Shown here: piece after piece, positions 1-41,850 of the stretch
Layout of the letters: each line of letters begins with the position of its first letter
How positions within the stretch are numbered: the first letter of the stretch is position 1
Origin: a virus
Length of the DNA: 41,850 bases
Direction: 5' to 3' (one strand)
Virus record (IMG/VR): IMGVR_UViG_3300012317_000001
Coordinates: 1-41,850 of that record
Translations under genes and position numbers: made by a program
Notes under the pieces: generated by a model
Database searches by the model: none
Told to the model about the DNA's origin: nothing
Seen by the model: the letters and a program-made list of their open reading frames with translations, nothing else

Positions 1-127
1 AAGAGTTAAATACTCAATTAAATCAAACAACACAAGCGCATAATCGTCTAGAAATGGAACAAAAACAAGGCATCTCTTCTATGGCTCAAATTAGAGCGAA
101 GATGTCGCAATTTAACGATACTCTATC
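1..127. repeat. Terminal duplication: bases 1-127 are identical to 41724-41850, marking the circular-permutation or assembly overlap
   Basis: The string aagagttaaatactcaattaaatcaaacaacacaagcgcataatcgtctagaaatggaac... at the window start is read again at 41724 onward. The offset is 41723. Confidence 0.9.
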
Positions 128-3100
128 TCTATCAAGAAGTAATCTTTCGCGTGCAGGAGAAAGTGTAAAAGCCTATGGTAATCATTTAAACACACTTAAA
201 ACTAACATGTCAGAGCAACGTGTAGTGTTAAGAGAATTAATCGCACAATACAACCATGTAGCCACTGCACAAGGACGCGACAGTCAAGAAGCTAGAGAAT
301 TATCTAGTGCTATCACTCAACAAAAAATCAAGATGAATGAACTTGAAAGCGAACTAGACCAAACAACACAAAGTTATAAGCAATTAGAAACAGAACAACG
401 GAATGCACAACGTTTAGCATCTAGTGGGTTTGGTAGAAGTATTCAAAGTGTTAATAAGTATAAAGATTCAATTAGAAATGTAGGCTCTACTATGAGAAGT
501 GTAGGATCTACTTCAATGCTTTATATGACTATGCCAGCAGTTGCAGGTATGGGGACAGCTATCAAATCTTCTATTGATTGGGAACAAGCTTTAGCAGGTG
601 TTGCTAAAACAACTAATATGAGTGGTAGCGAATTAAATAAAATGGGCAATGAGATTACTAAAATGAGTAATACAATGCCATTCGCTGCAACAGAAATAGC
701 AGGAGTAGCAGAAGCTGCAGGGCAACTAGGGATCAAGAAACAGGATATCACTTCATTCACTAGAACAATGATGAACTTAGGTGTAGCTACAAACCTTACT
801 GCAGATGAAGCAGCAACAGAGTTTGCAAGATTTGCTAATGCTGCAAATATGCCAATAAAAGATGTAGATAGATTAGGTTCAACAGTTGTCGCTTTAGGTA
901 ACAGTACAGCCACAACTGAAAAAGAAATTGTTGAAATGGCACAACGTTTAGCTGGTGCAGGCGCACAAGCAGGTTTTAGTTCTGATGAAATTATGTCAGT
1001 CAGTGCAGCGATGTCATCAGTAGGAATCGAGGCAGAAGCCGGCGGTACTGCCATGACACAAATTTGGAATAAGATGACCAAAGCTGTTGCTGAAGGTGGC
1101 GACACTTTAGATAGCTTTGCTAAAACTGCAGGCGTTAGTGGTAAAGAATTTGCACAAATTTGGGAAAATAACCCAAGTAAAGCATTATCAATGTTCGTTA
1201 AAGGTTTAGGAGAAACTGAAGGTGGAGCAAAAGGAGTATTAAAAGCCTTAGACGATGTAGGTATCAAAGGAATAAGAGAAGCCGATACTATTAGACGTAT
1301 GGCTAACAATCATCAAGTTCTAGATAAAGCACTTAAAACAGGCTCAGAAGGTTGGAAAGAAAATAGTGCTTTAACTAATGAAGCTAACATCCGTTATGAA
1401 ACAATGGGTAGTAAGTTGAAAATGTTAAAAAACACTTTCATCAACTTTGCTAGAACAATTGGAGATGCAGTTGCACCTATCGTTTCATTCTTAGCAGATA
1501 AGTTGACTGGACTATTCGAACACTTACAAGGGACAAGTAATGCTACTAAGATAGCAATCGCAGCATTCACTTTATTAGGTGCTGCCATACCTCCACTTAT
1601 TGTTGCAACTGGTGTATTAGCACATAGCATTGTAGGTATATCAGAAGCTATGACATTGTTAAATGCTACTAAAGGCGGTGCTAAGTTCTTTAGTCTATTT
1701 GATGGTGGAATTAAAGGAATTTTACCTAAGATAGGCCAACTACTTACTAAGATACCTTTAATTGGTGGCTTAATGACTGCATTAACAGGTCCAGTTGGTA
1801 TCGCAGTTGCAGCTATTGCAGGAATAGGAACAGCCTTTGTAGTTGCTTATAAAAAATCAGAAACATTTAGAAATATCGTTAATTCTGTAATAGATCCAGT
1901 TATTAATAGTTTCAAAAAAATGTGGAATGTAGTGAAATCTATATTCAATGCAATGAAGCAATTATTGTCTGGAAACTTTTTACCAACACTTGATTTACTT
2001 TCAAAGATAATGCCAAAAGAAACAGCAACTAAATTGACAATGAGATTGTTACAAATCCGTCAATTATTTGTAGATGCTTTTAATTCTATATTCAATTTTG
2101 CCAAAGAAATCGGTAAAAAATTGACAGATTTTTGGGCTAAAAATGGCGATACTGTTATACAAGCACTTAAAAACATTGGTAATTTCTTTGTTGACTTTTT
2201 TGTATATCTTAAAGAATTGATCGGACCAAACCTTAGAGATTTAGGTAACTTAGTTCGAGTAATATTTATGAATGTTCTTGTTCCAGTAATTAAGGGTGCT
2301 ATGAATATCATTTTAGGCATAATGAAATTTGTATGGCCTTTTATTAAAGTTCTTGTAGTAGATACTTGGAATAATATCAAAAATATCATTAGAGCTGCGT
2401 TAGATGTGATACTAGGTATTGTTAAAATTTTCTCCGGCATTTTCACAGGACAGTGGAAATTAGTTTGGGAAGGTGTCAAACAAGTATTTAAAGGCGCATT
2501 AGTTTTAATCTGGAACTTAATACAATTATGGTTTATCGGAAAAATATTGAAAGTTGTAAAAATATTTGGTGGTTTCTTTAAATCAGTTATTAGCAAATCA
2601 TTTAATGGTGTAAAAACAATCATTGGCACTGTTTTAAGATTTATATGGAACATTATTAGTACAATATTTAGAAAAATTTTGTCAATAACTCAAACAATAT
2701 TTGGTGCAGTTCGCAGATTTATAAGCGTTGTTTTCCATGCAATAAAAAATGTTGTAGTAAATTCAGTGAAAGCTATCTTTAACGGAGTGAAAAGATGGTT
2801 TACTGCAGTTAAGAATATTACACATACAATATTCAGCGCTTTAAAGCAATTTATGTATAAGATTTGGACTTCTATAAAAAATAAAGTTGTTTCTTTAGCT
2901 AAAGCTTTAAGCAACGGCGTTAAAAATATATTTAATAGTTTATCTAAAGTAACACGTAGCATTTTCAATAAACTGAAAAGCTTTATGTCAAATGTATGGC
3001 GCAACATAAAAAATACTGTTATTAAATTAGCAAAAGGTCTGTGGAACGGTATTAAAGCTACATGGAACATTTTGTCTAAAGTAACACGCAGTATCTTTAA

Positions 3101-5624
3101 TAAGCTGAAAAAATTCTTATCTAATGTATGGCGTAGCATTAAGAATACTACTGTTAAACTTGCTAAAGGTCTATGGTCAGGCGTGAAAGCTATATGGAAC
3201 ACTTTATCGCGATTTACACACCGTATATTCAATAAAATCAAGAATTTCATGAGTAGTGTTTGGCGTAATATTAAAAATACAACAGTAAGGTTAGCTAAAG
3301 CGCTATGGTCTGGTGTCAAAAATACATTTAATAGCTTATACAACGGAACTAGAAGAATTTTTAATAAAGTAAAAAACTTTATGAGTAATATTTGGCGTAA
3401 CATCAAGAATACAACAGTAAGATTAGTAAAATCTCTATGGAGTAGCGTCAAAGGTACTTGGAGTAGTTTATCAAATGGAACGCGTAACATTTTCAACAAA
3501 GTTAAAGGTTTTATGTCTAATACTTGGAGAAGCATCAAGAATACAACAGTTAACATGGCTAAAGGACTATGGAACAGCGTTCGAAGAACATTCAATAATA
3601 TGAATAGTGGACTTAAAAATATTATTGGGAAAATCAAAGGCCATATCACTGGAATGGTTACGGCCGTTAAAAGAGGTTTAAACAAATTAATTGATGGTGT
3701 TAACTGGGTAGCTAAAAAATTAGATATGCCTAAGTTACCTAAAATAAAACTCTCTACTGGTACAGAAAGTACACATACCCAAAATTATGTAACTAATGGT
3801 AAATTAAATCGAAATACATTAGCAACTGTAGGAGATAAAGGTCCAGGCAATGGTCCAGGTGGTTTTAGACATGAAACAGTTATTCCGCCTAGCGGTAAAG
3901 CTTTCATCACACCAGCTACAGATACAACAATTCCACTTGCCAAAGGAACTCGTATTTTAAATGGCGCACAAACGCATAGTTTACTTAATAAACCACAATT
4001 TAACAGCGGTACAATACCGAAATTTAGTTTGGGTACAACATTCGCCAATTTACTTGGTGGTGGTAAAAAGCCAAAAAAACATAAAAAAGATGACAATTTA
4101 GTGGGCGACGTAGCTCAAAAAACTAAAGACGGCGTTAAAGCTATGACTGGTAAAGTTGTAGAAGGTGGAAAAGCAGTCGTTGGCAGTGCATTGAACGCTG
4201 CTAAAAAAGGTAAAGATTGGCTATCTGATAAAATTGGTGATGTACTAGATTGGATAGAAAAGCCAAAAAAATTATTAGAAAAAGTATTTGAAGGTTTCGG
4301 TATTAACATGGCTTCATTTGGCATACCTAAAGGTGCTGAATTACCATTTAACCTTATGAAAGGTATGTTTAAAAAATTAAAAGAAGCAGCCGTTAATAAA
4401 GTTAAAGAATGGTTTGAACAAGCTGGCGGCGGCGACGGTGGATATATCGACCTTTCAAAAGGTATCAACTTTGGATTTGCAAGGACAGCTGCAGAAGCAC
4501 GAGCTAAAGGCTATCCTTTCAACAGACCTCATCACGGATTAGATATCAACTATAAACACGATAAAGTTTATTCAACTATGAGTGGTACAGCAAAAGCCTT
4601 TACTGGTTGGAGTAGTGGCTTTGGTAATCACATGGAAGTCACTAACGGTAACTTAAAATCTATTTACGGCCACTTACACAAACTAGCCTTTCACGGTACT
4701 AAAAAAGTAAGACCGGGTACACTTTTAGGCGTATCCGGTGGCGATCCTAGAGAGGACGGACAAAACGCTGGTAGTTCAACAGGACTTCATTTACATTACG
4801 AAATGCAACGTAACGGACGACCGTTTGACCCTACTAAATGGCTAAAAACACATAACGGTGGTGGAAGTCAAAACAAATCAGCAAGCAAGTGGAAAGGCGA
4901 TATCAAACGAGCAGCTAAGAAAATGAAAGTTAATTTATCTAACAGAGAATTAAACGGTATCGTTGCACAAATTGCTAGAGAGTCCAATGGTAACGCTGGA
5001 GTAACACAAGGTAACATCGGCGATATTAATAACTTACGTGGAACACCAGCGCAAGGTTTATTACAATACGTACCAAGTACTTTCAACTCGTACAAGGTTA
5101 AAGGACATGGCAATATTAAAAATGGTTACGACCAATTACTTGCGTTCTTTAATAACTCTAACTGGCGCAGAGATTTACCTTATGGTAAAAGTGGTTGGGG
5201 GCCAACTGGTTCAAGACGTTTTGCCACAGGTGGTTTAATCAAATCTTCAGGTTGGTACAACATTGCAGAAGGTGGTTATCCTGAATGGATAATTCCTACT
5301 GATCCATCTAGACGCAATGACGCTATGAAGATGTTGGCACTTGCAGCACAAGATATAAATAAGAAAAGTAGCACTAGAGGAAATAAACGACCTAATAACT
5401 TAAAAACACCAAATAACCTTTATTCAAATAATAATGATGAGTTATTACTACAAATGATTGAACAACAACAACAACAAATTAATTTATTAATGGAAATTGC
5501 TAGAAGTAATAGAGGTATTGAAAGTAAAGACAATAATGTCTATCTTGATGGTCGTTCGTTAAATAAAAACAACAATGAACATCAAGCATTAAATATGAAA
5601 ACTAGATTAATGGGAGGTCGTTAA
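1..5624 (+). CDS. Tail tape measure protein, continuation (C-terminal about 1870 aa); true start is the GTG at 40727 across the window junction
   Basis: Track ORF 54..5624. Reading frame is open from base 1 with first full codon at 3, in frame with 40727..41850 after subtracting 41723. Product is alpha-helical and Ala/Gly-rich with 44-aa tandem repeats. Near the C-terminus is a peptidase M23-like block (HHGLDINY...GNHMEV...GLHLHYE). After it is a lytic-transglycosylase-like block (NGIVAQIARESNGNAGVTQGN...GLLQYVPSTFNSY). Confidence 0.85.
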   Translation, partial: ELNTQLNQTTQAHNRLEMEQKQGISSMAQIRAKMSQFNDTLSLSRSNLSRAGESVKAYGNHLNTLKTNMSEQRVVLRELIAQYNHVATAQGRDSQEARELSSAITQQKIKMNELESELDQTTQSYKQLETEQRNAQRLASSGFGRSIQSVNKYKDSIRNVGSTMRSVGSTSMLYMTMPAVAGMGTAIKSSIDWEQALAGVAKTTNMSGSELNKMGNEITKMSNTMPFAATEIAGVAEAAGQLGIKKQDITSFTRTMMNLGVATNLTADEAATEFARFANAANMPIKDVDRLGSTVVALGNSTATTEKEIVEMAQRLAGAGAQAGFSSDEIMSVSAAMSSVGIEAEAGGTAMTQIWNKMTKAVAEGGDTLDSFAKTAGVSGKEFAQIWENNPSKALSMFVKGLGETEGGAKGVLKALDDVGIKGIREADTIRRMANNHQVLDKALKTGSEGWKENSALTNEANIRYETMGSKLKMLKNTFINFARTIGDAVAPIVSFLADKLTGLFEHLQGTSNATKIAIAAFTLLGAAIPPLIVATGVLAHSIVGISEAMTLLNATKGGAKFFSLFDGGIKGILPKIGQLLTKIPLIGGLMTALTGPVGIAVAAIAGIGTAFVVAYKKSETFRNIVNSVIDPVINSFKKMWNVVKSIFNAMKQLLSGNFLPTLDLLSKIMPKETATKLTMRLLQIRQLFVDAFNSIFNFAKEIGKKLTDFWAKNGDTVIQALKNIGNFFVDFFVYLKELIGPNLRDLGNLVRVIFMNVLVPVIKGAMNIILGIMKFVWPFIKVLVVDTWNNIKNIIRAALDVILGIVKIFSGIFTGQWKLVWEGVKQVFKGALVLIWNLIQLWFIGKILKVVKIFGGFFKSVISKSFNGVKTIIGTVLRFIWNIISTIFRKILSITQTIFGAVRRFISVVFHAIKNVVVNSVKAIFNGVKRWFTAVKNITHTIFSALKQFMYKIWTSIKNKVVSLAKALSNGVKNIFNSLSKVTRSIFNKLKSFMSNVWRNIKNTVIKLAKGLWNGIKATWNILSKVTRSIFNKLKKFLSNVWRSIKNTTVKLAKGLWSGVKAIWNTLSRFTHRIFNKIKNFMSSVWRNIKNTTVRLAKALWSGVKNTFNSLYNGTRRIFNKVKNFMSNIWRNIKNTTVRLVKSLWSSVKGTWSSLSNGTRNIFNKVKGFMSNTWRSIKNTTVNMAKGLWNSVRRTFNNMNSGLKNIIGKIKGHITGMVTAVKRGLNKLIDGVNWVAKKLDMPKLPKIKLSTGTESTHTQNYVTNGKLNRNTLATVGDKGPGNGPGGFRHETVIPPSGKAFITPATDTTIPLAKGTRILNGAQTHSLLNKPQFNSGTIPKFSLGTTFANLLGGGKKPKKHKKDDNLVGDVAQKTKDGVKAMTGKVVEGGKAVVGSALNAAKKGKDWLSDKIGDVLDWIEKPKKLLEKVFEGFGINMASFGIPKGAELPFNLMKGMFKKLKEAAVNKVKEWFEQAGGGDGGYIDLSKGINFGFARTAAEARAKGYPFNRPHHGLDINYKHDKVYSTMSGTAKAFTGWSSGFGNHMEVTNGNLKSIYGHLHKLAFHGTKKVRPGTLLGVSGGDPREDGQNAGSSTGLHLHYEMQRNGRPFDPTKWLKTHNGGGSQNKSASKWKGDIKRAAKKMKVNLSNRELNGIVAQIARESNGNAGVTQGNIGDINNLRGTPAQGLLQYVPSTFNSYKVKGHGNIKNGYDQLLAFFNNSNWRRDLPYGKSGWGPTGSRRFATGGLIKSSGWYNIAEGGYPEWIIPTDPSRRNDAMKMLALAAQDINKKSSTRGNKRPNNLKTPNNLYSNNNDELLLQMIEQQQQQINLLMEIARSNRGIESKDNNVYLDGRSLNKNNNEHQALNMKTRLMGGR
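2690..3620 (+). repeat. About 7 tandem 132-bp (44-aa) in-frame repeats inside the tape measure gene
   Basis: Recurring aatgtatggcg[ct]a[ag]cat[ta]aa[ag]aatac units at about 2991, 3123, 3255, 3387 and 3519. Protein repeat is SIFNKLKxFMSNVWRNIKNTxVKLAKGLWxGVKxxWNxLSxxTR. Boundaries are approximate. Confidence 0.8.
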
Positions 5625-5626
5625 GG

Positions 5627-6460
5627 TTGCCATTTACTATTTTCGATCCAAATATGAAAAAGATAGATTATCCAGTTGGCGTTTTGCCACTGGATTTTTT
5701 AGTATCTGCAATTGAAAAAGAGAGATATGTAGAAAATATAAAAGGAATACCCGGTCCAATAAACTATGGTTTTGATTATAAAGATAGAGAAGTGACATTA
5801 AACTTTTGGCTTAGACATTATCATGGTGAACACGACCAAAAGTTACTTAAAAGCGAATTATACGCTATGTTGGATAGTCAACCTTACTTTTATGTTAGTG
5901 ATGACAGACTCCCAACTAGAGTTCTTAAATTAGCGATAGATGAACCATATTTACCTGATAGAATTAACGGGTCAAACATTTCTACTTTAGAAGTAAAGTG
6001 CCAAATTATTGGTTTACCTTTCTGGCGTACTAAATATACAACTCAAGATATACAAAGCACAGAATATTCAGCGTTTGTTGAAAAATATGGTACTGCAGAT
6101 GGTATTAATATTGACTTACCTAATTACTCATTTACAGATAGTACTTTTTCTGTATGGAACGGGGGTAACGTAGCTATTGACCCTCGAAACATGCCTTTAA
6201 GTATCATGATTTATGATGTTACGAGTGATAATAACTTTACTGTAGAAAATTTAACTACTGGTGAAAAATTTATAGCACAAAGGTCGTTGTATAAACACAG
6301 TGTTAATTTAAAGGGAGCTATGTTTTTGCTTAATAAATTAAATAGATTAAGAGAATCAAACAGAAAATTTATAAGTCTTGCTCCTGGTGAAAACAAAATA
6401 AAAATTTCTAACGGAAGTTTCAAAAAAATAGATTTTGAATTTCCGTTTTTCTATAAATAA
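5627..6460 (+). CDS. Distal tail protein (Dit-like siphovirus tail component)
   Basis: Track ORF, 277 aa. Sits directly after the TMP, the canonical Dit position, with a 2-nt gap suggesting translational coupling. Family assignment is by position and size only. Confidence 0.55.
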   Translation: MPFTIFDPNMKKIDYPVGVLPLDFLVSAIEKERYVENIKGIPGPINYGFDYKDREVTLNFWLRHYHGEHDQKLLKSELYAMLDSQPYFYVSDDRLPTRVLKLAIDEPYLPDRINGSNISTLEVKCQIIGLPFWRTKYTTQDIQSTEYSAFVEKYGTADGINIDLPNYSFTDSTFSVWNGGNVAIDPRNMPLSIMIYDVTSDNNFTVENLTTGEKFIAQRSLYKHSVNLKGAMFLLNKLNRLRESNRKFISLAPGENKIKISNGSFKKIDFEFPFFYK

Positions 6461-6471
6461 GGAGTGGTACT

Positions 6472-8397
6472 ATGTCAAGGAAAGTTATTGATGGTATTTG
6501 GGATAGAGAAAATTTAAAAAATATTAATGATAATTTTTATGAATTATTTCAAAGTAAGGGAGCGCAAGTATCTTTATTAAGAAATTTAATGGGAAGCACT
6601 GATAATCTACTTGCAGTTCCACCATTAGGAAAGAGTATAAAATGGTATGCCTCTGAAACAAATGATCCATATTATAATGGGATAATGAGTTTAAAAACAA
6701 TTCCATCTATTTCAATGAATCCAGATACATCTTTTGATATTGATGCATCTGGATATTTTTTCTATTCATTGAAGGCAGTAGACAAATTAGCACCTGGTCA
6801 AGTTATGTCTTTGTTAGTTTATACAACAAGTAAAGATAATAACTTTAAATTAGAATATATTTTTAGTGACGTAAATGGGTCTCGTTTGCAAGTGAACACA
6901 GTTAATGAAACTTCTACGGGAGTTTACCTAGAAGAAGGTATCGAAATACCAGCTAATACAAATAAAATAGACATTCGTTTAGATAATAGAAGTGCTATGT
7001 CTACAACTAAAATTAATAAATTTATAGTCATTGCAAGTGAAAAATTCGGGTTATTTAATTTTGATTCAAATCAACTTAAATATGATTTGGATGTTCAGTC
7101 AAGTGAAATTAATGCTATTAAAGAAAAAATATCCAGTAATAAAGAATCGAATGAGAAAGGTGTTACAATCTCATATCATCAACCGTCTGAGTTTAATTTA
7201 AAAGATCATATTCTGAAAGGTAAAATTTACACTGATGGTAAAAGCAAATTCAGAACTGATTTAGACGTTTCAACTCTTAAAAATCCTACAGGGCAAACGT
7301 ATTATGTTTCAGGAAATGGGTCTAATTCAAATGATGGGCTAAGTGAAAGTAATCCACTAGCTGATATATATGCAGCGATGAAAAAAACAGATGTAAACAC
7401 AATCATGATTGACGGTAATTATACTTATTATCGTTCTTCTGGATACGCAATGGGCGAAGTAAGTAATAACATTAATATTATTGGATATAACGGCAAGCCA
7501 CGTATTATAGCTGCAGATTCATTAAACTTCAGTAAAACAAGTGGATATACAAATGTGTATCAAGCAAGTCGTTCGGCAGTTTCTCGTATTATAAATGTAA
7601 ACGAAACAGATGATAACGGTGATTATATTGAATTAAAAAAAGTAAATAGTATAAGTGAAGTCGAACAAAGTCCAAATTCTTGGTTTACTTCTTCGGGTAT
7701 TGTTTATGTAAATTATTCTGATGAACAAATCGACAATCATATTGCTTGTTTAATGAATATCAACTTACTTAGAATTTCTGGAGATTACAATGTATATTTA
7801 GAAAATCTTGAGTTTGTAGGCGGAAGTAGAAATATCCGATATGAAACATCAACAGGATCGTTAGTGATGAACGATGTTAAATTATCTTATTCATCACAAT
7901 CAAATGGTAACGGTTTGGAAATGGTTGGTGGCACTTACGTAATATCTTATAAATGTGAATCTTCTAAACAAATGATGGACGGATTTAATTATCATAAAGG
8001 AGCTAATGGAGAGCTTCCATATTTCATAGAGATTGATTGTATCGGTCGAGATAATGGGTTTGAACAAGGGACAGGTGGTAGTAAATCAAATAACGGATCA
8101 ACTGCACATGATGGTATTAAAGGTATACGTCTAAATGGATTATATGCACGTAATGACGGAGGGAATGTAGCAGATGTAAATGTTGGCACGCAAACTTGGA
8201 ACTTAGGTGTGGTGGCTTTTGATTCATATCAAAATTCAGATTTCCAAATTGCAGCTGGAGGTCAACAATTTTTAGATAGTTGTGAAGGGTTTGGTAGTCA
8301 ATATTCTATACAATCATTAAATGAAGAAGATAAATTTTGTTTAAGAAGAATGAAAATACAGTCAGAAAGTGTACTAGGTACAAAAACGATATATTGA
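6472..8397 (+). CDS. Tail protein with pectin/pectate-lyase-like right-handed beta-helix domain (candidate polysaccharide depolymerase or tail fibre)
   Basis: Track ORF, 641 aa. The central motif TYYVSGNGSNSNDGLSESNPLADIYAAMKKTDVNTIMIDGNYTY matches the characteristic N-cap of pectate-lyase-fold beta-helix proteins (YYVSxxGsDsNdGs...P..TI..A.....TI.l.GtY). The downstream sequence is Asn/Gly/Ser-rich. Confidence 0.55.
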   Translation: MSRKVIDGIWDRENLKNINDNFYELFQSKGAQVSLLRNLMGSTDNLLAVPPLGKSIKWYASETNDPYYNGIMSLKTIPSISMNPDTSFDIDASGYFFYSLKAVDKLAPGQVMSLLVYTTSKDNNFKLEYIFSDVNGSRLQVNTVNETSTGVYLEEGIEIPANTNKIDIRLDNRSAMSTTKINKFIVIASEKFGLFNFDSNQLKYDLDVQSSEINAIKEKISSNKESNEKGVTISYHQPSEFNLKDHILKGKIYTDGKSKFRTDLDVSTLKNPTGQTYYVSGNGSNSNDGLSESNPLADIYAAMKKTDVNTIMIDGNYTYYRSSGYAMGEVSNNINIIGYNGKPRIIAADSLNFSKTSGYTNVYQASRSAVSRIINVNETDDNGDYIELKKVNSISEVEQSPNSWFTSSGIVYVNYSDEQIDNHIACLMNINLLRISGDYNVYLENLEFVGGSRNIRYETSTGSLVMNDVKLSYSSQSNGNGLEMVGGTYVISYKCESSKQMMDGFNYHKGANGELPYFIEIDCIGRDNGFEQGTGGSKSNNGSTAHDGIKGIRLNGLYARNDGGNVADVNVGTQTWNLGVVAFDSYQNSDFQIAAGGQQFLDSCEGFGSQYSIQSLNEEDKFCLRRMKIQSESVLGTKTIY

Positions 8398-8408
8398 GGT
8401 GAAAAACA

Positions 8409-10628
8409 ATGCTATACATTCGTTCACAATTTAGGAATATATATGATGAATTAGTATTTAATGGCAAAGGATATTACCCTAATAACTCAAATGGTGCATT
8501 TTCAGTAGATACTAATATGATAACTTATTCAAGAATAACCACTGATAAAACTGTTGGTGGTTATATTATTTTTAATCAATATACCACTTCCTATTTTTAT
8601 ATGACATTTTGGGATGTAAACATTAATCAAATCAGTACACAAAAATGTGAAATTATTAACGGGACATACAAAATCAAAACAGTACCTAAAAATGCTGATT
8701 GGGTTTCGTTTAGTTTCTTTAATGATCAAACAGATATCGATTTATATAAAATAGGAGAAACTTATCCACTTGATGCAGCTATAAAACATGAACAAGAATT
8801 AAATGGTGATGAAAGAATTGATTTAACTATTGAATATACAGAAAACAATAAACAATTCTTAGATTACTATGAAGATATTAATATGTGGTTGATTGAATAC
8901 GATAATAAAGAGTATGTCATTATTAACGAAGAACGTTATGGTAACGGTAATTATCAAAAAGTAGAATGCGTGGCAGTCTTACATCAATTATTTAGATTGA
9001 ATACGGATAGAATATATAAACGTTATGACGGTAGTTTTACTACTTCAGAAGCATATAATATTGTTTTTGCAAACACACCGTTTTCTTATGTTGTTGTTAA
9101 TAGTGCACCATCTTCTAGATTTGAAGGTCTAGGAGATGGAGACAGTAAATTAGAAGTATTTAAAAAACTAATTGATAGATATGGCCATGAATTTAAAATT
9201 ATTGATAATGTATTTTATTTATATTCTCGTATTGGTAATGACACTAACTTTGAATTTAGATATAAAATAAACGCTAATAATATTAAAAAATCTATTAATG
9301 CAGAAGACATGTATACGTACATTAGAGGTTATGCAGACTATTCGGATGATACAGAAGATGAAACAGATGGAACAGAAACAATTGAGATACCGATAGAAGA
9401 AAAAGCGAAGATAAAAAAAGAATATACGCACCCACTTGCTAAATTTTTAGGAAAGTTACATGCACCACGTTGGGCTGATGGAAGGTATAAAAATGAAAAA
9501 TTAGTAGAAGATACTATTAAAAAAATTGTTGATGACTCTTTAGAAATATCTTTTACTGCAGATATTGTGGATATGAGCGAACAAGGCTATCCTTATCAAG
9601 AAGCTGAGATAGGTGATAGAGTATTTCTAGTTGATGAACGTATTAATCTAGATATAGAAATACGTATAGTGAAAATAGATAAAGAGTTAGATGCTTTAGG
9701 TAATGTATTAAATTTAGAAATAACTTTCGGGACAAGCGATATCGCTGATCAGTATGAATCGAGTTTAAATACAGCAGTTAAAGATATTAATGATATTTTA
9801 CAAGGCCACAAAGCATTGCCATTTTTTGCATTGGGCGAAGTTGCACGTTCAATGATTAACAAAATTAACAATACATCAAGCGAATTAGTATTCGATGCAA
9901 ACGGTATCCATGCGATTGATAAGAACAATCCGAATAATATTGTCACTTACAACAGTAGCGGATGGTATTTGTCTACTGACGGCGGAATGACGGCAAAATC
10001 AGCTATGACTGCCGAAGGTATGGTAGCTGATGCTATTACTACAGGAACACTATCAACGCAAAATGTAACAATTGTTGGTAAGAATTCTAATATTTACATG
10101 ACTGGAGAAGAATTAGTTGCATATGACCCTAATTCTAAAAGCAGAACAACAATTAAACCTACAGGAATTAATATTACACGTCCTGATGGTGGTGTTTTTG
10201 TACAAAACGGTGTACCTAAAATGTCATTCAATATTCAACCGGTAGAATTTTACTCGTCTGACTCTGTAACATTTGGAGGTACTTTCTATAGAACTACATC
10301 ACGAGAGTACGTAAATTTTGGGAGTGTTTATACAGAACATGATGCTAGATATATAATATTTTCATATCTTGCAGATTGGGGAAATCAAAGCACTAATGCT
10401 ACTGGATATGTTGGTTTACTTATTGAAGATTTTGGTGGTAGAAACATATCGGTGGAAGAAAATATATATGTTTCTAAGAACTCAACTTTAAAACAAGGTA
10501 ATATAATGATAGATTTAGGAGTTCCGAACTATGAACCTTTATATTTTCGTATGAAATTTAAAAATAATACAAAAGCACCAGAAAACGAAGCATGTATAAG
10601 AGTCATGCGTATACACATGAGAGGATGA
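8409..10628 (+). CDS. Minor structural / tail-associated protein (Tal-like, prophage tail endopeptidase family)
   Basis: Track ORF, 739 aa, in the tail-tip gene block. The EIGDRVFLVDERINLDIEIRIVKID block resembles the prophage-tail family. Assignment is tentative. Confidence 0.45.
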   Translation: MLYIRSQFRNIYDELVFNGKGYYPNNSNGAFSVDTNMITYSRITTDKTVGGYIIFNQYTTSYFYMTFWDVNINQISTQKCEIINGTYKIKTVPKNADWVSFSFFNDQTDIDLYKIGETYPLDAAIKHEQELNGDERIDLTIEYTENNKQFLDYYEDINMWLIEYDNKEYVIINEERYGNGNYQKVECVAVLHQLFRLNTDRIYKRYDGSFTTSEAYNIVFANTPFSYVVVNSAPSSRFEGLGDGDSKLEVFKKLIDRYGHEFKIIDNVFYLYSRIGNDTNFEFRYKINANNIKKSINAEDMYTYIRGYADYSDDTEDETDGTETIEIPIEEKAKIKKEYTHPLAKFLGKLHAPRWADGRYKNEKLVEDTIKKIVDDSLEISFTADIVDMSEQGYPYQEAEIGDRVFLVDERINLDIEIRIVKIDKELDALGNVLNLEITFGTSDIADQYESSLNTAVKDINDILQGHKALPFFALGEVARSMINKINNTSSELVFDANGIHAIDKNNPNNIVTYNSSGWYLSTDGGMTAKSAMTAEGMVADAITTGTLSTQNVTIVGKNSNIYMTGEELVAYDPNSKSRTTIKPTGINITRPDGGVFVQNGVPKMSFNIQPVEFYSSDSVTFGGTFYRTTSREYVNFGSVYTEHDARYIIFSYLADWGNQSTNATGYVGLLIEDFGGRNISVEENIYVSKNSTLKQGNIMIDLGVPNYEPLYFRMKFKNNTKAPENEACIRVMRIHMRG

Positions 10629-10632
10629 TTAG

Positions 10633-10905
10633 ATGAAATGGTTGCTATTTTTAAAATATATAAATAATAAGTATATTATTGTTCGAGCAGGATCCAATAT
10701 TGTACCTACAGAAGAGTACGATAAGGTTTTACCTACAACTGAAAAAATCGCTCGTCAATCGGATAAAGTTTACTTTGATGGTGAGAAATTAAAGTTAAAA
10801 GATGGAGAAAAGTTATTATCTGTTGAAGAATTAAACGAATTAAAAGAAAGTCCGTTAGAAGAAGAATCTAAACAAACACAGCCAGTTATATTTGATATTG
10901 AGTAA
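10633..10905 (+). CDS. Hypothetical small tail-module protein
   Basis: Track ORF, 90 aa. Last gene before a rho-independent terminator. Confidence 0.4.
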   Translation: MKWLLFLKYINNKYIIVRAGSNIVPTEEYDKVLPTTEKIARQSDKVYFDGEKLKLKDGEKLLSVEELNELKESPLEEESKQTQPVIFDIE

Positions 10906-10933
10906 GCCATAGCCAGTGGAGGTTATGGCTTTT
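10906..10933 (+). terminator. Rho-independent terminator after the tail genes
   Basis: Stem gccatagcc / ggttatggc (one G-U pair), loop agtgga, followed by ttttaaattt. Confidence 0.6.
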
Positions 10934-10937
10934 AAAT

Positions 10938-11261
10938 TTGTACAAAGGACGTGAGAGCATGGAGAATGTTAACCGAAGTTGTGGAGATTATGAAACTAGA
11001 ATAAAAAGACTTGAAGATAATGACGAGAGAATCTTCGCATCTTTGGAACAAATAAAAGATGGGCAGCATAATCAAGAGCTGATAAATCAGAAAATGAACT
11101 TTACCCTAGATAGTATCAATCGAGAACGTGAAATTGATAAAGAAAGTAAAAAAGAAAACCGCAAAAACATTAAAGAGATGAAACGCTTAATGTTAGGTAT
11201 GGTCTTTTCAGTAGCAGGTTCTATTATTTTCGCTGTTATCAGAATGATTTTTGGTATATAA
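10938..11261 (+). CDS. Hypothetical coiled-coil protein with C-terminal transmembrane segment
   Basis: Track ORF, 107 aa. C-terminus LMLGMVFSVAGSIIFAVIRMIFGI is hydrophobic. An alternative start at ATG 10959 has a better RBS (aaggacgtgagagc). Confidence 0.4.
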   Translation: MYKGRESMENVNRSCGDYETRIKRLEDNDERIFASLEQIKDGQHNQELINQKMNFTLDSINREREIDKESKKENRKNIKEMKRLMLGMVFSVAGSIIFAVIRMIFGI

Positions 11262-11274
11262 GGAGGTGGTCAAT

Positions 11275-11337
11275 ATGTTTAAACTATTCGCAAAAGCTAG
11301 TTTCTGGACTTGTTATTGGTTTGGTCAATGTAAATAA
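11275..11337 (+). CDS. 20-aa mini-ORF (MFKLFAKASFWTCYWFGQCK) with a perfect Shine-Dalgarno; leader-peptide-like
   Basis: aaggaggtggtcaatATG. Lies between two terminators, and its stop is about 9 nt before the second terminator stem. Not in the ORF track because it is under 60 aa. Confidence 0.3.
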   Translation: MFKLFAKASFWTCYWFGQCK

Positions 11338-11346
11338 AATTAATTT

Positions 11347-11378
11347 AAGTCGGCACTTATGTGTCGGCTTTTTATTTT
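11347..11378 (+). terminator. Rho-independent terminator immediately upstream of the holin
   Basis: Stem aagtcggcac / gtgtcggctt (10 bp, 2 G-U pairs), loop ttat, then tttattttg. Confidence 0.6.
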
Positions 11379-11396
11379 GAATAAGGAGTGAATTAG

Positions 11397-11696
11397 ATGG
11401 AAAGTATTATTGCATTTGCAACAGTAATTTCAGTTATCACAATCGCATTAACACAATTAGTTAAGCAATCTGGTGTGCCTAAAAACATTGTACCTTTAAT
11501 TGCTATTGGTATTGGTATCGTTTTAGGTGGTATTACAGCGTTTATTCCTGAAATTATTACCGAGTTATCAATTGGTGGTCGATTGCTTGCTGGCTTAATA
11601 AGTGGACTAATGGCAACTGGTATTTGGGAAACAGTTAGACCACGTACAGGTTCAACTAAAGATAAAAATAATAAAATTGGTGGAGGTCGTGGATAA
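11397..11696 (+). CDS. Holin
   Basis: Track ORF, 99 aa. Two or three hydrophobic helices (IIAFATVISVITIALTQLV, IVPLIAIGIGIVLGGITAFI) and a charged C-terminus. RBS is ataaggagtg. Overlaps the endolysin start by 1 nt. Confidence 0.85.
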   Translation: MESIIAFATVISVITIALTQLVKQSGVPKNIVPLIAIGIGIVLGGITAFIPEIITELSIGGRLLAGLISGLMATGIWETVRPRTGSTKDKNNKIGGGRG

Positions 11697-13405
11697 TGGC
11701 AGAAAAATGGAATGGCGTTCCAGTTAAATATGATTTCTTACCTATTGGAACACGTAGAAGTGGGCAACCTTTAACAAGTAAGAAACCTTTATTTGCAGTA
11801 GCACATGACACAGGAAACCCTCACACAACAGCACAAACAAATGTAAACTATTATAGAAATACTTACATGGAAAGTTGGGCTACCGTTGCAAGCGCTCATA
11901 TCTTTGTTGACGATAAAGAGTGCATTGTATGTATTCCAGTAACAGAGAAAGCGTGGCATGTAATATATAACACGCCTACCGATAACCAATGGTACAATGC
12001 TGACGCTAACGACGTTGCGTTTGGTGTAGAGGGTAGTTATTTTCCGGGCAACATTCAACGTTCACGTAAGTCGTTAGATAATATGGCACGTGTGTTGGCT
12101 TATTTATGTAACTATTGGGGAATTGATTATAAAACCGAAGTGCCGGGACACCAAGATATTCAAGCTGATAAGATCGATCCCGGTAATTTATTAGAGGCTT
12201 GCGGATATTCACGCAACGTTAAAAATTTAGATAAACAGATCGCTAAATATATTAATGGCATTAAACCCGCACCGAGCAAGAAACTATCAACAAAAACAAG
12301 TAAAAAGCCGACACCTTCGCCTCAAAGTGTGGTTAAGTATAAAGAAGCAATCGAATACATGCATAGCTTGAAAGGACAATATATCGACTTTGATAAAGAG
12401 TTTGCTTATCAATGTGCAGATGTCGTTGTAGACTTTATCTATCATGTAACAGGCGGCGTACGTTTCATTGGCAACGCTAAAGAATTACACACTAAAAACG
12501 CCATGCCTAAAGGTTGGAAGGTTGTTAAAAATACAAGAGATTACGTGCCACCTATTTGTGCAATTCCCATTTATACGACAGGAGTTTACAAAAAGTGGGG
12601 ACATACTGGTTTAGTTTGGGATAACAGCGGCGGTACAAAAACATTTACAATCTTAGAGCAAAACTTTGATAGTAAAGCAAATTCACCAGCTAAATTACGT
12701 GAAGATGATTACACAGGCTTAACACATTTCATTGTGCCAGACTTCGCTGATGATAGCGTAGACTTAACAGATATTAAAGAAGTGAAAAAATCAGAACGTA
12801 AATCTAACAGTTCAATTTCAGTAAATAAAAAACCTCCTAAAAAATTAACATGGAGTAACCAACCATATTTCAAAGCAATTGCAGATAATGCAGGTGTCAC
12901 TATTTGTAGACCTAACCACAATAATGTGATGGTTACAACAAATGAAGAATATAAACCTGGAGACGTATTCTATGTATATGAAATTCGTGATGGTTGGGCT
13001 AGAGTTTACAGTCCAAGCAATGACGGTTATGTATGGTATGAACGCCTAATCGTTAAAGATATTTATAAAACAGCAGGTGGTAAAAAGTTTGCGAAAAAAG
13101 ATGATAAACAAGCAGTAGCGCAACGTAATATTCTTGCAGATACAACAGGTTTAAAAGTGAATAGTATTCCGCCTTTAAACATGAAGAAGTCATCTAAAGC
13201 TAAATTTAGAGCGCGTGTCGATTATTATGGTGCATCATTAGTTAAGTTCAAAGGTAAAGAGTGGTACGTGACAAACAATACTTATAGAGCAGGATATGAT
13301 AAATTTTATATCTTTGAAATTAAAAATGGTTGGTGTCGTGTTTATTCTAGAAATAACAATGGTTGGATATGGCATGAACGTCTAAGAATTGTAGAAGTAT
13401 ATTAA
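11696..13405 (+). CDS. Endolysin: N-terminal amidase_2/PGRP-like domain, central CHAP domain, two C-terminal SH3b-type repeats
   Basis: Track ORF, 569 aa. N-terminal AVAHDTGNPHTT...HIFVDD...GHQDIQADKIDPG is an amidase_2-like Zn amidase block. Central YQCADVV...GHTGLVWDN gives the CHAP Cys and His. Two repeats follow: (GDVFYVYEIRDGWARVYSPSNDGYVWYERL) and (YDKFYIFEIKNGWCRVYSRNNNGWIWHERL). Confidence 0.85.
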   Translation: MAEKWNGVPVKYDFLPIGTRRSGQPLTSKKPLFAVAHDTGNPHTTAQTNVNYYRNTYMESWATVASAHIFVDDKECIVCIPVTEKAWHVIYNTPTDNQWYNADANDVAFGVEGSYFPGNIQRSRKSLDNMARVLAYLCNYWGIDYKTEVPGHQDIQADKIDPGNLLEACGYSRNVKNLDKQIAKYINGIKPAPSKKLSTKTSKKPTPSPQSVVKYKEAIEYMHSLKGQYIDFDKEFAYQCADVVVDFIYHVTGGVRFIGNAKELHTKNAMPKGWKVVKNTRDYVPPICAIPIYTTGVYKKWGHTGLVWDNSGGTKTFTILEQNFDSKANSPAKLREDDYTGLTHFIVPDFADDSVDLTDIKEVKKSERKSNSSISVNKKPPKKLTWSNQPYFKAIADNAGVTICRPNHNNVMVTTNEEYKPGDVFYVYEIRDGWARVYSPSNDGYVWYERLIVKDIYKTAGGKKFAKKDDKQAVAQRNILADTTGLKVNSIPPLNMKKSSKAKFRARVDYYGASLVKFKGKEWYVTNNTYRAGYDKFYIFEIKNGWCRVYSRNNNGWIWHERLRIVEVY

Positions 13406-13444
13406 TATGTTATAATAAAAAACACGATTTTCATTCCATTCACT

Positions 13445-13474
13445 GGGGACAAGTTTAGTGCTTGTTCCTTTTTT
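13445..13474 (+). terminator. Hairpin plus T-run: ggggacaag / cttgttcct, loop tttagtg, then tttttt
   Basis: Read directly from the sequence. Immediately precedes the second TGTTATAAT. Confidence 0.5.
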
Positions 13475-13707
13475 ATGTTATAATCAAATAGAAATTGCGG
13501 TACACATCTGCGGAGTGTACTTGAGGTTAACTGTTACTGACGGTTATCTCTTTTGACCTATCTACCATGTTGTAGAAAAGGACTACGATAACGCAATAAT
13601 CTATTTTGCGTTATCAGATTATGTTATAATTAATTCACAAGGGTTTTACACCCAGTTAAAAACTTAATGATCTTTTGGAACAACTCATTTGAGCATGTTC
13701 CCTTCCA

Positions 13708-13738
13708 AGCCACCTAACATGTCACTGGGTGGCTTTTT
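13708..13738 (+). terminator. Hairpin plus T-run: agccacc / ggtggct, 13-nt loop, then ttttt
   Basis: Read directly from the sequence. Immediately precedes the fourth TGTTA(C)AAT element. Confidence 0.5.
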
Positions 13739-13813
13739 ATGTTACAATAAAGATACCCAGTTTGTGATAATTAAAATAATTATCAGATTTATAAGAGGCA
13801 ACACTATATTCTA

Positions 13814-13843
13814 ACCACGTTCTTATGAGCGTGGTGTTTTTTT
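13814..13843 (+). terminator. Hairpin plus T-run: accacg / cgtggt, 10-nt loop, then ttttttt
   Basis: Read directly from the sequence. Confidence 0.45.
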
Positions 13844-13858
13844 ATATAAACATATTAT

Positions 13859-13887
13859 TTGCTAAATATACCCCTATGGGGTATAAT
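13859..13887 (+). promoter_or_regulatory. Near-consensus sigma-A promoter TTGCTA-N17-TATAAT with an inverted repeat (atacccc tat ggggtat) over the spacer and -10
   Basis: ttgcta at 13859-13864, a 17-nt spacer, tataat at 13882-13887. The 7-bp-arm palindrome at 13868-13884 is operator-like. Confidence 0.55.
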
Positions 13888-13893
13888 ACTCTT

Positions 13894-14662
13894 ACTGGCA
13901 TAACAGATAAACCACAGTGATGTGGTGAAAGGTGCAGTTTGACAAACGGCCGGGTGGAAACATCTAACTTATGCAATTGTGTAAAACTAAAGGTTATCAT
14001 CTAGGTGGTAACACTAATGTGAGTAAAGCATTACTCCCTATGGCAAATGCTCGGGGATTGGGAAAAGGCCTAAGTACCATTAATGCCGTCGAACATTAGA
14101 TTTTTACATAAAGGTATGATAGTCCGAACCTATCAAGTAAGGGCGTGTACCATGATTTGTATCTGTGGTGGCGGACAGTAATACAATGAGAATGGCTAGT
14201 ACGATGATAAGGAACGTCATGGCGAAGTGAAGCATTTCGTTATTCAAAAGATAATGAAACTTCTGGGGAAGCACTTCGTCGGTCAGAACAATTAATTTTA
14301 CAATTGGCTAAATACAATGATATGTATTGGAAATTAAAACAAGCGAAAGCCTTCCCCCGTTAGTGACGAAAGCACCCTAAGACTTCACACGAAAGTGAAT
14401 GAAGTTTGTTATCGTTTCGCAAAAACGGTAGCAATCTATCGCAAAGTAAAGCAGTCAAGGGACTTGCAAACCTTTGATTAATTGAAATCGGTAGAGTAGT
14501 CTCTAACGCAATGAGTGATTGGCCATTACCAATCGGGTGTAGATAGTACGTCGGGGACGGCGTGGATAAGAGAAGAACATATAATGTCTCTAAAGCTATC
14601 TAAAGTAAGGTGTAGTCTCAGCCTATACATAAACCGTACCTTAATTGGTGCGGTCTTTTTTT
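13894..14662 (+). ncRNA. Candidate large structured non-coding RNA of about 770 nt between the promoter at 13859 and the terminator at 14633 (class unknown)
   Basis: No ORF of 60 aa or more in any frame across 13406-14713. GC is visibly higher than in the AT-rich flanks (ggccgggtgg, gctcggggattggg, cgtcggggacggcgtgg). Many local helices, several capped by GNRA loops (cacGAAAgtg, gtgacGAAAgcac), and longer-range pairings such as ggcgaagtg / cacttcgtc. Bounded by promoter and terminator in the same orientation. Confidence 0.3.
14633..14662 (+). terminator. Rho-independent terminator closing the long ORF-free transcript unit
   Basis: accgtacc / ggtgcggt (one G-U pair), loop ttaatt, then c ttttttt. 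Confidence 0.55.
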
Positions 14663-14673
14663 ATACATAAAAA

Positions 14674-14707
14674 TAGTGTTACAAGCACTACCTACCCTGT
14701 AACACTA
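14674..14707. other. Candidate attP core: perfect 10-bp inverted repeat tagtgttaca / tgtaacacta around a 14-bp spacer, 6 nt from the integrase stop
   Basis: Read directly. Serine-integrase attP sites are short, dyad-symmetric and usually adjacent to int. This could also serve as the int transcript terminator hairpin. Confidence 0.3.
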
Positions 14708-14713
14708 CTACCA

Positions 14714-16111
14714 TTAAAATTTAAAAGTAATCTCCCTTATATTAAGAGTATTGACCTTACCGTTCTCATTATACTTTCTAGGAACAAAGTCAAACGCAAT
14801 CTCTTTAACCGTACTCAAGATTAACTCCTCTTTTTGCTCTACATTTAACTTACTCCAACCTTTAATCAAGATGTCATCAATCATATTTAATTGTTCATTC
14901 GTAACTGTTTGTGTACTTTCCAATTTCGCACCAGCACGTTCAACTTCATCAAGTATCTCTTTAGTTTCGTCCATCAAACTAAAATACTCATCATCTTCAA
15001 TGTAACCTAATGACCATGATCTAGTAAGTTTCTCACGTTGTTTCATAATCTTATCTATATCATAATCTAGTTTAGGTGTACTTTCTTCTACAATATCCAC
15101 TTTAAATTTATTTGTATCATATGTTTTGAGTAACTTTATAAACTTATCTTCTACTTCGCTCTCATTGAATGAAATAGTTTGAACGTTTTTATTTTTTGAA
15201 CACGTATCACATTTATAGCGTCTTACTTCGTAAGAATATCCTTTTTTATCCGTTATCTTACCAGCGTATAGATGTAGCTTATTATGGCACTGTGGACACG
15301 TTAGAACACCTCTAAAGATAGCGTGATGTTTTACCTTACTTCTATGTGTTTTGTTCTCTATAACGTCTATAATGCGTTTATAATCACTTTCTGATAACAC
15401 TGGCTCATGCGTATTCTCAATATACATATCTCCATACTTAGTATGACCACGTAATACTGGGTTTTTCATCAACCTAATAATAGAAGTCCTATTCCATTTC
15501 TTAACCTTCGGTACATTGACCTTCTTCAAATTCATCTGTCTAGCAATTTCACTACCTGATACACCATGTTTGAATTGCTCAACAAGATAATCAATTACCC
15601 ACTTATGCTTATTAGGTACAAGTTTCCCATCTACATTGTCATAGCAAAAGGGAGCTTCTCTAATATAGTTACCTTCTCTTACTGCTGCACGACTACCAAA
15701 CAATGCACGTTCACGTATTGTAGCACGTTCCCACTCAGCCATAGCACCTACCATAGTGATAAATAACTTACCAATGGCAGTTGTAGTATCAAATACTTCA
15801 GTAGCACTCTTGAACGCCACGTTATACTTCTCAAACGTTTCTAGCATTTCAAGTAAGTCTTTAACATTACGTGTTAATCTATCTAACTTATAAACTAACA
15901 CTAGATCATAATTTTCTAGATTATCCATAATACGCTTTAATGCTGGTCTATTCATCGAGCCACCACTTACACCAGCGTCAGTAAATACTTTGAAATCGTG
16001 CCAATTCTGAACTTCGCAAAAGGCTTTTAATTTCCGTTCTTGCTCATGGATAGAATAACCTTCCGTTGCTTGCTCATAGGAACTCACTCTTGTGTAGATT
16101 GCCACTTTCAT
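14714..16111 (-). CDS. int: Large serine recombinase (integrase)
   Basis: Track ORF 14714..16120. The better start is ATG 16109-16111 with RBS aaaggagtgacatatATG. N-terminus MKVAIYTRVSSYEQ...GYSI..Q is the resolvase catalytic domain with Ser. A long recombinase domain with Cys-rich zinc-ribbon-like motifs (CPQCHNKL, CDTCSKNK) and a coiled coil follows; 465 aa. Confidence 0.9.
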   Translation of the reverse strand: MKVAIYTRVSSYEQATEGYSIHEQERKLKAFCEVQNWHDFKVFTDAGVSGGSMNRPALKRIMDNLENYDLVLVYKLDRLTRNVKDLLEMLETFEKYNVAFKSATEVFDTTTAIGKLFITMVGAMAEWERATIRERALFGSRAAVREGNYIREAPFCYDNVDGKLVPNKHKWVIDYLVEQFKHGVSGSEIARQMNLKKVNVPKVKKWNRTSIIRLMKNPVLRGHTKYGDMYIENTHEPVLSESDYKRIIDVIENKTHRSKVKHHAIFRGVLTCPQCHNKLHLYAGKITDKKGYSYEVRRYKCDTCSKNKNVQTISFNESEVEDKFIKLLKTYDTNKFKVDIVEESTPKLDYDIDKIMKQREKLTRSWSLGYIEDDEYFSLMDETKEILDEVERAGAKLESTQTVTNEQLNMIDDILIKGWSKLNVEQKEELILSTVKEIAFDFVPRKYNENGKVNTLNIREITFKF

Positions 16112-16158
16112 ATATGTCACTCCTTTAAAAAATGATGCTACCTAAGAATTTATCGCAT

Positions 16159-16186
16159 AAAAAAAGACACCTATATAAAATAGGTG
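16159..16186 (-). terminator. Terminator for the leftward cI operon, upstream of the int gene
   Basis: Stem cacctat / ataggtg, loop ataaa. The minus strand then reads ttttttt. Confidence 0.45.
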
Positions 16187-16348
16187 CCACTTATAATTAT
16201 AAGATTTCAAGTTTACTATTCAAATATGAATAGCGAATATGAAAAAAGTTTAGGAATAATTCCCTAATATATTGTTATAGTAGCACCTTATTCATTTTTT
16301 GGCAAAGAAAGTGATACACATAAAGTGCGTACCACATATCAATAAAAT

Positions 16349-16492
16349 TTAAAATATAGATGTTACTATCCACTTCAACAATTCCCAGAGCAGCATAATT
16401 GCAAATATGAATCCTAAACAACCTATCCCCATTCCTGGAATTGCTAATAAACAAGTATAGAAGTTAGTACAACCGTCATTTTGTTTAGCCAT
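16349..16492 (-). CDS. 47-aa hydrophobic membrane peptide (MAKQNDGCTNFYTCLLAIPGMGIGCLGFIFAIMLLWELLKWIVTSIF)
   Basis: Strong RBS aaggagatagaaATG on the minus strand. Under 60 aa so absent from the track. Co-directional with and downstream of cI. Confidence 0.5.
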   Translation of the reverse strand: MAKQNDGCTNFYTCLLAIPGMGIGCLGFIFAIMLLWELLKWIVTSIF

Positions 16493-16543
16493 TTCTATCT
16501 CCTTTATTTTTATAATTTATATTAAAACGCTAAAAGGACGCAG

Positions 16544-16684
16544 TTAATCTTTATAAACATCTTTATTTTCAGTTAACGGTATATCGTTTTTTACCATATA
16601 TTCCAATTGTTTCATACTATATACTGGGACTTTCACTAATTCGTCCCAGTGTTTTGGTTCTTCGTCATAATATTCCCATTCCAT
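16544..16684 (-). CDS. 46-aa acidic protein (MEWEYYDEEPKHWDELVKVPVYSMKQLEYMVKNDIPLTENKDVYKD)
   Basis: RBS ggaggttttattATG begins 11 nt after the cI stop, suggesting translational coupling. Under 60 aa. Confidence 0.5.
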   Translation of the reverse strand: MEWEYYDEEPKHWDELVKVPVYSMKQLEYMVKNDIPLTENKDVYKD

Positions 16685-16695
16685 AATAAAACCTC

Positions 16696-17412
16696 CTATA
16701 AAATAACTTTTCCAACTAATCTAACACTTTCATTCTCGTAAAAGTGTAAGTCACGATAATCTTTGTTTAACGAAACAAGCGTCAGCCTATTTTCTCCCAC
16801 ATGAACTTTCTTAATATAAGACTCTCCGTTGATAATGAATACACCTATTTGACCATTTTTTATATTATTAGATTTCTCTACAAAGATAATTTCTTTATCA
16901 CTAAACATTGGCTCCATTGAATTACCATTAACTTGCAAAGCAATATCATGTGGAGGGATGTAACCTTTGACGTTAACTTTAAAAATTGGTTCATCAAAGA
17001 TATGTTCACCAGTACCAGCAGACACATAACCATTAACGTCAGTTAATGTTGTATTTTCATTTTTGTATGTATCTAGGTCAATCACATTATCATCAGTAGA
17101 GTTTTGCAATTCTAACTGATGATTAGCGAAATTTAATACATTATGTTGGCGTGGAGGTGTGAGTTGATTGTAAACAGTTGTAATATCATTGTCTTCTTTA
17201 TAGGTGGTATCAATGTCGCTTTTACCAACCCCGAAGACGTCAGCTATTCTTTGAATTACACCATGTGAAGGGTTGGAACGTAAATTTAAATAATCACTTA
17301 ATGTAGATGGTTTAATATTAATTAATTCAGCTAATTGTTTTTGAGTCATTTCAGCTTCTTTTATATATTTCCTTATATTATTAGCGATTATTTTGTTTCT
17401 TTCTTTATTCAT
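16696..17412 (-). CDS. cI: CI-like repressor (HTH_XRE N-terminal domain with S24 LexA-type autopeptidase C-terminal domain)
   Basis: Track ORF, 238 aa. The HTH reads QKQLAELINIKPSTLSDYLN. C-terminal GNSMEP (the Ser) ...GQIGVF...VGKVIL (the Lys) is the S24 signature. Confidence 0.85.
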   Translation of the reverse strand: MNKERNKIIANNIRKYIKEAEMTQKQLAELINIKPSTLSDYLNLRSNPSHGVIQRIADVFGVGKSDIDTTYKEDNDITTVYNQLTPPRQHNVLNFANHQLELQNSTDDNVIDLDTYKNENTTLTDVNGYVSAGTGEHIFDEPIFKVNVKGYIPPHDIALQVNGNSMEPMFSDKEIIFVEKSNNIKNGQIGVFIINGESYIKKVHVGENRLTLVSLNKDYRDLHFYENESVRLVGKVIL

Positions 17413-17430
17413 AGTTCATCGCCTCCTTAT

Positions 17431-17521
17431 TTCGTATTATACGAAATTTTCATATTAAAGTAAAGTTTTTTACGAAAAAAACGTATTTAGTGTTGACAAT
17501 ACGAAAAAAACGTATTATATT
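17431..17521. promoter_or_regulatory. Immunity switch: divergent cI and cro promoters with three operator palindromes based on TACGAAA / TTTCGTA
   Basis: ttcgta-tta-tacgaa at 17431-17445 overlaps a leftward -10 (the minus strand reads tataat). tacgaaaaaaacgta occurs at 17471-17485 and 17499-17515. Rightward promoter TTGACA at 17493-17498, a 17-nt spacer containing the third operator, -10 tatatt at about 17516-17521. Confidence 0.6.
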
Positions 17522-17546
17522 AGTGTTACCGAAAGGCGGTGATTAC

Positions 17547-17816
17547 ATGAAAACATTAAAAGAGTTGAGAACTGATTACGGATTAACTCAAGAAGAACTT
17601 GGAGAGTTATTTAAAGTTTCTTCTCGCACAATCCAAAATATGGAAAAAGATTCTACCAATATAAAGGATAGTTTACTTTCAAAATATATGAACGCTTTTA
17701 ATGTTAAATACGATGATATTTTTTTAGGTAATGAATACGAAAATTTCGTATTCATGAATGACAAAAAGAAATCAATCATTTTAGCATTTAAAGAAAAAGA
17801 ACGACAAACAACTTAA
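17547..17816 (+). CDS. cro: Cro-like HTH_XRE regulator
   Basis: In frame within track ORF 17490..17816. Start ATG 17547 follows RBS aaaggcggtg. MKTLKELRTDYGLTQEELGELFKVSSRTIQNMEK is an HTH. First gene transcribed divergently from cI. Confidence 0.7.
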   Translation: MKTLKELRTDYGLTQEELGELFKVSSRTIQNMEKDSTNIKDSLLSKYMNAFNVKYDDIFLGNEYENFVFMNDKKKSIILAFKEKERQTT

Positions 17817-17829
17817 GGAGGAAATCAAA

Positions 17830-18018
17830 ATGAATGAAAAAATCAATTACGCAAAAATAGCGCTCTTAACTATTATCTTGGCAGACCTAGTTAAGAACAC
17901 TATTAAAAAGAACAAAGCAACAATAACTACTGAGTCATTTATTATACCGAAAGACCCTGAAAGTGCTACTGACTCTGCTCATCGTCTTTTAGAAGGAGCA
18001 ATGAAACATTGTAAATAA
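17830..18018 (+). CDS. Hypothetical early protein
   Basis: Track ORF, 62 aa. RBS ttaaggaggaaatcaaaATG. Confidence 0.45.
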   Translation: MNEKINYAKIALLTIILADLVKNTIKKNKATITTESFIIPKDPESATDSAHRLLEGAMKHCK

Positions 18019-18089
18019 GTGATTGATTATACTTTCCAAGGTGATTATACCAAACAATCGAACAAAACAACTTAAAGGAGGAACTAAAA

Positions 18090-18248
18090 ATGAATGAATT
18101 ACAAAAAATAAATGAAGAAGTAGTAATAGAAGAATTAAAAACGTTGAAAGTAGTTTTAGAAAGAACAAAGCAACAACCAACTCCACAACAGATTGAGGCT
18201 GCTGCAAAGTTGGTTGAAGCTGTACGTGCTACAGCATTTAATTACTAG
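18090..18248 (+). CDS. Hypothetical early protein (52 aa, MNELQKINEEVVIEELKTLK...)
   Basis: RBS aaaggaggaactaaaaATG. Under 60 aa. Its 3' end overlaps the convergent minus-strand gene by 4 nt. Confidence 0.4.
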   Translation: MNELQKINEEVVIEELKTLKVVLERTKQQPTPQQIEAAAKLVEAVRATAFNY

Positions 18249-18454
18249 CGTGTAACATTACTTACTTGATTTTCATCTTTGCAAAGAATTGCATTCGTAA
18301 CATTGTTCAAATTTATAAATTGATTTTTGTTTGCAAAGATAGTTGATTCATCAATGATTTCAGAATGAGTTACAGTAGTATGTCTGCCATTAACGTATTT
18401 AATCACTACAGCATAATTATCATTTAATGAATCATTTATTGATTTAGCTTTCAT
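18245..18454 (-). CDS. Hypothetical protein encoded opposite to the early operon
   Basis: Track ORF, 69 aa. Strong minus-strand RBS taaggaggtgataATG. The palindrome ctcctta/taaggag sits at its 5' end. Confidence 0.5.
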   Translation of the reverse strand: MKAKSINDSLNDNYAVVIKYVNGRHTTVTHSEIIDESTIFANKNQFINLNNVTNAILCKDENQVSNVTR

Positions 18455-18500
18455 ATTATCACCTCCTTATAAGGAGTATAGCAGAAAGGAGCATATAGGA

Positions 18501-19427
18501 TTGAACGAACTACAACTTAGCAACGACCTAACAACTATTGAAACTGAAATTAAAAGTTATCAAAACATCGCTGGTCAATCTATTTTCGAGATTGGTCGAA
18601 GATTGAAACACGTTAAAGAAAACGACTTAGTACATGGAGAATGGTCAAAATGGTTGCAATCAATAAATATGAGTAGAGGACAAGCAACTAAATTTATAAA
18701 AGTAAGTGATGAATTCTCAAATGATTCACCAGTGAACCATTTAGGGATTAAAGCATTATATTCTTTAGCAACCATTCCTGAGGAACAACGAGAGGAAGAA
18801 TTTGAAACATCTTCTGGTGAAATGAAAAAACCTATAGATATGACGAATAAGGAGTTGGAAGACTTGAAACGCCAACTCAAACAACGTGACGAACAGAACG
18901 CTCATCTTCAATCTCAAGTAGAACAAGCACAACGTTCAGAAGAAATTGCGAAGAAACAACTAGAAGATGCAGAGAGTAGAGAGACAGAAGTGATTGAGAA
19001 GTATATGGAGCCAGAAGATTACAACCAGTTAAAGCAAAGTAACCAACAACTTCAAGATTACCTGCAAGAAGTATCTAATCACAACAAGCAACTTAAATCA
19101 GATATTGAAAAGTTGAAAAATGAACGTTCTGAAACTGATGAAAAATCAGCTAAGTACGATCAACTCAATGAAGCTATTAATAAGATGAACGGTCAACTTA
19201 CTAAAGGACAACAGAAAATCAAAGCACAAAAAGAAGTATATGACTTAGTAAGAGCTAGCGAGAAATTGATTAAAGAAGTTTCTCCTTTATGTTACCTAGC
19301 TTATGGAAAAGACATAGTCGATAACGAATATGCTAGAGAGCCAATCGAGAGAATTATTAAAGACTTAAAAGATATATCTAACAGATTACAAAAACAAATT
19401 AATCAAGGAGATGTTATAGATGTCTAA
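18501..19427 (+). CDS. Hypothetical early protein with long central coiled coil (TTG start)
   Basis: Track ORF, 308 aa. RBS aaaggagcatatagga then TTG. Family not identified. Confidence 0.5.
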   Translation: MNELQLSNDLTTIETEIKSYQNIAGQSIFEIGRRLKHVKENDLVHGEWSKWLQSINMSRGQATKFIKVSDEFSNDSPVNHLGIKALYSLATIPEEQREEEFETSSGEMKKPIDMTNKELEDLKRQLKQRDEQNAHLQSQVEQAQRSEEIAKKQLEDAESRETEVIEKYMEPEDYNQLKQSNQQLQDYLQEVSNHNKQLKSDIEKLKNERSETDEKSAKYDQLNEAINKMNGQLTKGQQKIKAQKEVYDLVRASEKLIKEVSPLCYLAYGKDIVDNEYAREPIERIIKDLKDISNRLQKQINQGDVIDV

Positions 19428-19980
19428 CTTTAACGATAACGAAAACAATAAAAACAATGAATTAGAACTTTTTAAAAAGCAGATTGAACAAACTAATAAA
19501 CAAGGTGAATTTATCGCAAAAGCCTTCGATGAAATTATCAATATGAAAAGCAAAATGGAAAATATGGTAGATGAAGCAAAAGCAATCAACAATCAAACGA
19601 ACGAAAGATTAAATGATTTAGAGAACACTAAAACATTATTACTAGGCGAAGCTAAGAAAGTTAAATCACAAGTTACAAGAAGAGGATATGAGTTGGCTAA
19701 CCATTATTTCAGAAATGGCGTTTCTGATGAATTATTCCATAAAAAACGTATTCACTTACAAACTGGTATTTACAAAAAGATAAATGAACAGTTTGACGCT
19801 ATCACATATACAACAATTAGACATATTGATTTTGACGCAGCGATGGAATTTATCAACAACATTGAATTAGTAGATTTACCGATAAATTATTTAAAACTAA
19901 CAGAAACTCAAAAATCAGTAGCTGAGAAACATAACGATAAAGTAATCACTTTATTCACTACAAAACCGAAGGAGGCATAA
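19420..19980 (+). CDS. Hypothetical early protein
   Basis: Track ORF, 186 aa. Overlaps the previous gene by 8 nt. Confidence 0.5.
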   Translation: MSNFNDNENNKNNELELFKKQIEQTNKQGEFIAKAFDEIINMKSKMENMVDEAKAINNQTNERLNDLENTKTLLLGEAKKVKSQVTRRGYELANHYFRNGVSDELFHKKRIHLQTGIYKKINEQFDAITYTTIRHIDFDAAMEFINNIELVDLPINYLKLTETQKSVAEKHNDKVITLFTTKPKEA

Positions 19981-19982
19981 CC

Positions 19983-20135
19983 ATGCTAAAGAAATTTAAA
20001 ATAGCACTCCTAATCGTCATCTTGGCGGAGGAGATTAGAAGTGCTAGGAAACCAAATATCGAATTAAATGGAAAGCAACTAGCTAAAATAGTGAACGATG
20101 AAAATGCGAAGAATGCTGAATTATTTATTTTCTAA
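19983..20135 (+). CDS. Hypothetical small protein (50 aa, MLKKFKIALLIVILAEEIRSARK...)
   Basis: RBS aaggaggcataaccATG. The 3' end overlaps the convergent minus-strand gene by 15 nt. Confidence 0.35.
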   Translation: MLKKFKIALLIVILAEEIRSARKPNIELNGKQLAKIVNDENAKNAELFIF

Positions 20136-20333
20136 TAAATCTAGTTTTTCTAAAAGTTGTATAAGCATTTCATCATTAGCTTCTCTAACAGCGCGAGTTT
20201 TATAACCACTAATTACTAAAGGGTTATTGTCTGGATTTTCATCTCTAAATATTTTTATCAATTCTTTAGCACGTTCATTACGTTGGTTGAAAAACTCTTG
20301 TAATTCATAAGGTTTAATTTTATTCATATTCAC
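20121..20333 (-). CDS. Hypothetical protein encoded opposite to the early operon
   Basis: Track ORF, 70 aa. Strong minus-strand RBS ctaaggaggtgtgaatATG. The palindrome cacctc ctta gaggtg sits at its 5' end. Confidence 0.5.
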   Translation of the reverse strand: MNMNKIKPYELQEFFNQRNERAKELIKIFRDENPDNNPLVISGYKTRAVREANDEMLIQLLEKLDLLENK

Positions 20334-20373
20334 ACCTCCTTAGAGGTGATTATACACGAAAGGAGTGATCGAT

Positions 20374-20478
20374 ATGTCAGAAGAAATGTATAACTATTTT
20401 TTAAACTTCATGTACAAAGCTGGTGCATTACAAAAAGTAATTGAGGAGGAAGAACGTGAGAAAGCAAAAAGTAAGTAA
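20374..20478 (+). CDS. Hypothetical small protein (34 aa)
   Basis: RBS aaaggagtgatcgatATG. Under 60 aa. Confidence 0.3.
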   Translation: MSEEMYNYFLNFMYKAGALQKVIEEEEREKAKSK

Positions 20479-20641
20479 TGAAGATAAATCAATTTATATT
20501 GCTGGAGTAATGTTCTTAACGTTAGCGACTGCGCTATTCATTACTGGAACATTCATACCTAAAGCGTTAGGAATTGCATTACTCGCAGCAACAGTTAGCT
20601 ATGTATTCTTTGATGAATACTACTACAAAATAAAAGACTGA
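20456..20641 (+). CDS. Small membrane protein with two TM helices
   Basis: Track ORF 20441..20641. A GTG start at 20456 sits behind RBS gaggagga. The hydrophobic stretches are IYIAGVMFLTLATALFITG and IALLAATVSYVFF. Confidence 0.45.
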   Translation: MRKQKVSNEDKSIYIAGVMFLTLATALFITGTFIPKALGIALLAATVSYVFFDEYYYKIKD

Positions 20642-20723
20642 TACCCACGCCAATGAGTAACAGTCGGAGATTTTTAAATAAATATGTACTTAAAATTTAC
20701 AACTAAATAAGGAGGTCGTCAAG

Positions 20724-20975
20724 TTGAAGCAACATAAATTTAAACGTATGGCTTACGACTTAATGGAATTAATAAAAACAGATAGATTTGAAGTCGACTA
20801 TAAATACAACATGATTTGGCTTTCTCATTTTGATGATAGCTACGAAAAAGGAGTTAGAAATATTTTACTCGATAACAGAGTAGACAAAGATAGTGAAATG
20901 CTAACAAAATTCGAACTTGCTAAGAAAGTAATTAAAGGAGAGTGCTTGATTAATGAAAGAAACAACCAAAGTTGA
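20724..20975 (+). CDS. Hypothetical early protein (TTG start)
   Basis: Track ORF, 83 aa. RBS aaggaggtcgtcaag then TTG. Confidence 0.45.
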   Translation: MKQHKFKRMAYDLMELIKTDRFEVDYKYNMIWLSHFDDSYEKGVRNILLDNRVDKDSEMLTKFELAKKVIKGECLINERNNQS

Positions 20976-21204
20976 GTATCGTGTCCAAGATGAGCATCAC
21001 GGTTGGTGGCTTACAAATAAACCAGCTTCTCCAGAATATGCAAATTACAATGCTATGCGAAGTAGAGCTGCAGTCATTAGTGGACTAGATGATATTGATA
21101 TCGACTGGGAGAAACATGATATCGAAGTAACAACTTACAAAATACAAGAAACACGTAAGAAAGTGAAAATGAAAGACTTGAAGGAGGTCGAAGCTGATGA
21201 GTGA
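20953..21204 (+). CDS. Hypothetical early protein
   Basis: Track ORF, 83 aa. Overlaps its neighbours. Confidence 0.45.
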   Translation: MKETTKVEYRVQDEHHGWWLTNKPASPEYANYNAMRSRAAVISGLDDIDIDWEKHDIEVTTYKIQETRKKVKMKDLKEVEADE

Positions 21205-21820
21205 AAAACTCAACTTCGCAGATAAGTTCAAAGAATTAAACAGTAGAGATGTTAGCGCTCATGTTGAGAAGAAACAAAACTTAAATTACTTATCGTGGGC
21301 CTACGTTCAACAAGAATTAACTAAAGAAGATCCAACTTATGAGGAAAAGGTTGTCGAATTCCCTTATCCAGATAGTAATAACGAAAACTTTCTCGTACCT
21401 TACCTTAAAACGAATGAGGGGTACATGGTATGCGTTGAATTAACAGTGTTCGGTGTAACTAAACGTGAATGGTTACCAGTTTTAGATTACAGAAATAAAC
21501 CAGTAACGATTGGTAGTGCTACTGCAATATTTGATATCAATAAAGCCACTAAGCGTTGCATGGTTAAATGTGCAGCTAAGTTCGGACTAGGCAACTACTT
21601 ATATTTAGGTGAAGAAGCACCAGATGTGAGTGATGAATTAAAAGAATTGCTCGATAAAGAAGCAAATGAATTCATTAAGATGGCAGAAGAAAGTGATAAG
21701 GGTAGTCAGTTCGAAGTTCAAATAAAGAAACTTAAAAACATGAATGTAGATACATTAAATAAACAAGATATTGAAAAAACTAGAAACCTTATTAATACAT
21801 GGTTAGGAGAGATTAAATAA
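21197..21820 (+). CDS. Single-strand annealing protein, Rad52/Sak-like (DUF1071-type)
   Basis: Track ORF, 207 aa. Lies directly upstream of ssb with 1-nt overlap. The [14 protein letters not shown] block is typical of Sak/Rad52-like SSAPs. Family call is by position and motif. Confidence 0.5.
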
Positions 21821-22263
21821 TGATAAACAGAGTGATTTTAGTAGGTAGATTAACGAAAGATCCTGAATACAGACAAACGCCAAATGGAGTAAGTGTCGCA
21901 ACTTTCACATTAGCAGTGAACAAACCTTTCACAAACTCACAAGGTGAACGTGAAGCAGACTTTATCAATATAGTCGTATTCAGAAAGCAAGCAGAAAATG
22001 TTAGTAAATACCTTTCTAAAGGCTCATTAGCTGGTGTAGACGGACGTATTCAATCACGTAGCTATGAAAACAATGAAGGTCGCCGAGTATTCGTAACAGA
22101 AGTAGTAGCAGACAGTGTTCAATTTATGGATAGCAAAGGTAGTAACCAACAAAACAATCAACCTCAACAACAACGAGGACAAGCGCCAGAAGGAAATAAC
22201 CCATTTACAAATGCAGCAAGACATAGTGACTTAGACATCTCAGATGATTCGTTACCGTTCTGA
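21820..22263 (+). CDS. ssb: Single-stranded DNA-binding protein
   Basis: Track ORF, 147 aa. OB-fold N-terminus [34 protein letters not shown], a Gln/Gly-rich linker and the acidic tail DDSLPF. Confidence 0.9.
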
Positions 22264-22277
22264 TTGGACTGATATAG

Positions 22278-22973
22278 ATGCCAATTATTAAAAATTACAT
22301 CACTCAAGATGACGGTACAACTACCGTTGTCATTGAGGGTGTAGAACTAGACAACAAGACTTCACTCTTACTTGATAACGGGTTTGATGTAGAAGTAGAT
22401 GTAATTACAGTTGATCCATTCAGAATAACAAATAAGCAGCGTAAGAAGATATTTGCACTCGTCAAAGATATAGAAGTCCATACAGGTATGCCAATGGACT
22501 ACATGAGACATATGTTCATTGAGTATGTAAGAACGTACTACGGATATGATGAACGCATTTCACTTAGTAACTGCACACGTACACAAGCAAGTCAGATTAT
22601 CGAAGTAACAATCGACTGGGTATTCGCTAACGGAATAATACTTGCTTATAAAACAAGTAACTTATTGAAAGGTGATAAGTCATTACTTTATTGGGCAACA
22701 GTCAATCGTAACTGTGTGTTATGTGGCAAAAGTGGAGCCGACCTTGCACATCACTACGCAATAGGTCGTGGCGCTAATCGTAAGAAGATGCAGCATTACG
22801 ATTATGAAGTGTTGGCTTTATGTAGAGAACATCATTCCGAACAGCACAACATAGGCGTTAAGTCTTTTGATGAGAAATACATCTTACAGGATAGCTGGAT
22901 AAAGGTAGATGAACGACTAAACAGAATGTTGAAAGGAGAGAAAACAGATGCGATCAGTAATGATAAGACTTGA
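22278..22973 (+). CDS. Phage protein with C-terminal HNH-like motif (CVLCGKSG...HHYAIGRG...LCREHHSEQHN)
   Basis: Track ORF, 231 aa. Cys/His spacing resembles a His-Me finger. Function is uncertain. Confidence 0.4.
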   Translation: MPIIKNYITQDDGTTTVVIEGVELDNKTSLLLDNGFDVEVDVITVDPFRITNKQRKKIFALVKDIEVHTGMPMDYMRHMFIEYVRTYYGYDERISLSNCTRTQASQIIEVTIDWVFANGIILAYKTSNLLKGDKSLLYWATVNRNCVLCGKSGADLAHHYAIGRGANRKKMQHYDYEVLALCREHHSEQHNIGVKSFDEKYILQDSWIKVDERLNRMLKGEKTDAISNDKT

Positions 22974-23187
22974 AGATAGAATACAAATTTCCGAAAGAAT
23001 TAGAGAAATTAGATTGAATGCTGAATTACTACAATATGAATTCGGTGAACGCTTAGGCGTAGGTCGTGCGACTGTATGTCGCTGGGAAAATTGGGCGCAG
23101 TTACCACCAATGAAAACAATTAGAAGAATGGCAGAAGAATTCAACACTACACCTCAATGGATATTGTACGGAAGTGATGAGGTATGA
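22948..23187 (+). CDS. HTH_XRE DNA-binding protein
   Basis: Track ORF, 79 aa. LQYEFGERLGVGRATVCRWEN is a helix-turn-helix. Confidence 0.6.
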   Translation: MRSVMIRLEDRIQISERIREIRLNAELLQYEFGERLGVGRATVCRWENWAQLPPMKTIRRMAEEFNTTPQWILYGSDEV

Positions 23188-23921
23188 GTGACAAAGTAAA
23201 AACTAGCATTACTGGTTACGGACTTGTATTTAAACGAGTAATGAAAGATAGAAATATCAGTATTGAAGCTAAGGCTTTATATAGTTACTTATCAGCTTAT
23301 GCTGGTGCAGATGAAAGTGCATTTCCTAGTGTAGATTTAATCAAACATGAATTAGGTATCGGTAAACATCGATTTCTAAGAGCGAAAAATGAGCTGATTG
23401 ACAACGGTTATTTAACGGTTGATAGGAAACAGACTAAGAACATTTACGGAAGTAATTTATACACATTGTTTCATAGTCCTCGACAGGTTGATGGTCGACC
23501 CGTCGATGACCGACCTGCCTATGACCGACCGGTCGACAGTCAACCCACTACAAATAACAGTATTACAAATAACAATATTACAAGTAACAGTAAGACAATT
23601 AATAATAGCGCAACTGACGTTACGCGTGAACGCTTCGAGGAATGGTGGAAACTTTACGATAAAAAGTTAGATAAGAAAAAAGCATTCAGTTTATTCAAAT
23701 CAGCACTTAAAAAACATGAATTCGAAACCATCATGAACGGTACTAGAGAATATCTAAAAACTATTACCGATAAACAATATCAAAAATATCCTAAAACCTT
23801 CTTATCACAAGAAAGTTATTTAAATGACTTTACTGAAGAATTACCTCAACAAACTACTAACCAATATACAGACGCATTTGAACGTGCTGCACAATCGGAT
23901 ATGGAAAATCTACCGTTCTAA
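23184..23921 (+). CDS. Replisome organizer / replication initiator (N-terminal winged-helix replication domain) containing the iteron array
   Basis: Track ORF, 245 aa. N-terminus GLVFKRVMKDRNISIEAKALYSYLSAYAG...IGKHRFLRAKNELIDNGYL matches the phage replisome-organizer N-domain. Directly upstream of the DnaC-like loader. Confidence 0.65.
   Translation: MSDKVKTSITGYGLVFKRVMKDRNISIEAKALYSYLSAYAGADESAFPSVDLIKHELGIGKHRFLRAKNELIDNGYLTVDRKQTKNIYGSNLYTLFHSPRQVDGRPVDDRPAYDRPVDSQPTTNNSITNNNITSNSKTINNSATDVTRERFEEWWKLYDKKLDKKKAFSLFKSALKKHEFETIMNGTREYLKTITDKQYQKYPKTFLSQESYLNDFTEELPQQTTNQYTDAFERAAQSDMENLPF
23488..23605 (+). repeat. Putative origin: three 15-bp-period GC-rich iterons (ATGGTCGACC / ATGACCGACC x2) followed by AT-rich 15-bp repeats (TATTACAAATAACAA-like)
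   Basis: Read directly at 23491-23535 and 23546-23600, inside the replisome-organizer gene. Encodes DGRPVDDRPAYDRPVD. It is a GC island in an AT-rich genome. Confidence 0.6.
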
Positions 23922-23933
23922 AGGAGTGATAGC

Positions 23934-24740
23934 GTGCAAGCATTTGGAGATATAGCTAAACCACCTAAGTTTAAAAGTAAGGTGGTTAAAGAAGAAAAAG
24001 GTTTGAAGTGCGAAAAATGTGGTCGCACCTATGACTACTACGAATTTGAAAAGCAAGATGGATCAATTCAAAAAGTAAGATTTGGTTGCGATTGTGAGAT
24101 GAAAGAGTTCGCTAGACAATCAACAGAAAACTATCACAAGAAACAACGACGTATTAAAGCTGAAAAGATTTTTAAACAATCTATTGTTAATCAATCACTA
24201 GCGAATGCCACGTTTGATAGTTACGAAGTAGATGAAGAAACTCAACCACAATTAGCTAAAGCGAAACGTATATGTAAGAAATACGCTGACAATTTTAGTT
24301 TGGATAATAAACAATCATTACTCATACAAGGGACGTTTGGAACAGGGAAATCACATCTATCTATGAGTATCGTCAAAGAAGTTAAAGCAAAAGGTTATAC
24401 CGTTCTTTATATGAACGTACCACAACTTATCTCGACAATTAAAAATACCTATAACAACGGTACAGATATGACTGAACAAGAATTAGCGAAGATTATCAGT
24501 GATGTAGATTTAATGGTGTTTGATGATTACGGAATTAATATGAATGATTTTGCTACCAGCAAGATGTTCGAACTGATTGAAAGTCGTATCGGTAAACACA
24601 ATATATTTACTACCAATCTAGATGAAAAAGAAATGACTAGAAATAAAGATTTGCAACGTATTTTTAGCAGGATCATGAGCAATACAACGCTAATCAAAAT
24701 GGACGGTCAAGATTACAGAACTAAGGGGCTGAGATTTTGA
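23934..24740 (+). CDS. DnaC/IstB-like AAA+ helicase loader with N-terminal zinc-finger
   Basis: Track ORF, 268 aa, GTG start. Walker A GTFGTGKSHL and Walker B LMVFDDYG. N-terminal CEKCGRTYDY...FGCDCE. Confidence 0.8.
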   Translation: MQAFGDIAKPPKFKSKVVKEEKGLKCEKCGRTYDYYEFEKQDGSIQKVRFGCDCEMKEFARQSTENYHKKQRRIKAEKIFKQSIVNQSLANATFDSYEVDEETQPQLAKAKRICKKYADNFSLDNKQSLLIQGTFGTGKSHLSMSIVKEVKAKGYTVLYMNVPQLISTIKNTYNNGTDMTEQELAKIISDVDLMVFDDYGINMNDFATSKMFELIESRIGKHNIFTTNLDEKEMTRNKDLQRIFSRIMSNTTLIKMDGQDYRTKGLRF

Positions 24741-24897
24741 TTACAGTAGATAACATTAAGCAAATACTTGAGTGTTCAGATATATATGCTCAGAAATTAA
24801 TTAGATGGACAAATGGAGACGAAAAAGCGTTAGTCGACCTAATTAATCAGAAGTTAGAAGAAAAACGTATAAGAGCAGCAATCGTGGAGGTGTCCTA

Positions 24898-25122
24898 ATG
24901 GCAATTTTAGAAAAGTATTACCTTTATAGACCAGACGGAACAGAAGAAATAAAAGTAGAGAAACGTAAGCCTAATGTGAATATCGTTAAAACACTCACAG
25001 GCGCTCATTTTAGCGAAGAATACAAAGAGATGACTGATAGTGAGCTGAAACGTTTCAAAGGCGTGTATGATCTTCTATACGAAGAAGAACTAGGGTTACA
25101 AGCAACGATATTTGATATGTAG
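24898..25122 (+). CDS. Hypothetical protein
   Basis: Track ORF, 74 aa. RBS gtggaggtgtcctaATG. Confidence 0.45.
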   Translation: MAILEKYYLYRPDGTEEIKVEKRKPNVNIVKTLTGAHFSEEYKEMTDSELKRFKGVYDLLYEEELGLQATIFDM

Positions 25123-25132
25123 GAGTGACAAC

Positions 25133-25540
25133 GTGAGTAAATATAATGCTAAAAAAATTCAATATAAAGGTGTCGTGTTCGATAGCAAAGTCGAATGCGA
25201 CTACTACCAATATTTAGAAAGTAACTTAGGTAATGGATATGATCGTATCGAGTTACAACCTAGATATGAATTGATACCTAAATTCGATAAGCAACGTAAA
25301 ACAGAATATATCGCTGACTTTGCACTATTCAAAGATGATGTGCTGGTCGAAGTGATAGATGTAAAAGGAATGCCGACAGAAGTAGCGAAGTTGAAAGCGA
25401 AAATGTTTAGACATAAATATCCAAAAATCAAACTTACATGGATATGCAAAGCACCTAAATACACAGGGCTTGAATGGATAACGTATGAAGAATTAATTAA
25501 GGTACGCAGAAAGCGTAAAAAGGAGAAGATGAAATGGTAA
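25133..25540 (+). CDS. DUF1064-like putative PD-(D/E)xK nuclease
   Basis: In frame within track ORF 25112..25540. Start GTG 25133 after RBS aggag. YKGVVFDSKVECDYYQYL...EYIADFALF...VEVIDVKG carries a D...E.K catalytic-type pattern. Confidence 0.5.
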   Translation: MSKYNAKKIQYKGVVFDSKVECDYYQYLESNLGNGYDRIELQPRYELIPKFDKQRKTEYIADFALFKDDVLVEVIDVKGMPTEVAKLKAKMFRHKYPKIKLTWICKAPKYTGLEWITYEELIKVRRKRKKEKMKW

Positions 25541-25908
25541 AAATTAAACGAAAAGTAGAAATGACATTACCAGAATTGATTACATGGGCTTGGAAGAATG
25601 ATGTGAATAAAAGAACGTTTACATCTTCGAACAACACTTCTGTTTCATTTAGTAAATATGGAGGTTTCGTTTCAACTATTAAATATGTTTTTAAAGATGA
25701 AACTTTCTCAGTGGAAATTGAAGAAAAAATTACGGAAGAAACAGTGTTACCAGAGCTAGTTGAGTTATCAAAAGATGGCGGTGGAGCACAATGGTCTCAA
25801 AAGTCTATTGATGTAGTAAAAAATAGTTTTAGTAAAGAATTCTGGTTGAAAGACGGAGACACAATGACACTCATCTGGAAAGATGGCGAATTGGTAGGTG
25901 ATGAGTAA
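25534..25908 (+). CDS. Hypothetical protein
   Basis: Track ORF, 124 aa. Confidence 0.45.
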   Translation: MVKIKRKVEMTLPELITWAWKNDVNKRTFTSSNNTSVSFSKYGGFVSTIKYVFKDETFSVEIEEKITEETVLPELVELSKDGGGAQWSQKSIDVVKNSFSKEFWLKDGDTMTLIWKDGELVGDE

Positions 25909-26267
25909 TGGAAAACATTTGGAAAGAGTTTGCAAAAGAATATATGCCAGAAGATAAATTTGAAAGAGTGTGCGAAGAAATTAAAAATTCAAAACAAGTA
26001 GTAGATGTTAATCACGAATTTTCTTTAAACAGTTTACTTAGTGGCGTTTACAACAAAGAAGATAAAAAAGTAGGAATGAGAATAACAAGTGGTTGTCAAA
26101 ATGCTTTTGATGTTTGTTACAAAAATAAAAAACCAATTATTAATGAAAAAGATTTCGGAAGAATAGATTTAATATTCGACAACAAACTTAGTATTGAAAA
26201 CTTTATCGAAACTGCACAGCTCTTATTAAAAGCATATGACGAAATCACGAAAGAGAGTGATGAGTAA
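25908..26267 (+). CDS. Hypothetical protein
   Basis: Track ORF, 119 aa. Confidence 0.45.
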   Translation: MENIWKEFAKEYMPEDKFERVCEEIKNSKQVVDVNHEFSLNSLLSGVYNKEDKKVGMRITSGCQNAFDVCYKNKKPIINEKDFGRIDLIFDNKLSIENFIETAQLLLKAYDEITKESDE

Positions 26268-26440
26268 TGGCAACAGTCAAAGCTGAAGTATTAATCAGAG
26301 GCACGATTGAATTACCAGCAACTAAAGAAACCGATGAAGAAATGGAATACAGAATTGAGCAAGCAAAGAAAAGTCCAGAAGAAATTTTCGACGATATCGA
26401 CATTAAAGATGTAGATTTTCGTTATGAGCATTGGAAGTGA
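26267..26440 (+). CDS. Hypothetical small acidic protein (57 aa)
   Basis: Its ATG overlaps the previous stop (taATGg). Under 60 aa. Confidence 0.35.
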   Translation: MATVKAEVLIRGTIELPATKETDEEMEYRIEQAKKSPEEIFDDIDIKDVDFRYEHWK

Positions 26441-26444
26441 TCGT

Positions 26445-26657
26445 ATGTACGATAGATATAAAAATATTCCAGATGTGTATATCGGTGGTAAAAAATATCG
26501 ACTATGTGACGTATATAAGTATTTCGATGTCGGCGATTCGACTGTTCGTAAAAGATACTACAAGCAAAAATTAAGAGGTTGGGAACTTGTCTATGGTAAA
26601 GGCAAGGTTCCCGTTGAAATTGAACAAGGTAAGGGGATAGGCGAATGGAGAACGTAA
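26445..26657 (+). CDS. Hypothetical protein
   Basis: Within track ORF 26424..26657. ATG 26445 is in frame, behind ggaagtgatcgt. Confidence 0.4.
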   Translation: MYDRYKNIPDVYIGGKKYRLCDVYKYFDVGDSTVRKRYYKQKLRGWELVYGKGKVPVEIEQGKGIGEWRT

Positions 26658-27109
26658 GAGTAGCAGAACTTAATAAGAATGATGTAGTCCAATTCCAATG
26701 TGCTAATAAAAAGTTTAGCGCTTTTCAAACAGCCATTGTAAACCAAGTGTATGCAGAAGAAAAGAAATTAAAAACAATTTGGAAAGCAGAAGTGGAAAAT
26801 CAAGCTGGACGTACATTCACGATAACTGATAACGATGATTTCATCAGAGTGAAAGAGCCTTTCACTCGTAAGGTGGATATGCAGGAAGAACAAGATATGG
26901 TACATGAGCCACCTCATTATCAATTCGGTAAGTTCTCAGCACGAATGATTATCGAATTAGTAGGTAAGACGTACAAATCAGCGTCAGTATTCTATCACGT
27001 AGGTAATGCACTCAAATACTTAATGAGAGCGCCTAGAAAGAATGGTTTAGAAGATTTAAAGAAAGCTAAGCAAAGTGTTGAATTTGCGATAGAGAATTGG
27101 GAGGAGTAA
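26645..27109 (+). CDS. Hypothetical phage protein (possibly DUF3310-like)
   Basis: Track ORF, 154 aa. C-terminal HVGNALKYLMRAPRKNGLEDLKKAKQ resembles the DUF3310 signature. Weak call. Confidence 0.35.
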   Translation: MENVRVAELNKNDVVQFQCANKKFSAFQTAIVNQVYAEEKKLKTIWKAEVENQAGRTFTITDNDDFIRVKEPFTRKVDMQEEQDMVHEPPHYQFGKFSARMIIELVGKTYKSASVFYHVGNALKYLMRAPRKNGLEDLKKAKQSVEFAIENWEE

Positions 27110-27112
27110 ATA

Positions 27113-27382
27113 ATGAAAATCAATATTAAAAATGATATTACAGCTGAACTTTTGCTACAAGGTATTAAATTTCATAGAGAAACAAACAAAGATAAAGAAG
27201 CGTGTAACAAAATAAAAGAATTAGAAGTACTGCTTATAAATATAATGGGTTACTTAGGTTATCTCAGATATGAAACAACGACAGAATTTAATAATGCGAG
27301 TGGTAAAGATATTAGGAAAAAAATCGATAATTTAATTAAAAGCGTTGAAGATGAGATATACGAAATTAAAGAAGAGGACTGA
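27113..27382 (+). CDS. Hypothetical protein
   Basis: Track ORF, 89 aa. Confidence 0.4.
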   Translation: MKINIKNDITAELLLQGIKFHRETNKDKEACNKIKELEVLLINIMGYLGYLRYETTTEFNNASGKDIRKKIDNLIKSVEDEIYEIKEED

Positions 27383-27388
27383 TACTCG

Positions 27389-27853
27389 ATGATTTATTTA
27401 GGCGGAGACATGCTAAGTATTGGGCAACAAATGCGTCGTGAATGGGAAAAGCAAGAGATACAGAGATTAGGCTTTAAAGTCTACGCACCACATGACGATA
27501 AGGACATAAACGATAAAGAAAATGCTAAGCAAGATAAATTAGCAGAACGTATTGTGTTTAACGACACGCTAGGTATGGAAACAAGCGATGTAATGATATT
27601 TGACTACTTACCTCATGCACAAGGGACAATTTGCGAAATAGGGTATTCACAGCATCTCAAAAGAGCAAGTAAAAATGATATTAAGATTTACGTTCAATGT
27701 ACTGATATCAGACAAGGCACAGGACATATTTCAGATGAACAGGACCGAGCAGAGTTCAGTATTAATCAATATGTGTATGGCGTAATCATGGATATCACTG
27801 ATGGTAGAGGTATTCAAACGTTTGATGAGATATGCGAGGAGTTAATCTCATGA
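27389..27853 (+). CDS. Nucleoside 2-deoxyribosyltransferase-like protein
   Basis: Track ORF, 154 aa. N-terminal IYLGG and a later GTICEIGY block fit the deoxyribosyltransferase fold family. Motif-level call only. Confidence 0.4.
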   Translation: MIYLGGDMLSIGQQMRREWEKQEIQRLGFKVYAPHDDKDINDKENAKQDKLAERIVFNDTLGMETSDVMIFDYLPHAQGTICEIGYSQHLKRASKNDIKIYVQCTDIRQGTGHISDEQDRAEFSINQYVYGVIMDITDGRGIQTFDEICEELIS

Positions 27854-27887
27854 TACTTAATTAAAAGGAACAGGGAGTGTTTTATTA

Positions 27888-28037
27888 ATGGGTGAAGTAG
27901 CAGAAATGATGTTAGATGGCACGTTATGTCAGATTTGCGGTGGTTTAATGGAAGATTTAATTAATGAAAATGGAGACGATTTGAAAGAGCCACCAGGATA
28001 TCCTAGAACTTGTGAAGATTGTAAAGAATATGAATAG
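27888..28037 (+). CDS. Small zinc-ribbon protein (49 aa; CQIC...CEDC)
   Basis: RBS gggag about 10 nt upstream. Two CxxC pairs. Under 60 aa. Confidence 0.35.
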   Translation: MGEVAEMMLDGTLCQICGGLMEDLINENGDDLKEPPGYPRTCEDCKEYE

Positions 28038-28049
28038 GGAGTGTTTGAG

Positions 28050-28445
28050 ATGATACCTAAATTTAGAGTTTGGGATAAAGATCACGAATATATGGAATAT
28101 ACAGATAAAAATTTAATAGTGAGTTTTGGGGATAACGGAAATGTAGACGTTACAGACCTATCTAATATTTATTCAACTTGTAATAGTATGCAAAACTTTG
28201 AATTAATGCAAGCTACGGGAGTTAGATATATTTATGATGAAAGCGGCCAAGAGATTTATGAAGGCGATATTGTTAAAACTAGAACTTCTGAATACGGAAG
28301 ACTTATTGGGTATGTAGATAACGCTATATCACGTTTTAAAGTACGAGGAGTTAAGCAATATAAAGGTTTAAGTGTAGATTTAGATGGAACTTGTGAAATT
28401 ATTGGCAATATCTACGAAAATCCAGAGTTATTGGAGGATAACTAA
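28050..28445 (+). CDS. YopX-family phage protein
   Basis: Within track ORF 28041..28445. ATG 28050 gives MIPKFRVWDK..., the typical YopX N-terminus. RBS gggag. Confidence 0.55.
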   Translation: MIPKFRVWDKDHEYMEYTDKNLIVSFGDNGNVDVTDLSNIYSTCNSMQNFELMQATGVRYIYDESGQEIYEGDIVKTRTSEYGRLIGYVDNAISRFKVRGVKQYKGLSVDLDGTCEIIGNIYENPELLEDN

Positions 28446-28790
28446 TTGGACATCAACAATCTCTACACCTACAAAGCAACATGCACCAATGTTGTGGACG
28501 GTGACACTTTGGATATATTACTCGATTATGGCTTTGATACCTACGCTAAACGTCGTGTACGTTTGCTAGGTGTCGATACGCCAGAAAGAGGACAGGATAA
28601 GTTTAAAGAGGCAACAGCGTTCACTAGAAAATGTGTAGAAAATAAAGACATCTACGTTCAGACGTACAAGAGTGATGTGTTCGGTAGGTATCTTGCAAAT
28701 GTGTGGTACGAGGACGGGCAACGTAGTTTGAATGATGATCTAAGTGACGCAGGGCTATTGAAAGAAAATTCTAAATGGAATGAGGGATAG
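28446..28790 (+). CDS. Staphylococcal-nuclease (SNase/thermonuclease)-like nuclease
   Basis: Track ORF, 114 aa, TTG start. VVDGDTLDI...RVRLLGVDTPE is the SNase catalytic signature. Confidence 0.6.
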   Translation: MDINNLYTYKATCTNVVDGDTLDILLDYGFDTYAKRRVRLLGVDTPERGQDKFKEATAFTRKCVENKDIYVQTYKSDVFGRYLANVWYEDGQRSLNDDLSDAGLLKENSKWNEG

Positions 28791-29277
28791 AAAAATGAAA
28801 GCACCATTTGAGATACAATCAGAAATTAAAAAAAGAATTATAAAACCTGAATATAAATTTGAGTATATGAGTAAGTTAGCTGGAGAAACGTTGACGCATG
28901 TTTTTCATGTGAATTTAAGTGTTAATTCTTTTAGTAAATTACCAGCAATAATTTTTGTTACCGAGAGTAAGAAAGTGTTTATACATTGCTTAAAAATTGA
29001 TACTGATATGCAAGAAGAAGAAGATGTATCGGACATCGACGCTATTCAAAGATATCAAATTAATATGGCAAGATTTAGAAGTATGTTACTTGATGATGAA
29101 ATACAATTTGAAGGTGCATTTGAACAAGAGAAGTTACCATTCGTTAATCAAGACGTGCTGAAAGAGTATTTCGATTATAAATTTAATAAACGTAAGGAAG
29201 AAGAAGAGAAGTATCGCAAAAAACAAGAATATAAAAGATACTTAGAATTAAAACAAAAATTTGAAGGTGACGAGTAA
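28780..29277 (+). CDS. Hypothetical protein with highly charged C-terminus
   Basis: Track ORF, 165 aa. An alternative start is ATG 28795. Confidence 0.4.
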   Translation: MRDRKMKAPFEIQSEIKKRIIKPEYKFEYMSKLAGETLTHVFHVNLSVNSFSKLPAIIFVTESKKVFIHCLKIDTDMQEEEDVSDIDAIQRYQINMARFRSMLLDDEIQFEGAFEQEKLPFVNQDVLKEYFDYKFNKRKEEEEKYRKKQEYKRYLELKQKFEGDE

Positions 29278-29589
29278 ATGGCAGAACCAACATTAGATGA
29301 ATTAGTTGCATTTATGAAAAAGCACGGAGTAGAAAAAGTGGATAGTATCACTGACGAAAAGAGTGCAATTAAGCATTTTAGAGCAGCTAGTAGAGTATAT
29401 AAAGAAGAACGCGACAGTTTTCGAAAGCAACGTGATGAACTCATCAATGATATGGCAGAAGTGAAAAGGAAGGCAGAGGCGTTTGATGAGATAGTAAAAG
29501 CGAATGATAAATCCGATTCGCCGGAAGACTTTGGAGATTTGGTTTGGGGAATATTAATGGATTATGGAGTGATACACAATGAGGGATAA
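29278..29589 (+). CDS. Hypothetical protein
   Basis: Track ORF, 103 aa. Confidence 0.4.
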   Translation: MAEPTLDELVAFMKKHGVEKVDSITDEKSAIKHFRAASRVYKEERDSFRKQRDELINDMAEVKRKAEAFDEIVKANDKSDSPEDFGDLVWGILMDYGVIHNEG

Positions 29590-29797
29590 AGATTATAAAC
29601 GTGCATGGCTAGAGTTGAAAGAAGAAATGCTTTTTCAATATCCGATAATACTTCATATGACAAAAATGGCTGATGGTAAAGAAGATGAAAGTTCACTATT
29701 TCAATTAGGAGAACATCTTAAGCGCATGGACGAACTAGACGGTACGAATGAGTTTCAAAATTTATTAAGTGATTTGGAGCGTGGTAGTGATGAATGA
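29579..29797 (+). CDS. Hypothetical protein
   Basis: Track ORF, 72 aa. Confidence 0.4.
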   Translation: MRDKDYKRAWLELKEEMLFQYPIILHMTKMADGKEDESSLFQLGEHLKRMDELDGTNEFQNLLSDLERGSDE

Positions 29798-29936
29798 CGA
29801 ATTAGTTATACACGGCGTGTTCAAACCTTTTACTGATCTACAAATGACTATTGATAATTCTATAAAATCAGTACCACTATCCGATGAAGAGTACGAAAAA
29901 CAAGTGAAGCAACATACATTTAAGGAGGAACAATAA
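29790..29936 (+). CDS. Hypothetical small protein (48 aa)
   Basis: ATG overlaps the previous stop. Under 60 aa. Confidence 0.3.
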   Translation: MNDELVIHGVFKPFTDLQMTIDNSIKSVPLSDEEYEKQVKQHTFKEEQ

Positions 29937-30359
29937 ATGGGAATCTTACCAATTAAATTATTATCAGAAAATGCAATTTTACCAACGAGAGCAAATCCGA
30001 CAGATAGTGGATTAGATTTATATGTTGCAGAAGATACAACTATTCTAGCGCACAGTACAAAAGTAGTACCAACACACATTGCGATTGATTTAGCGTATGG
30101 ATATGAGGCACAAGTGAGACCACGTTCAGGTAAATCAAAAGATACAAAATTACGTGTAGCACTTGGAACAATTGATCACACATATAACAAAGAGATTGGA
30201 ATTATCACAGACAATATCGGTGATGAGGCAATCGTAGTTAAAGCAGGTACACGTTTAGCTCAATTAGTCATTGCACCAGTAATGTTACCAGAGCCAACGG
30301 AGGTGCAAGAGTTTGATGAAGTGTCGGAAAGAGGAGCGTATGGAAGCACAGGAGAGTAA
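29937..30359 (+). CDS. dut: dUTPase (trimeric, short form)
   Basis: Track ORF, 140 aa. The five dUTPase motifs are recognisable (AGLDL-like SGLDLY, RPRSGKS, GTIDHTY, ...RGAYGSTGE). No long insertion is seen. Confidence 0.85.
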   Translation: MGILPIKLLSENAILPTRANPTDSGLDLYVAEDTTILAHSTKVVPTHIAIDLAYGYEAQVRPRSGKSKDTKLRVALGTIDHTYNKEIGIITDNIGDEAIVVKAGTRLAQLVIAPVMLPEPTEVQEFDEVSERGAYGSTGE

Positions 30360-30395
30360 GGACATATTAGAAAAAGTGAAAGAGGTGCTGGGAAA

Positions 30396-30704
30396 GTGAG
30401 TATCATAACTATTCATAAGGCTAAAAAGAAACCTGTAGAAATCGAGTTTATTCAATTTAAAAATATGGTAAGTGCAGGTGAAATTGAAAGGTGGACTAAT
30501 TTAAAAGCTGTTCACGATGATAGTAGCGGTAAAGATTTAATGTATATTGATACGCTAGAAGGTGTCATGACAGCTAATGTAAACGATTATATCGTTAAAG
30601 GGATAAATGGAGAATTTTATGCAGTTAAACCAGATATATTTGAAAAAACCTATGATGTTTTACCAGATGTTATTAAAGCTGATTATGTGTGGGATAAGGA
30701 GTGA
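30396..30704 (+). CDS. Hypothetical protein (GTG start)
   Basis: Track ORF, 102 aa. Confidence 0.4.
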   Translation: MSIITIHKAKKKPVEIEFIQFKNMVSAGEIERWTNLKAVHDDSSGKDLMYIDTLEGVMTANVNDYIVKGINGEFYAVKPDIFEKTYDVLPDVIKADYVWDKE

Positions 30705-30892
30705 ACAGAATGATTAAACGCATACTTAAAGATTTATTCTTAATCGCTATGTATGAGTTAGGGAAGTATCTCACTTCTCTACTCATCACTATTTTAGAAA
30801 GCGAAGATGATATTGATACTGCACCGAATGATTACGCATTAGAAACGGATCAATACGATTTAAACAGAATTAAAGCAGAGGTGAGTGAATGA
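30701..30892 (+). CDS. Hypothetical protein
   Basis: Track ORF, 63 aa. Confidence 0.4.
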   Translation: MNRMIKRILKDLFLIAMYELGKYLTSLLITILESEDDIDTAPNDYALETDQYDLNRIKAEVSE

Positions 30893-30966
30893 GCTGGTGG
30901 ATTATTTTAATACCAGTCACTTATCTAGTATGGATATGTATAAAGAGTAAGGGGGAACGTAAGTGA
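30889..30966 (+). CDS. 25-aa hydrophobic peptide (MSWWIILIPVTYLVWICIKSKGERK)
   Basis: ATG overlaps the previous stop. Single TM. Under 60 aa. Confidence 0.3.
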   Translation: MSWWIILIPVTYLVWICIKSKGERK

Positions 30967-31154
30967 TGTGGATAGCACTAACTATTATACTCGGCATACT
31001 TCTACTTATAGCGATAGGTAACAATACAGTCTTACGTCAGGAGTTAGACGCACAGAGATATACGAATGTGTATCTGTTTACTAAGTACGTGAGAGATTGC
31101 GATATAGAAGATGTGGAGTTTGAGATTGAGAGAACGAAGAAACAGTTTAAGTAA
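30966..31154 (+). CDS. Small membrane protein
   Basis: Within track ORF 30963..31154. N-terminal TM WIALTIILGILLLIAIG. Confidence 0.4.
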   Translation: MWIALTIILGILLLIAIGNNTVLRQELDAQRYTNVYLFTKYVRDCDIEDVEFEIERTKKQFK

Positions 31155-31167
31155 TGGAGGTAATCTA

Positions 31168-31389
31168 ATGACATTCGGCGAGAACTTAAAAGCTATTAGA
31201 AAAAGAATGAAACTTACTCAACAAGAGATGGCGGATAGAATGGATATAAGTCAATCATATTTGTCAGATATGGAGAATAGTAGAAAATGTCTGAATGTGA
31301 ATACTGCATTACTAACTGCTAAGCGACTAGGAATATCTGTGAATGAATTAGTTAATGATGATATAGACGTAACTGAATATAATAACTAA
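31168..31389 (+). CDS. HTH_XRE transcriptional regulator
   Basis: In frame within track ORF 31111..31389. ATG 31168 follows RBS aatggaggtaatcta. LTQQEMADRMDISQSYLSDMEN is an HTH. Confidence 0.6.
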   Translation: MTFGENLKAIRKRMKLTQQEMADRMDISQSYLSDMENSRKCLNVNTALLTAKRLGISVNELVNDDIDVTEYNN

Positions 31390-31402
31390 CGGAGGTAATC
31401 AC

Positions 31403-31801
31403 TTGTACACACCAACGGAAGTGAAACAACTTATAATGGATTATCATTGGATGAGACGATTAATTGATCATCAAGTATATGAGTACGATAGTACATCAAT
31501 CGGACAGTATGGTATTGAATCAGCTATGCCTAAAGCTAAAGGTGGTACAGGCGATAAGGTATTAGTAAGAGTAATACGCAACGATAAGGATAGACGTAAG
31601 ACACAAGAGCTTATAGATAAAGTATCATTCATTGATGAGTATGAACATAAGATAACGAACGATAAGAACTATCACATCTTACAACTATTAAAACAAGGCG
31701 AGAAGATAAATACTATTGCCATGTTAATGAGAGTGGATAGAAAAGAAATATATAGAAAGCTAGATGTCATTGTGAATATATATATGAAGTCTCAAACTTA
31801 A
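31403..31801 (+). CDS. Putative late-gene transcriptional activator (RinA/ArpU-like)
   Basis: Track ORF, 132 aa. Position immediately upstream of the HNH/terS packaging module. C-terminal HTH-like TIAMLMRVDRKEIYRKLDVIV. Call is by position and architecture only. Confidence 0.4.
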   Translation: MYTPTEVKQLIMDYHWMRRLIDHQVYEYDSTSIGQYGIESAMPKAKGGTGDKVLVRVIRNDKDRRKTQELIDKVSFIDEYEHKITNDKNYHILQLLKQGEKINTIAMLMRVDRKEIYRKLDVIVNIYMKSQT

Positions 31802-31938
31802 TGGGACAAATGTCACATATGCCACACATGACACACTATTATAAATAGTTTATTTAATTATATATACTTGAGTTAACACGATATGAATATACAGGCACAT
31901 CACATAAGTGGTGTGTCTTTTTGTTTGGAGTAATAGAG

Positions 31939-32265
31939 ATGAGTAAAGCATATGCAGACTATATTGAACAACGTACAAAGAATAAAGGTTTCTACTCTAA
32001 TGCTAAGTGGCGTAAGACAAGATTAAAAGTATTAGCAAGAGATCATTTTGAATGTGTGATGTGCAATGCAGAAGGTAGATTGACGATTAATCAAAAACAA
32101 TCACTAGAAGTTGACCATATCAAAGAGTTAGAAATAAGACCTGATTTAGCATATGAACTTTCTAATCTAAGAACACTATGTAAATTTCATCACAACAAAC
32201 GTCACGGAAGATTTGAACATAATCCAAATAATCGAAAAAATAAATTTAATGACGAACAATGGTAA
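31939..32265 (+). CDS. HNH endonuclease (packaging-associated)
   Basis: In frame within track ORF 31921..32265. ATG 31939 follows tggagtaatagag. CVMCNAEGR...VDHIKELEIRPD...N..LCKFHHNKRH is the HNH motif. Confidence 0.85.
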   Translation: MSKAYADYIEQRTKNKGFYSNAKWRKTRLKVLARDHFECVMCNAEGRLTINQKQSLEVDHIKELEIRPDLAYELSNLRTLCKFHHNKRHGRFEHNPNNRKNKFNDEQW

Positions 32266-32289
32266 AAAATAAAATTGTATAAAAATATT

Positions 32290-32420
32290 AGTCAATCCAA
32301 AACTATAAAAGTGTAAAAAGTGTCAAATACCCCCACCTAAATAAATCGCGCCACAAAAGGCTTTGCGGAAACCGGCGCTTGGGTCAACTCCGCAGATTTA
32401 TCTTTCAAAAAGACACGTAA
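32290..32420. other. Candidate cos region: GC-rich island with nested inverted repeats between the HNH and terS genes
   Basis: aatcgcgccacaaaaggctttgcggaaaccggcgcttgggtcaactccgcagatttatc. It contains gcgcc...ggcgc and tgcgga...tccgca dyads. In an otherwise AT-rich intergenic region. Confidence 0.35.
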
Positions 32421-32479
32421 GGGGGCTTGACAAATTAAAAAATAAATAAATAAAAAATTATGTAAAGGGGGGGAGGGGG

Positions 32480-32839
32480 TTGAAAAAAGATAAATATCTT
32501 AAAGACAAATTAACTTCTAACCAAATTAAGCGAATCAATGCTTCTGAAGATTACTTATTGCAGCAGATAGATGCAGATAATGATATAGAAGTTGAGAAAG
32601 TTGAACGCTATACCAACTTACTTAAATTGTTTTACGCGTTAGACGTTTATATAGAACAGTCTGGACCAATCACAGTAGTGAAAAATGCGTCACAAGAGTA
32701 TATCAAACCTAATCCTGCGATAGCAGAGAAGAATAAAGTGAATGGTTCATTGTTAGCTTTAGAGAAATCATTTCATTTAGAAAGAAAAGCCGAAGAAAGA
32801 CGTAAGCAAGAACAAGCGAAAGGACCTGATTTAACATGA
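32480..32839 (+). CDS. terS: Terminase small subunit (P27 family)
   Basis: Track ORF, 119 aa, TTG start after gggggggaggggg. Position and size fit a P27-type terS. Overlaps terL by 4 nt. Confidence 0.7.
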   Translation: MKKDKYLKDKLTSNQIKRINASEDYLLQQIDADNDIEVEKVERYTNLLKLFYALDVYIEQSGPITVVKNASQEYIKPNPAIAEKNKVNGSLLALEKSFHLERKAEERRKQEQAKGPDLT

Positions 32840-34497
32840 AGATACCCAAACATGTTACAGACTATATAGAAAAATATAAATCAGGCAACATTATCTTTAA
32901 CAAAGAGCGCATTAGACTTGTATCTTTTTTAGAAGATAATATCTTGCAACGCGATGACCTTTATTTTGATGATCAAAAAATAGAAGATTATATCAAATTT
33001 AGTGAGAAATGGTTTTTTAAACTACAAGACTTCCAAAAATTCATTTCATGTTTTGTGTTCTTATATGAGAAAGATACCAAAACGCCTTATTTCTCAGAAT
33101 TCTTTATATCAATGGCTCGTGGTGGTGGTAAGAACGGCTACATTAGTACGTTAGCAGCATTCTTTATGACACCATTACATGGTATCTCTAAATATAATAT
33201 GTCAGTAGTAGCTAATAGTGAGAAACAAGCACTAGTAAGCTTTAGAGAAATCTATGAAATGATAGAAAGTAACAATTTATATATTACAGGTGAGCGACCT
33301 AATAACCCTTTTTATTTAAGCAAAGTTTATGTGGAAGGAACAAGTACTAAATCACAATTTTTATTTGATACATCTAATGAGAAAACAAAAGATGGCGCTC
33401 GTGAAGGTTGCATTTTCTTTGATGAAGTACACGCTTATGAAAAAGATACAATCATTAACATAAAACGAAGTGGACTAGGTAAAGTTGCACATCCACGTAC
33501 TTTTTATATAGGCACTGACGGATATGTAAGGGAAGGTTTCTTGGATAGATTAAAAGATAGAGCTGAAAATGTGTTAAAAGGAATAAATCCTGAAGATAGA
33601 TTATTCCCTTTCATCTGTAAAATTGATAACAAAAAAGAAGTTGATAAACCTGAAGTATGGGAAAAAGCAAACCCCATGTTTGAAAATCCTAAAAGTGAAT
33701 ATGGCGCTCAATTATTTAAGGAAGTACATCAACAATATCTAGGGCTTCAATTTAATCCATCTAATCGACCGGAATTTATGACTAAACGAATGAACATGCC
33801 TGAAACCGATACTCAAAGTGTTGTAGCACCGTGGGATGACATAATGGCTACAAATCGACCTATACCTCCACTTGAAAATAATGAATGTATTGGTGGACTT
33901 GACTATGCAAGTTTAAAAGACTTTGCAGCAGTTGGTTTATTGTTTAGATCTGGTGATGATTATATTTGGAAAACTCATTCATTCGCTAGAAAAGAATTCC
34001 TTGATAAATACAAATTAAAGCCACCTATTCATGAATGGGAGAAAAAAGGTTTACTCACAATTGTAGATGAGCCAACAATAAACCCTAAGCATATTATTGA
34101 TTGGTTTATTGAAGCACAAAAGAATTACGGACTACAAAAAGTCGTAGCCGACAACTTCCGTATGGACTTACTTAGACCGTTGTTTGAAGATGCAGGTATC
34201 GAATATGAAGTAATAAAAAACACTCGCGCAATTCAATCATTACTTGCACCAAGAGTTGAAGATATGTTTGCACAACATCATCTTATATTTGGTGACAACC
34301 CTCTTATGCGTTGGTATACGCAAAATGTAGCCGTTAAGATACGTAAGGACGGTAATAAAGAGTATGAAAAGAAAGAGCCTATAAGACGTAAAACTGACGG
34401 TTTCCAAGCTTTTATACATGCATTGTATAGAGCAGATGATTTAAAAGATTCTAATTTGGAAGAAGAAATCAATCTGTTAAGAAGCTTGAGATTTTAA
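32836..34497 (+). CDS. terL: Terminase large subunit
   Basis: Track ORF, 553 aa. An ATPase region (ARGGGKNGY Walker A-like, IFFDEVH Walker B-like) and a C-terminal nuclease region are recognisable. Confidence 0.85.
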   Translation: MKIPKHVTDYIEKYKSGNIIFNKERIRLVSFLEDNILQRDDLYFDDQKIEDYIKFSEKWFFKLQDFQKFISCFVFLYEKDTKTPYFSEFFISMARGGGKNGYISTLAAFFMTPLHGISKYNMSVVANSEKQALVSFREIYEMIESNNLYITGERPNNPFYLSKVYVEGTSTKSQFLFDTSNEKTKDGAREGCIFFDEVHAYEKDTIINIKRSGLGKVAHPRTFYIGTDGYVREGFLDRLKDRAENVLKGINPEDRLFPFICKIDNKKEVDKPEVWEKANPMFENPKSEYGAQLFKEVHQQYLGLQFNPSNRPEFMTKRMNMPETDTQSVVAPWDDIMATNRPIPPLENNECIGGLDYASLKDFAAVGLLFRSGDDYIWKTHSFARKEFLDKYKLKPPIHEWEKKGLLTIVDEPTINPKHIIDWFIEAQKNYGLQKVVADNFRMDLLRPLFEDAGIEYEVIKNTRAIQSLLAPRVEDMFAQHHLIFGDNPLMRWYTQNVAVKIRKDGNKEYEKKEPIRRKTDGFQAFIHALYRADDLKDSNLEEEINLLRSLRF

Positions 34498-34516
34498 AGG
34501 AAGGAGGAAGTAAGCT

Positions 34517-35662
34517 ATGGGACTATTCGATAAGTTATTCCGAAAGAATAAAGAGATTTCATGGATGTATGACTTAGAGCTTTTACAAGATACAAGTTCT
34601 AAAGCCTATATTAAAAGAATGGCTTTAAATGTAGTCGTTGAGTATGTAGCAAGAACAATCGCTCAATCTGAATTTAGAGTAAAAGAAAGTGATCATGTCA
34701 CTAAAGATGATATGTATTATTTATTGAATGTTCGACCTAATCCTAATCAAAATGCTACACAGTTTTGGCAGAAATTCATTTATAGACTTCTTGTTGATAA
34801 CGAAGCGCTAATTATTAAATCGGATGATGATTATTTATATGTAGCAGATGATTTTGATCATGAAACAGAATTAGGACTATTACCACATCGTTTTAATTCG
34901 GTTATGGTGAATGATTATAAATATAACCGCTACTTTTCAATGGATGATGTGATTTATTTAGAATATGCCAATGAAAAACTAGATAAATTCTCATTAGGAC
35001 TATTTGAAGATTACGGTGAAGTATTTGGACGTATGCTAAATATGCAACTCAAGAAAAATCAAATACGAGGTATTTTGAATGTAAATACTACAACGTTGTC
35101 TACGGAAGCCATCCAAGATTATATTGATATGATATTTAACACTTTTGAGAAAAACCAAGTTGCAGTTGTACCTTTAACCAAAGGTTTAGAGTACGAAGAA
35201 CATTCAACGAATAACTCTAATGCAAATGGCTCTGATTTCAAAGAGTTAAGACAAGCAATTGAAGATATTCTTATCTATATTGCACGTATCATAGGTGTAG
35301 CACCTTCTCTTATATTAGGAGAAAACGCAGACTTAGAAAAAGCGATTGAAGCAACAAATAAATTTTGTTTTAAACCTTTAACTAAGAAATTAGAACGTGA
35401 GTTAAATTCTAAGCTATTCTTTAAAGATGAGTACTTAAAAGAAAATAAACGCATTGAAATTGTCGGTATAGATAAGAAAAACCCAATCGAATTAGCAGAA
35501 GCGATTGATAAACTGCGTTCTTCTGGTACTTATACTGGTAATCAAATTCGTGTCATGCTTGGCGATGAACCAGGAGATGATGAACACCTAGATGAATACG
35601 TATTAACTAAAAACTATGAATCAGTTTCATCAACAGAAGGGGGTGAGACTGATAATGAGTAA
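34517..35662 (+). CDS. Portal protein (HK97-type)
   Basis: Track ORF, 381 aa. Positioned between terL and the prohead protease. Confidence 0.8.
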   Translation: MGLFDKLFRKNKEISWMYDLELLQDTSSKAYIKRMALNVVVEYVARTIAQSEFRVKESDHVTKDDMYYLLNVRPNPNQNATQFWQKFIYRLLVDNEALIIKSDDDYLYVADDFDHETELGLLPHRFNSVMVNDYKYNRYFSMDDVIYLEYANEKLDKFSLGLFEDYGEVFGRMLNMQLKKNQIRGILNVNTTTLSTEAIQDYIDMIFNTFEKNQVAVVPLTKGLEYEEHSTNNSNANGSDFKELRQAIEDILIYIARIIGVAPSLILGENADLEKAIEATNKFCFKPLTKKLERELNSKLFFKDEYLKENKRIEIVGIDKKNPIELAEAIDKLRSSGTYTGNQIRVMLGDEPGDDEHLDEYVLTKNYESVSSTEGGETDNE

Positions 35663-36509
35663 TCCGATTGTGAGAAATGTCACGCCAGTTTTTAGAAACG
35701 AAACTAAGAATAACAAGCACATTTTAACGTTGTCAGGTACTATTGCTAACTTATCTTTTCTTGACGACACTATCAGCGCTAAAGCTGTGAAAGATTCGCT
35801 TGATAATGTTAAAGAAGATATTGTTATTCGCTTAAATTCTGGCGGTGGTGATGTGTTTGAAGGAATAGAAATTTATAATTACTTAAAGTCTTTATCAAAT
35901 CACATTACAATTGAAGTCACTGCATTAGCTGCAAGTGCTGCATCATTAGTTGCAATGGCAGGAGATAAGATTATCATCCGAACGGGCGCAAATATGATGG
36001 TACATGAGGCTTCTACAATGGCTTTTGGTAATAAATCAGACATTCAGAAAACATTGAACGCTTTAACTGCAATTGATACATCTATTGTTGATATATATCA
36101 CGATAGAACAGGTTTAGATCGTGATGAGATTGTTAATCTAATCACTAATGAAACGTGGTTAACTGCAGATGAAGCAATCAATAAAGGTTTTGCAGATGAG
36201 AAATCATCTCGTAAATCTGTTGAGAAGCAGAAAGAAGGTGTAGAAAATTTGAAAAACTCTAAGTATGTAGCAAGACTTAAAGAACAAAGAAGTATTCTTA
36301 ATTCAATGATTAATGAAGCAGAAGAAGGAACACCAGATGAGCCTTCTAGTGATGATTCAAATGAACAACGCATTGCGGATTTAGAAAACAAAATTAAAAA
36401 CATTGAATCACACCTTGATAAATTAGAAAAAGGCGACGAAGGCGAAAGTCAAAGCGGGGGTACTAATCCACCGCCAAAAAAAAATAAATTTTCGAGATTT
36501 GCATTTTAA
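35655..36509 (+). CDS. Prohead protease, ClpP-like (S14), with C-terminal coiled-coil extension
   Basis: In frame within track ORF 35616..36509. ATG 35655 follows gggggtgagactgata. LNSGGGDVFEGIEIYNYLKSL...ALAASAASLVAMAGD...MVHEA is the ClpP-type catalytic region. Confidence 0.8.
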   Translation: MSNPIVRNVTPVFRNETKNNKHILTLSGTIANLSFLDDTISAKAVKDSLDNVKEDIVIRLNSGGGDVFEGIEIYNYLKSLSNHITIEVTALAASAASLVAMAGDKIIIRTGANMMVHEASTMAFGNKSDIQKTLNALTAIDTSIVDIYHDRTGLDRDEIVNLITNETWLTADEAINKGFADEKSSRKSVEKQKEGVENLKNSKYVARLKEQRSILNSMINEAEEGTPDEPSSDDSNEQRIADLENKIKNIESHLDKLEKGDEGESQSGGTNPPPKKNKFSRFAF

Positions 36510-36570
36510 GTAGCTATTAACAATTGATGTTAATGGCTATTTTTTATGCATAAATTTAAGGAGGAATATT

Positions 36571-37749
36571 ATGGCTATTAAAGTCGGAGAAAAATTAAAG
36601 AACTATCAAGACCATAAAGCGCATTTTGCTGAATTAGTTCGCAATGGTGCAAGTGATGAAGAACAATCAAAAGCATTTGGAGAAATGTTTGATGCATTAT
36701 CAAATGATTTACAAGAAGAAATTTCAGCAGAAGTTAATAATCGTGTAGTAGATAACGGTATCTTAGCAAAACGCTCACAAGATCCATTAACTTCAGAAGA
36801 ACGTAAATTCTTTAATGAAATCAATACAGAAGTAGGATATAAAGAAGAAAAATTATTACCTGAAACAGTCATTGAACGTGTGTTTGATGATTTGCAATCA
36901 GAACATCCATTACTTTCAAAAATCAATATTCAAAACGCAGGTTTAGTAACACGTATCATTAAAGCAGAACCAACTGGTCAAGCAGTTTGGGGAAAAATCT
37001 TTGGTGAAATCAAAGGCCAATTAGATGCTGCATTTGATGAAGAAGAATTCAAACAATCTAAATTAACTTGTTTCGTAGTTATTCCAGATGACTTAAAAAT
37101 GTTTGGACCTAACTGGGTAGAACGTTTTGTTCGTACTCAAATTGAAGAAGCTATTTCAGTTGCTTTAGAAGCTGCATTCTTAACTGGTGAAGGCGCATCT
37201 AAAGACCAACCAGTTGGATTAATGAAAGATATCCAAGAAAATGGCGGTGTCGTTGATAAAACAACATCTGGAACTTTAACTTTTGCAGATGCAGATACAA
37301 CTGTAAATGAATTAAAAGACGTATTAAAAGGCTTATCTGTTAAAGAAAACGGTAAAGAAGTAAACATTGACGGTAAAGTTGTATTAGTAGTTAACCCACA
37401 AGATTCATGGGATGTACAAGCGCGTTACACTTACTTAACTGCTAATGGTGGTTTTGTAACAGTATTACCTTATAATGTACGAATCGTGTCATCTGAGTTT
37501 GTTCCAACAAATAAATTAGTTGCATTTGTATCAGATCGTTATGATGCAGTACGTGGTGGCGGATTAACAGTTAAAAAATTCAACGAAACATTAGCTTTAG
37601 AAGATTGTATTTTATACACTGCTAAAACTTTTGCTTATGGTCAACCAGCTGACAATAATGCATCACGCGTGTATGACTTAGAATTATCTACTGCAGTTCG
37701 TACTTCAACTCCTGCAGGTGGAACGACAGATAGTACTGCACAAGCCTAA
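36571..37749 (+). CDS. Major capsid protein (HK97 fold)
   Basis: Track ORF, 392 aa. Follows the protease. RBS aaggagg. Confidence 0.85.
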   Translation: MAIKVGEKLKNYQDHKAHFAELVRNGASDEEQSKAFGEMFDALSNDLQEEISAEVNNRVVDNGILAKRSQDPLTSEERKFFNEINTEVGYKEEKLLPETVIERVFDDLQSEHPLLSKINIQNAGLVTRIIKAEPTGQAVWGKIFGEIKGQLDAAFDEEEFKQSKLTCFVVIPDDLKMFGPNWVERFVRTQIEEAISVALEAAFLTGEGASKDQPVGLMKDIQENGGVVDKTTSGTLTFADADTTVNELKDVLKGLSVKENGKEVNIDGKVVLVVNPQDSWDVQARYTYLTANGGFVTVLPYNVRIVSSEFVPTNKLVAFVSDRYDAVRGGGLTVKKFNETLALEDCILYTAKTFAYGQPADNNASRVYDLELSTAVRTSTPAGGTTDSTAQA

Positions 37750-37757
37750 GAAAGTAG

Positions 37758-38063
37758 TTGATACTAATGCCAAGCGTTAAGATATCGGATGAAATTTTAG
37801 ATGAATTTAAAGAATACACTAAGATTTCTCATGATACAGAAGATGAACATTTATTACGTGTTTTAAATATGTCTTACGAGAACTTAGAAACACGTTTTGG
37901 CGTATTTGATATTAATAGTAATTTGAATGGTAAAAACTTAGTTTTTGCACGCGCTCGATATGATTATGAAGATTTATTAGAGTTCTTTAACGATAACTAT
38001 CAAGATGATTTGTTACACTTTGGCTTTTTGACATTAAGAGAGCGTGATGTAAATGAAAAGTAA
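37758..38063 (+). CDS. Head-tail connector / DNA-packaging (gp6-like) protein
   Basis: Track ORF, 101 aa. Conserved position after the capsid gene. Confidence 0.55.
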   Translation: MILMPSVKISDEILDEFKEYTKISHDTEDEHLLRVLNMSYENLETRFGVFDINSNLNGKNLVFARARYDYEDLLEFFNDNYQDDLLHFGFLTLRERDVNEK

Positions 38064-38424
38064 ATTTAAAAAACCGTTTATTACAACAAAAAAGTTAAAT
38101 ACGCGTGTTCATTTTTATGAGTATCAAGAGAATGAAGGGCCAGAAGCAGGTGTAAAACGTAAAAGAGTTTTATATCATTGTTGGGCATACGTTCCACAGT
38201 GGAAAATGACTGAATTACAACAAGCAATTGCAAATGGTACAGAACATGATGTGAAGATATTTATACGTGAAACACACGGTCAATATATACCAAATGAAAA
38301 ACATTACGTTGCAATAGAGTCGCCATATATTCATCAAGATTTGAATATTAAATTAGTACAACCCGATGTAGAGAACGAACAATTTTTAATGTTAACTGCA
38401 GGGGTGGTAACTAATGGCGAGTAA
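38053..38424 (+). CDS. Head closure / head-tail adaptor protein
   Basis: Track ORF, 123 aa. Conserved position. Confidence 0.55.
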   Translation: MKSKFKKPFITTKKLNTRVHFYEYQENEGPEAGVKRKRVLYHCWAYVPQWKMTELQQAIANGTEHDVKIFIRETHGQYIPNEKHYVAIESPYIHQDLNIKLVQPDVENEQFLMLTAGVVTNGE

Positions 38425-38836
38425 AAATTTCAGTGGTATTCGTGCAGAAGGTTTAAATCAGTTACAAAAAGATTTGGAAAAGAGATTCAGTCGACAAAGA
38501 ATGAACAAAATAATAGATAAGGCGTTGATTAAGGCAGGCAATATTGTGCTAGACGCTATCAAAAGTAATATTCGTTACTTTAGAGATACTGGCGCAGAGT
38601 ATGAAGAGGCTAAGCTATCATCGCCTTATTGGGATAAAGGCGTTCGTTCTGTTCGAGTATATTGGGAAGGACCACATCACAGATATTCTATTGTTCATTT
38701 AAACGAGAAAGGCTTTCACGCTAGAAATGGTAAGTTTATTCGACCTAAAGGTTTTGGTGCGATAGATAAAGCATTGCGTACAGCTGAGAAAGAATTTTAT
38801 AAAACGGTACAGGAAGAAGTGGAGAAGTTACTATGA
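38414..38836 (+). CDS. HK97 gp10-like tail-component protein
   Basis: Track ORF, 140 aa. Conserved position. Confidence 0.5.
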   Translation: MASKNFSGIRAEGLNQLQKDLEKRFSRQRMNKIIDKALIKAGNIVLDAIKSNIRYFRDTGAEYEEAKLSSPYWDKGVRSVRVYWEGPHHRYSIVHLNEKGFHARNGKFIRPKGFGAIDKALRTAEKEFYKTVQEEVEKLL

Positions 38837-39249
38837 TTGATATATTAAATAAAATATACAGCGTCCTAAAAGATGACGAAAAATTAATGAAAATACTAGA
38901 TATCAAGAATGTAAAGTTCAATGACTATCCTGACGTTAAAAACATCACAAAGCCTTATGTCGTATTAGATGACTTTGATGATCCTATTCCCGAAGTACAT
39001 TATGACGGAGAACGTGCAGCGTATAGTTATATTGTTCAAGTAGATGTATTTGTGAAAGCTAATGCAGATTACAATGCACGATTAAGAAGAAACGAAATAT
39101 CACAACGTATTAGTGATTTGCTCTGGAAAGAATTGAAAGCAGGGCAAGTAAGTAATTTAGGAAATGAATATAACAAAGAATTTGCTTTGTATCGCTCAAC
39201 AAGACGATATGAAGCAATTTTTTATGAGGAGGAAAATTTAAATGGTTAA
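38833..39249 (+). CDS. Tail completion / tail terminator protein
   Basis: Track ORF, 138 aa. Conserved position before the major tail gene. Confidence 0.5.
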   Translation: MIDILNKIYSVLKDDEKLMKILDIKNVKFNDYPDVKNITKPYVVLDDFDDPIPEVHYDGERAAYSYIVQVDVFVKANADYNARLRRNEISQRISDLLWKELKAGQVSNLGNEYNKEFALYRSTRRYEAIFYEEENLNG

Positions 39250-39856
39250 ATATGCTAAAACACCAAAATCATTTATTAATATTAAAGATTTAGGTTTCGC
39301 TTTATTAGAAACAGATGAATTAGATGGCACTATCAAATATTCAAATGTAACACAAACTCGTGGTTTACAAGAAATTTCAGTAGAAACTGGTGGAGAAATT
39401 GCTAATGCTTACGCTGACGGTTCAATCATTGAATCAGGTACTACTGATGGCGAAGGTAAAATTTCAATGACAATGCATGCTTTCCCACAAGAAATTCGTG
39501 AGTTAATCTTCAATGAAATTTACGATGAAAACGGAGTGTACGCAGAAAAACGTGGTAAACAAAACAACTACGTAGCAGTATGGTTTAAACGTGAACGACG
39601 TGACGGTTCTTACCAACAAGTTGGTTTAACTAAAGTTATGTTTGCTGATCCAAACTTAGAAGGTAAAACTGCCGAAGAAGATTGGGAATTCAGTTCAGAA
39701 GAATCAGAAGGTACTGCAATGCACCGTGTAGCTGACGGTAAACGTAAAATCTTATTCGATAGTTCTCGAGAAGGTGCAAATGTCGATTCATTCTTCCAAG
39801 AATTATTAAATGGTGCTTATGACAGTAAAACAGAAGTAGACACTGCTTCTGCATAA
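39242..39856 (+). CDS. Major tail protein
   Basis: Track ORF, 204 aa. Followed by a small ORF and a strong terminator, as is typical for a highly expressed major tail gene. Confidence 0.75.
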   Translation: MVKYAKTPKSFINIKDLGFALLETDELDGTIKYSNVTQTRGLQEISVETGGEIANAYADGSIIESGTTDGEGKISMTMHAFPQEIRELIFNEIYDENGVYAEKRGKQNNYVAVWFKRERRDGSYQQVGLTKVMFADPNLEGKTAEEDWEFSSEESEGTAMHRVADGKRKILFDSSREGANVDSFFQELLNGAYDSKTEVDTASA

Positions 39857-39869
39857 GGAGTGTTAATTC

Positions 39870-40037
39870 ATGGTTCAATATAAAGTTTTAAAAGATGCTA
39901 ACGACCTTAAAACTGGTAAGGAATACCGTAAAGATGAGGTAGTGGAAGAAAAGGTAAAAGTAGTCGACGACTTTGAAAAACGTTTGAAGAAAAAAGGTTA
40001 TGAGTTACCATTCTTCGAACGTGTTGAAGATAAATAA
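39870..40037 (+). CDS. Hypothetical 55-aa protein downstream of the major tail gene
   Basis: RBS ataaggagtgttaattcATG. Under 60 aa. Lys/Glu-rich. Confidence 0.35.
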   Translation: MVQYKVLKDANDLKTGKEYRKDEVVEEKVKVVDDFEKRLKKKGYELPFFERVEDK

Positions 40038-40047
40038 ATTAATCTTT

Positions 40048-40075
40048 AGGACTGCTAAATGCAGTCCTTTTATTT
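40048..40075 (+). terminator. Rho-independent terminator (attenuator) between the major tail and chaperone genes
   Basis: Perfect stem aggactgc / gcagtcct, loop taaat, then tttatttc. Confidence 0.7.
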
Positions 40076-40100
40076 CGAAATAAAAAGGAGTTTTTTAGAC

Positions 40101-40463
40101 ATGTCAAACAAATTAAAACGTAACTATATTCGTTTAGTAGAAAACCCAGAAGCAGAAGAAATTAAATTAGAAACATACTTAACACCACATTTTATTCCGT
40201 TAGATGTTTTATATGAATCAGTGGATATCATGGCTGAATTAGAGAAAGCAGAAAATGGAGAAGTTGAATTATCATTCAAAGAACAATTAGATAAATTAAT
40301 TGATGTAGTAGTTAAAATTTATGGTAAACAATTCACTGCTAAAGATATTAGAAATCGTCTACATGCGCCTGATGCACTTGAAACATTACAAAAACAAGTA
40401 CAATTCATTGCTAATGGTCAACAAGACGAGGAAACAAAAAAGTTTATTCAGAGCATCAGCTAA
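40101..40463 (+). CDS. Tail assembly chaperone gpG-like
   Basis: In frame within track ORF 40059..40463. ATG 40101 follows RBS aaaaggag. The 40059 start lies inside the terminator hairpin. Conserved position upstream of the TMP. Confidence 0.7.
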   Translation: MSNKLKRNYIRLVENPEAEEIKLETYLTPHFIPLDVLYESVDIMAELEKAENGEVELSFKEQLDKLIDVVVKIYGKQFTAKDIRNRLHAPDALETLQKQVQFIANGQQDEETKKFIQSIS

Positions 40464-40624
40464 ACAAATTAAAAAAAGAAGATTTAACTTACAATGGCAT
40501 GTTGAAGAATTTGGATAAAGTCGTAAAAGATATGGTGGAAAATGGTACACCTGCAAACCAAGTTCTTGAAATGCCATTTTATTATATACTTCAAATTTTA
40601 GATGAACGTCATCTAAATACTGTT
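40436..40624 (+). other. Programmed -1 ribosomal frameshift site A-AAA-AAG (40436-40442) giving a G-T fusion that extends in the -1 frame to the TGA at 40622-40624
   Basis: The -1 frame is open from 40415 to 40624 and reads ...VYSEHQLNKLKKEDLTYNGMLKNLDKVVKDMVENGTPANQVLEMPFYYILQILDERHLNT*. The slippery heptamer lies 19 nt before the gpG stop. The G/GT chaperone frameshift is conserved in siphoviruses. Confidence 0.7.
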
Positions 40625-40662
40625 GATACTGATGAAAAAGCCGATGCGCTATTCTCTGCATT

Positions 40663-40698
40663 GTAGCCTTAGTCATTGGTACTAAGGCTATTTTTTTA
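40663..40698 (+). terminator. Hairpin plus T-run between the GT stop and the TMP start
   Basis: agccttagt / actaaggct, loop cattggtac, then atttttttat. Confidence 0.5.
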
Positions 40699-40726
40699 TA
40701 CCTAAATAAGGAAGGAGGGACAGTAA

Positions 40727-41850
40727 GTGGCTGAATCAAGATTTAAAGGTTTATCAATTTTAATGAATATGCGTGACGTTGGTATCGAACGTACAATGAA
40801 ACAAATACGAGCGCAATTCAAAACATTAGATTCAGAAATGCGTAGATCTAATGCTAATTTCAAACATTCAGAGAAAAACATGCAGTCTTATGCAACAAGA
40901 ACGAAAGAATTAACTAAAGCGATTGATGTAACTGAAAATTCTATGAAAGATATTTCTAATCAGTTAAAGAAAATGACTTTAGAAGAACAACGTTCTAGTG
41001 TTGAAGCCGAAAAGTTACGTCAAGAATACAGTAAGCAACATAGAGCATTACAAATGTATCAACGACAATTGAATTCAACTGAACAAGAGATGAAACAATT
41101 CGGTACAACGACTAAACAAACGATTTTCTCAATGAAAAAGATTAACGATGTTCTAGGTACAATGAAACGTCAACTTAACATTGCAAATATGGCATTTCAA
41201 AGTACAGAAAAGTCTACAAGCAGTTATAAGAATTATTTAAATCAGTTAAACACAGTTATTCAAAAACATCAAAATACAATTAGAGTATTAGAAGGCCGTT
41301 ATCAGAAAGTAGCGAGAGAACAAGGCGTTATGAGTAAAGAAGCATTAGAGTTAAAAGAGAAAATCTTACAAGAAAAAGCAACTTTAGGACAACTAGACAA
41401 TCAATATAAGAAAACGACTATGGAAGCTAAACGATTTGCATTCGAACAAAAAACTTTAACTGCTTCAATGTCTGAAATTAGACAAAAAATGTCGCAAGTA
41501 GCACAATCTTTAACAATTAGTGCTAATAAATTTAAGATGAGTGGGCAAACTGCACAAGCTTATAAAGCACGTATTTCTGAATTAAACAATGGAATGAAAC
41601 AACAGCAACTTATTGTTCAAAATTTATCTAGACAGTATGACTTTGCTAAAAAACAATACGGTGCTACAAGTCAAGAAGCACAACAACTTAATGTAAAATT
41701 ATCTGAAGAACGTTTGAAGTTAAAAGAGTTAAATACTCAATTAAATCAAACAACACAAGCGCATAATCGTCTAGAAATGGAACAAAAACAAGGCATCTCT
41801 TCTATGGCTCAAATTAGAGCGAAGATGTCGCAATTTAACGATACTCTATC
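40727..41850 (+). CDS. Tail tape measure protein, N-terminal part (GTG start); runs off the window end and continues at 1-5624. Full gene is about 6.6 kb, about 2206 aa
   Basis: RBS aggaaggaggg 8 nt before GTG 40727. The frame is open with no stop to 41850 and translates as helical TMP-like sequence (MRDVGIERTMKQIRAQFKTLDSEMRRSNANFKHSEKNMQSYATRTKELTKAID...). Same frame as the ORF at 54..5624 once the 41723 offset is removed. Confidence 0.8.
   Translation, partial: MAESRFKGLSILMNMRDVGIERTMKQIRAQFKTLDSEMRRSNANFKHSEKNMQSYATRTKELTKAIDVTENSMKDISNQLKKMTLEEQRSSVEAEKLRQEYSKQHRALQMYQRQLNSTEQEMKQFGTTTKQTIFSMKKINDVLGTMKRQLNIANMAFQSTEKSTSSYKNYLNQLNTVIQKHQNTIRVLEGRYQKVAREQGVMSKEALELKEKILQEKATLGQLDNQYKKTTMEAKRFAFEQKTLTASMSEIRQKMSQVAQSLTISANKFKMSGQTAQAYKARISELNNGMKQQQLIVQNLSRQYDFAKKQYGATSQEAQQLNVKLSEERLKLKELNTQLNQTTQAHNRLEMEQKQGISSMAQIRAKMSQFNDTL
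41724..41850. repeat. Second copy of the terminal duplication (equals 1-127)
   Basis: Identical to the window start. Confidence 0.9.

Follow-up and report, generated by a model that had tools for sequence, protein, structure and literature searches.

The ORF-free slot at positions 13406–14713 of the window, the 41,850-nt stretch of viral DNA analysed here, forms an island of non-coding RNA within a temperate phage of a coagulase-negative Staphylococcus, and very probably comprises a full-length GOLLD cassette with small-RNA genes upstream of it, for which we infer transcription, cage assembly and function. The main gene, at ~13894–14662 (+), encodes a GOLLD RNA of full length that belongs to the Firmicute ('Streptococcus agalactiae-type') sub-form; a sigma-70 promoter and a terminator of its own would start and end its transcription, and promoter, gene and terminator have moved together between unrelated prophages as one module. 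Upstream, three to four small-RNA genes with promoters of their own (A1 together with A2, then B and C) would each start at a TGnTATAAT element and end in a hairpin. GOLLD has been known since 2009 and has recently been shown to form RNA-only cages that exceed the ribosome in size.

The window was similar to staphylococcal temperate phages, and the slot was flanked on one side by an endolysin gene (Amidase_2 and SH3b_T domains) and on the other by a gene for a large serine recombinase with Resolvase, Recombinase and Zn_ribbon_recom domains; an exact-protein look-up of this integrase with two start choices found neither on record. As the original prediction had held, positions 13406–14713 contained no ORF of at least 60 aa on either strand; no such ORF-free interval in the window is longer. 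The ~770 nt described as GC-richer had a G+C content of 0.403, where the window has 0.335 and the small-RNA units have 0.325. In IME-SA4, the nearest phage, the equivalent slot holds two small protein genes. A slot encoding small proteins, as micro-ORFs or type I toxin peptides with incidental RNA structure, would fit the 31–59-aa ORFs present and the 30–50-aa hypothetical proteins that the BE20 record places over homologous units, but we give this reading next to no weight: the six longest small ORFs of the slot had no Pfam match, a 32-aa frame through A1 is broken in PH15 by stops and a 1-nt indel, substitutions track base-pairing rather than codon position, and 14220–14624 is explained by a strong covariance-model match.

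The GOLLD RNA and its two domains

That match, obtained when the Rfam covariance models were run as the original prediction had proposed, was to RF02032 (GOLLD) at 14220–14624 (+), a conserved 3′ domain of 405 nt aligned over model positions 1–416 of 416 with 261.6 bits (gathering score 150 bits) and an E-value of 1.5e-73, and GOLLD was the sole Rfam family above threshold in the window. The large structured RNA of the ROOL/GOLLD sort foreseen from the letters is GOLLD, with the 5′ 326 nt included. A regulatory role in lysogeny, also suggested, gained no support. The further suggestion of an unrecognised ribozyme can be dropped, since the class of this RNA is already described and a search at E up to 10 gave neither a ribozyme nor an intron family. 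Likewise, raiA, OLE, group I/II introns and other large RNAs gave no match, either at E up to 10 across 13300–14800 or at the gathering score across the whole window. The same held for ROOL, which resembles GOLLD as a large, ornate, cage-forming phage or prophage RNA often found near tRNAs, but is unrelated to the window RNA in sequence and fold.

The stretch 14220–14624 belongs to GOLLD, and the structure of both domains is conserved. The cmscan alignment of the 3′ domain contained few non-canonical pairs, and the strands of the pseudoknot or kissing interaction, 14358–14367 and 14499–14508, paired at 9 of 10 positions, differing from the Streptococcus strands in a compensated manner. The L21 loop palindrome UUGCAA occupied 14464–14469, an L24 GNRA loop was present, and a GGGA tetraloop lay at 14554–14557. 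A variable linker at ~14282–14357, aligned to unpaired model positions 63–138, was swapped for unrelated sequence in the staphylococcal prophage L030, and such variation between relatives fits the expected disordered interior linker (PMC12286853). The P21b hairpin (17 model positions) was absent. The whole RNA measured 731 nt without and 769 nt with its terminator.

Upstream of the Rfam match, the 5′ domain at 13894–14219 (+) spans 326 nt and opens with GGCAUAAC..AGAUAAAC, a GUGA-capped hairpin at 13911–13924 and GAAAG. Comparison with the GOLLDs of Streptococcus phages shows that these 326 nt are also part of the GOLLD RNA. In Streptococcus phage Javan636 the opening motif lay 313/314 nt ahead of the 3′ domain, and RNAalifold on seven sequences predicted 58 pairs in common with four Streptococcus-phage GOLLDs, with compensatory changes at 38. 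In this alignment 95.6% of cells were paired (slid controls, 35–44%) and covariation scored 0.755 (slid controls, 0.07–0.16), although the structure was both derived from and scored on the one seven-sequence alignment, three rows of which are nearly identical, so that much of the 'covariation' represents a single Staphylococcus-to-Streptococcus split.

The 5′ 326 nt might instead be a separate RNA or a leader, with GOLLD confined to 14220–14624, as would suit an Rfam model limited to the 3′ domain and the lack of blastn similarity between the 5′ part and environmental GOLLD loci. We find this hardly credible, given the unchanged distance from opening motif to 3′ domain in Javan636 and the shared, compensated helices. 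In addition, no terminator or promoter separates the two parts, L030 carries the whole block as one moving piece, and a variable 5′ domain is described in the literature (PMC12286853).

The two-domain GOLLD RNA can be set beside solved cage structures, a dodecamer of the ~700-nt S. agalactiae RNA and a 14-mer of the 833-nt environmental env-38 RNA (PMC12286853, PMC12990946). The Streptococcus prophage form resembles the window RNA in the length, opening motif and helices of its 5′ domain, in lacking P21b, in its variable internal linker and in being phage-borne, with only ~73% identity over 150 nt and a different host genus, Staphylococcus being that of the window RNA. By homology with the solved structures, the RNA would fold into two domains, and kissing loops and A-minor contacts would join 10 to 14 copies into a hollow homo-oligomeric cage that has the linker on its inner side. 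The sequence prerequisites of assembly, namely the palindromic L21 loop, the GNRA L24 loop and the complementary kissing strands, were seen, and by analogy the window GOLLD should assemble into a cage.

The GOLLD cassette and its distribution

The original prediction had placed a near-consensus promoter at 13859–13887 and a clean terminator at 14633–14662, and both calls agreed with our scans, in which promoters and terminators were identified as consensus matches only. The predicted GOLLD promoter (+) comprises a −35 TTGCTA, N17 and a −10 TATAAT with a predicted start at ~13894, and at 10/12 was the region's best match. The predicted GOLLD terminator (+) comprises an 8-bp stem with five G–C pairs followed by a T-run, and was kept in L030, with stem and loop changes, and in a second relative, L031. 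A palindrome overlapping the promoter was also present as claimed, ATACCCC-TAT-GGGGTAT (7+3+7) at 13868–13884, in single copy in the window; a conserved operator is unsupported because this palindrome, though unique in the window, is degenerate in L030.

L030, an otherwise unrelated staphylococcal prophage, shared with the window only 13866–14664 (94.2% identity) and unit A1. The conserved block starts at 13866 and ends at 14664, edges at which the predicted promoter and terminator also lie and which mark the module boundaries of the GOLLD cassette. L031 was ~99% identical, and both relatives scored above the RF02032 threshold (L030, 255.5 bits; L031, 263.4 bits). That a prophage otherwise unrelated to the phage of the window carries the block at 94% identity argues that the GOLLD promoter, gene and terminator together are a mobile RNA 'moron'. 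Phage morons are autonomous promoter-gene-terminator cassettes, and the GOLLD block resembles them in having its own predicted promoter and terminator, in sitting after the late operon and before attP, and in occurring in unrelated prophages, but differs in that its cargo is RNA only. Just beyond the terminator, a perfect 10-nt inverted repeat (TAGTGTTACA / TGTAACACTA) around a 14-nt centre at 14674–14707 (strand unassigned) is a candidate attP of the adjacent serine integrase; this repeat was identical in L031, whose integrase end is the same as that of the window.

The position and neighbours of the window GOLLD also set it apart. It occupies the cargo slot from the lysis genes to attP under its own predicted promoter and terminator, rather than the interval from an ArpU-like regulator to a terminase or portal gene. 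Adjacent or embedded tRNAs are frequent with GOLLD but not universal, and tRNAs and/or tmRNA were nearby in 13 of 13 GOLLD comparison loci, whereas the window GOLLD had none adjacent or embedded: ARAGORN called no tRNA in the whole window, and no tRNA matched at E up to 10 across 13300–14800.

The staphylococcal type amounted to three sequences in total. In a distant blastn search of 50,697 phage genomes the sole GOLLD match was Javan636, and among 105 Firmicute-type GOLLD loci in an IMG/VR scan only L030 and L031 were of the staphylococcal type, in pattern and blastn searches that can miss divergent GOLLD copies. A scan of species-representative genomes with a 3′-motif pattern matched only a Flavobacterium MAG and Mycobacterium colombiense and no further staphylococcal GOLLD. 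Two gapped genome-scan patterns, AGAGTAGT...GGTGTA and GTGGANAAG..., were rejected as too strict when tried on test loci. Scanning metagenomes with a 21-mer produced a single match, on a high-GC contig, attributable to chance.

This rarity, together with the atypical genomic position, the lack of tRNA context and the missing P21b hairpin, could mark the copy as a decaying passenger, a non-functional recombination remnant no longer expressed or assembling. Such decay seems highly improbable, in that the match covers the full model with few non-canonical pairs, the predicted promoter and terminator are intact, and P21b is also absent from the S. agalactiae GOLLD, which assembles nonetheless (PMC12990946). 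Moreover, the RNA is 94–99% identical in three prophages whose linker and flanks have diverged, and an observed G-to-A change in a 3′ hairpin preserves the pair. The role of GOLLD here is most likely, we infer, a service to the phage in lytic growth tied to small RNAs, tRNAs or translation. In another host, GOLLD expression rises with phage lytic growth, according to work cited in PMC12286853.

Proposed small-RNA units upstream of GOLLD

Between the endolysin gene and the GOLLD promoter, the interval 13406–13858 had been described as a tandem array of mini-units, with four extended −10 elements alternating with hairpin plus T-run structures. Both kinds of element were found. TGTTATAAT occurs as three exact copies in the window, at 13408, 13476 and 13622, and the fourth element, at 13740, reads TGTTACAAT; the longer junction TTTATGTTATAAT, allowing at most one mismatch, matched three times, all within the slot, with 0.68 expected. 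Hairpins with T-runs were located on the + strand at 13445–13469, 13721–13733 (full stem 13707–13735), 13814–13835 and 14633–14654, and a terminator scan of 2 kb gave 6 sites against 1.0 ± 1.0 expected. Promoter-like consensus matches, with a region total of 6 and 7.8 expected, were not above chance, and the non-random part is the clustering of identical TGTTATAAT elements together with the terminator excess. The array stood as described, except that the supposed single unit at 13476 consists of two modules, A1 and A2.

Unit 0 (13405–13475, +) combines the junction repeat, with TGTTATAAT at 13408–13416, and the terminator of the late or lysis operon (hairpin 13445–13469 and T-run), a segment that also lies 3′ of the endolysin gene in IME1318_01 and StB12. 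Unit A1 (13476–13555, +) begins with the extended −10 element at 13476–13484 and would yield a ~65-nt small RNA with a 5′ tail (AAAUAGAAAUUGCGG), a hairpin at 13499–13521 bearing the conserved loop AUCUGCGGA, and a terminator-like hairpin at 13523–13550 followed by UUUU. Its fold had z = −2.9, its homologues occurred in phages of at least eight Staphylococcus and Mammaliicoccus host species, and in an 11-sequence alignment 98% of cells were paired (slid controls, 38–50%) with 4 compensatory pairs. Unit A2 (13555–13620, +) has an invariant core, ACCUAUCUACC..GUAGAAAAGG, within a helix at 13557–13581, followed by a covarying hairpin at 13587–13615, and, with no −10 element of its own, probably lies on an A1 read-through transcript. 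Its fold had z = −4.8, and an eight-sequence alignment including Kayvirus and phage K had 100% of cells paired (slid controls, 30–43%) and 4 compensatory pairs in helix 2; the core was present in ~24 Sepunavirus genomes. A1 and A2 are thus conserved and covary across the aligned phage sequences, in support of the reading of the mini-units as small transcription units.

Fewer sequences underlie units B and C. Unit B (13619–13741, +) has an extended −10 element at 13622–13630 and a predicted ~100-nt RNA with a conserved 5′ hairpin (13641–13653), a middle hairpin (13677–13701) and a terminator (13707–13735 and T-run); its 5′ part was common to HOB 14.1.R1, BE20 and L031, whose 3′ halves differ, and the 5′ hairpin showed a GGGU/ACCC to AGGU/ACCU compensation. 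Unit C (13737–13845, +), with TGTTACAAT at 13740–13748, a predicted ~90-nt RNA, an AT-rich hairpin at 13765–13785 and a terminator at 13814–13835 with T-run, is the weakest unit; its fold had z = −4.0, it was common to StB12 and L031, and its terminator also occurred in HOB, IME-SA4, StB27 and BE21.

Across many Staphylococcus and Mammaliicoccus phages, temperate and virulent, these modules were shared in a mosaic fashion, and in other phages their homologues adjoin tRNA-Pro or tRNA-Met. We propose that the small-RNA families have been shuffled among staphylococcal phages at a common T-run plus ATGTTATAAT junction; elsewhere, their homologues are located in tRNA and long-ncRNA islands. In phage K the A2 core and hairpin lie ~135 nt upstream of tRNA-Met (gt001), whereas the window has A2 next to GOLLD and no tRNA. 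Finstrlova et al. 2022 (PMC9241854) reported tRNA-linked non-coding transcripts of phage K, with long ncRNAs likened to GOLLD by position only. A stretch between A2 and tRNA-Met in Kayvirus that looks tRNA-like by eye received no ARAGORN call, and a Sepunavirus locus carried no Rfam match.

The upstream units could alternatively be stacked terminators and promoters, acting as insulators between late operon, cargo and convergent integrase, together with recombination scars, with phage similarity reflecting recent horizontal exchange and not selection on RNA. Each unit does share the same junction start and terminator-like hairpin end, identities between phages are often 85–93%, compatible with recent exchange, promoter-like matches overall are not above chance, and homologues of B and C are few; a terminator function could by itself explain the conservation of the second A1 hairpin and of the hairpins that end B and C. 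We nevertheless consider this account unlikely, although it carries some weight. The first hairpin of A1 is not a terminator, has three compensated positions and keeps a constant 9-nt loop across phage genera and lifestyles, and from temperate siphoviruses to Kayvirus and Sepunavirus the core of A2 does not vary, with the hairpin beside it covarying. Furthermore, in Mammaliicoccus phages A1 follows tRNA-Pro with the promoter junction absent, and the A2 homologue of phage K lies within a leader reported to be transcribed (PMC9241854).

As small-RNA genes, the units resemble the Spr RNAs of S. aureus prophages and pathogenicity islands (for example SprC, RF02890) in being small, apparently independently transcribed cargo at staphylococcal prophage ends. 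None of A1, A2, B and C had a match above threshold to Rfam, including Spr and other staphylococcal sRNA families, the best sub-threshold scores being at chance level (SprX, 17 bits against 80; tsr26, 21 bits against 141), and a literature search with A1 and A2 sequence strings returned no match. The four units appear to represent undescribed RNA families. Separately, SprC was matched in L030, 300 nt past the GOLLD of that prophage. A2 was also considered as a CRISPR-repeat mimic or RNA anti-CRISPR and rejected, its similarity to the staphylococcal type III-A repeat being at chance level (best local score 16, with 96 of 2089 window tiles as high) for a query whose 3′ 24 nt are confirmed by the literature. 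Antisense matches of the A1 5′ tail to the phage itself were not beyond chance, and in a crude RNAduplex test the pairing energies of the units with GOLLD were no better than those of shuffled units.

A tRNA-free GOLLD in Staphylococcus

The finding is real and lies mostly within a known family, GOLLD. The RNA families of the upstream units appear to be undescribed. A further, rather improbable proposal is that the whole forms a mobile 'RNA-only island' with cooperating parts, in which A1, A2, B and C would stand in for flanking tRNAs and serve the GOLLD cage as cargo, as clients or as partners in its assembly; if true, it would offer a genetically tractable staphylococcal system for dissecting GOLLD function.

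The small-RNA modules are common to temperate and therapeutic (Kayvirus, Sepunavirus) phages, and some GenBank records call them tiny hypothetical proteins. The staphylococcal GOLLD shows that the association with tRNA genes is not obligatory. As a compact, apparently self-promoted cassette with no tRNA neighbours, in a temperate phage of a tractable and medically relevant genus, it would therefore lend itself to clean experiments by deletion, transplantation and pull-down.

A GOLLD RNA between the endolysin and integrase genes

The slot at 13406–14713 is bounded by the stop codons of an endolysin gene on the left (11696–13405; Amidase_2 and SH3b_T domains) and a convergent large serine recombinase gene on the right (14714–16120; Resolvase, Recombinase and Zn_ribbon_recom domains). 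As originally predicted, it contained no ORF of at least 60 aa on either strand, which makes it the window's longest stretch of this kind, and its six longest small ORFs had no Pfam match. The next-longest internal stretch (16121–16695, 575 nt), between the integrase and a cI-like repressor gene, held only 46–59-aa ORFs. [quoted passage not shown]

The ~770-nt region that the original prediction described as GC-richer than the genome indeed had a G+C fraction of 0.403 (13894–14662) compared with 0.335 for the window. We scanned the whole window against Rfam 15, and the sole above-threshold match was RF02032 (GOLLD) at 14220–14624 on the plus strand (261.6 bits against a cut-off of 150, E = 1.5e-73), spanning model positions 1–416 of 416. 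A permissive scan of 13300–14800 otherwise gave chance-level matches, with no ROOL, raiA, intron or ribozyme family. The proposal of a large structured ROOL/GOLLD-like RNA is therefore real and was correctly interpreted, while the alternative of an unrecognised ribozyme falls away, as the RNA belongs to a described class.

GOLLD consists of a 3′ region that is conserved universally and a 5′ region that is conserved less, with an internal disordered linker (PMC12286853), and the RF02032 model covers the conserved 3′ domain. Seventeen model positions missing from the window correspond to one of two hairpins inside P21; P21b is reported absent from S. agalactiae GOLLD (PMC12990946), and Streptococcus GOLLDs aligned to the window without gaps at these positions. 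The kissing strands 14358–14367 and 14499–14508 formed nine of ten pairs, compensated relative to Streptococcus, and the L21 and L24 loops were the palindrome UUGCAA and GGGA, respectively.

The nearest phage relative by blastn was Streptococcus phage Javan636, whose GOLLD 3′ domain also exceeded the Rfam threshold. In both phages, the motif GGCwTArC..AGATAAwC, followed by a GNRA-capped hairpin and GAAAG, preceded the 3′ domain, by 314 nt in the window and 313 nt in Javan636, with the opening-hairpin stem exchanged throughout (CCACA/UGUGG versus CUGUG/CACAG). We aligned the 5′ regions of the window, its two close relatives and the Streptococcus-phage GOLLDs of Javan636, LYGO9, Javan565 and phiARI0746, for which RNAalifold predicted 58 consensus pairs, 38 of them kept through two-sided changes. 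In these seven rows, 95.6% of cells were paired (35–44% with slid partners) and the covariation score was 0.755 (0.07–0.16 with slid partners), values scored on the same alignment from which the structure was predicted; the three staphylococcal rows are near-identical, so the signal is largely one deep Staphylococcus-to-Streptococcus comparison plus streptococcal variation. On these grounds, 13894–14219 (326 nt) is part of the same RNA as the 3′ domain. The opening motif was not shared by the environmental GOLLD loci compared, in line with the known 5′ variability.

Boundaries and mobility of the GOLLD cassette

The promoter proposed for this RNA, TTGCTA-N17-TATAAT at 13859–13887, was the top sigma-70 match of the region, and the palindrome overlapping it occurred once in the window. 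From a start at ~13894, the RNA would measure ~731 nt to the end of the last conserved hairpin and ~769 nt with the terminator. In the sequence searches made, the window and two IMG/VR prophage contigs, L030 and L031, were the only carriers of staphylococcal-type GOLLD detected, and the literature matches examined contained no published report of one.

L031 was ~99% identical to the window RNA and also shared the downstream inverted repeat and integrase end. This perfect 10-nt repeat (14674–14707; TAGTGTTACA and TGTAACACTA around a 14-nt centre), between the GOLLD terminator and the serine integrase stop codon, is identical in L031 and plausibly represents the attP core. L030, a prophage related to S. 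epidermidis phages, had only two pieces in common with the window: 13866–14664 (94.2% identity) and the small upstream unit A1. The conserved block runs from just 5′ of the −10 element to the terminator T-run, the footprint expected of an autonomous promoter–gene–terminator cassette; inside it, the linker was replaced in L030, and a G-to-A difference in the final hairpin converted a U–G pair to U–A. At the level of sequence comparison, the GOLLD is shown to be complete, with both domains, to have regulatory consensus sites on its flanks and to move as a cassette. The part of L030 beyond ~7100 had no phage match and is therefore probably host DNA or an island end.

The equivalent slot of the nearest sequenced phage, IME-SA4, instead carries two genes for small proteins, together with a different integrase. 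In Streptococcus phages, GOLLD occupies another position, within the segment that leads up to the terminase or portal gene, preceded in LYGO9 by an ArpU-like regulator gene. tRNA genes lie near GOLLD in LYGO9, Javan636 and phiARI0746, and all 13 comparison loci scanned had nearby tRNAs and/or tmRNA; none was found in the window. Four low-GC environmental viral contigs (L007, L016, L006 and L012) carried phage-borne tmRNA genes 1–3 kb from GOLLD, plus tRNAs.

Candidate small-RNA modules upstream of GOLLD

The extended −10 element TGTTATAAT occurred three times in the 41.85-kb window (13408, 13476 and 13622), all inside 222 nt of the slot, with a fourth, variant copy (TGTTACAAT) at 13740. A consensus scan of 13000–15000 found six terminator-like sites (expected, 1.0 ± 1.0), of which four were on the plus strand within the slot. 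The predicted tandem layout was accurate overall, except that the unit starting at 13476 comprises two modules, A1 (13476–13555) and A2 (13555–13620). A T-run followed by ATGTTATAAT recurs at module borders, and we infer that it acts as an extended −10 promoter and as short homology for module exchange.

A1 homologues (85–93% identity) were present in temperate phages of S. epidermidis, S. aureus, S. pseudintermedius, S. warneri and S. haemolyticus, and in 133-kb Mammaliicoccus phages. Across 11 sequences, its two hairpins were 98% paired with four compensated pairs (38–50% in slid controls), and the 9-nt loop of the first was almost constant. In Mammaliicoccus phages phi6255 and phi36 (L039:401–461 and L040:401–462), A1 starts ~14 nt past tRNA-Pro within a tRNA cluster and lacks the promoter junction, suggesting co-transcription and processing in these phages. 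A 93% match to A1 also appeared in OR842880.1, 'Xanthomonas phage SU1' (44298–44368), a record that matched further parts of both the window and L030 and may be mislabelled or chimeric.

The A2 core helix was invariant in all eight sequences compared, and its second element was a fully paired hairpin (100%) with four compensated pairs. The core occurred in ~24 Sepunavirus genomes and in Kayvirus phages; core and hairpin together were located in virulent phages, at ~14380–14440 (minus strand) in Kayvirus phage K (L046, KF766114), in L041–L044 and at 2506–2560 in Sepunavirus L026. There, A2 sits in a promoter-proximal leader upstream of tRNA-Met (~135 nt in phage K). The phage K leader is reported to be transcribed (PMC9241854). 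A stretch between A2 and the tRNA that looked acceptor/T-arm-like by eye was not called as a tRNA by ARAGORN.

Unit B (13619–13741) has a 5′ hairpin, containing one compensated pair, in common with HOB 14.1.R1, BE20 and L031, their 3′ halves differing, and unit C (13737–13845), the weakest-supported unit, is common to StB12 and L031. The BE20 slot held six or seven such modules, annotated as 30–50-aa hypothetical proteins (L032, OQ355699.1, 1500–2215); similar small 'hypothetical proteins' are annotated inside the LYGO9 GOLLD (L047, JX409894.1, 646–858), and both are probably gene-caller artefacts. Judged by this conservation, the mini-units are modules rather than filler. None matched an Rfam family, and these small-RNA families appear undescribed; small RNAs of the Spr class, found at the ends of S. 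aureus prophages, are the known analogue. L030 carries matches to the Rfam families SprC (157 bits) and S35 (74 bits) just past its GOLLD, at 6700–6839 and 3105–3306 (minus strand).

Proposed working of the locus

GOLLD RNAs build hollow cages without protein (a 12-mer in S. agalactiae and a 14-mer for env-38) through kissing-loop, tetraloop and A-minor contacts, the linker lying in the interior (PMC12286853, PMC12990946). Elements for these contacts are present in the window GOLLD, which would be expected to form a cage of comparable stoichiometry. In other systems, GOLLD expression increases as phage is produced, and links to ribosomes and tRNA have been proposed (PMC12286853); our best guess is that the window GOLLD acts during lytic growth. 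We looked for base-pairing between the mini-unit RNAs and GOLLD and found none. A known RNA class gains a member in an unusual host and position, beside apparently undescribed small-RNA families.

What the first reader, a model, noticed from the sequence alone, without database searches (positions are those of the whole stretch)
16349..16700. Two unannotated small genes co-transcribed with cI next to the integrase: candidate superinfection-exclusion or abortive-infection module
Downstream of cI on the same strand, with coupled strong RBSs, lie a 46-aa highly acidic protein and a 47-aa single-pass membrane peptide. Both fall below the ORF-caller threshold. The int-cI interval is a known hotspot for prophage-encoded defence and exclusion genes expressed in the lysogen. 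A small membrane peptide plus an acidic partner is reminiscent of Sie/Abi or toxin-antitoxin-like pairs. The cI operon then ends at a terminator at 16159-16186 before int.
Basis: partly seen in the sequence, partly recalled or inferred. Interest (0 to 1): 0.55.

Follow-up and report, generated by a model that had tools for sequence, protein, structure and literature searches.

The report
Two independent small genes behind cI
Both small reading frames after the phage repressor gene are real, conserved genes, but they are two separate, independently shuffled accessory genes of unknown function rather than a paired toxin/exclusion module.

Summary
On the minus strand an S24-type cI (16696-17412) is followed by a 46-aa acidic ORF (16544-16684), a 47-aa hydrophobic ORF (16349-16492), two hairpins and a serine integrase. 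Each small ORF has a GGAGG-type RBS. Both are protein-coding under purifying selection (dN/dS about 0.05-0.3).

They are not a pair. The 46-aa protein belongs to a Staphylococcus-phage-only family (phrog_31815 plus phrog_6385; phiETA ORF5, phiPV83 orf4). In about 45 loci it is almost always the first gene 10-17 nt after an S24 cI, whatever the cI allele, integrase type or downstream cargo, and usually without the peptide. The 47-aa peptide (phage 37 ORF133 family) occurs after cI or after an ImmR/ImmA pair, usually without the 46-aa gene. Both occur together only in the window and one metagenomic contig.

No match to any defence, toxin-antitoxin, Sie, Pfam or PDB family was found.

Best reading, partly inferred: the 46-aa protein is a repressor-operon accessory that works by binding another protein; the peptide is a lysogen-expressed membrane cargo cassette, possibly an exclusion factor. 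The toxin-antitoxin/Abi pair reading is not supported. Homologues are already annotated as hypothetical proteins. Interest is moderate.

The parts
17436..17464 (-). Promoter-like site (TTTACT-17-TATAAT, 10/12) upstream of cI; presumed lysogenic promoter of the operon
   Evidence: consensus match only, function inferred
16696..17412 (-). cI-like repressor, 238 aa (HTH_3 + Peptidase_S24)
   Evidence: It is 92-94% identical to the cI of IME-SA4 and of StB20-like prophages
16544..16684 (-). 46-aa acidic soluble protein, member of the Staphylococcus-phage 'cI-trailing' family (phrog_31815; distant relatives in phrog_6385). Core motif (V/I)PxYTxE(E/Q)LxYR(V/L)KNxLPIT
   Evidence: AF2 gives pLDDT 71 with a single helix at residues 24-32
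16515..16548 (-). Cassette 'linker' motif ATTAAC-(hairpin)-TTTAATATAAAT overlapping the stop codon of the 46-aa ORF. The hairpin is degenerate in the window
   Evidence: one copy in the whole window, 25 further copies at cassette borders in related loci, always on the operon strand. Folds. The scans flag it as terminator-like or as promoter-like in relatives
16349..16492 (-). 47-aa hydrophobic peptide with a predicted single kinked transmembrane helix and conserved MAKQNDGC...IPxxGxGCL...E..KW...IF. Family of S. aureus phage 37 ORF133
16311..16335 (-). Hairpin immediately 3' of the peptide ORF (10 bp, followed by UUUCUUUG). It travels with the peptide cassette in other phages, where the U-tract is often missing
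16196..16223 (-). Promoter-like site (TTGAAT-16-TATAAT, 10/12) in the spacer, directly upstream of the canonical terminator. Possible int leader; unexplained
16159..16188 (-). Canonical intrinsic terminator (9-bp stem plus U7) about 45 nt upstream of the int start
14714..16111 (-). Large serine recombinase (integrase). The likely start is ATG 16111 (MKVAIYTRVSS...) behind AAAGGAG

Best explanation
The interval holds two separate accessory genes of a staphylococcal temperate phage. In the window both are most likely transcribed from the cI promoter in the lysogen.

(1) The 46-aa gene is the conserved 'trailing' gene of S24-type cI operons in Staphylococcus phages. It is translationally coupled to cI (11-nt gap, RBS overlapping the cI stop). 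It sits upstream of a recurrent hairpin/linker that marks the border to the variable cargo zone. Its product is a short soluble peptide with one helix and a conserved motif. This suggests it works by binding a partner protein rather than by catalysis. Because almost the same core sequence follows cI proteins only 22-33% identical to each other, the partner is more likely a constant host factor or a conserved S24 surface (RecA, LexA, the ClpX route of CI removal, or the S24 active-site region) than an allele-specific cI surface. The inferred role is tuning the stability or induction of lysogeny.

(2) The 47-aa gene is an independent cargo cassette (ORF plus its own 3' hairpin). It encodes a single-pass membrane peptide made in the lysogen. 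The inferred role is a membrane-acting lysogenic-conversion factor, most plausibly interference with superinfecting phage at the membrane.

Shown: existence, coding status, synteny, independence of the two genes, lack of known homologues. Inferred: co-transcription, and both functions.
For: Coding status:
- dN/dS is 0.06-0.31 for the peptide.
- For the 46-aa gene, pairs within the subfamily show 5-8 synonymous against 0-3 non-synonymous differences per 30 codons, and 11 of 16 polymorphic codons are synonymous-only.

Synteny of the 46-aa family:
- It is the first ORF 10-17 nt after an S24 cI in the window, StB20, L011-L028, L031, L037-L044, L046-L057 and L060.
- The cI alleles have 212, 224, 232, 234, 236, 238, 239, 240, 249 and 256 aa.
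- The integrase can be a tyrosine or a serine recombinase, and the cargo differs.
- The only exceptions are Sa2-type phages, with one ORF in between, and a second copy in L043/L044.
- Two cI C-terminal types (...GKVIL and ...YNYQIFE, 22-33% identical) carry nearly the same core.

Family limits: Staphylococcus only, with 9 clusters among 1.84 billion representatives.

Structure of the 46-aa protein: one confident helix and no fold match.

Linker at cassette borders.

Peptide:
- It follows cI of 208 or 212 aa without the 46-aa gene.
- It follows an ImmR + M78 peptidase pair.
- It follows the repressor in S. aureus phage 37.
- It is always on the repressor strand and is followed by variable cargo.
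- The predicted transmembrane helix has invariant P19, G22, G24 and C25.
- In the window no promoter above chance level and only a degenerate hairpin lie between cI and the peptide.
Against: - No experiment and no homology links either protein to any function.
- IME-SA4 has a cI 99% identical to that of L011 but lacks the 46-aa gene. L003 and L035 carry a cI 76-77% identical to that of L021 and L024 and also lack it. The 46-aa protein is therefore dispensable for a working switch.
- Linkage to cI could reflect position and shared descent rather than function.
- In most relatives a terminator-like hairpin follows the 46-aa gene. Cargo expression, including that of the peptide, may not simply follow cI.
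- Truncated 35-37-aa variants exist in some genomes.
- The only functional analogue I could name, GIL01 gp7, shows no sequence similarity.
Confidence: 0.55

Rival explanations
1. One reading: the acidic protein and the membrane peptide form one two-gene module (toxin-antitoxin-like or Abi/Sie pair), in which the acidic partner neutralises or regulates the membrane peptide.
For: They are adjacent, on the same strand and closely spaced in the window and in L023, and each has its own RBS. Small membrane peptide plus small soluble partner is a known TA/Abi layout (own knowledge).
Against: The two genes are separable.
- About 40 loci have the 46-aa gene with other cargo and no peptide.
- At least 14 loci have the peptide with no 46-aa gene.
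- The recurrent cassette linker lies between them.
- There are no PADLOC, Pfam or NCBIfam hits.
Confidence: 0.05
2. The 47-aa peptide is a type I toxin (membrane-depolarising peptide) controlled by a cis-antisense RNA. It would act as an addiction or abortive-infection element.
For: Its size and hydrophobicity fit. A weak promoter-like site on the opposite strand (16299-16326, 9/12) points into the ORF from its 3' end. A conserved 3' hairpin travels with the ORF.
Against: - The antisense site is at chance level (20 sites found against 21.5 expected) and its -35 region is not conserved in homologous cassettes. No antisense promoter appears in L003.
- Rfam gives no RNA hit in the region.
- The peptide has a strong RBS and sits in an operon expected to be constitutively expressed in the lysogen. 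That is hard to reconcile with a potent toxin.
Confidence: 0.08
3. The 46-aa protein has nothing to do with the repressor. It is a lysogen-expressed defence or counter-defence factor (a moron) that merely exploits the best-expressed slot of the prophage.
For: - The slot is a defence hotspot.
- The gene is dispensable for otherwise near-identical cI alleles.
- The nearly identical core behind very different cI types argues against cI-specific binding.
Against: - Unlike the true cargo, it is one conserved family at one fixed position with fixed coupling distance, upstream of the linker that precedes the cargo.
- It was never seen behind ImmR/ImmA-type repressors in this small sample of 4 loci.
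- No defence-model hit.
Confidence: 0.25
4. The conservation over 16493-16684 is at the nucleotide level (recombination linker, promoter or terminator, or an RNA element), and the 46-aa ORF is incidental.
For: A conserved non-coding linker abuts the ORF and marks mosaic junctions. The upstream junction lies inside the first ~8 codons.
Against: - Substitutions are concentrated at synonymous sites.
- The amino-acid motif is retained in S. aureus and S. pseudintermedius relatives although synonymous sites are nearly saturated (pS 0.55-0.85).
- There is no Rfam hit.
Confidence: 0.03

Closest known systems
phrog_31815 / phrog_6385 small proteins (StB20 gp03, IME1318_01; S. aureus phiETA ORF5, phiPV83 orf4, Sa2/PVL-phage hypothetical proteins; SpT152 gp04)
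   Same: The 46-aa protein is a full-length member of phrog_31815 (E 7.5e-32) and is 93% identical to StB20 gp03. It shares the PxYTxEELxYRxKNxLPIT core and the position right after cI with the S. aureus and S. pseudintermedius relatives.
   Different: Nothing is known about the function of any member. The PHROG label 'transcriptional regulator' appears to come from a mis-placed cI annotation on StB20 gp03. S. aureus members are followed by an overlapping 61-aa soluble ORF (phrog_5192) that is absent from the window.
S. aureus phage 37 ORF133 and unnamed 47-aa staphylococcal prophage peptides (P0008-P0010)
   Same: Same length, 60-89% identity, same conserved N-terminal MxKQNDGC, IPxxGxGCL and C-terminal E..KW..TSIF, and same position directly behind the repressor unit.
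   Different: Uncharacterised. The partner genes differ in every context. The family is not in PHROGs, Pfam or PADLOC.
Bacteriophage GIL01 gp7 (50-aa protein that binds host LexA, enhances DNA binding and blocks RecA-mediated autocleavage; PMC4551915)
   Same: A working analogy only. It is a phage protein of about 50 aa with no DNA-binding domain that acts on an S24-family repressor and stabilises lysogeny. In GIL01 it also lies just after a small LexA-like gene.
   Different: No sequence or profile similarity (hhalign probability 0.07%). No structural match. Different phage type (tectivirus), and its gene is in the lytic/early operon. No binding data exist for the staphylococcal family.
Prophage superinfection-exclusion proteins encoded between int and the repressor in Gram-positive phages (Lactococcus Sie2009, S. 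thermophilus TP-J34 Ltp) and small membrane exclusion proteins such as T4 Imm or HK97 gp15 (own knowledge)
   Same: Position between repressor and integrase, on the repressor strand, with membrane localisation predicted for the 47-aa peptide. Neighbouring cassettes in relatives encode lipoproteins (DUF5067 and others) that resemble Ltp-type exclusion proteins in layout.
   Different: No sequence similarity to any of them was detected in Pfam, PHROGs or PADLOC. At 47 aa it is much smaller than Sie2009 or Ltp. No phenotype is known.
Staphylococcal type I toxins (PepA1, SprG1, Fst-like; own knowledge)
   Same: Small hydrophobic single-helix peptide.
   Different: No cognate antisense RNA or Rfam family. 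It is embedded in a repressor operon with a strong RBS. I noted no similarity by eye to the toxin sequences I recall; this was not formally tested.

Membership tests
phrog_31815 (+ phrog_6385) cI-trailing small protein family | Full-length profile match | tested here: met
   phrog_31815 E 7.5e-32, residues 1-46 on profile 1-46; phrog_6385 E 1.1e-3. SpT152 gp04 matches both PHROGs.
phrog_31815 (+ phrog_6385) cI-trailing small protein family | Position: first ORF after an S24-type cI, on the same strand | tested here: met
   11-nt gap in the window. The same arrangement is seen in about 40 loci.
Phage 37 ORF133 membrane-peptide family | Sequence similarity over the full length and conserved motifs | tested here: met
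   tblastn 59.6% identity over residues 1-47, E 3e-9. 74-89% identity to P0008-P0010. 31 invariant columns.
Type II-like toxin-antitoxin / two-gene Abi pair | The two genes are co-inherited as an adjacent pair | tested here: not met
   They co-occur only in the window and L023. Each is found alone in many loci.
Type II-like toxin-antitoxin / two-gene Abi pair | Match to a known toxin, antitoxin or Abi model | tested here: not met
   No PADLOC, Pfam or NCBIfam family at meaningful E-values.
Type II-like toxin-antitoxin / two-gene Abi pair | Toxicity of one partner, rescued by the other | not testable with these tools
   Needs expression experiments.
Type I toxin-antitoxin | Small hydrophobic membrane peptide | tested here: met
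   GRAVY 1.12; predicted helix 11-46.
Type I toxin-antitoxin | Overlapping cis-antisense RNA with its own conserved promoter | tested here: not met
   Only a 9/12 promoter-like site in the window, at chance level. It is not conserved in homologous cassettes. No Rfam hit.
Superinfection exclusion (Sie) proteins of Gram-positive prophages | Encoded between repressor and integrase on the lysogenic transcript | tested here: met
   Position and strand. No strong terminator or promoter separates it from cI in the window. Co-transcription itself was not measured.
Superinfection exclusion (Sie) proteins of Gram-positive prophages | Membrane-associated | tested here: met
   Met for the 47-aa peptide only. 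The 46-aa protein is soluble and acidic.
Superinfection exclusion (Sie) proteins of Gram-positive prophages | Homology to a described Sie family | tested here: not met
   No hit in Pfam, PHROGs or PADLOC.
Superinfection exclusion (Sie) proteins of Gram-positive prophages | Blocks DNA entry of superinfecting phage without affecting adsorption | not testable with these tools
   Needs efficiency-of-plating, adsorption and DNA-injection assays.
GIL01 gp7-like S24-repressor binders | Sequence or structural homology to gp7 | tested here: not met
   hhalign probability 0.07%. No PDB sequence or Foldseek hit.
GIL01 gp7-like S24-repressor binders | Binds the S24 domain of LexA or CI and inhibits autocleavage | not testable with these tools
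   Needs pull-down and cleavage assays, or complex prediction, which was not available here.
Moron (independent accessory cassette in a prophage) | Present or absent between otherwise closely related phages | tested here: met
   IME-SA4 against L011 (cI 99% identical, 46-aa gene absent or present). The peptide is present behind three different repressor types.
Moron (independent accessory cassette in a prophage) | Own promoter and terminator | tested here: inconclusive
   Hairpins flank the peptide cassette. The linker scores as terminator-like in some loci and promoter-like (TTAACA-17-TAATAT, 9/12) in others. All of these are consensus matches only.

The most novel reading that the evidence does not exclude
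The 46-aa protein and its S. aureus and S. pseudintermedius relatives would be a previously unrecognised, genus-wide regulator of the staphylococcal phage lysis-lysogeny switch. It would be a roughly 50-aa peptide, co-translated with S24-type CI, that binds a constant component of the induction pathway (RecA*, LexA, the S24 catalytic cleft or the ClpX step). It would thereby set the induction threshold of prophages, including the PVL-, ETA- and LukM/F-PV83-converting phages. This is the same job as GIL01 gp7 but an unrelated protein.
Probability: 0.2. Interest if true: 0.65.

Novelty: new member of a known kind. Interest (0 to 1): 0.38.

Why it matters
The 46-aa family is the only constant gene between cI and the variable cargo in many staphylococcal prophages. 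These include toxin-converting S. aureus phages (phiETA, phiPV83, Sa2/PVL types), yet the family has never been studied. In one reference genome, and in PHROGs, it even carries a wrong label. If it tunes CI stability or SOS induction, it would affect toxin-phage mobilisation under antibiotic stress.

The peptide and the cassette linker show how the cI-int interval is built from exchangeable units. This is useful for mining defence and exclusion genes in staphylococcal prophages.

If neither gene has a phenotype, the result is simply two more conserved hypothetical small proteins.

Tried and rejected
- Pfam, PHROGs, NCBIfam and PADLOC scans of both proteins gave only the two uninformative PHROGs for the 46-aa protein. 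For the peptide they gave sub-threshold noise (DUF6095, SecE).
- A profile search of 1.84 billion representatives found only nine small staphylococcal clusters plus one spurious repeat protein.
- A PDB profile search gave only a chance match to ATP synthase subunit 8 (E 2.5). Foldseek against the PDB gave nothing. The AF2 model is a single helix and too simple for fold inference.
- Comparison with GIL01 gp7 showed no similarity.
- Rfam scans of the region and of the whole window found no RNA in 16150-16700.
- The antisense promoter for a type I antitoxin is at chance level and not conserved.
- A recombination directionality factor role for the 46-aa protein was rejected. It occurs with both tyrosine and serine integrases and lies on the lysogenic transcript.
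- An arbitrium-like or other secreted signalling peptide was rejected because there is no signal sequence (sequence inspection).
- A lipoprotein reading of the peptide's 'NDGC' was rejected because no hydrophobic signal region precedes the Cys (sequence inspection).
- Literature searches found no functional study of either family.
- The genome-contig scan returned only 3 loci and the viral-contig scans 12 and 2. These confirmed the synteny but added few new contexts.
Full report
**What is there.**
The window is a mosaic siphovirus genome of coagulase-negative Staphylococcus type. The nearest phage records, IME-SA4 and StB20, cover only 8-17% of the first 25 kb at about 85% identity.

Features on the minus strand, in order:
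- a promoter-like site at 17464..17436;
- a 238-aa HTH_3 + Peptidase_S24 repressor (17412..16696);
- a 46-aa ORF (16684..16544);
- a 47-aa ORF (16492..16349);
- a hairpin (16335..16311);
- a spacer of about 120 nt;
- a canonical terminator (16188..16166 plus U7);
- a large serine recombinase, whose likely start is ATG 16111.

The cI stop is embedded in TAGGAGG, 7 nt before the first small ORF. AAGGAG precedes the second small ORF. The 46-aa product is acidic (12 D/E, 6 K/R, pI 4.5). The 47-aa product is strongly hydrophobic (GRAVY 1.12) and is modelled as one long helix kinked at Pro19. It missed the hairpin directly after the peptide ORF.

**Are they genes?**
Short ORFs abound in this AT-rich DNA, so conservation is the test.

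The peptide has homologues at 74-89% identity in staphylococcal prophages and at 60% in S. aureus phage 37 (ORF133). Window vs L023 differs by 5 synonymous and 0 non-synonymous changes. Against more distant copies dN/dS is 0.06-0.31, with synonymous sites half saturated.

The 46-aa ORF is 93% identical to StB20 gp03 and to a 'MULTISPECIES hypothetical protein' seen on 75 contigs. Across 14 distinct nucleotide versions of the shared 37-codon block, 11 of 16 polymorphic codons are synonymous-only. The other five are conservative changes (V/I, S/T, E/K, H/Y, K/Q).

A profile search extended the family to S. aureus, S. pseudintermedius, S. delphini, S. felis and S. intermedius proteins of 46-61 aa. 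These share the core (V/I)PxYTxE(E/Q)LxYR(V/L)KNxLPIT at only 31-36% overall identity. Both ORFs are therefore protein-coding genes under purifying selection.

**They are not a pair.**
I looked up the genomic contexts of the homologues.

The 46-aa family is almost always the first ORF after an S24-type cI, with a gap of 10-17 nt. This holds in:
- the window and StB20;
- 18 contigs carrying P0001 or P0002;
- 6 S. aureus contigs carrying P0050;
- SpT152;
- S. devriesei and S. intermedius genomes;
- 10 IMG/VR contigs.

The exceptions are Sa2-type S. aureus phages, which have one 147-149-aa ORF in between, and a second copy in L043/L044.

The cI alleles range from 212 to 256 aa and fall into two C-terminal types that are only 22-33% identical. 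The integrase can be a tyrosine or a serine recombinase. The gene that follows is, in turn, a DUF5067 lipoprotein, other lipoproteins, a MethyltransfD12+DpnII unit, an RNase_T protein, SLATT+TIR, or nothing before int. The peptide follows only in the window and in L023, where it is identical.

Conversely, the peptide follows cI proteins of 208 or 212 aa directly, with no 46-aa gene. Downstream of it lie PemK-like, TM2 or Abi_2 cargo. It also follows an ImmR-like HTH plus M78 (ImmA-like) peptidase pair, a 75-aa ORF, or the repressor of phage 37.

This distribution is not what an obligate toxin-antitoxin or two-component Abi module would show.

**Architecture of the interval.**
A short linker recurs at the cassette borders: ATTAAC, a 5-6-bp GC hairpin, then TTT(A/G)AT(A/G)TAAAT. 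It is found right after cI when no 46-aa gene is present, right after the 46-aa gene when it is present, and again before further cargo. I counted 26 copies, all on the operon strand, with just one in the whole window (16548..16515).

In relatives the scans flag it as terminator-like or promoter-like (TTAACA-17-TAATAT). In the window and in L023 the hairpin is degenerate, so read-through from cI into the peptide gene is plausible there.

Spacers in several relatives also contain the untranslated 3' end of an ImmA-like gene (HYGNY.ITFEPLRV...). This matches the intact gene end in L032 and L061. Such relics are footprints of recombination between different repressor modules.

The upstream mosaic junction lies inside the first ~8 codons of the 46-aa gene: MEWEYYDE goes with ...GKVIL repressors, and MKSDFEQE or MSGVYEQE with ...YNYQIFE repressors.

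So the 46-aa gene belongs to the repressor side of the linker, and the peptide, with its own 3' hairpin, belongs to the cargo side.

**What they might do.**
Neither protein matches Pfam, NCBIfam or PADLOC.

The only PHROG label, 'transcriptional regulator' for phrog_31815, appears to be an annotation artefact. The S. aureus branch is phrog_6385, 'unknown function'.

The family is confined to Staphylococcus, with nine clusters among 1.84 billion representatives. AF2 gives one confident helix (residues 24-32) flanked by extended, lower-confidence segments. There is no fold or PDB match. Such a protein most likely acts by binding something.

Two facts bear on the partner:
- Nearly the same core sequence serves behind very different cI proteins. 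This argues against an allele-specific contact and for a constant target.
- IME-SA4 carries a cI 99% identical to that of L011 but lacks the gene, so the protein is an accessory, not a core switch component.

My best guess (about 0.4 within the overall model) is that it modulates lysogeny stability or induction, acting on RecA*, LexA, the S24 cleft or the ClpX-dependent removal of CI. The ClpX step is described for S. aureus phages in PMC10584840. The nearest functional precedent is the 50-aa gp7 of GIL01 (PMC4551915), but there is no sequence relationship. The main alternative (about 0.25-0.3) is a lysogen-expressed defence or counter-defence factor.

For the peptide, three features fit a lysogen-expressed membrane factor:
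- the invariant P19, G22, G24 and C25 within a single transmembrane helix;
- its cassette behaviour;
- its neighbours, which are lipoproteins and defence genes.

A superinfection-exclusion role is the most natural guess, but it rests on position only. A type I toxin is unlikely. There is no conserved antisense promoter, no RNA family hit, and the peptide has a strong RBS in an operon expected to be on in every lysogen.

**Comparison and verdict.**
Both genes are members of existing but uncharacterised small-protein families that public pipelines already call as hypothetical proteins. The kind of thing, accessory genes in the repressor-integrase interval of a temperate phage, is well known.

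Its interpretation is partly supported: the interval is a hotspot, the location implies lysogen expression, and the peptide may be an exclusion factor. It is wrong in treating the two ORFs as one module.

The most interesting residue is the tight, genus-wide coupling of the 46-aa family to S24 cI genes, including those of toxin-converting S. aureus phages. This makes a testable case for an overlooked switch accessory.

Interest 0.38. Novelty: new member of a known kind.

Noticed in passing
window 14220-14624 (+), with a terminator-like hairpin at 14633-14654 (+): Full-length match to the Rfam GOLLD RNA model (RF02032): 261.6 bits against a gathering score of 150, E 1.6e-74, model positions 1-416 of 416. 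It lies convergent with and just 3' of the serine integrase, near where attP is expected. No tRNA genes were found anywhere in the window. A GOLLD RNA in a Staphylococcus temperate phage may merit its own look.
   Followed up: partly
L001 (StB20, NC_019915.1) 2445-2585; phrog_31815: The StB20 RefSeq CDS G174_gp03 (46 aa) carries the product and note of the neighbouring, unannotated cI gene ('transcriptional regulator; HTH_3; Peptidase S24'). PHROGs lists phrog_31815 as 'transcriptional regulator', apparently inheriting this error.
   Followed up: partly
window 16515-16548 (-); L003 4949 and 5246, L005 4948, L012-L019 4137, L022 4134, L035 3949 and others: A recurrent cassette linker (ATTAAC, GC hairpin, TTTRATRTAAAT) marks the borders between the repressor unit and cargo cassettes in staphylococcal prophage lysogeny modules. 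There are 26 copies, all on the operon strand. It could be a leaky terminator, a promoter or a recombination hotspot.
   Followed up: partly
L012-L014, L018, L019 about 4175-4240; L003-L010 and L035 about 5185-5250: Non-coding spacers contain relics of the 3' end of an ImmA-like M78 peptidase gene (HYGNY.ITFEPLRV...). They match the intact gene ends in L032 and L061 and are footprints of exchange between S24-type and ImmR/ImmA-type repressor modules.
   Followed up: partly
window 16159-16223 (-): A good promoter-like site (TTGAAT-16-TATAAT, 10/12) sits immediately upstream of the canonical terminator, about 45 nt before the int start. A transcript starting there would begin at the terminator hairpin. 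This could be an int leader or attenuator, or chance.
   Followed up: no
P0006, P0007, P0021, P0027 (homologues of the 46-aa ORF): Truncated 35-37-aa variants end in frameshifted tails right at the A-run GTAAAAAACGAT, losing the conserved KNDIPLT motif. They are seen on up to 9 contigs, including complete genomes. They are either homopolymer sequencing errors or real pseudogenes.
   Followed up: no
L037-L042 3644-3829; L029 2604-2789; L043 3085-3273: In S. aureus relatives the cI-trailing small gene is followed by a 61-62-aa soluble, charged ORF (phrog_5192, unknown function) that overlaps it by 4 to 14 nt. This second conserved small gene of the cI operon is absent from the window.
   Followed up: partly
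L038 3865-4703; L007 5445-6485; L012/L013/L018 4296-5970; L015-L018 and L020 about 2624-2857: Defence-type cargo occupies the same cI-int slot in relatives: SLATT+TIR, Abi_2 and MethyltransfD12+DpnII. A Tad2-like (anti-Thoeris) gene lies next to cro in several of these prophages.
   Followed up: no
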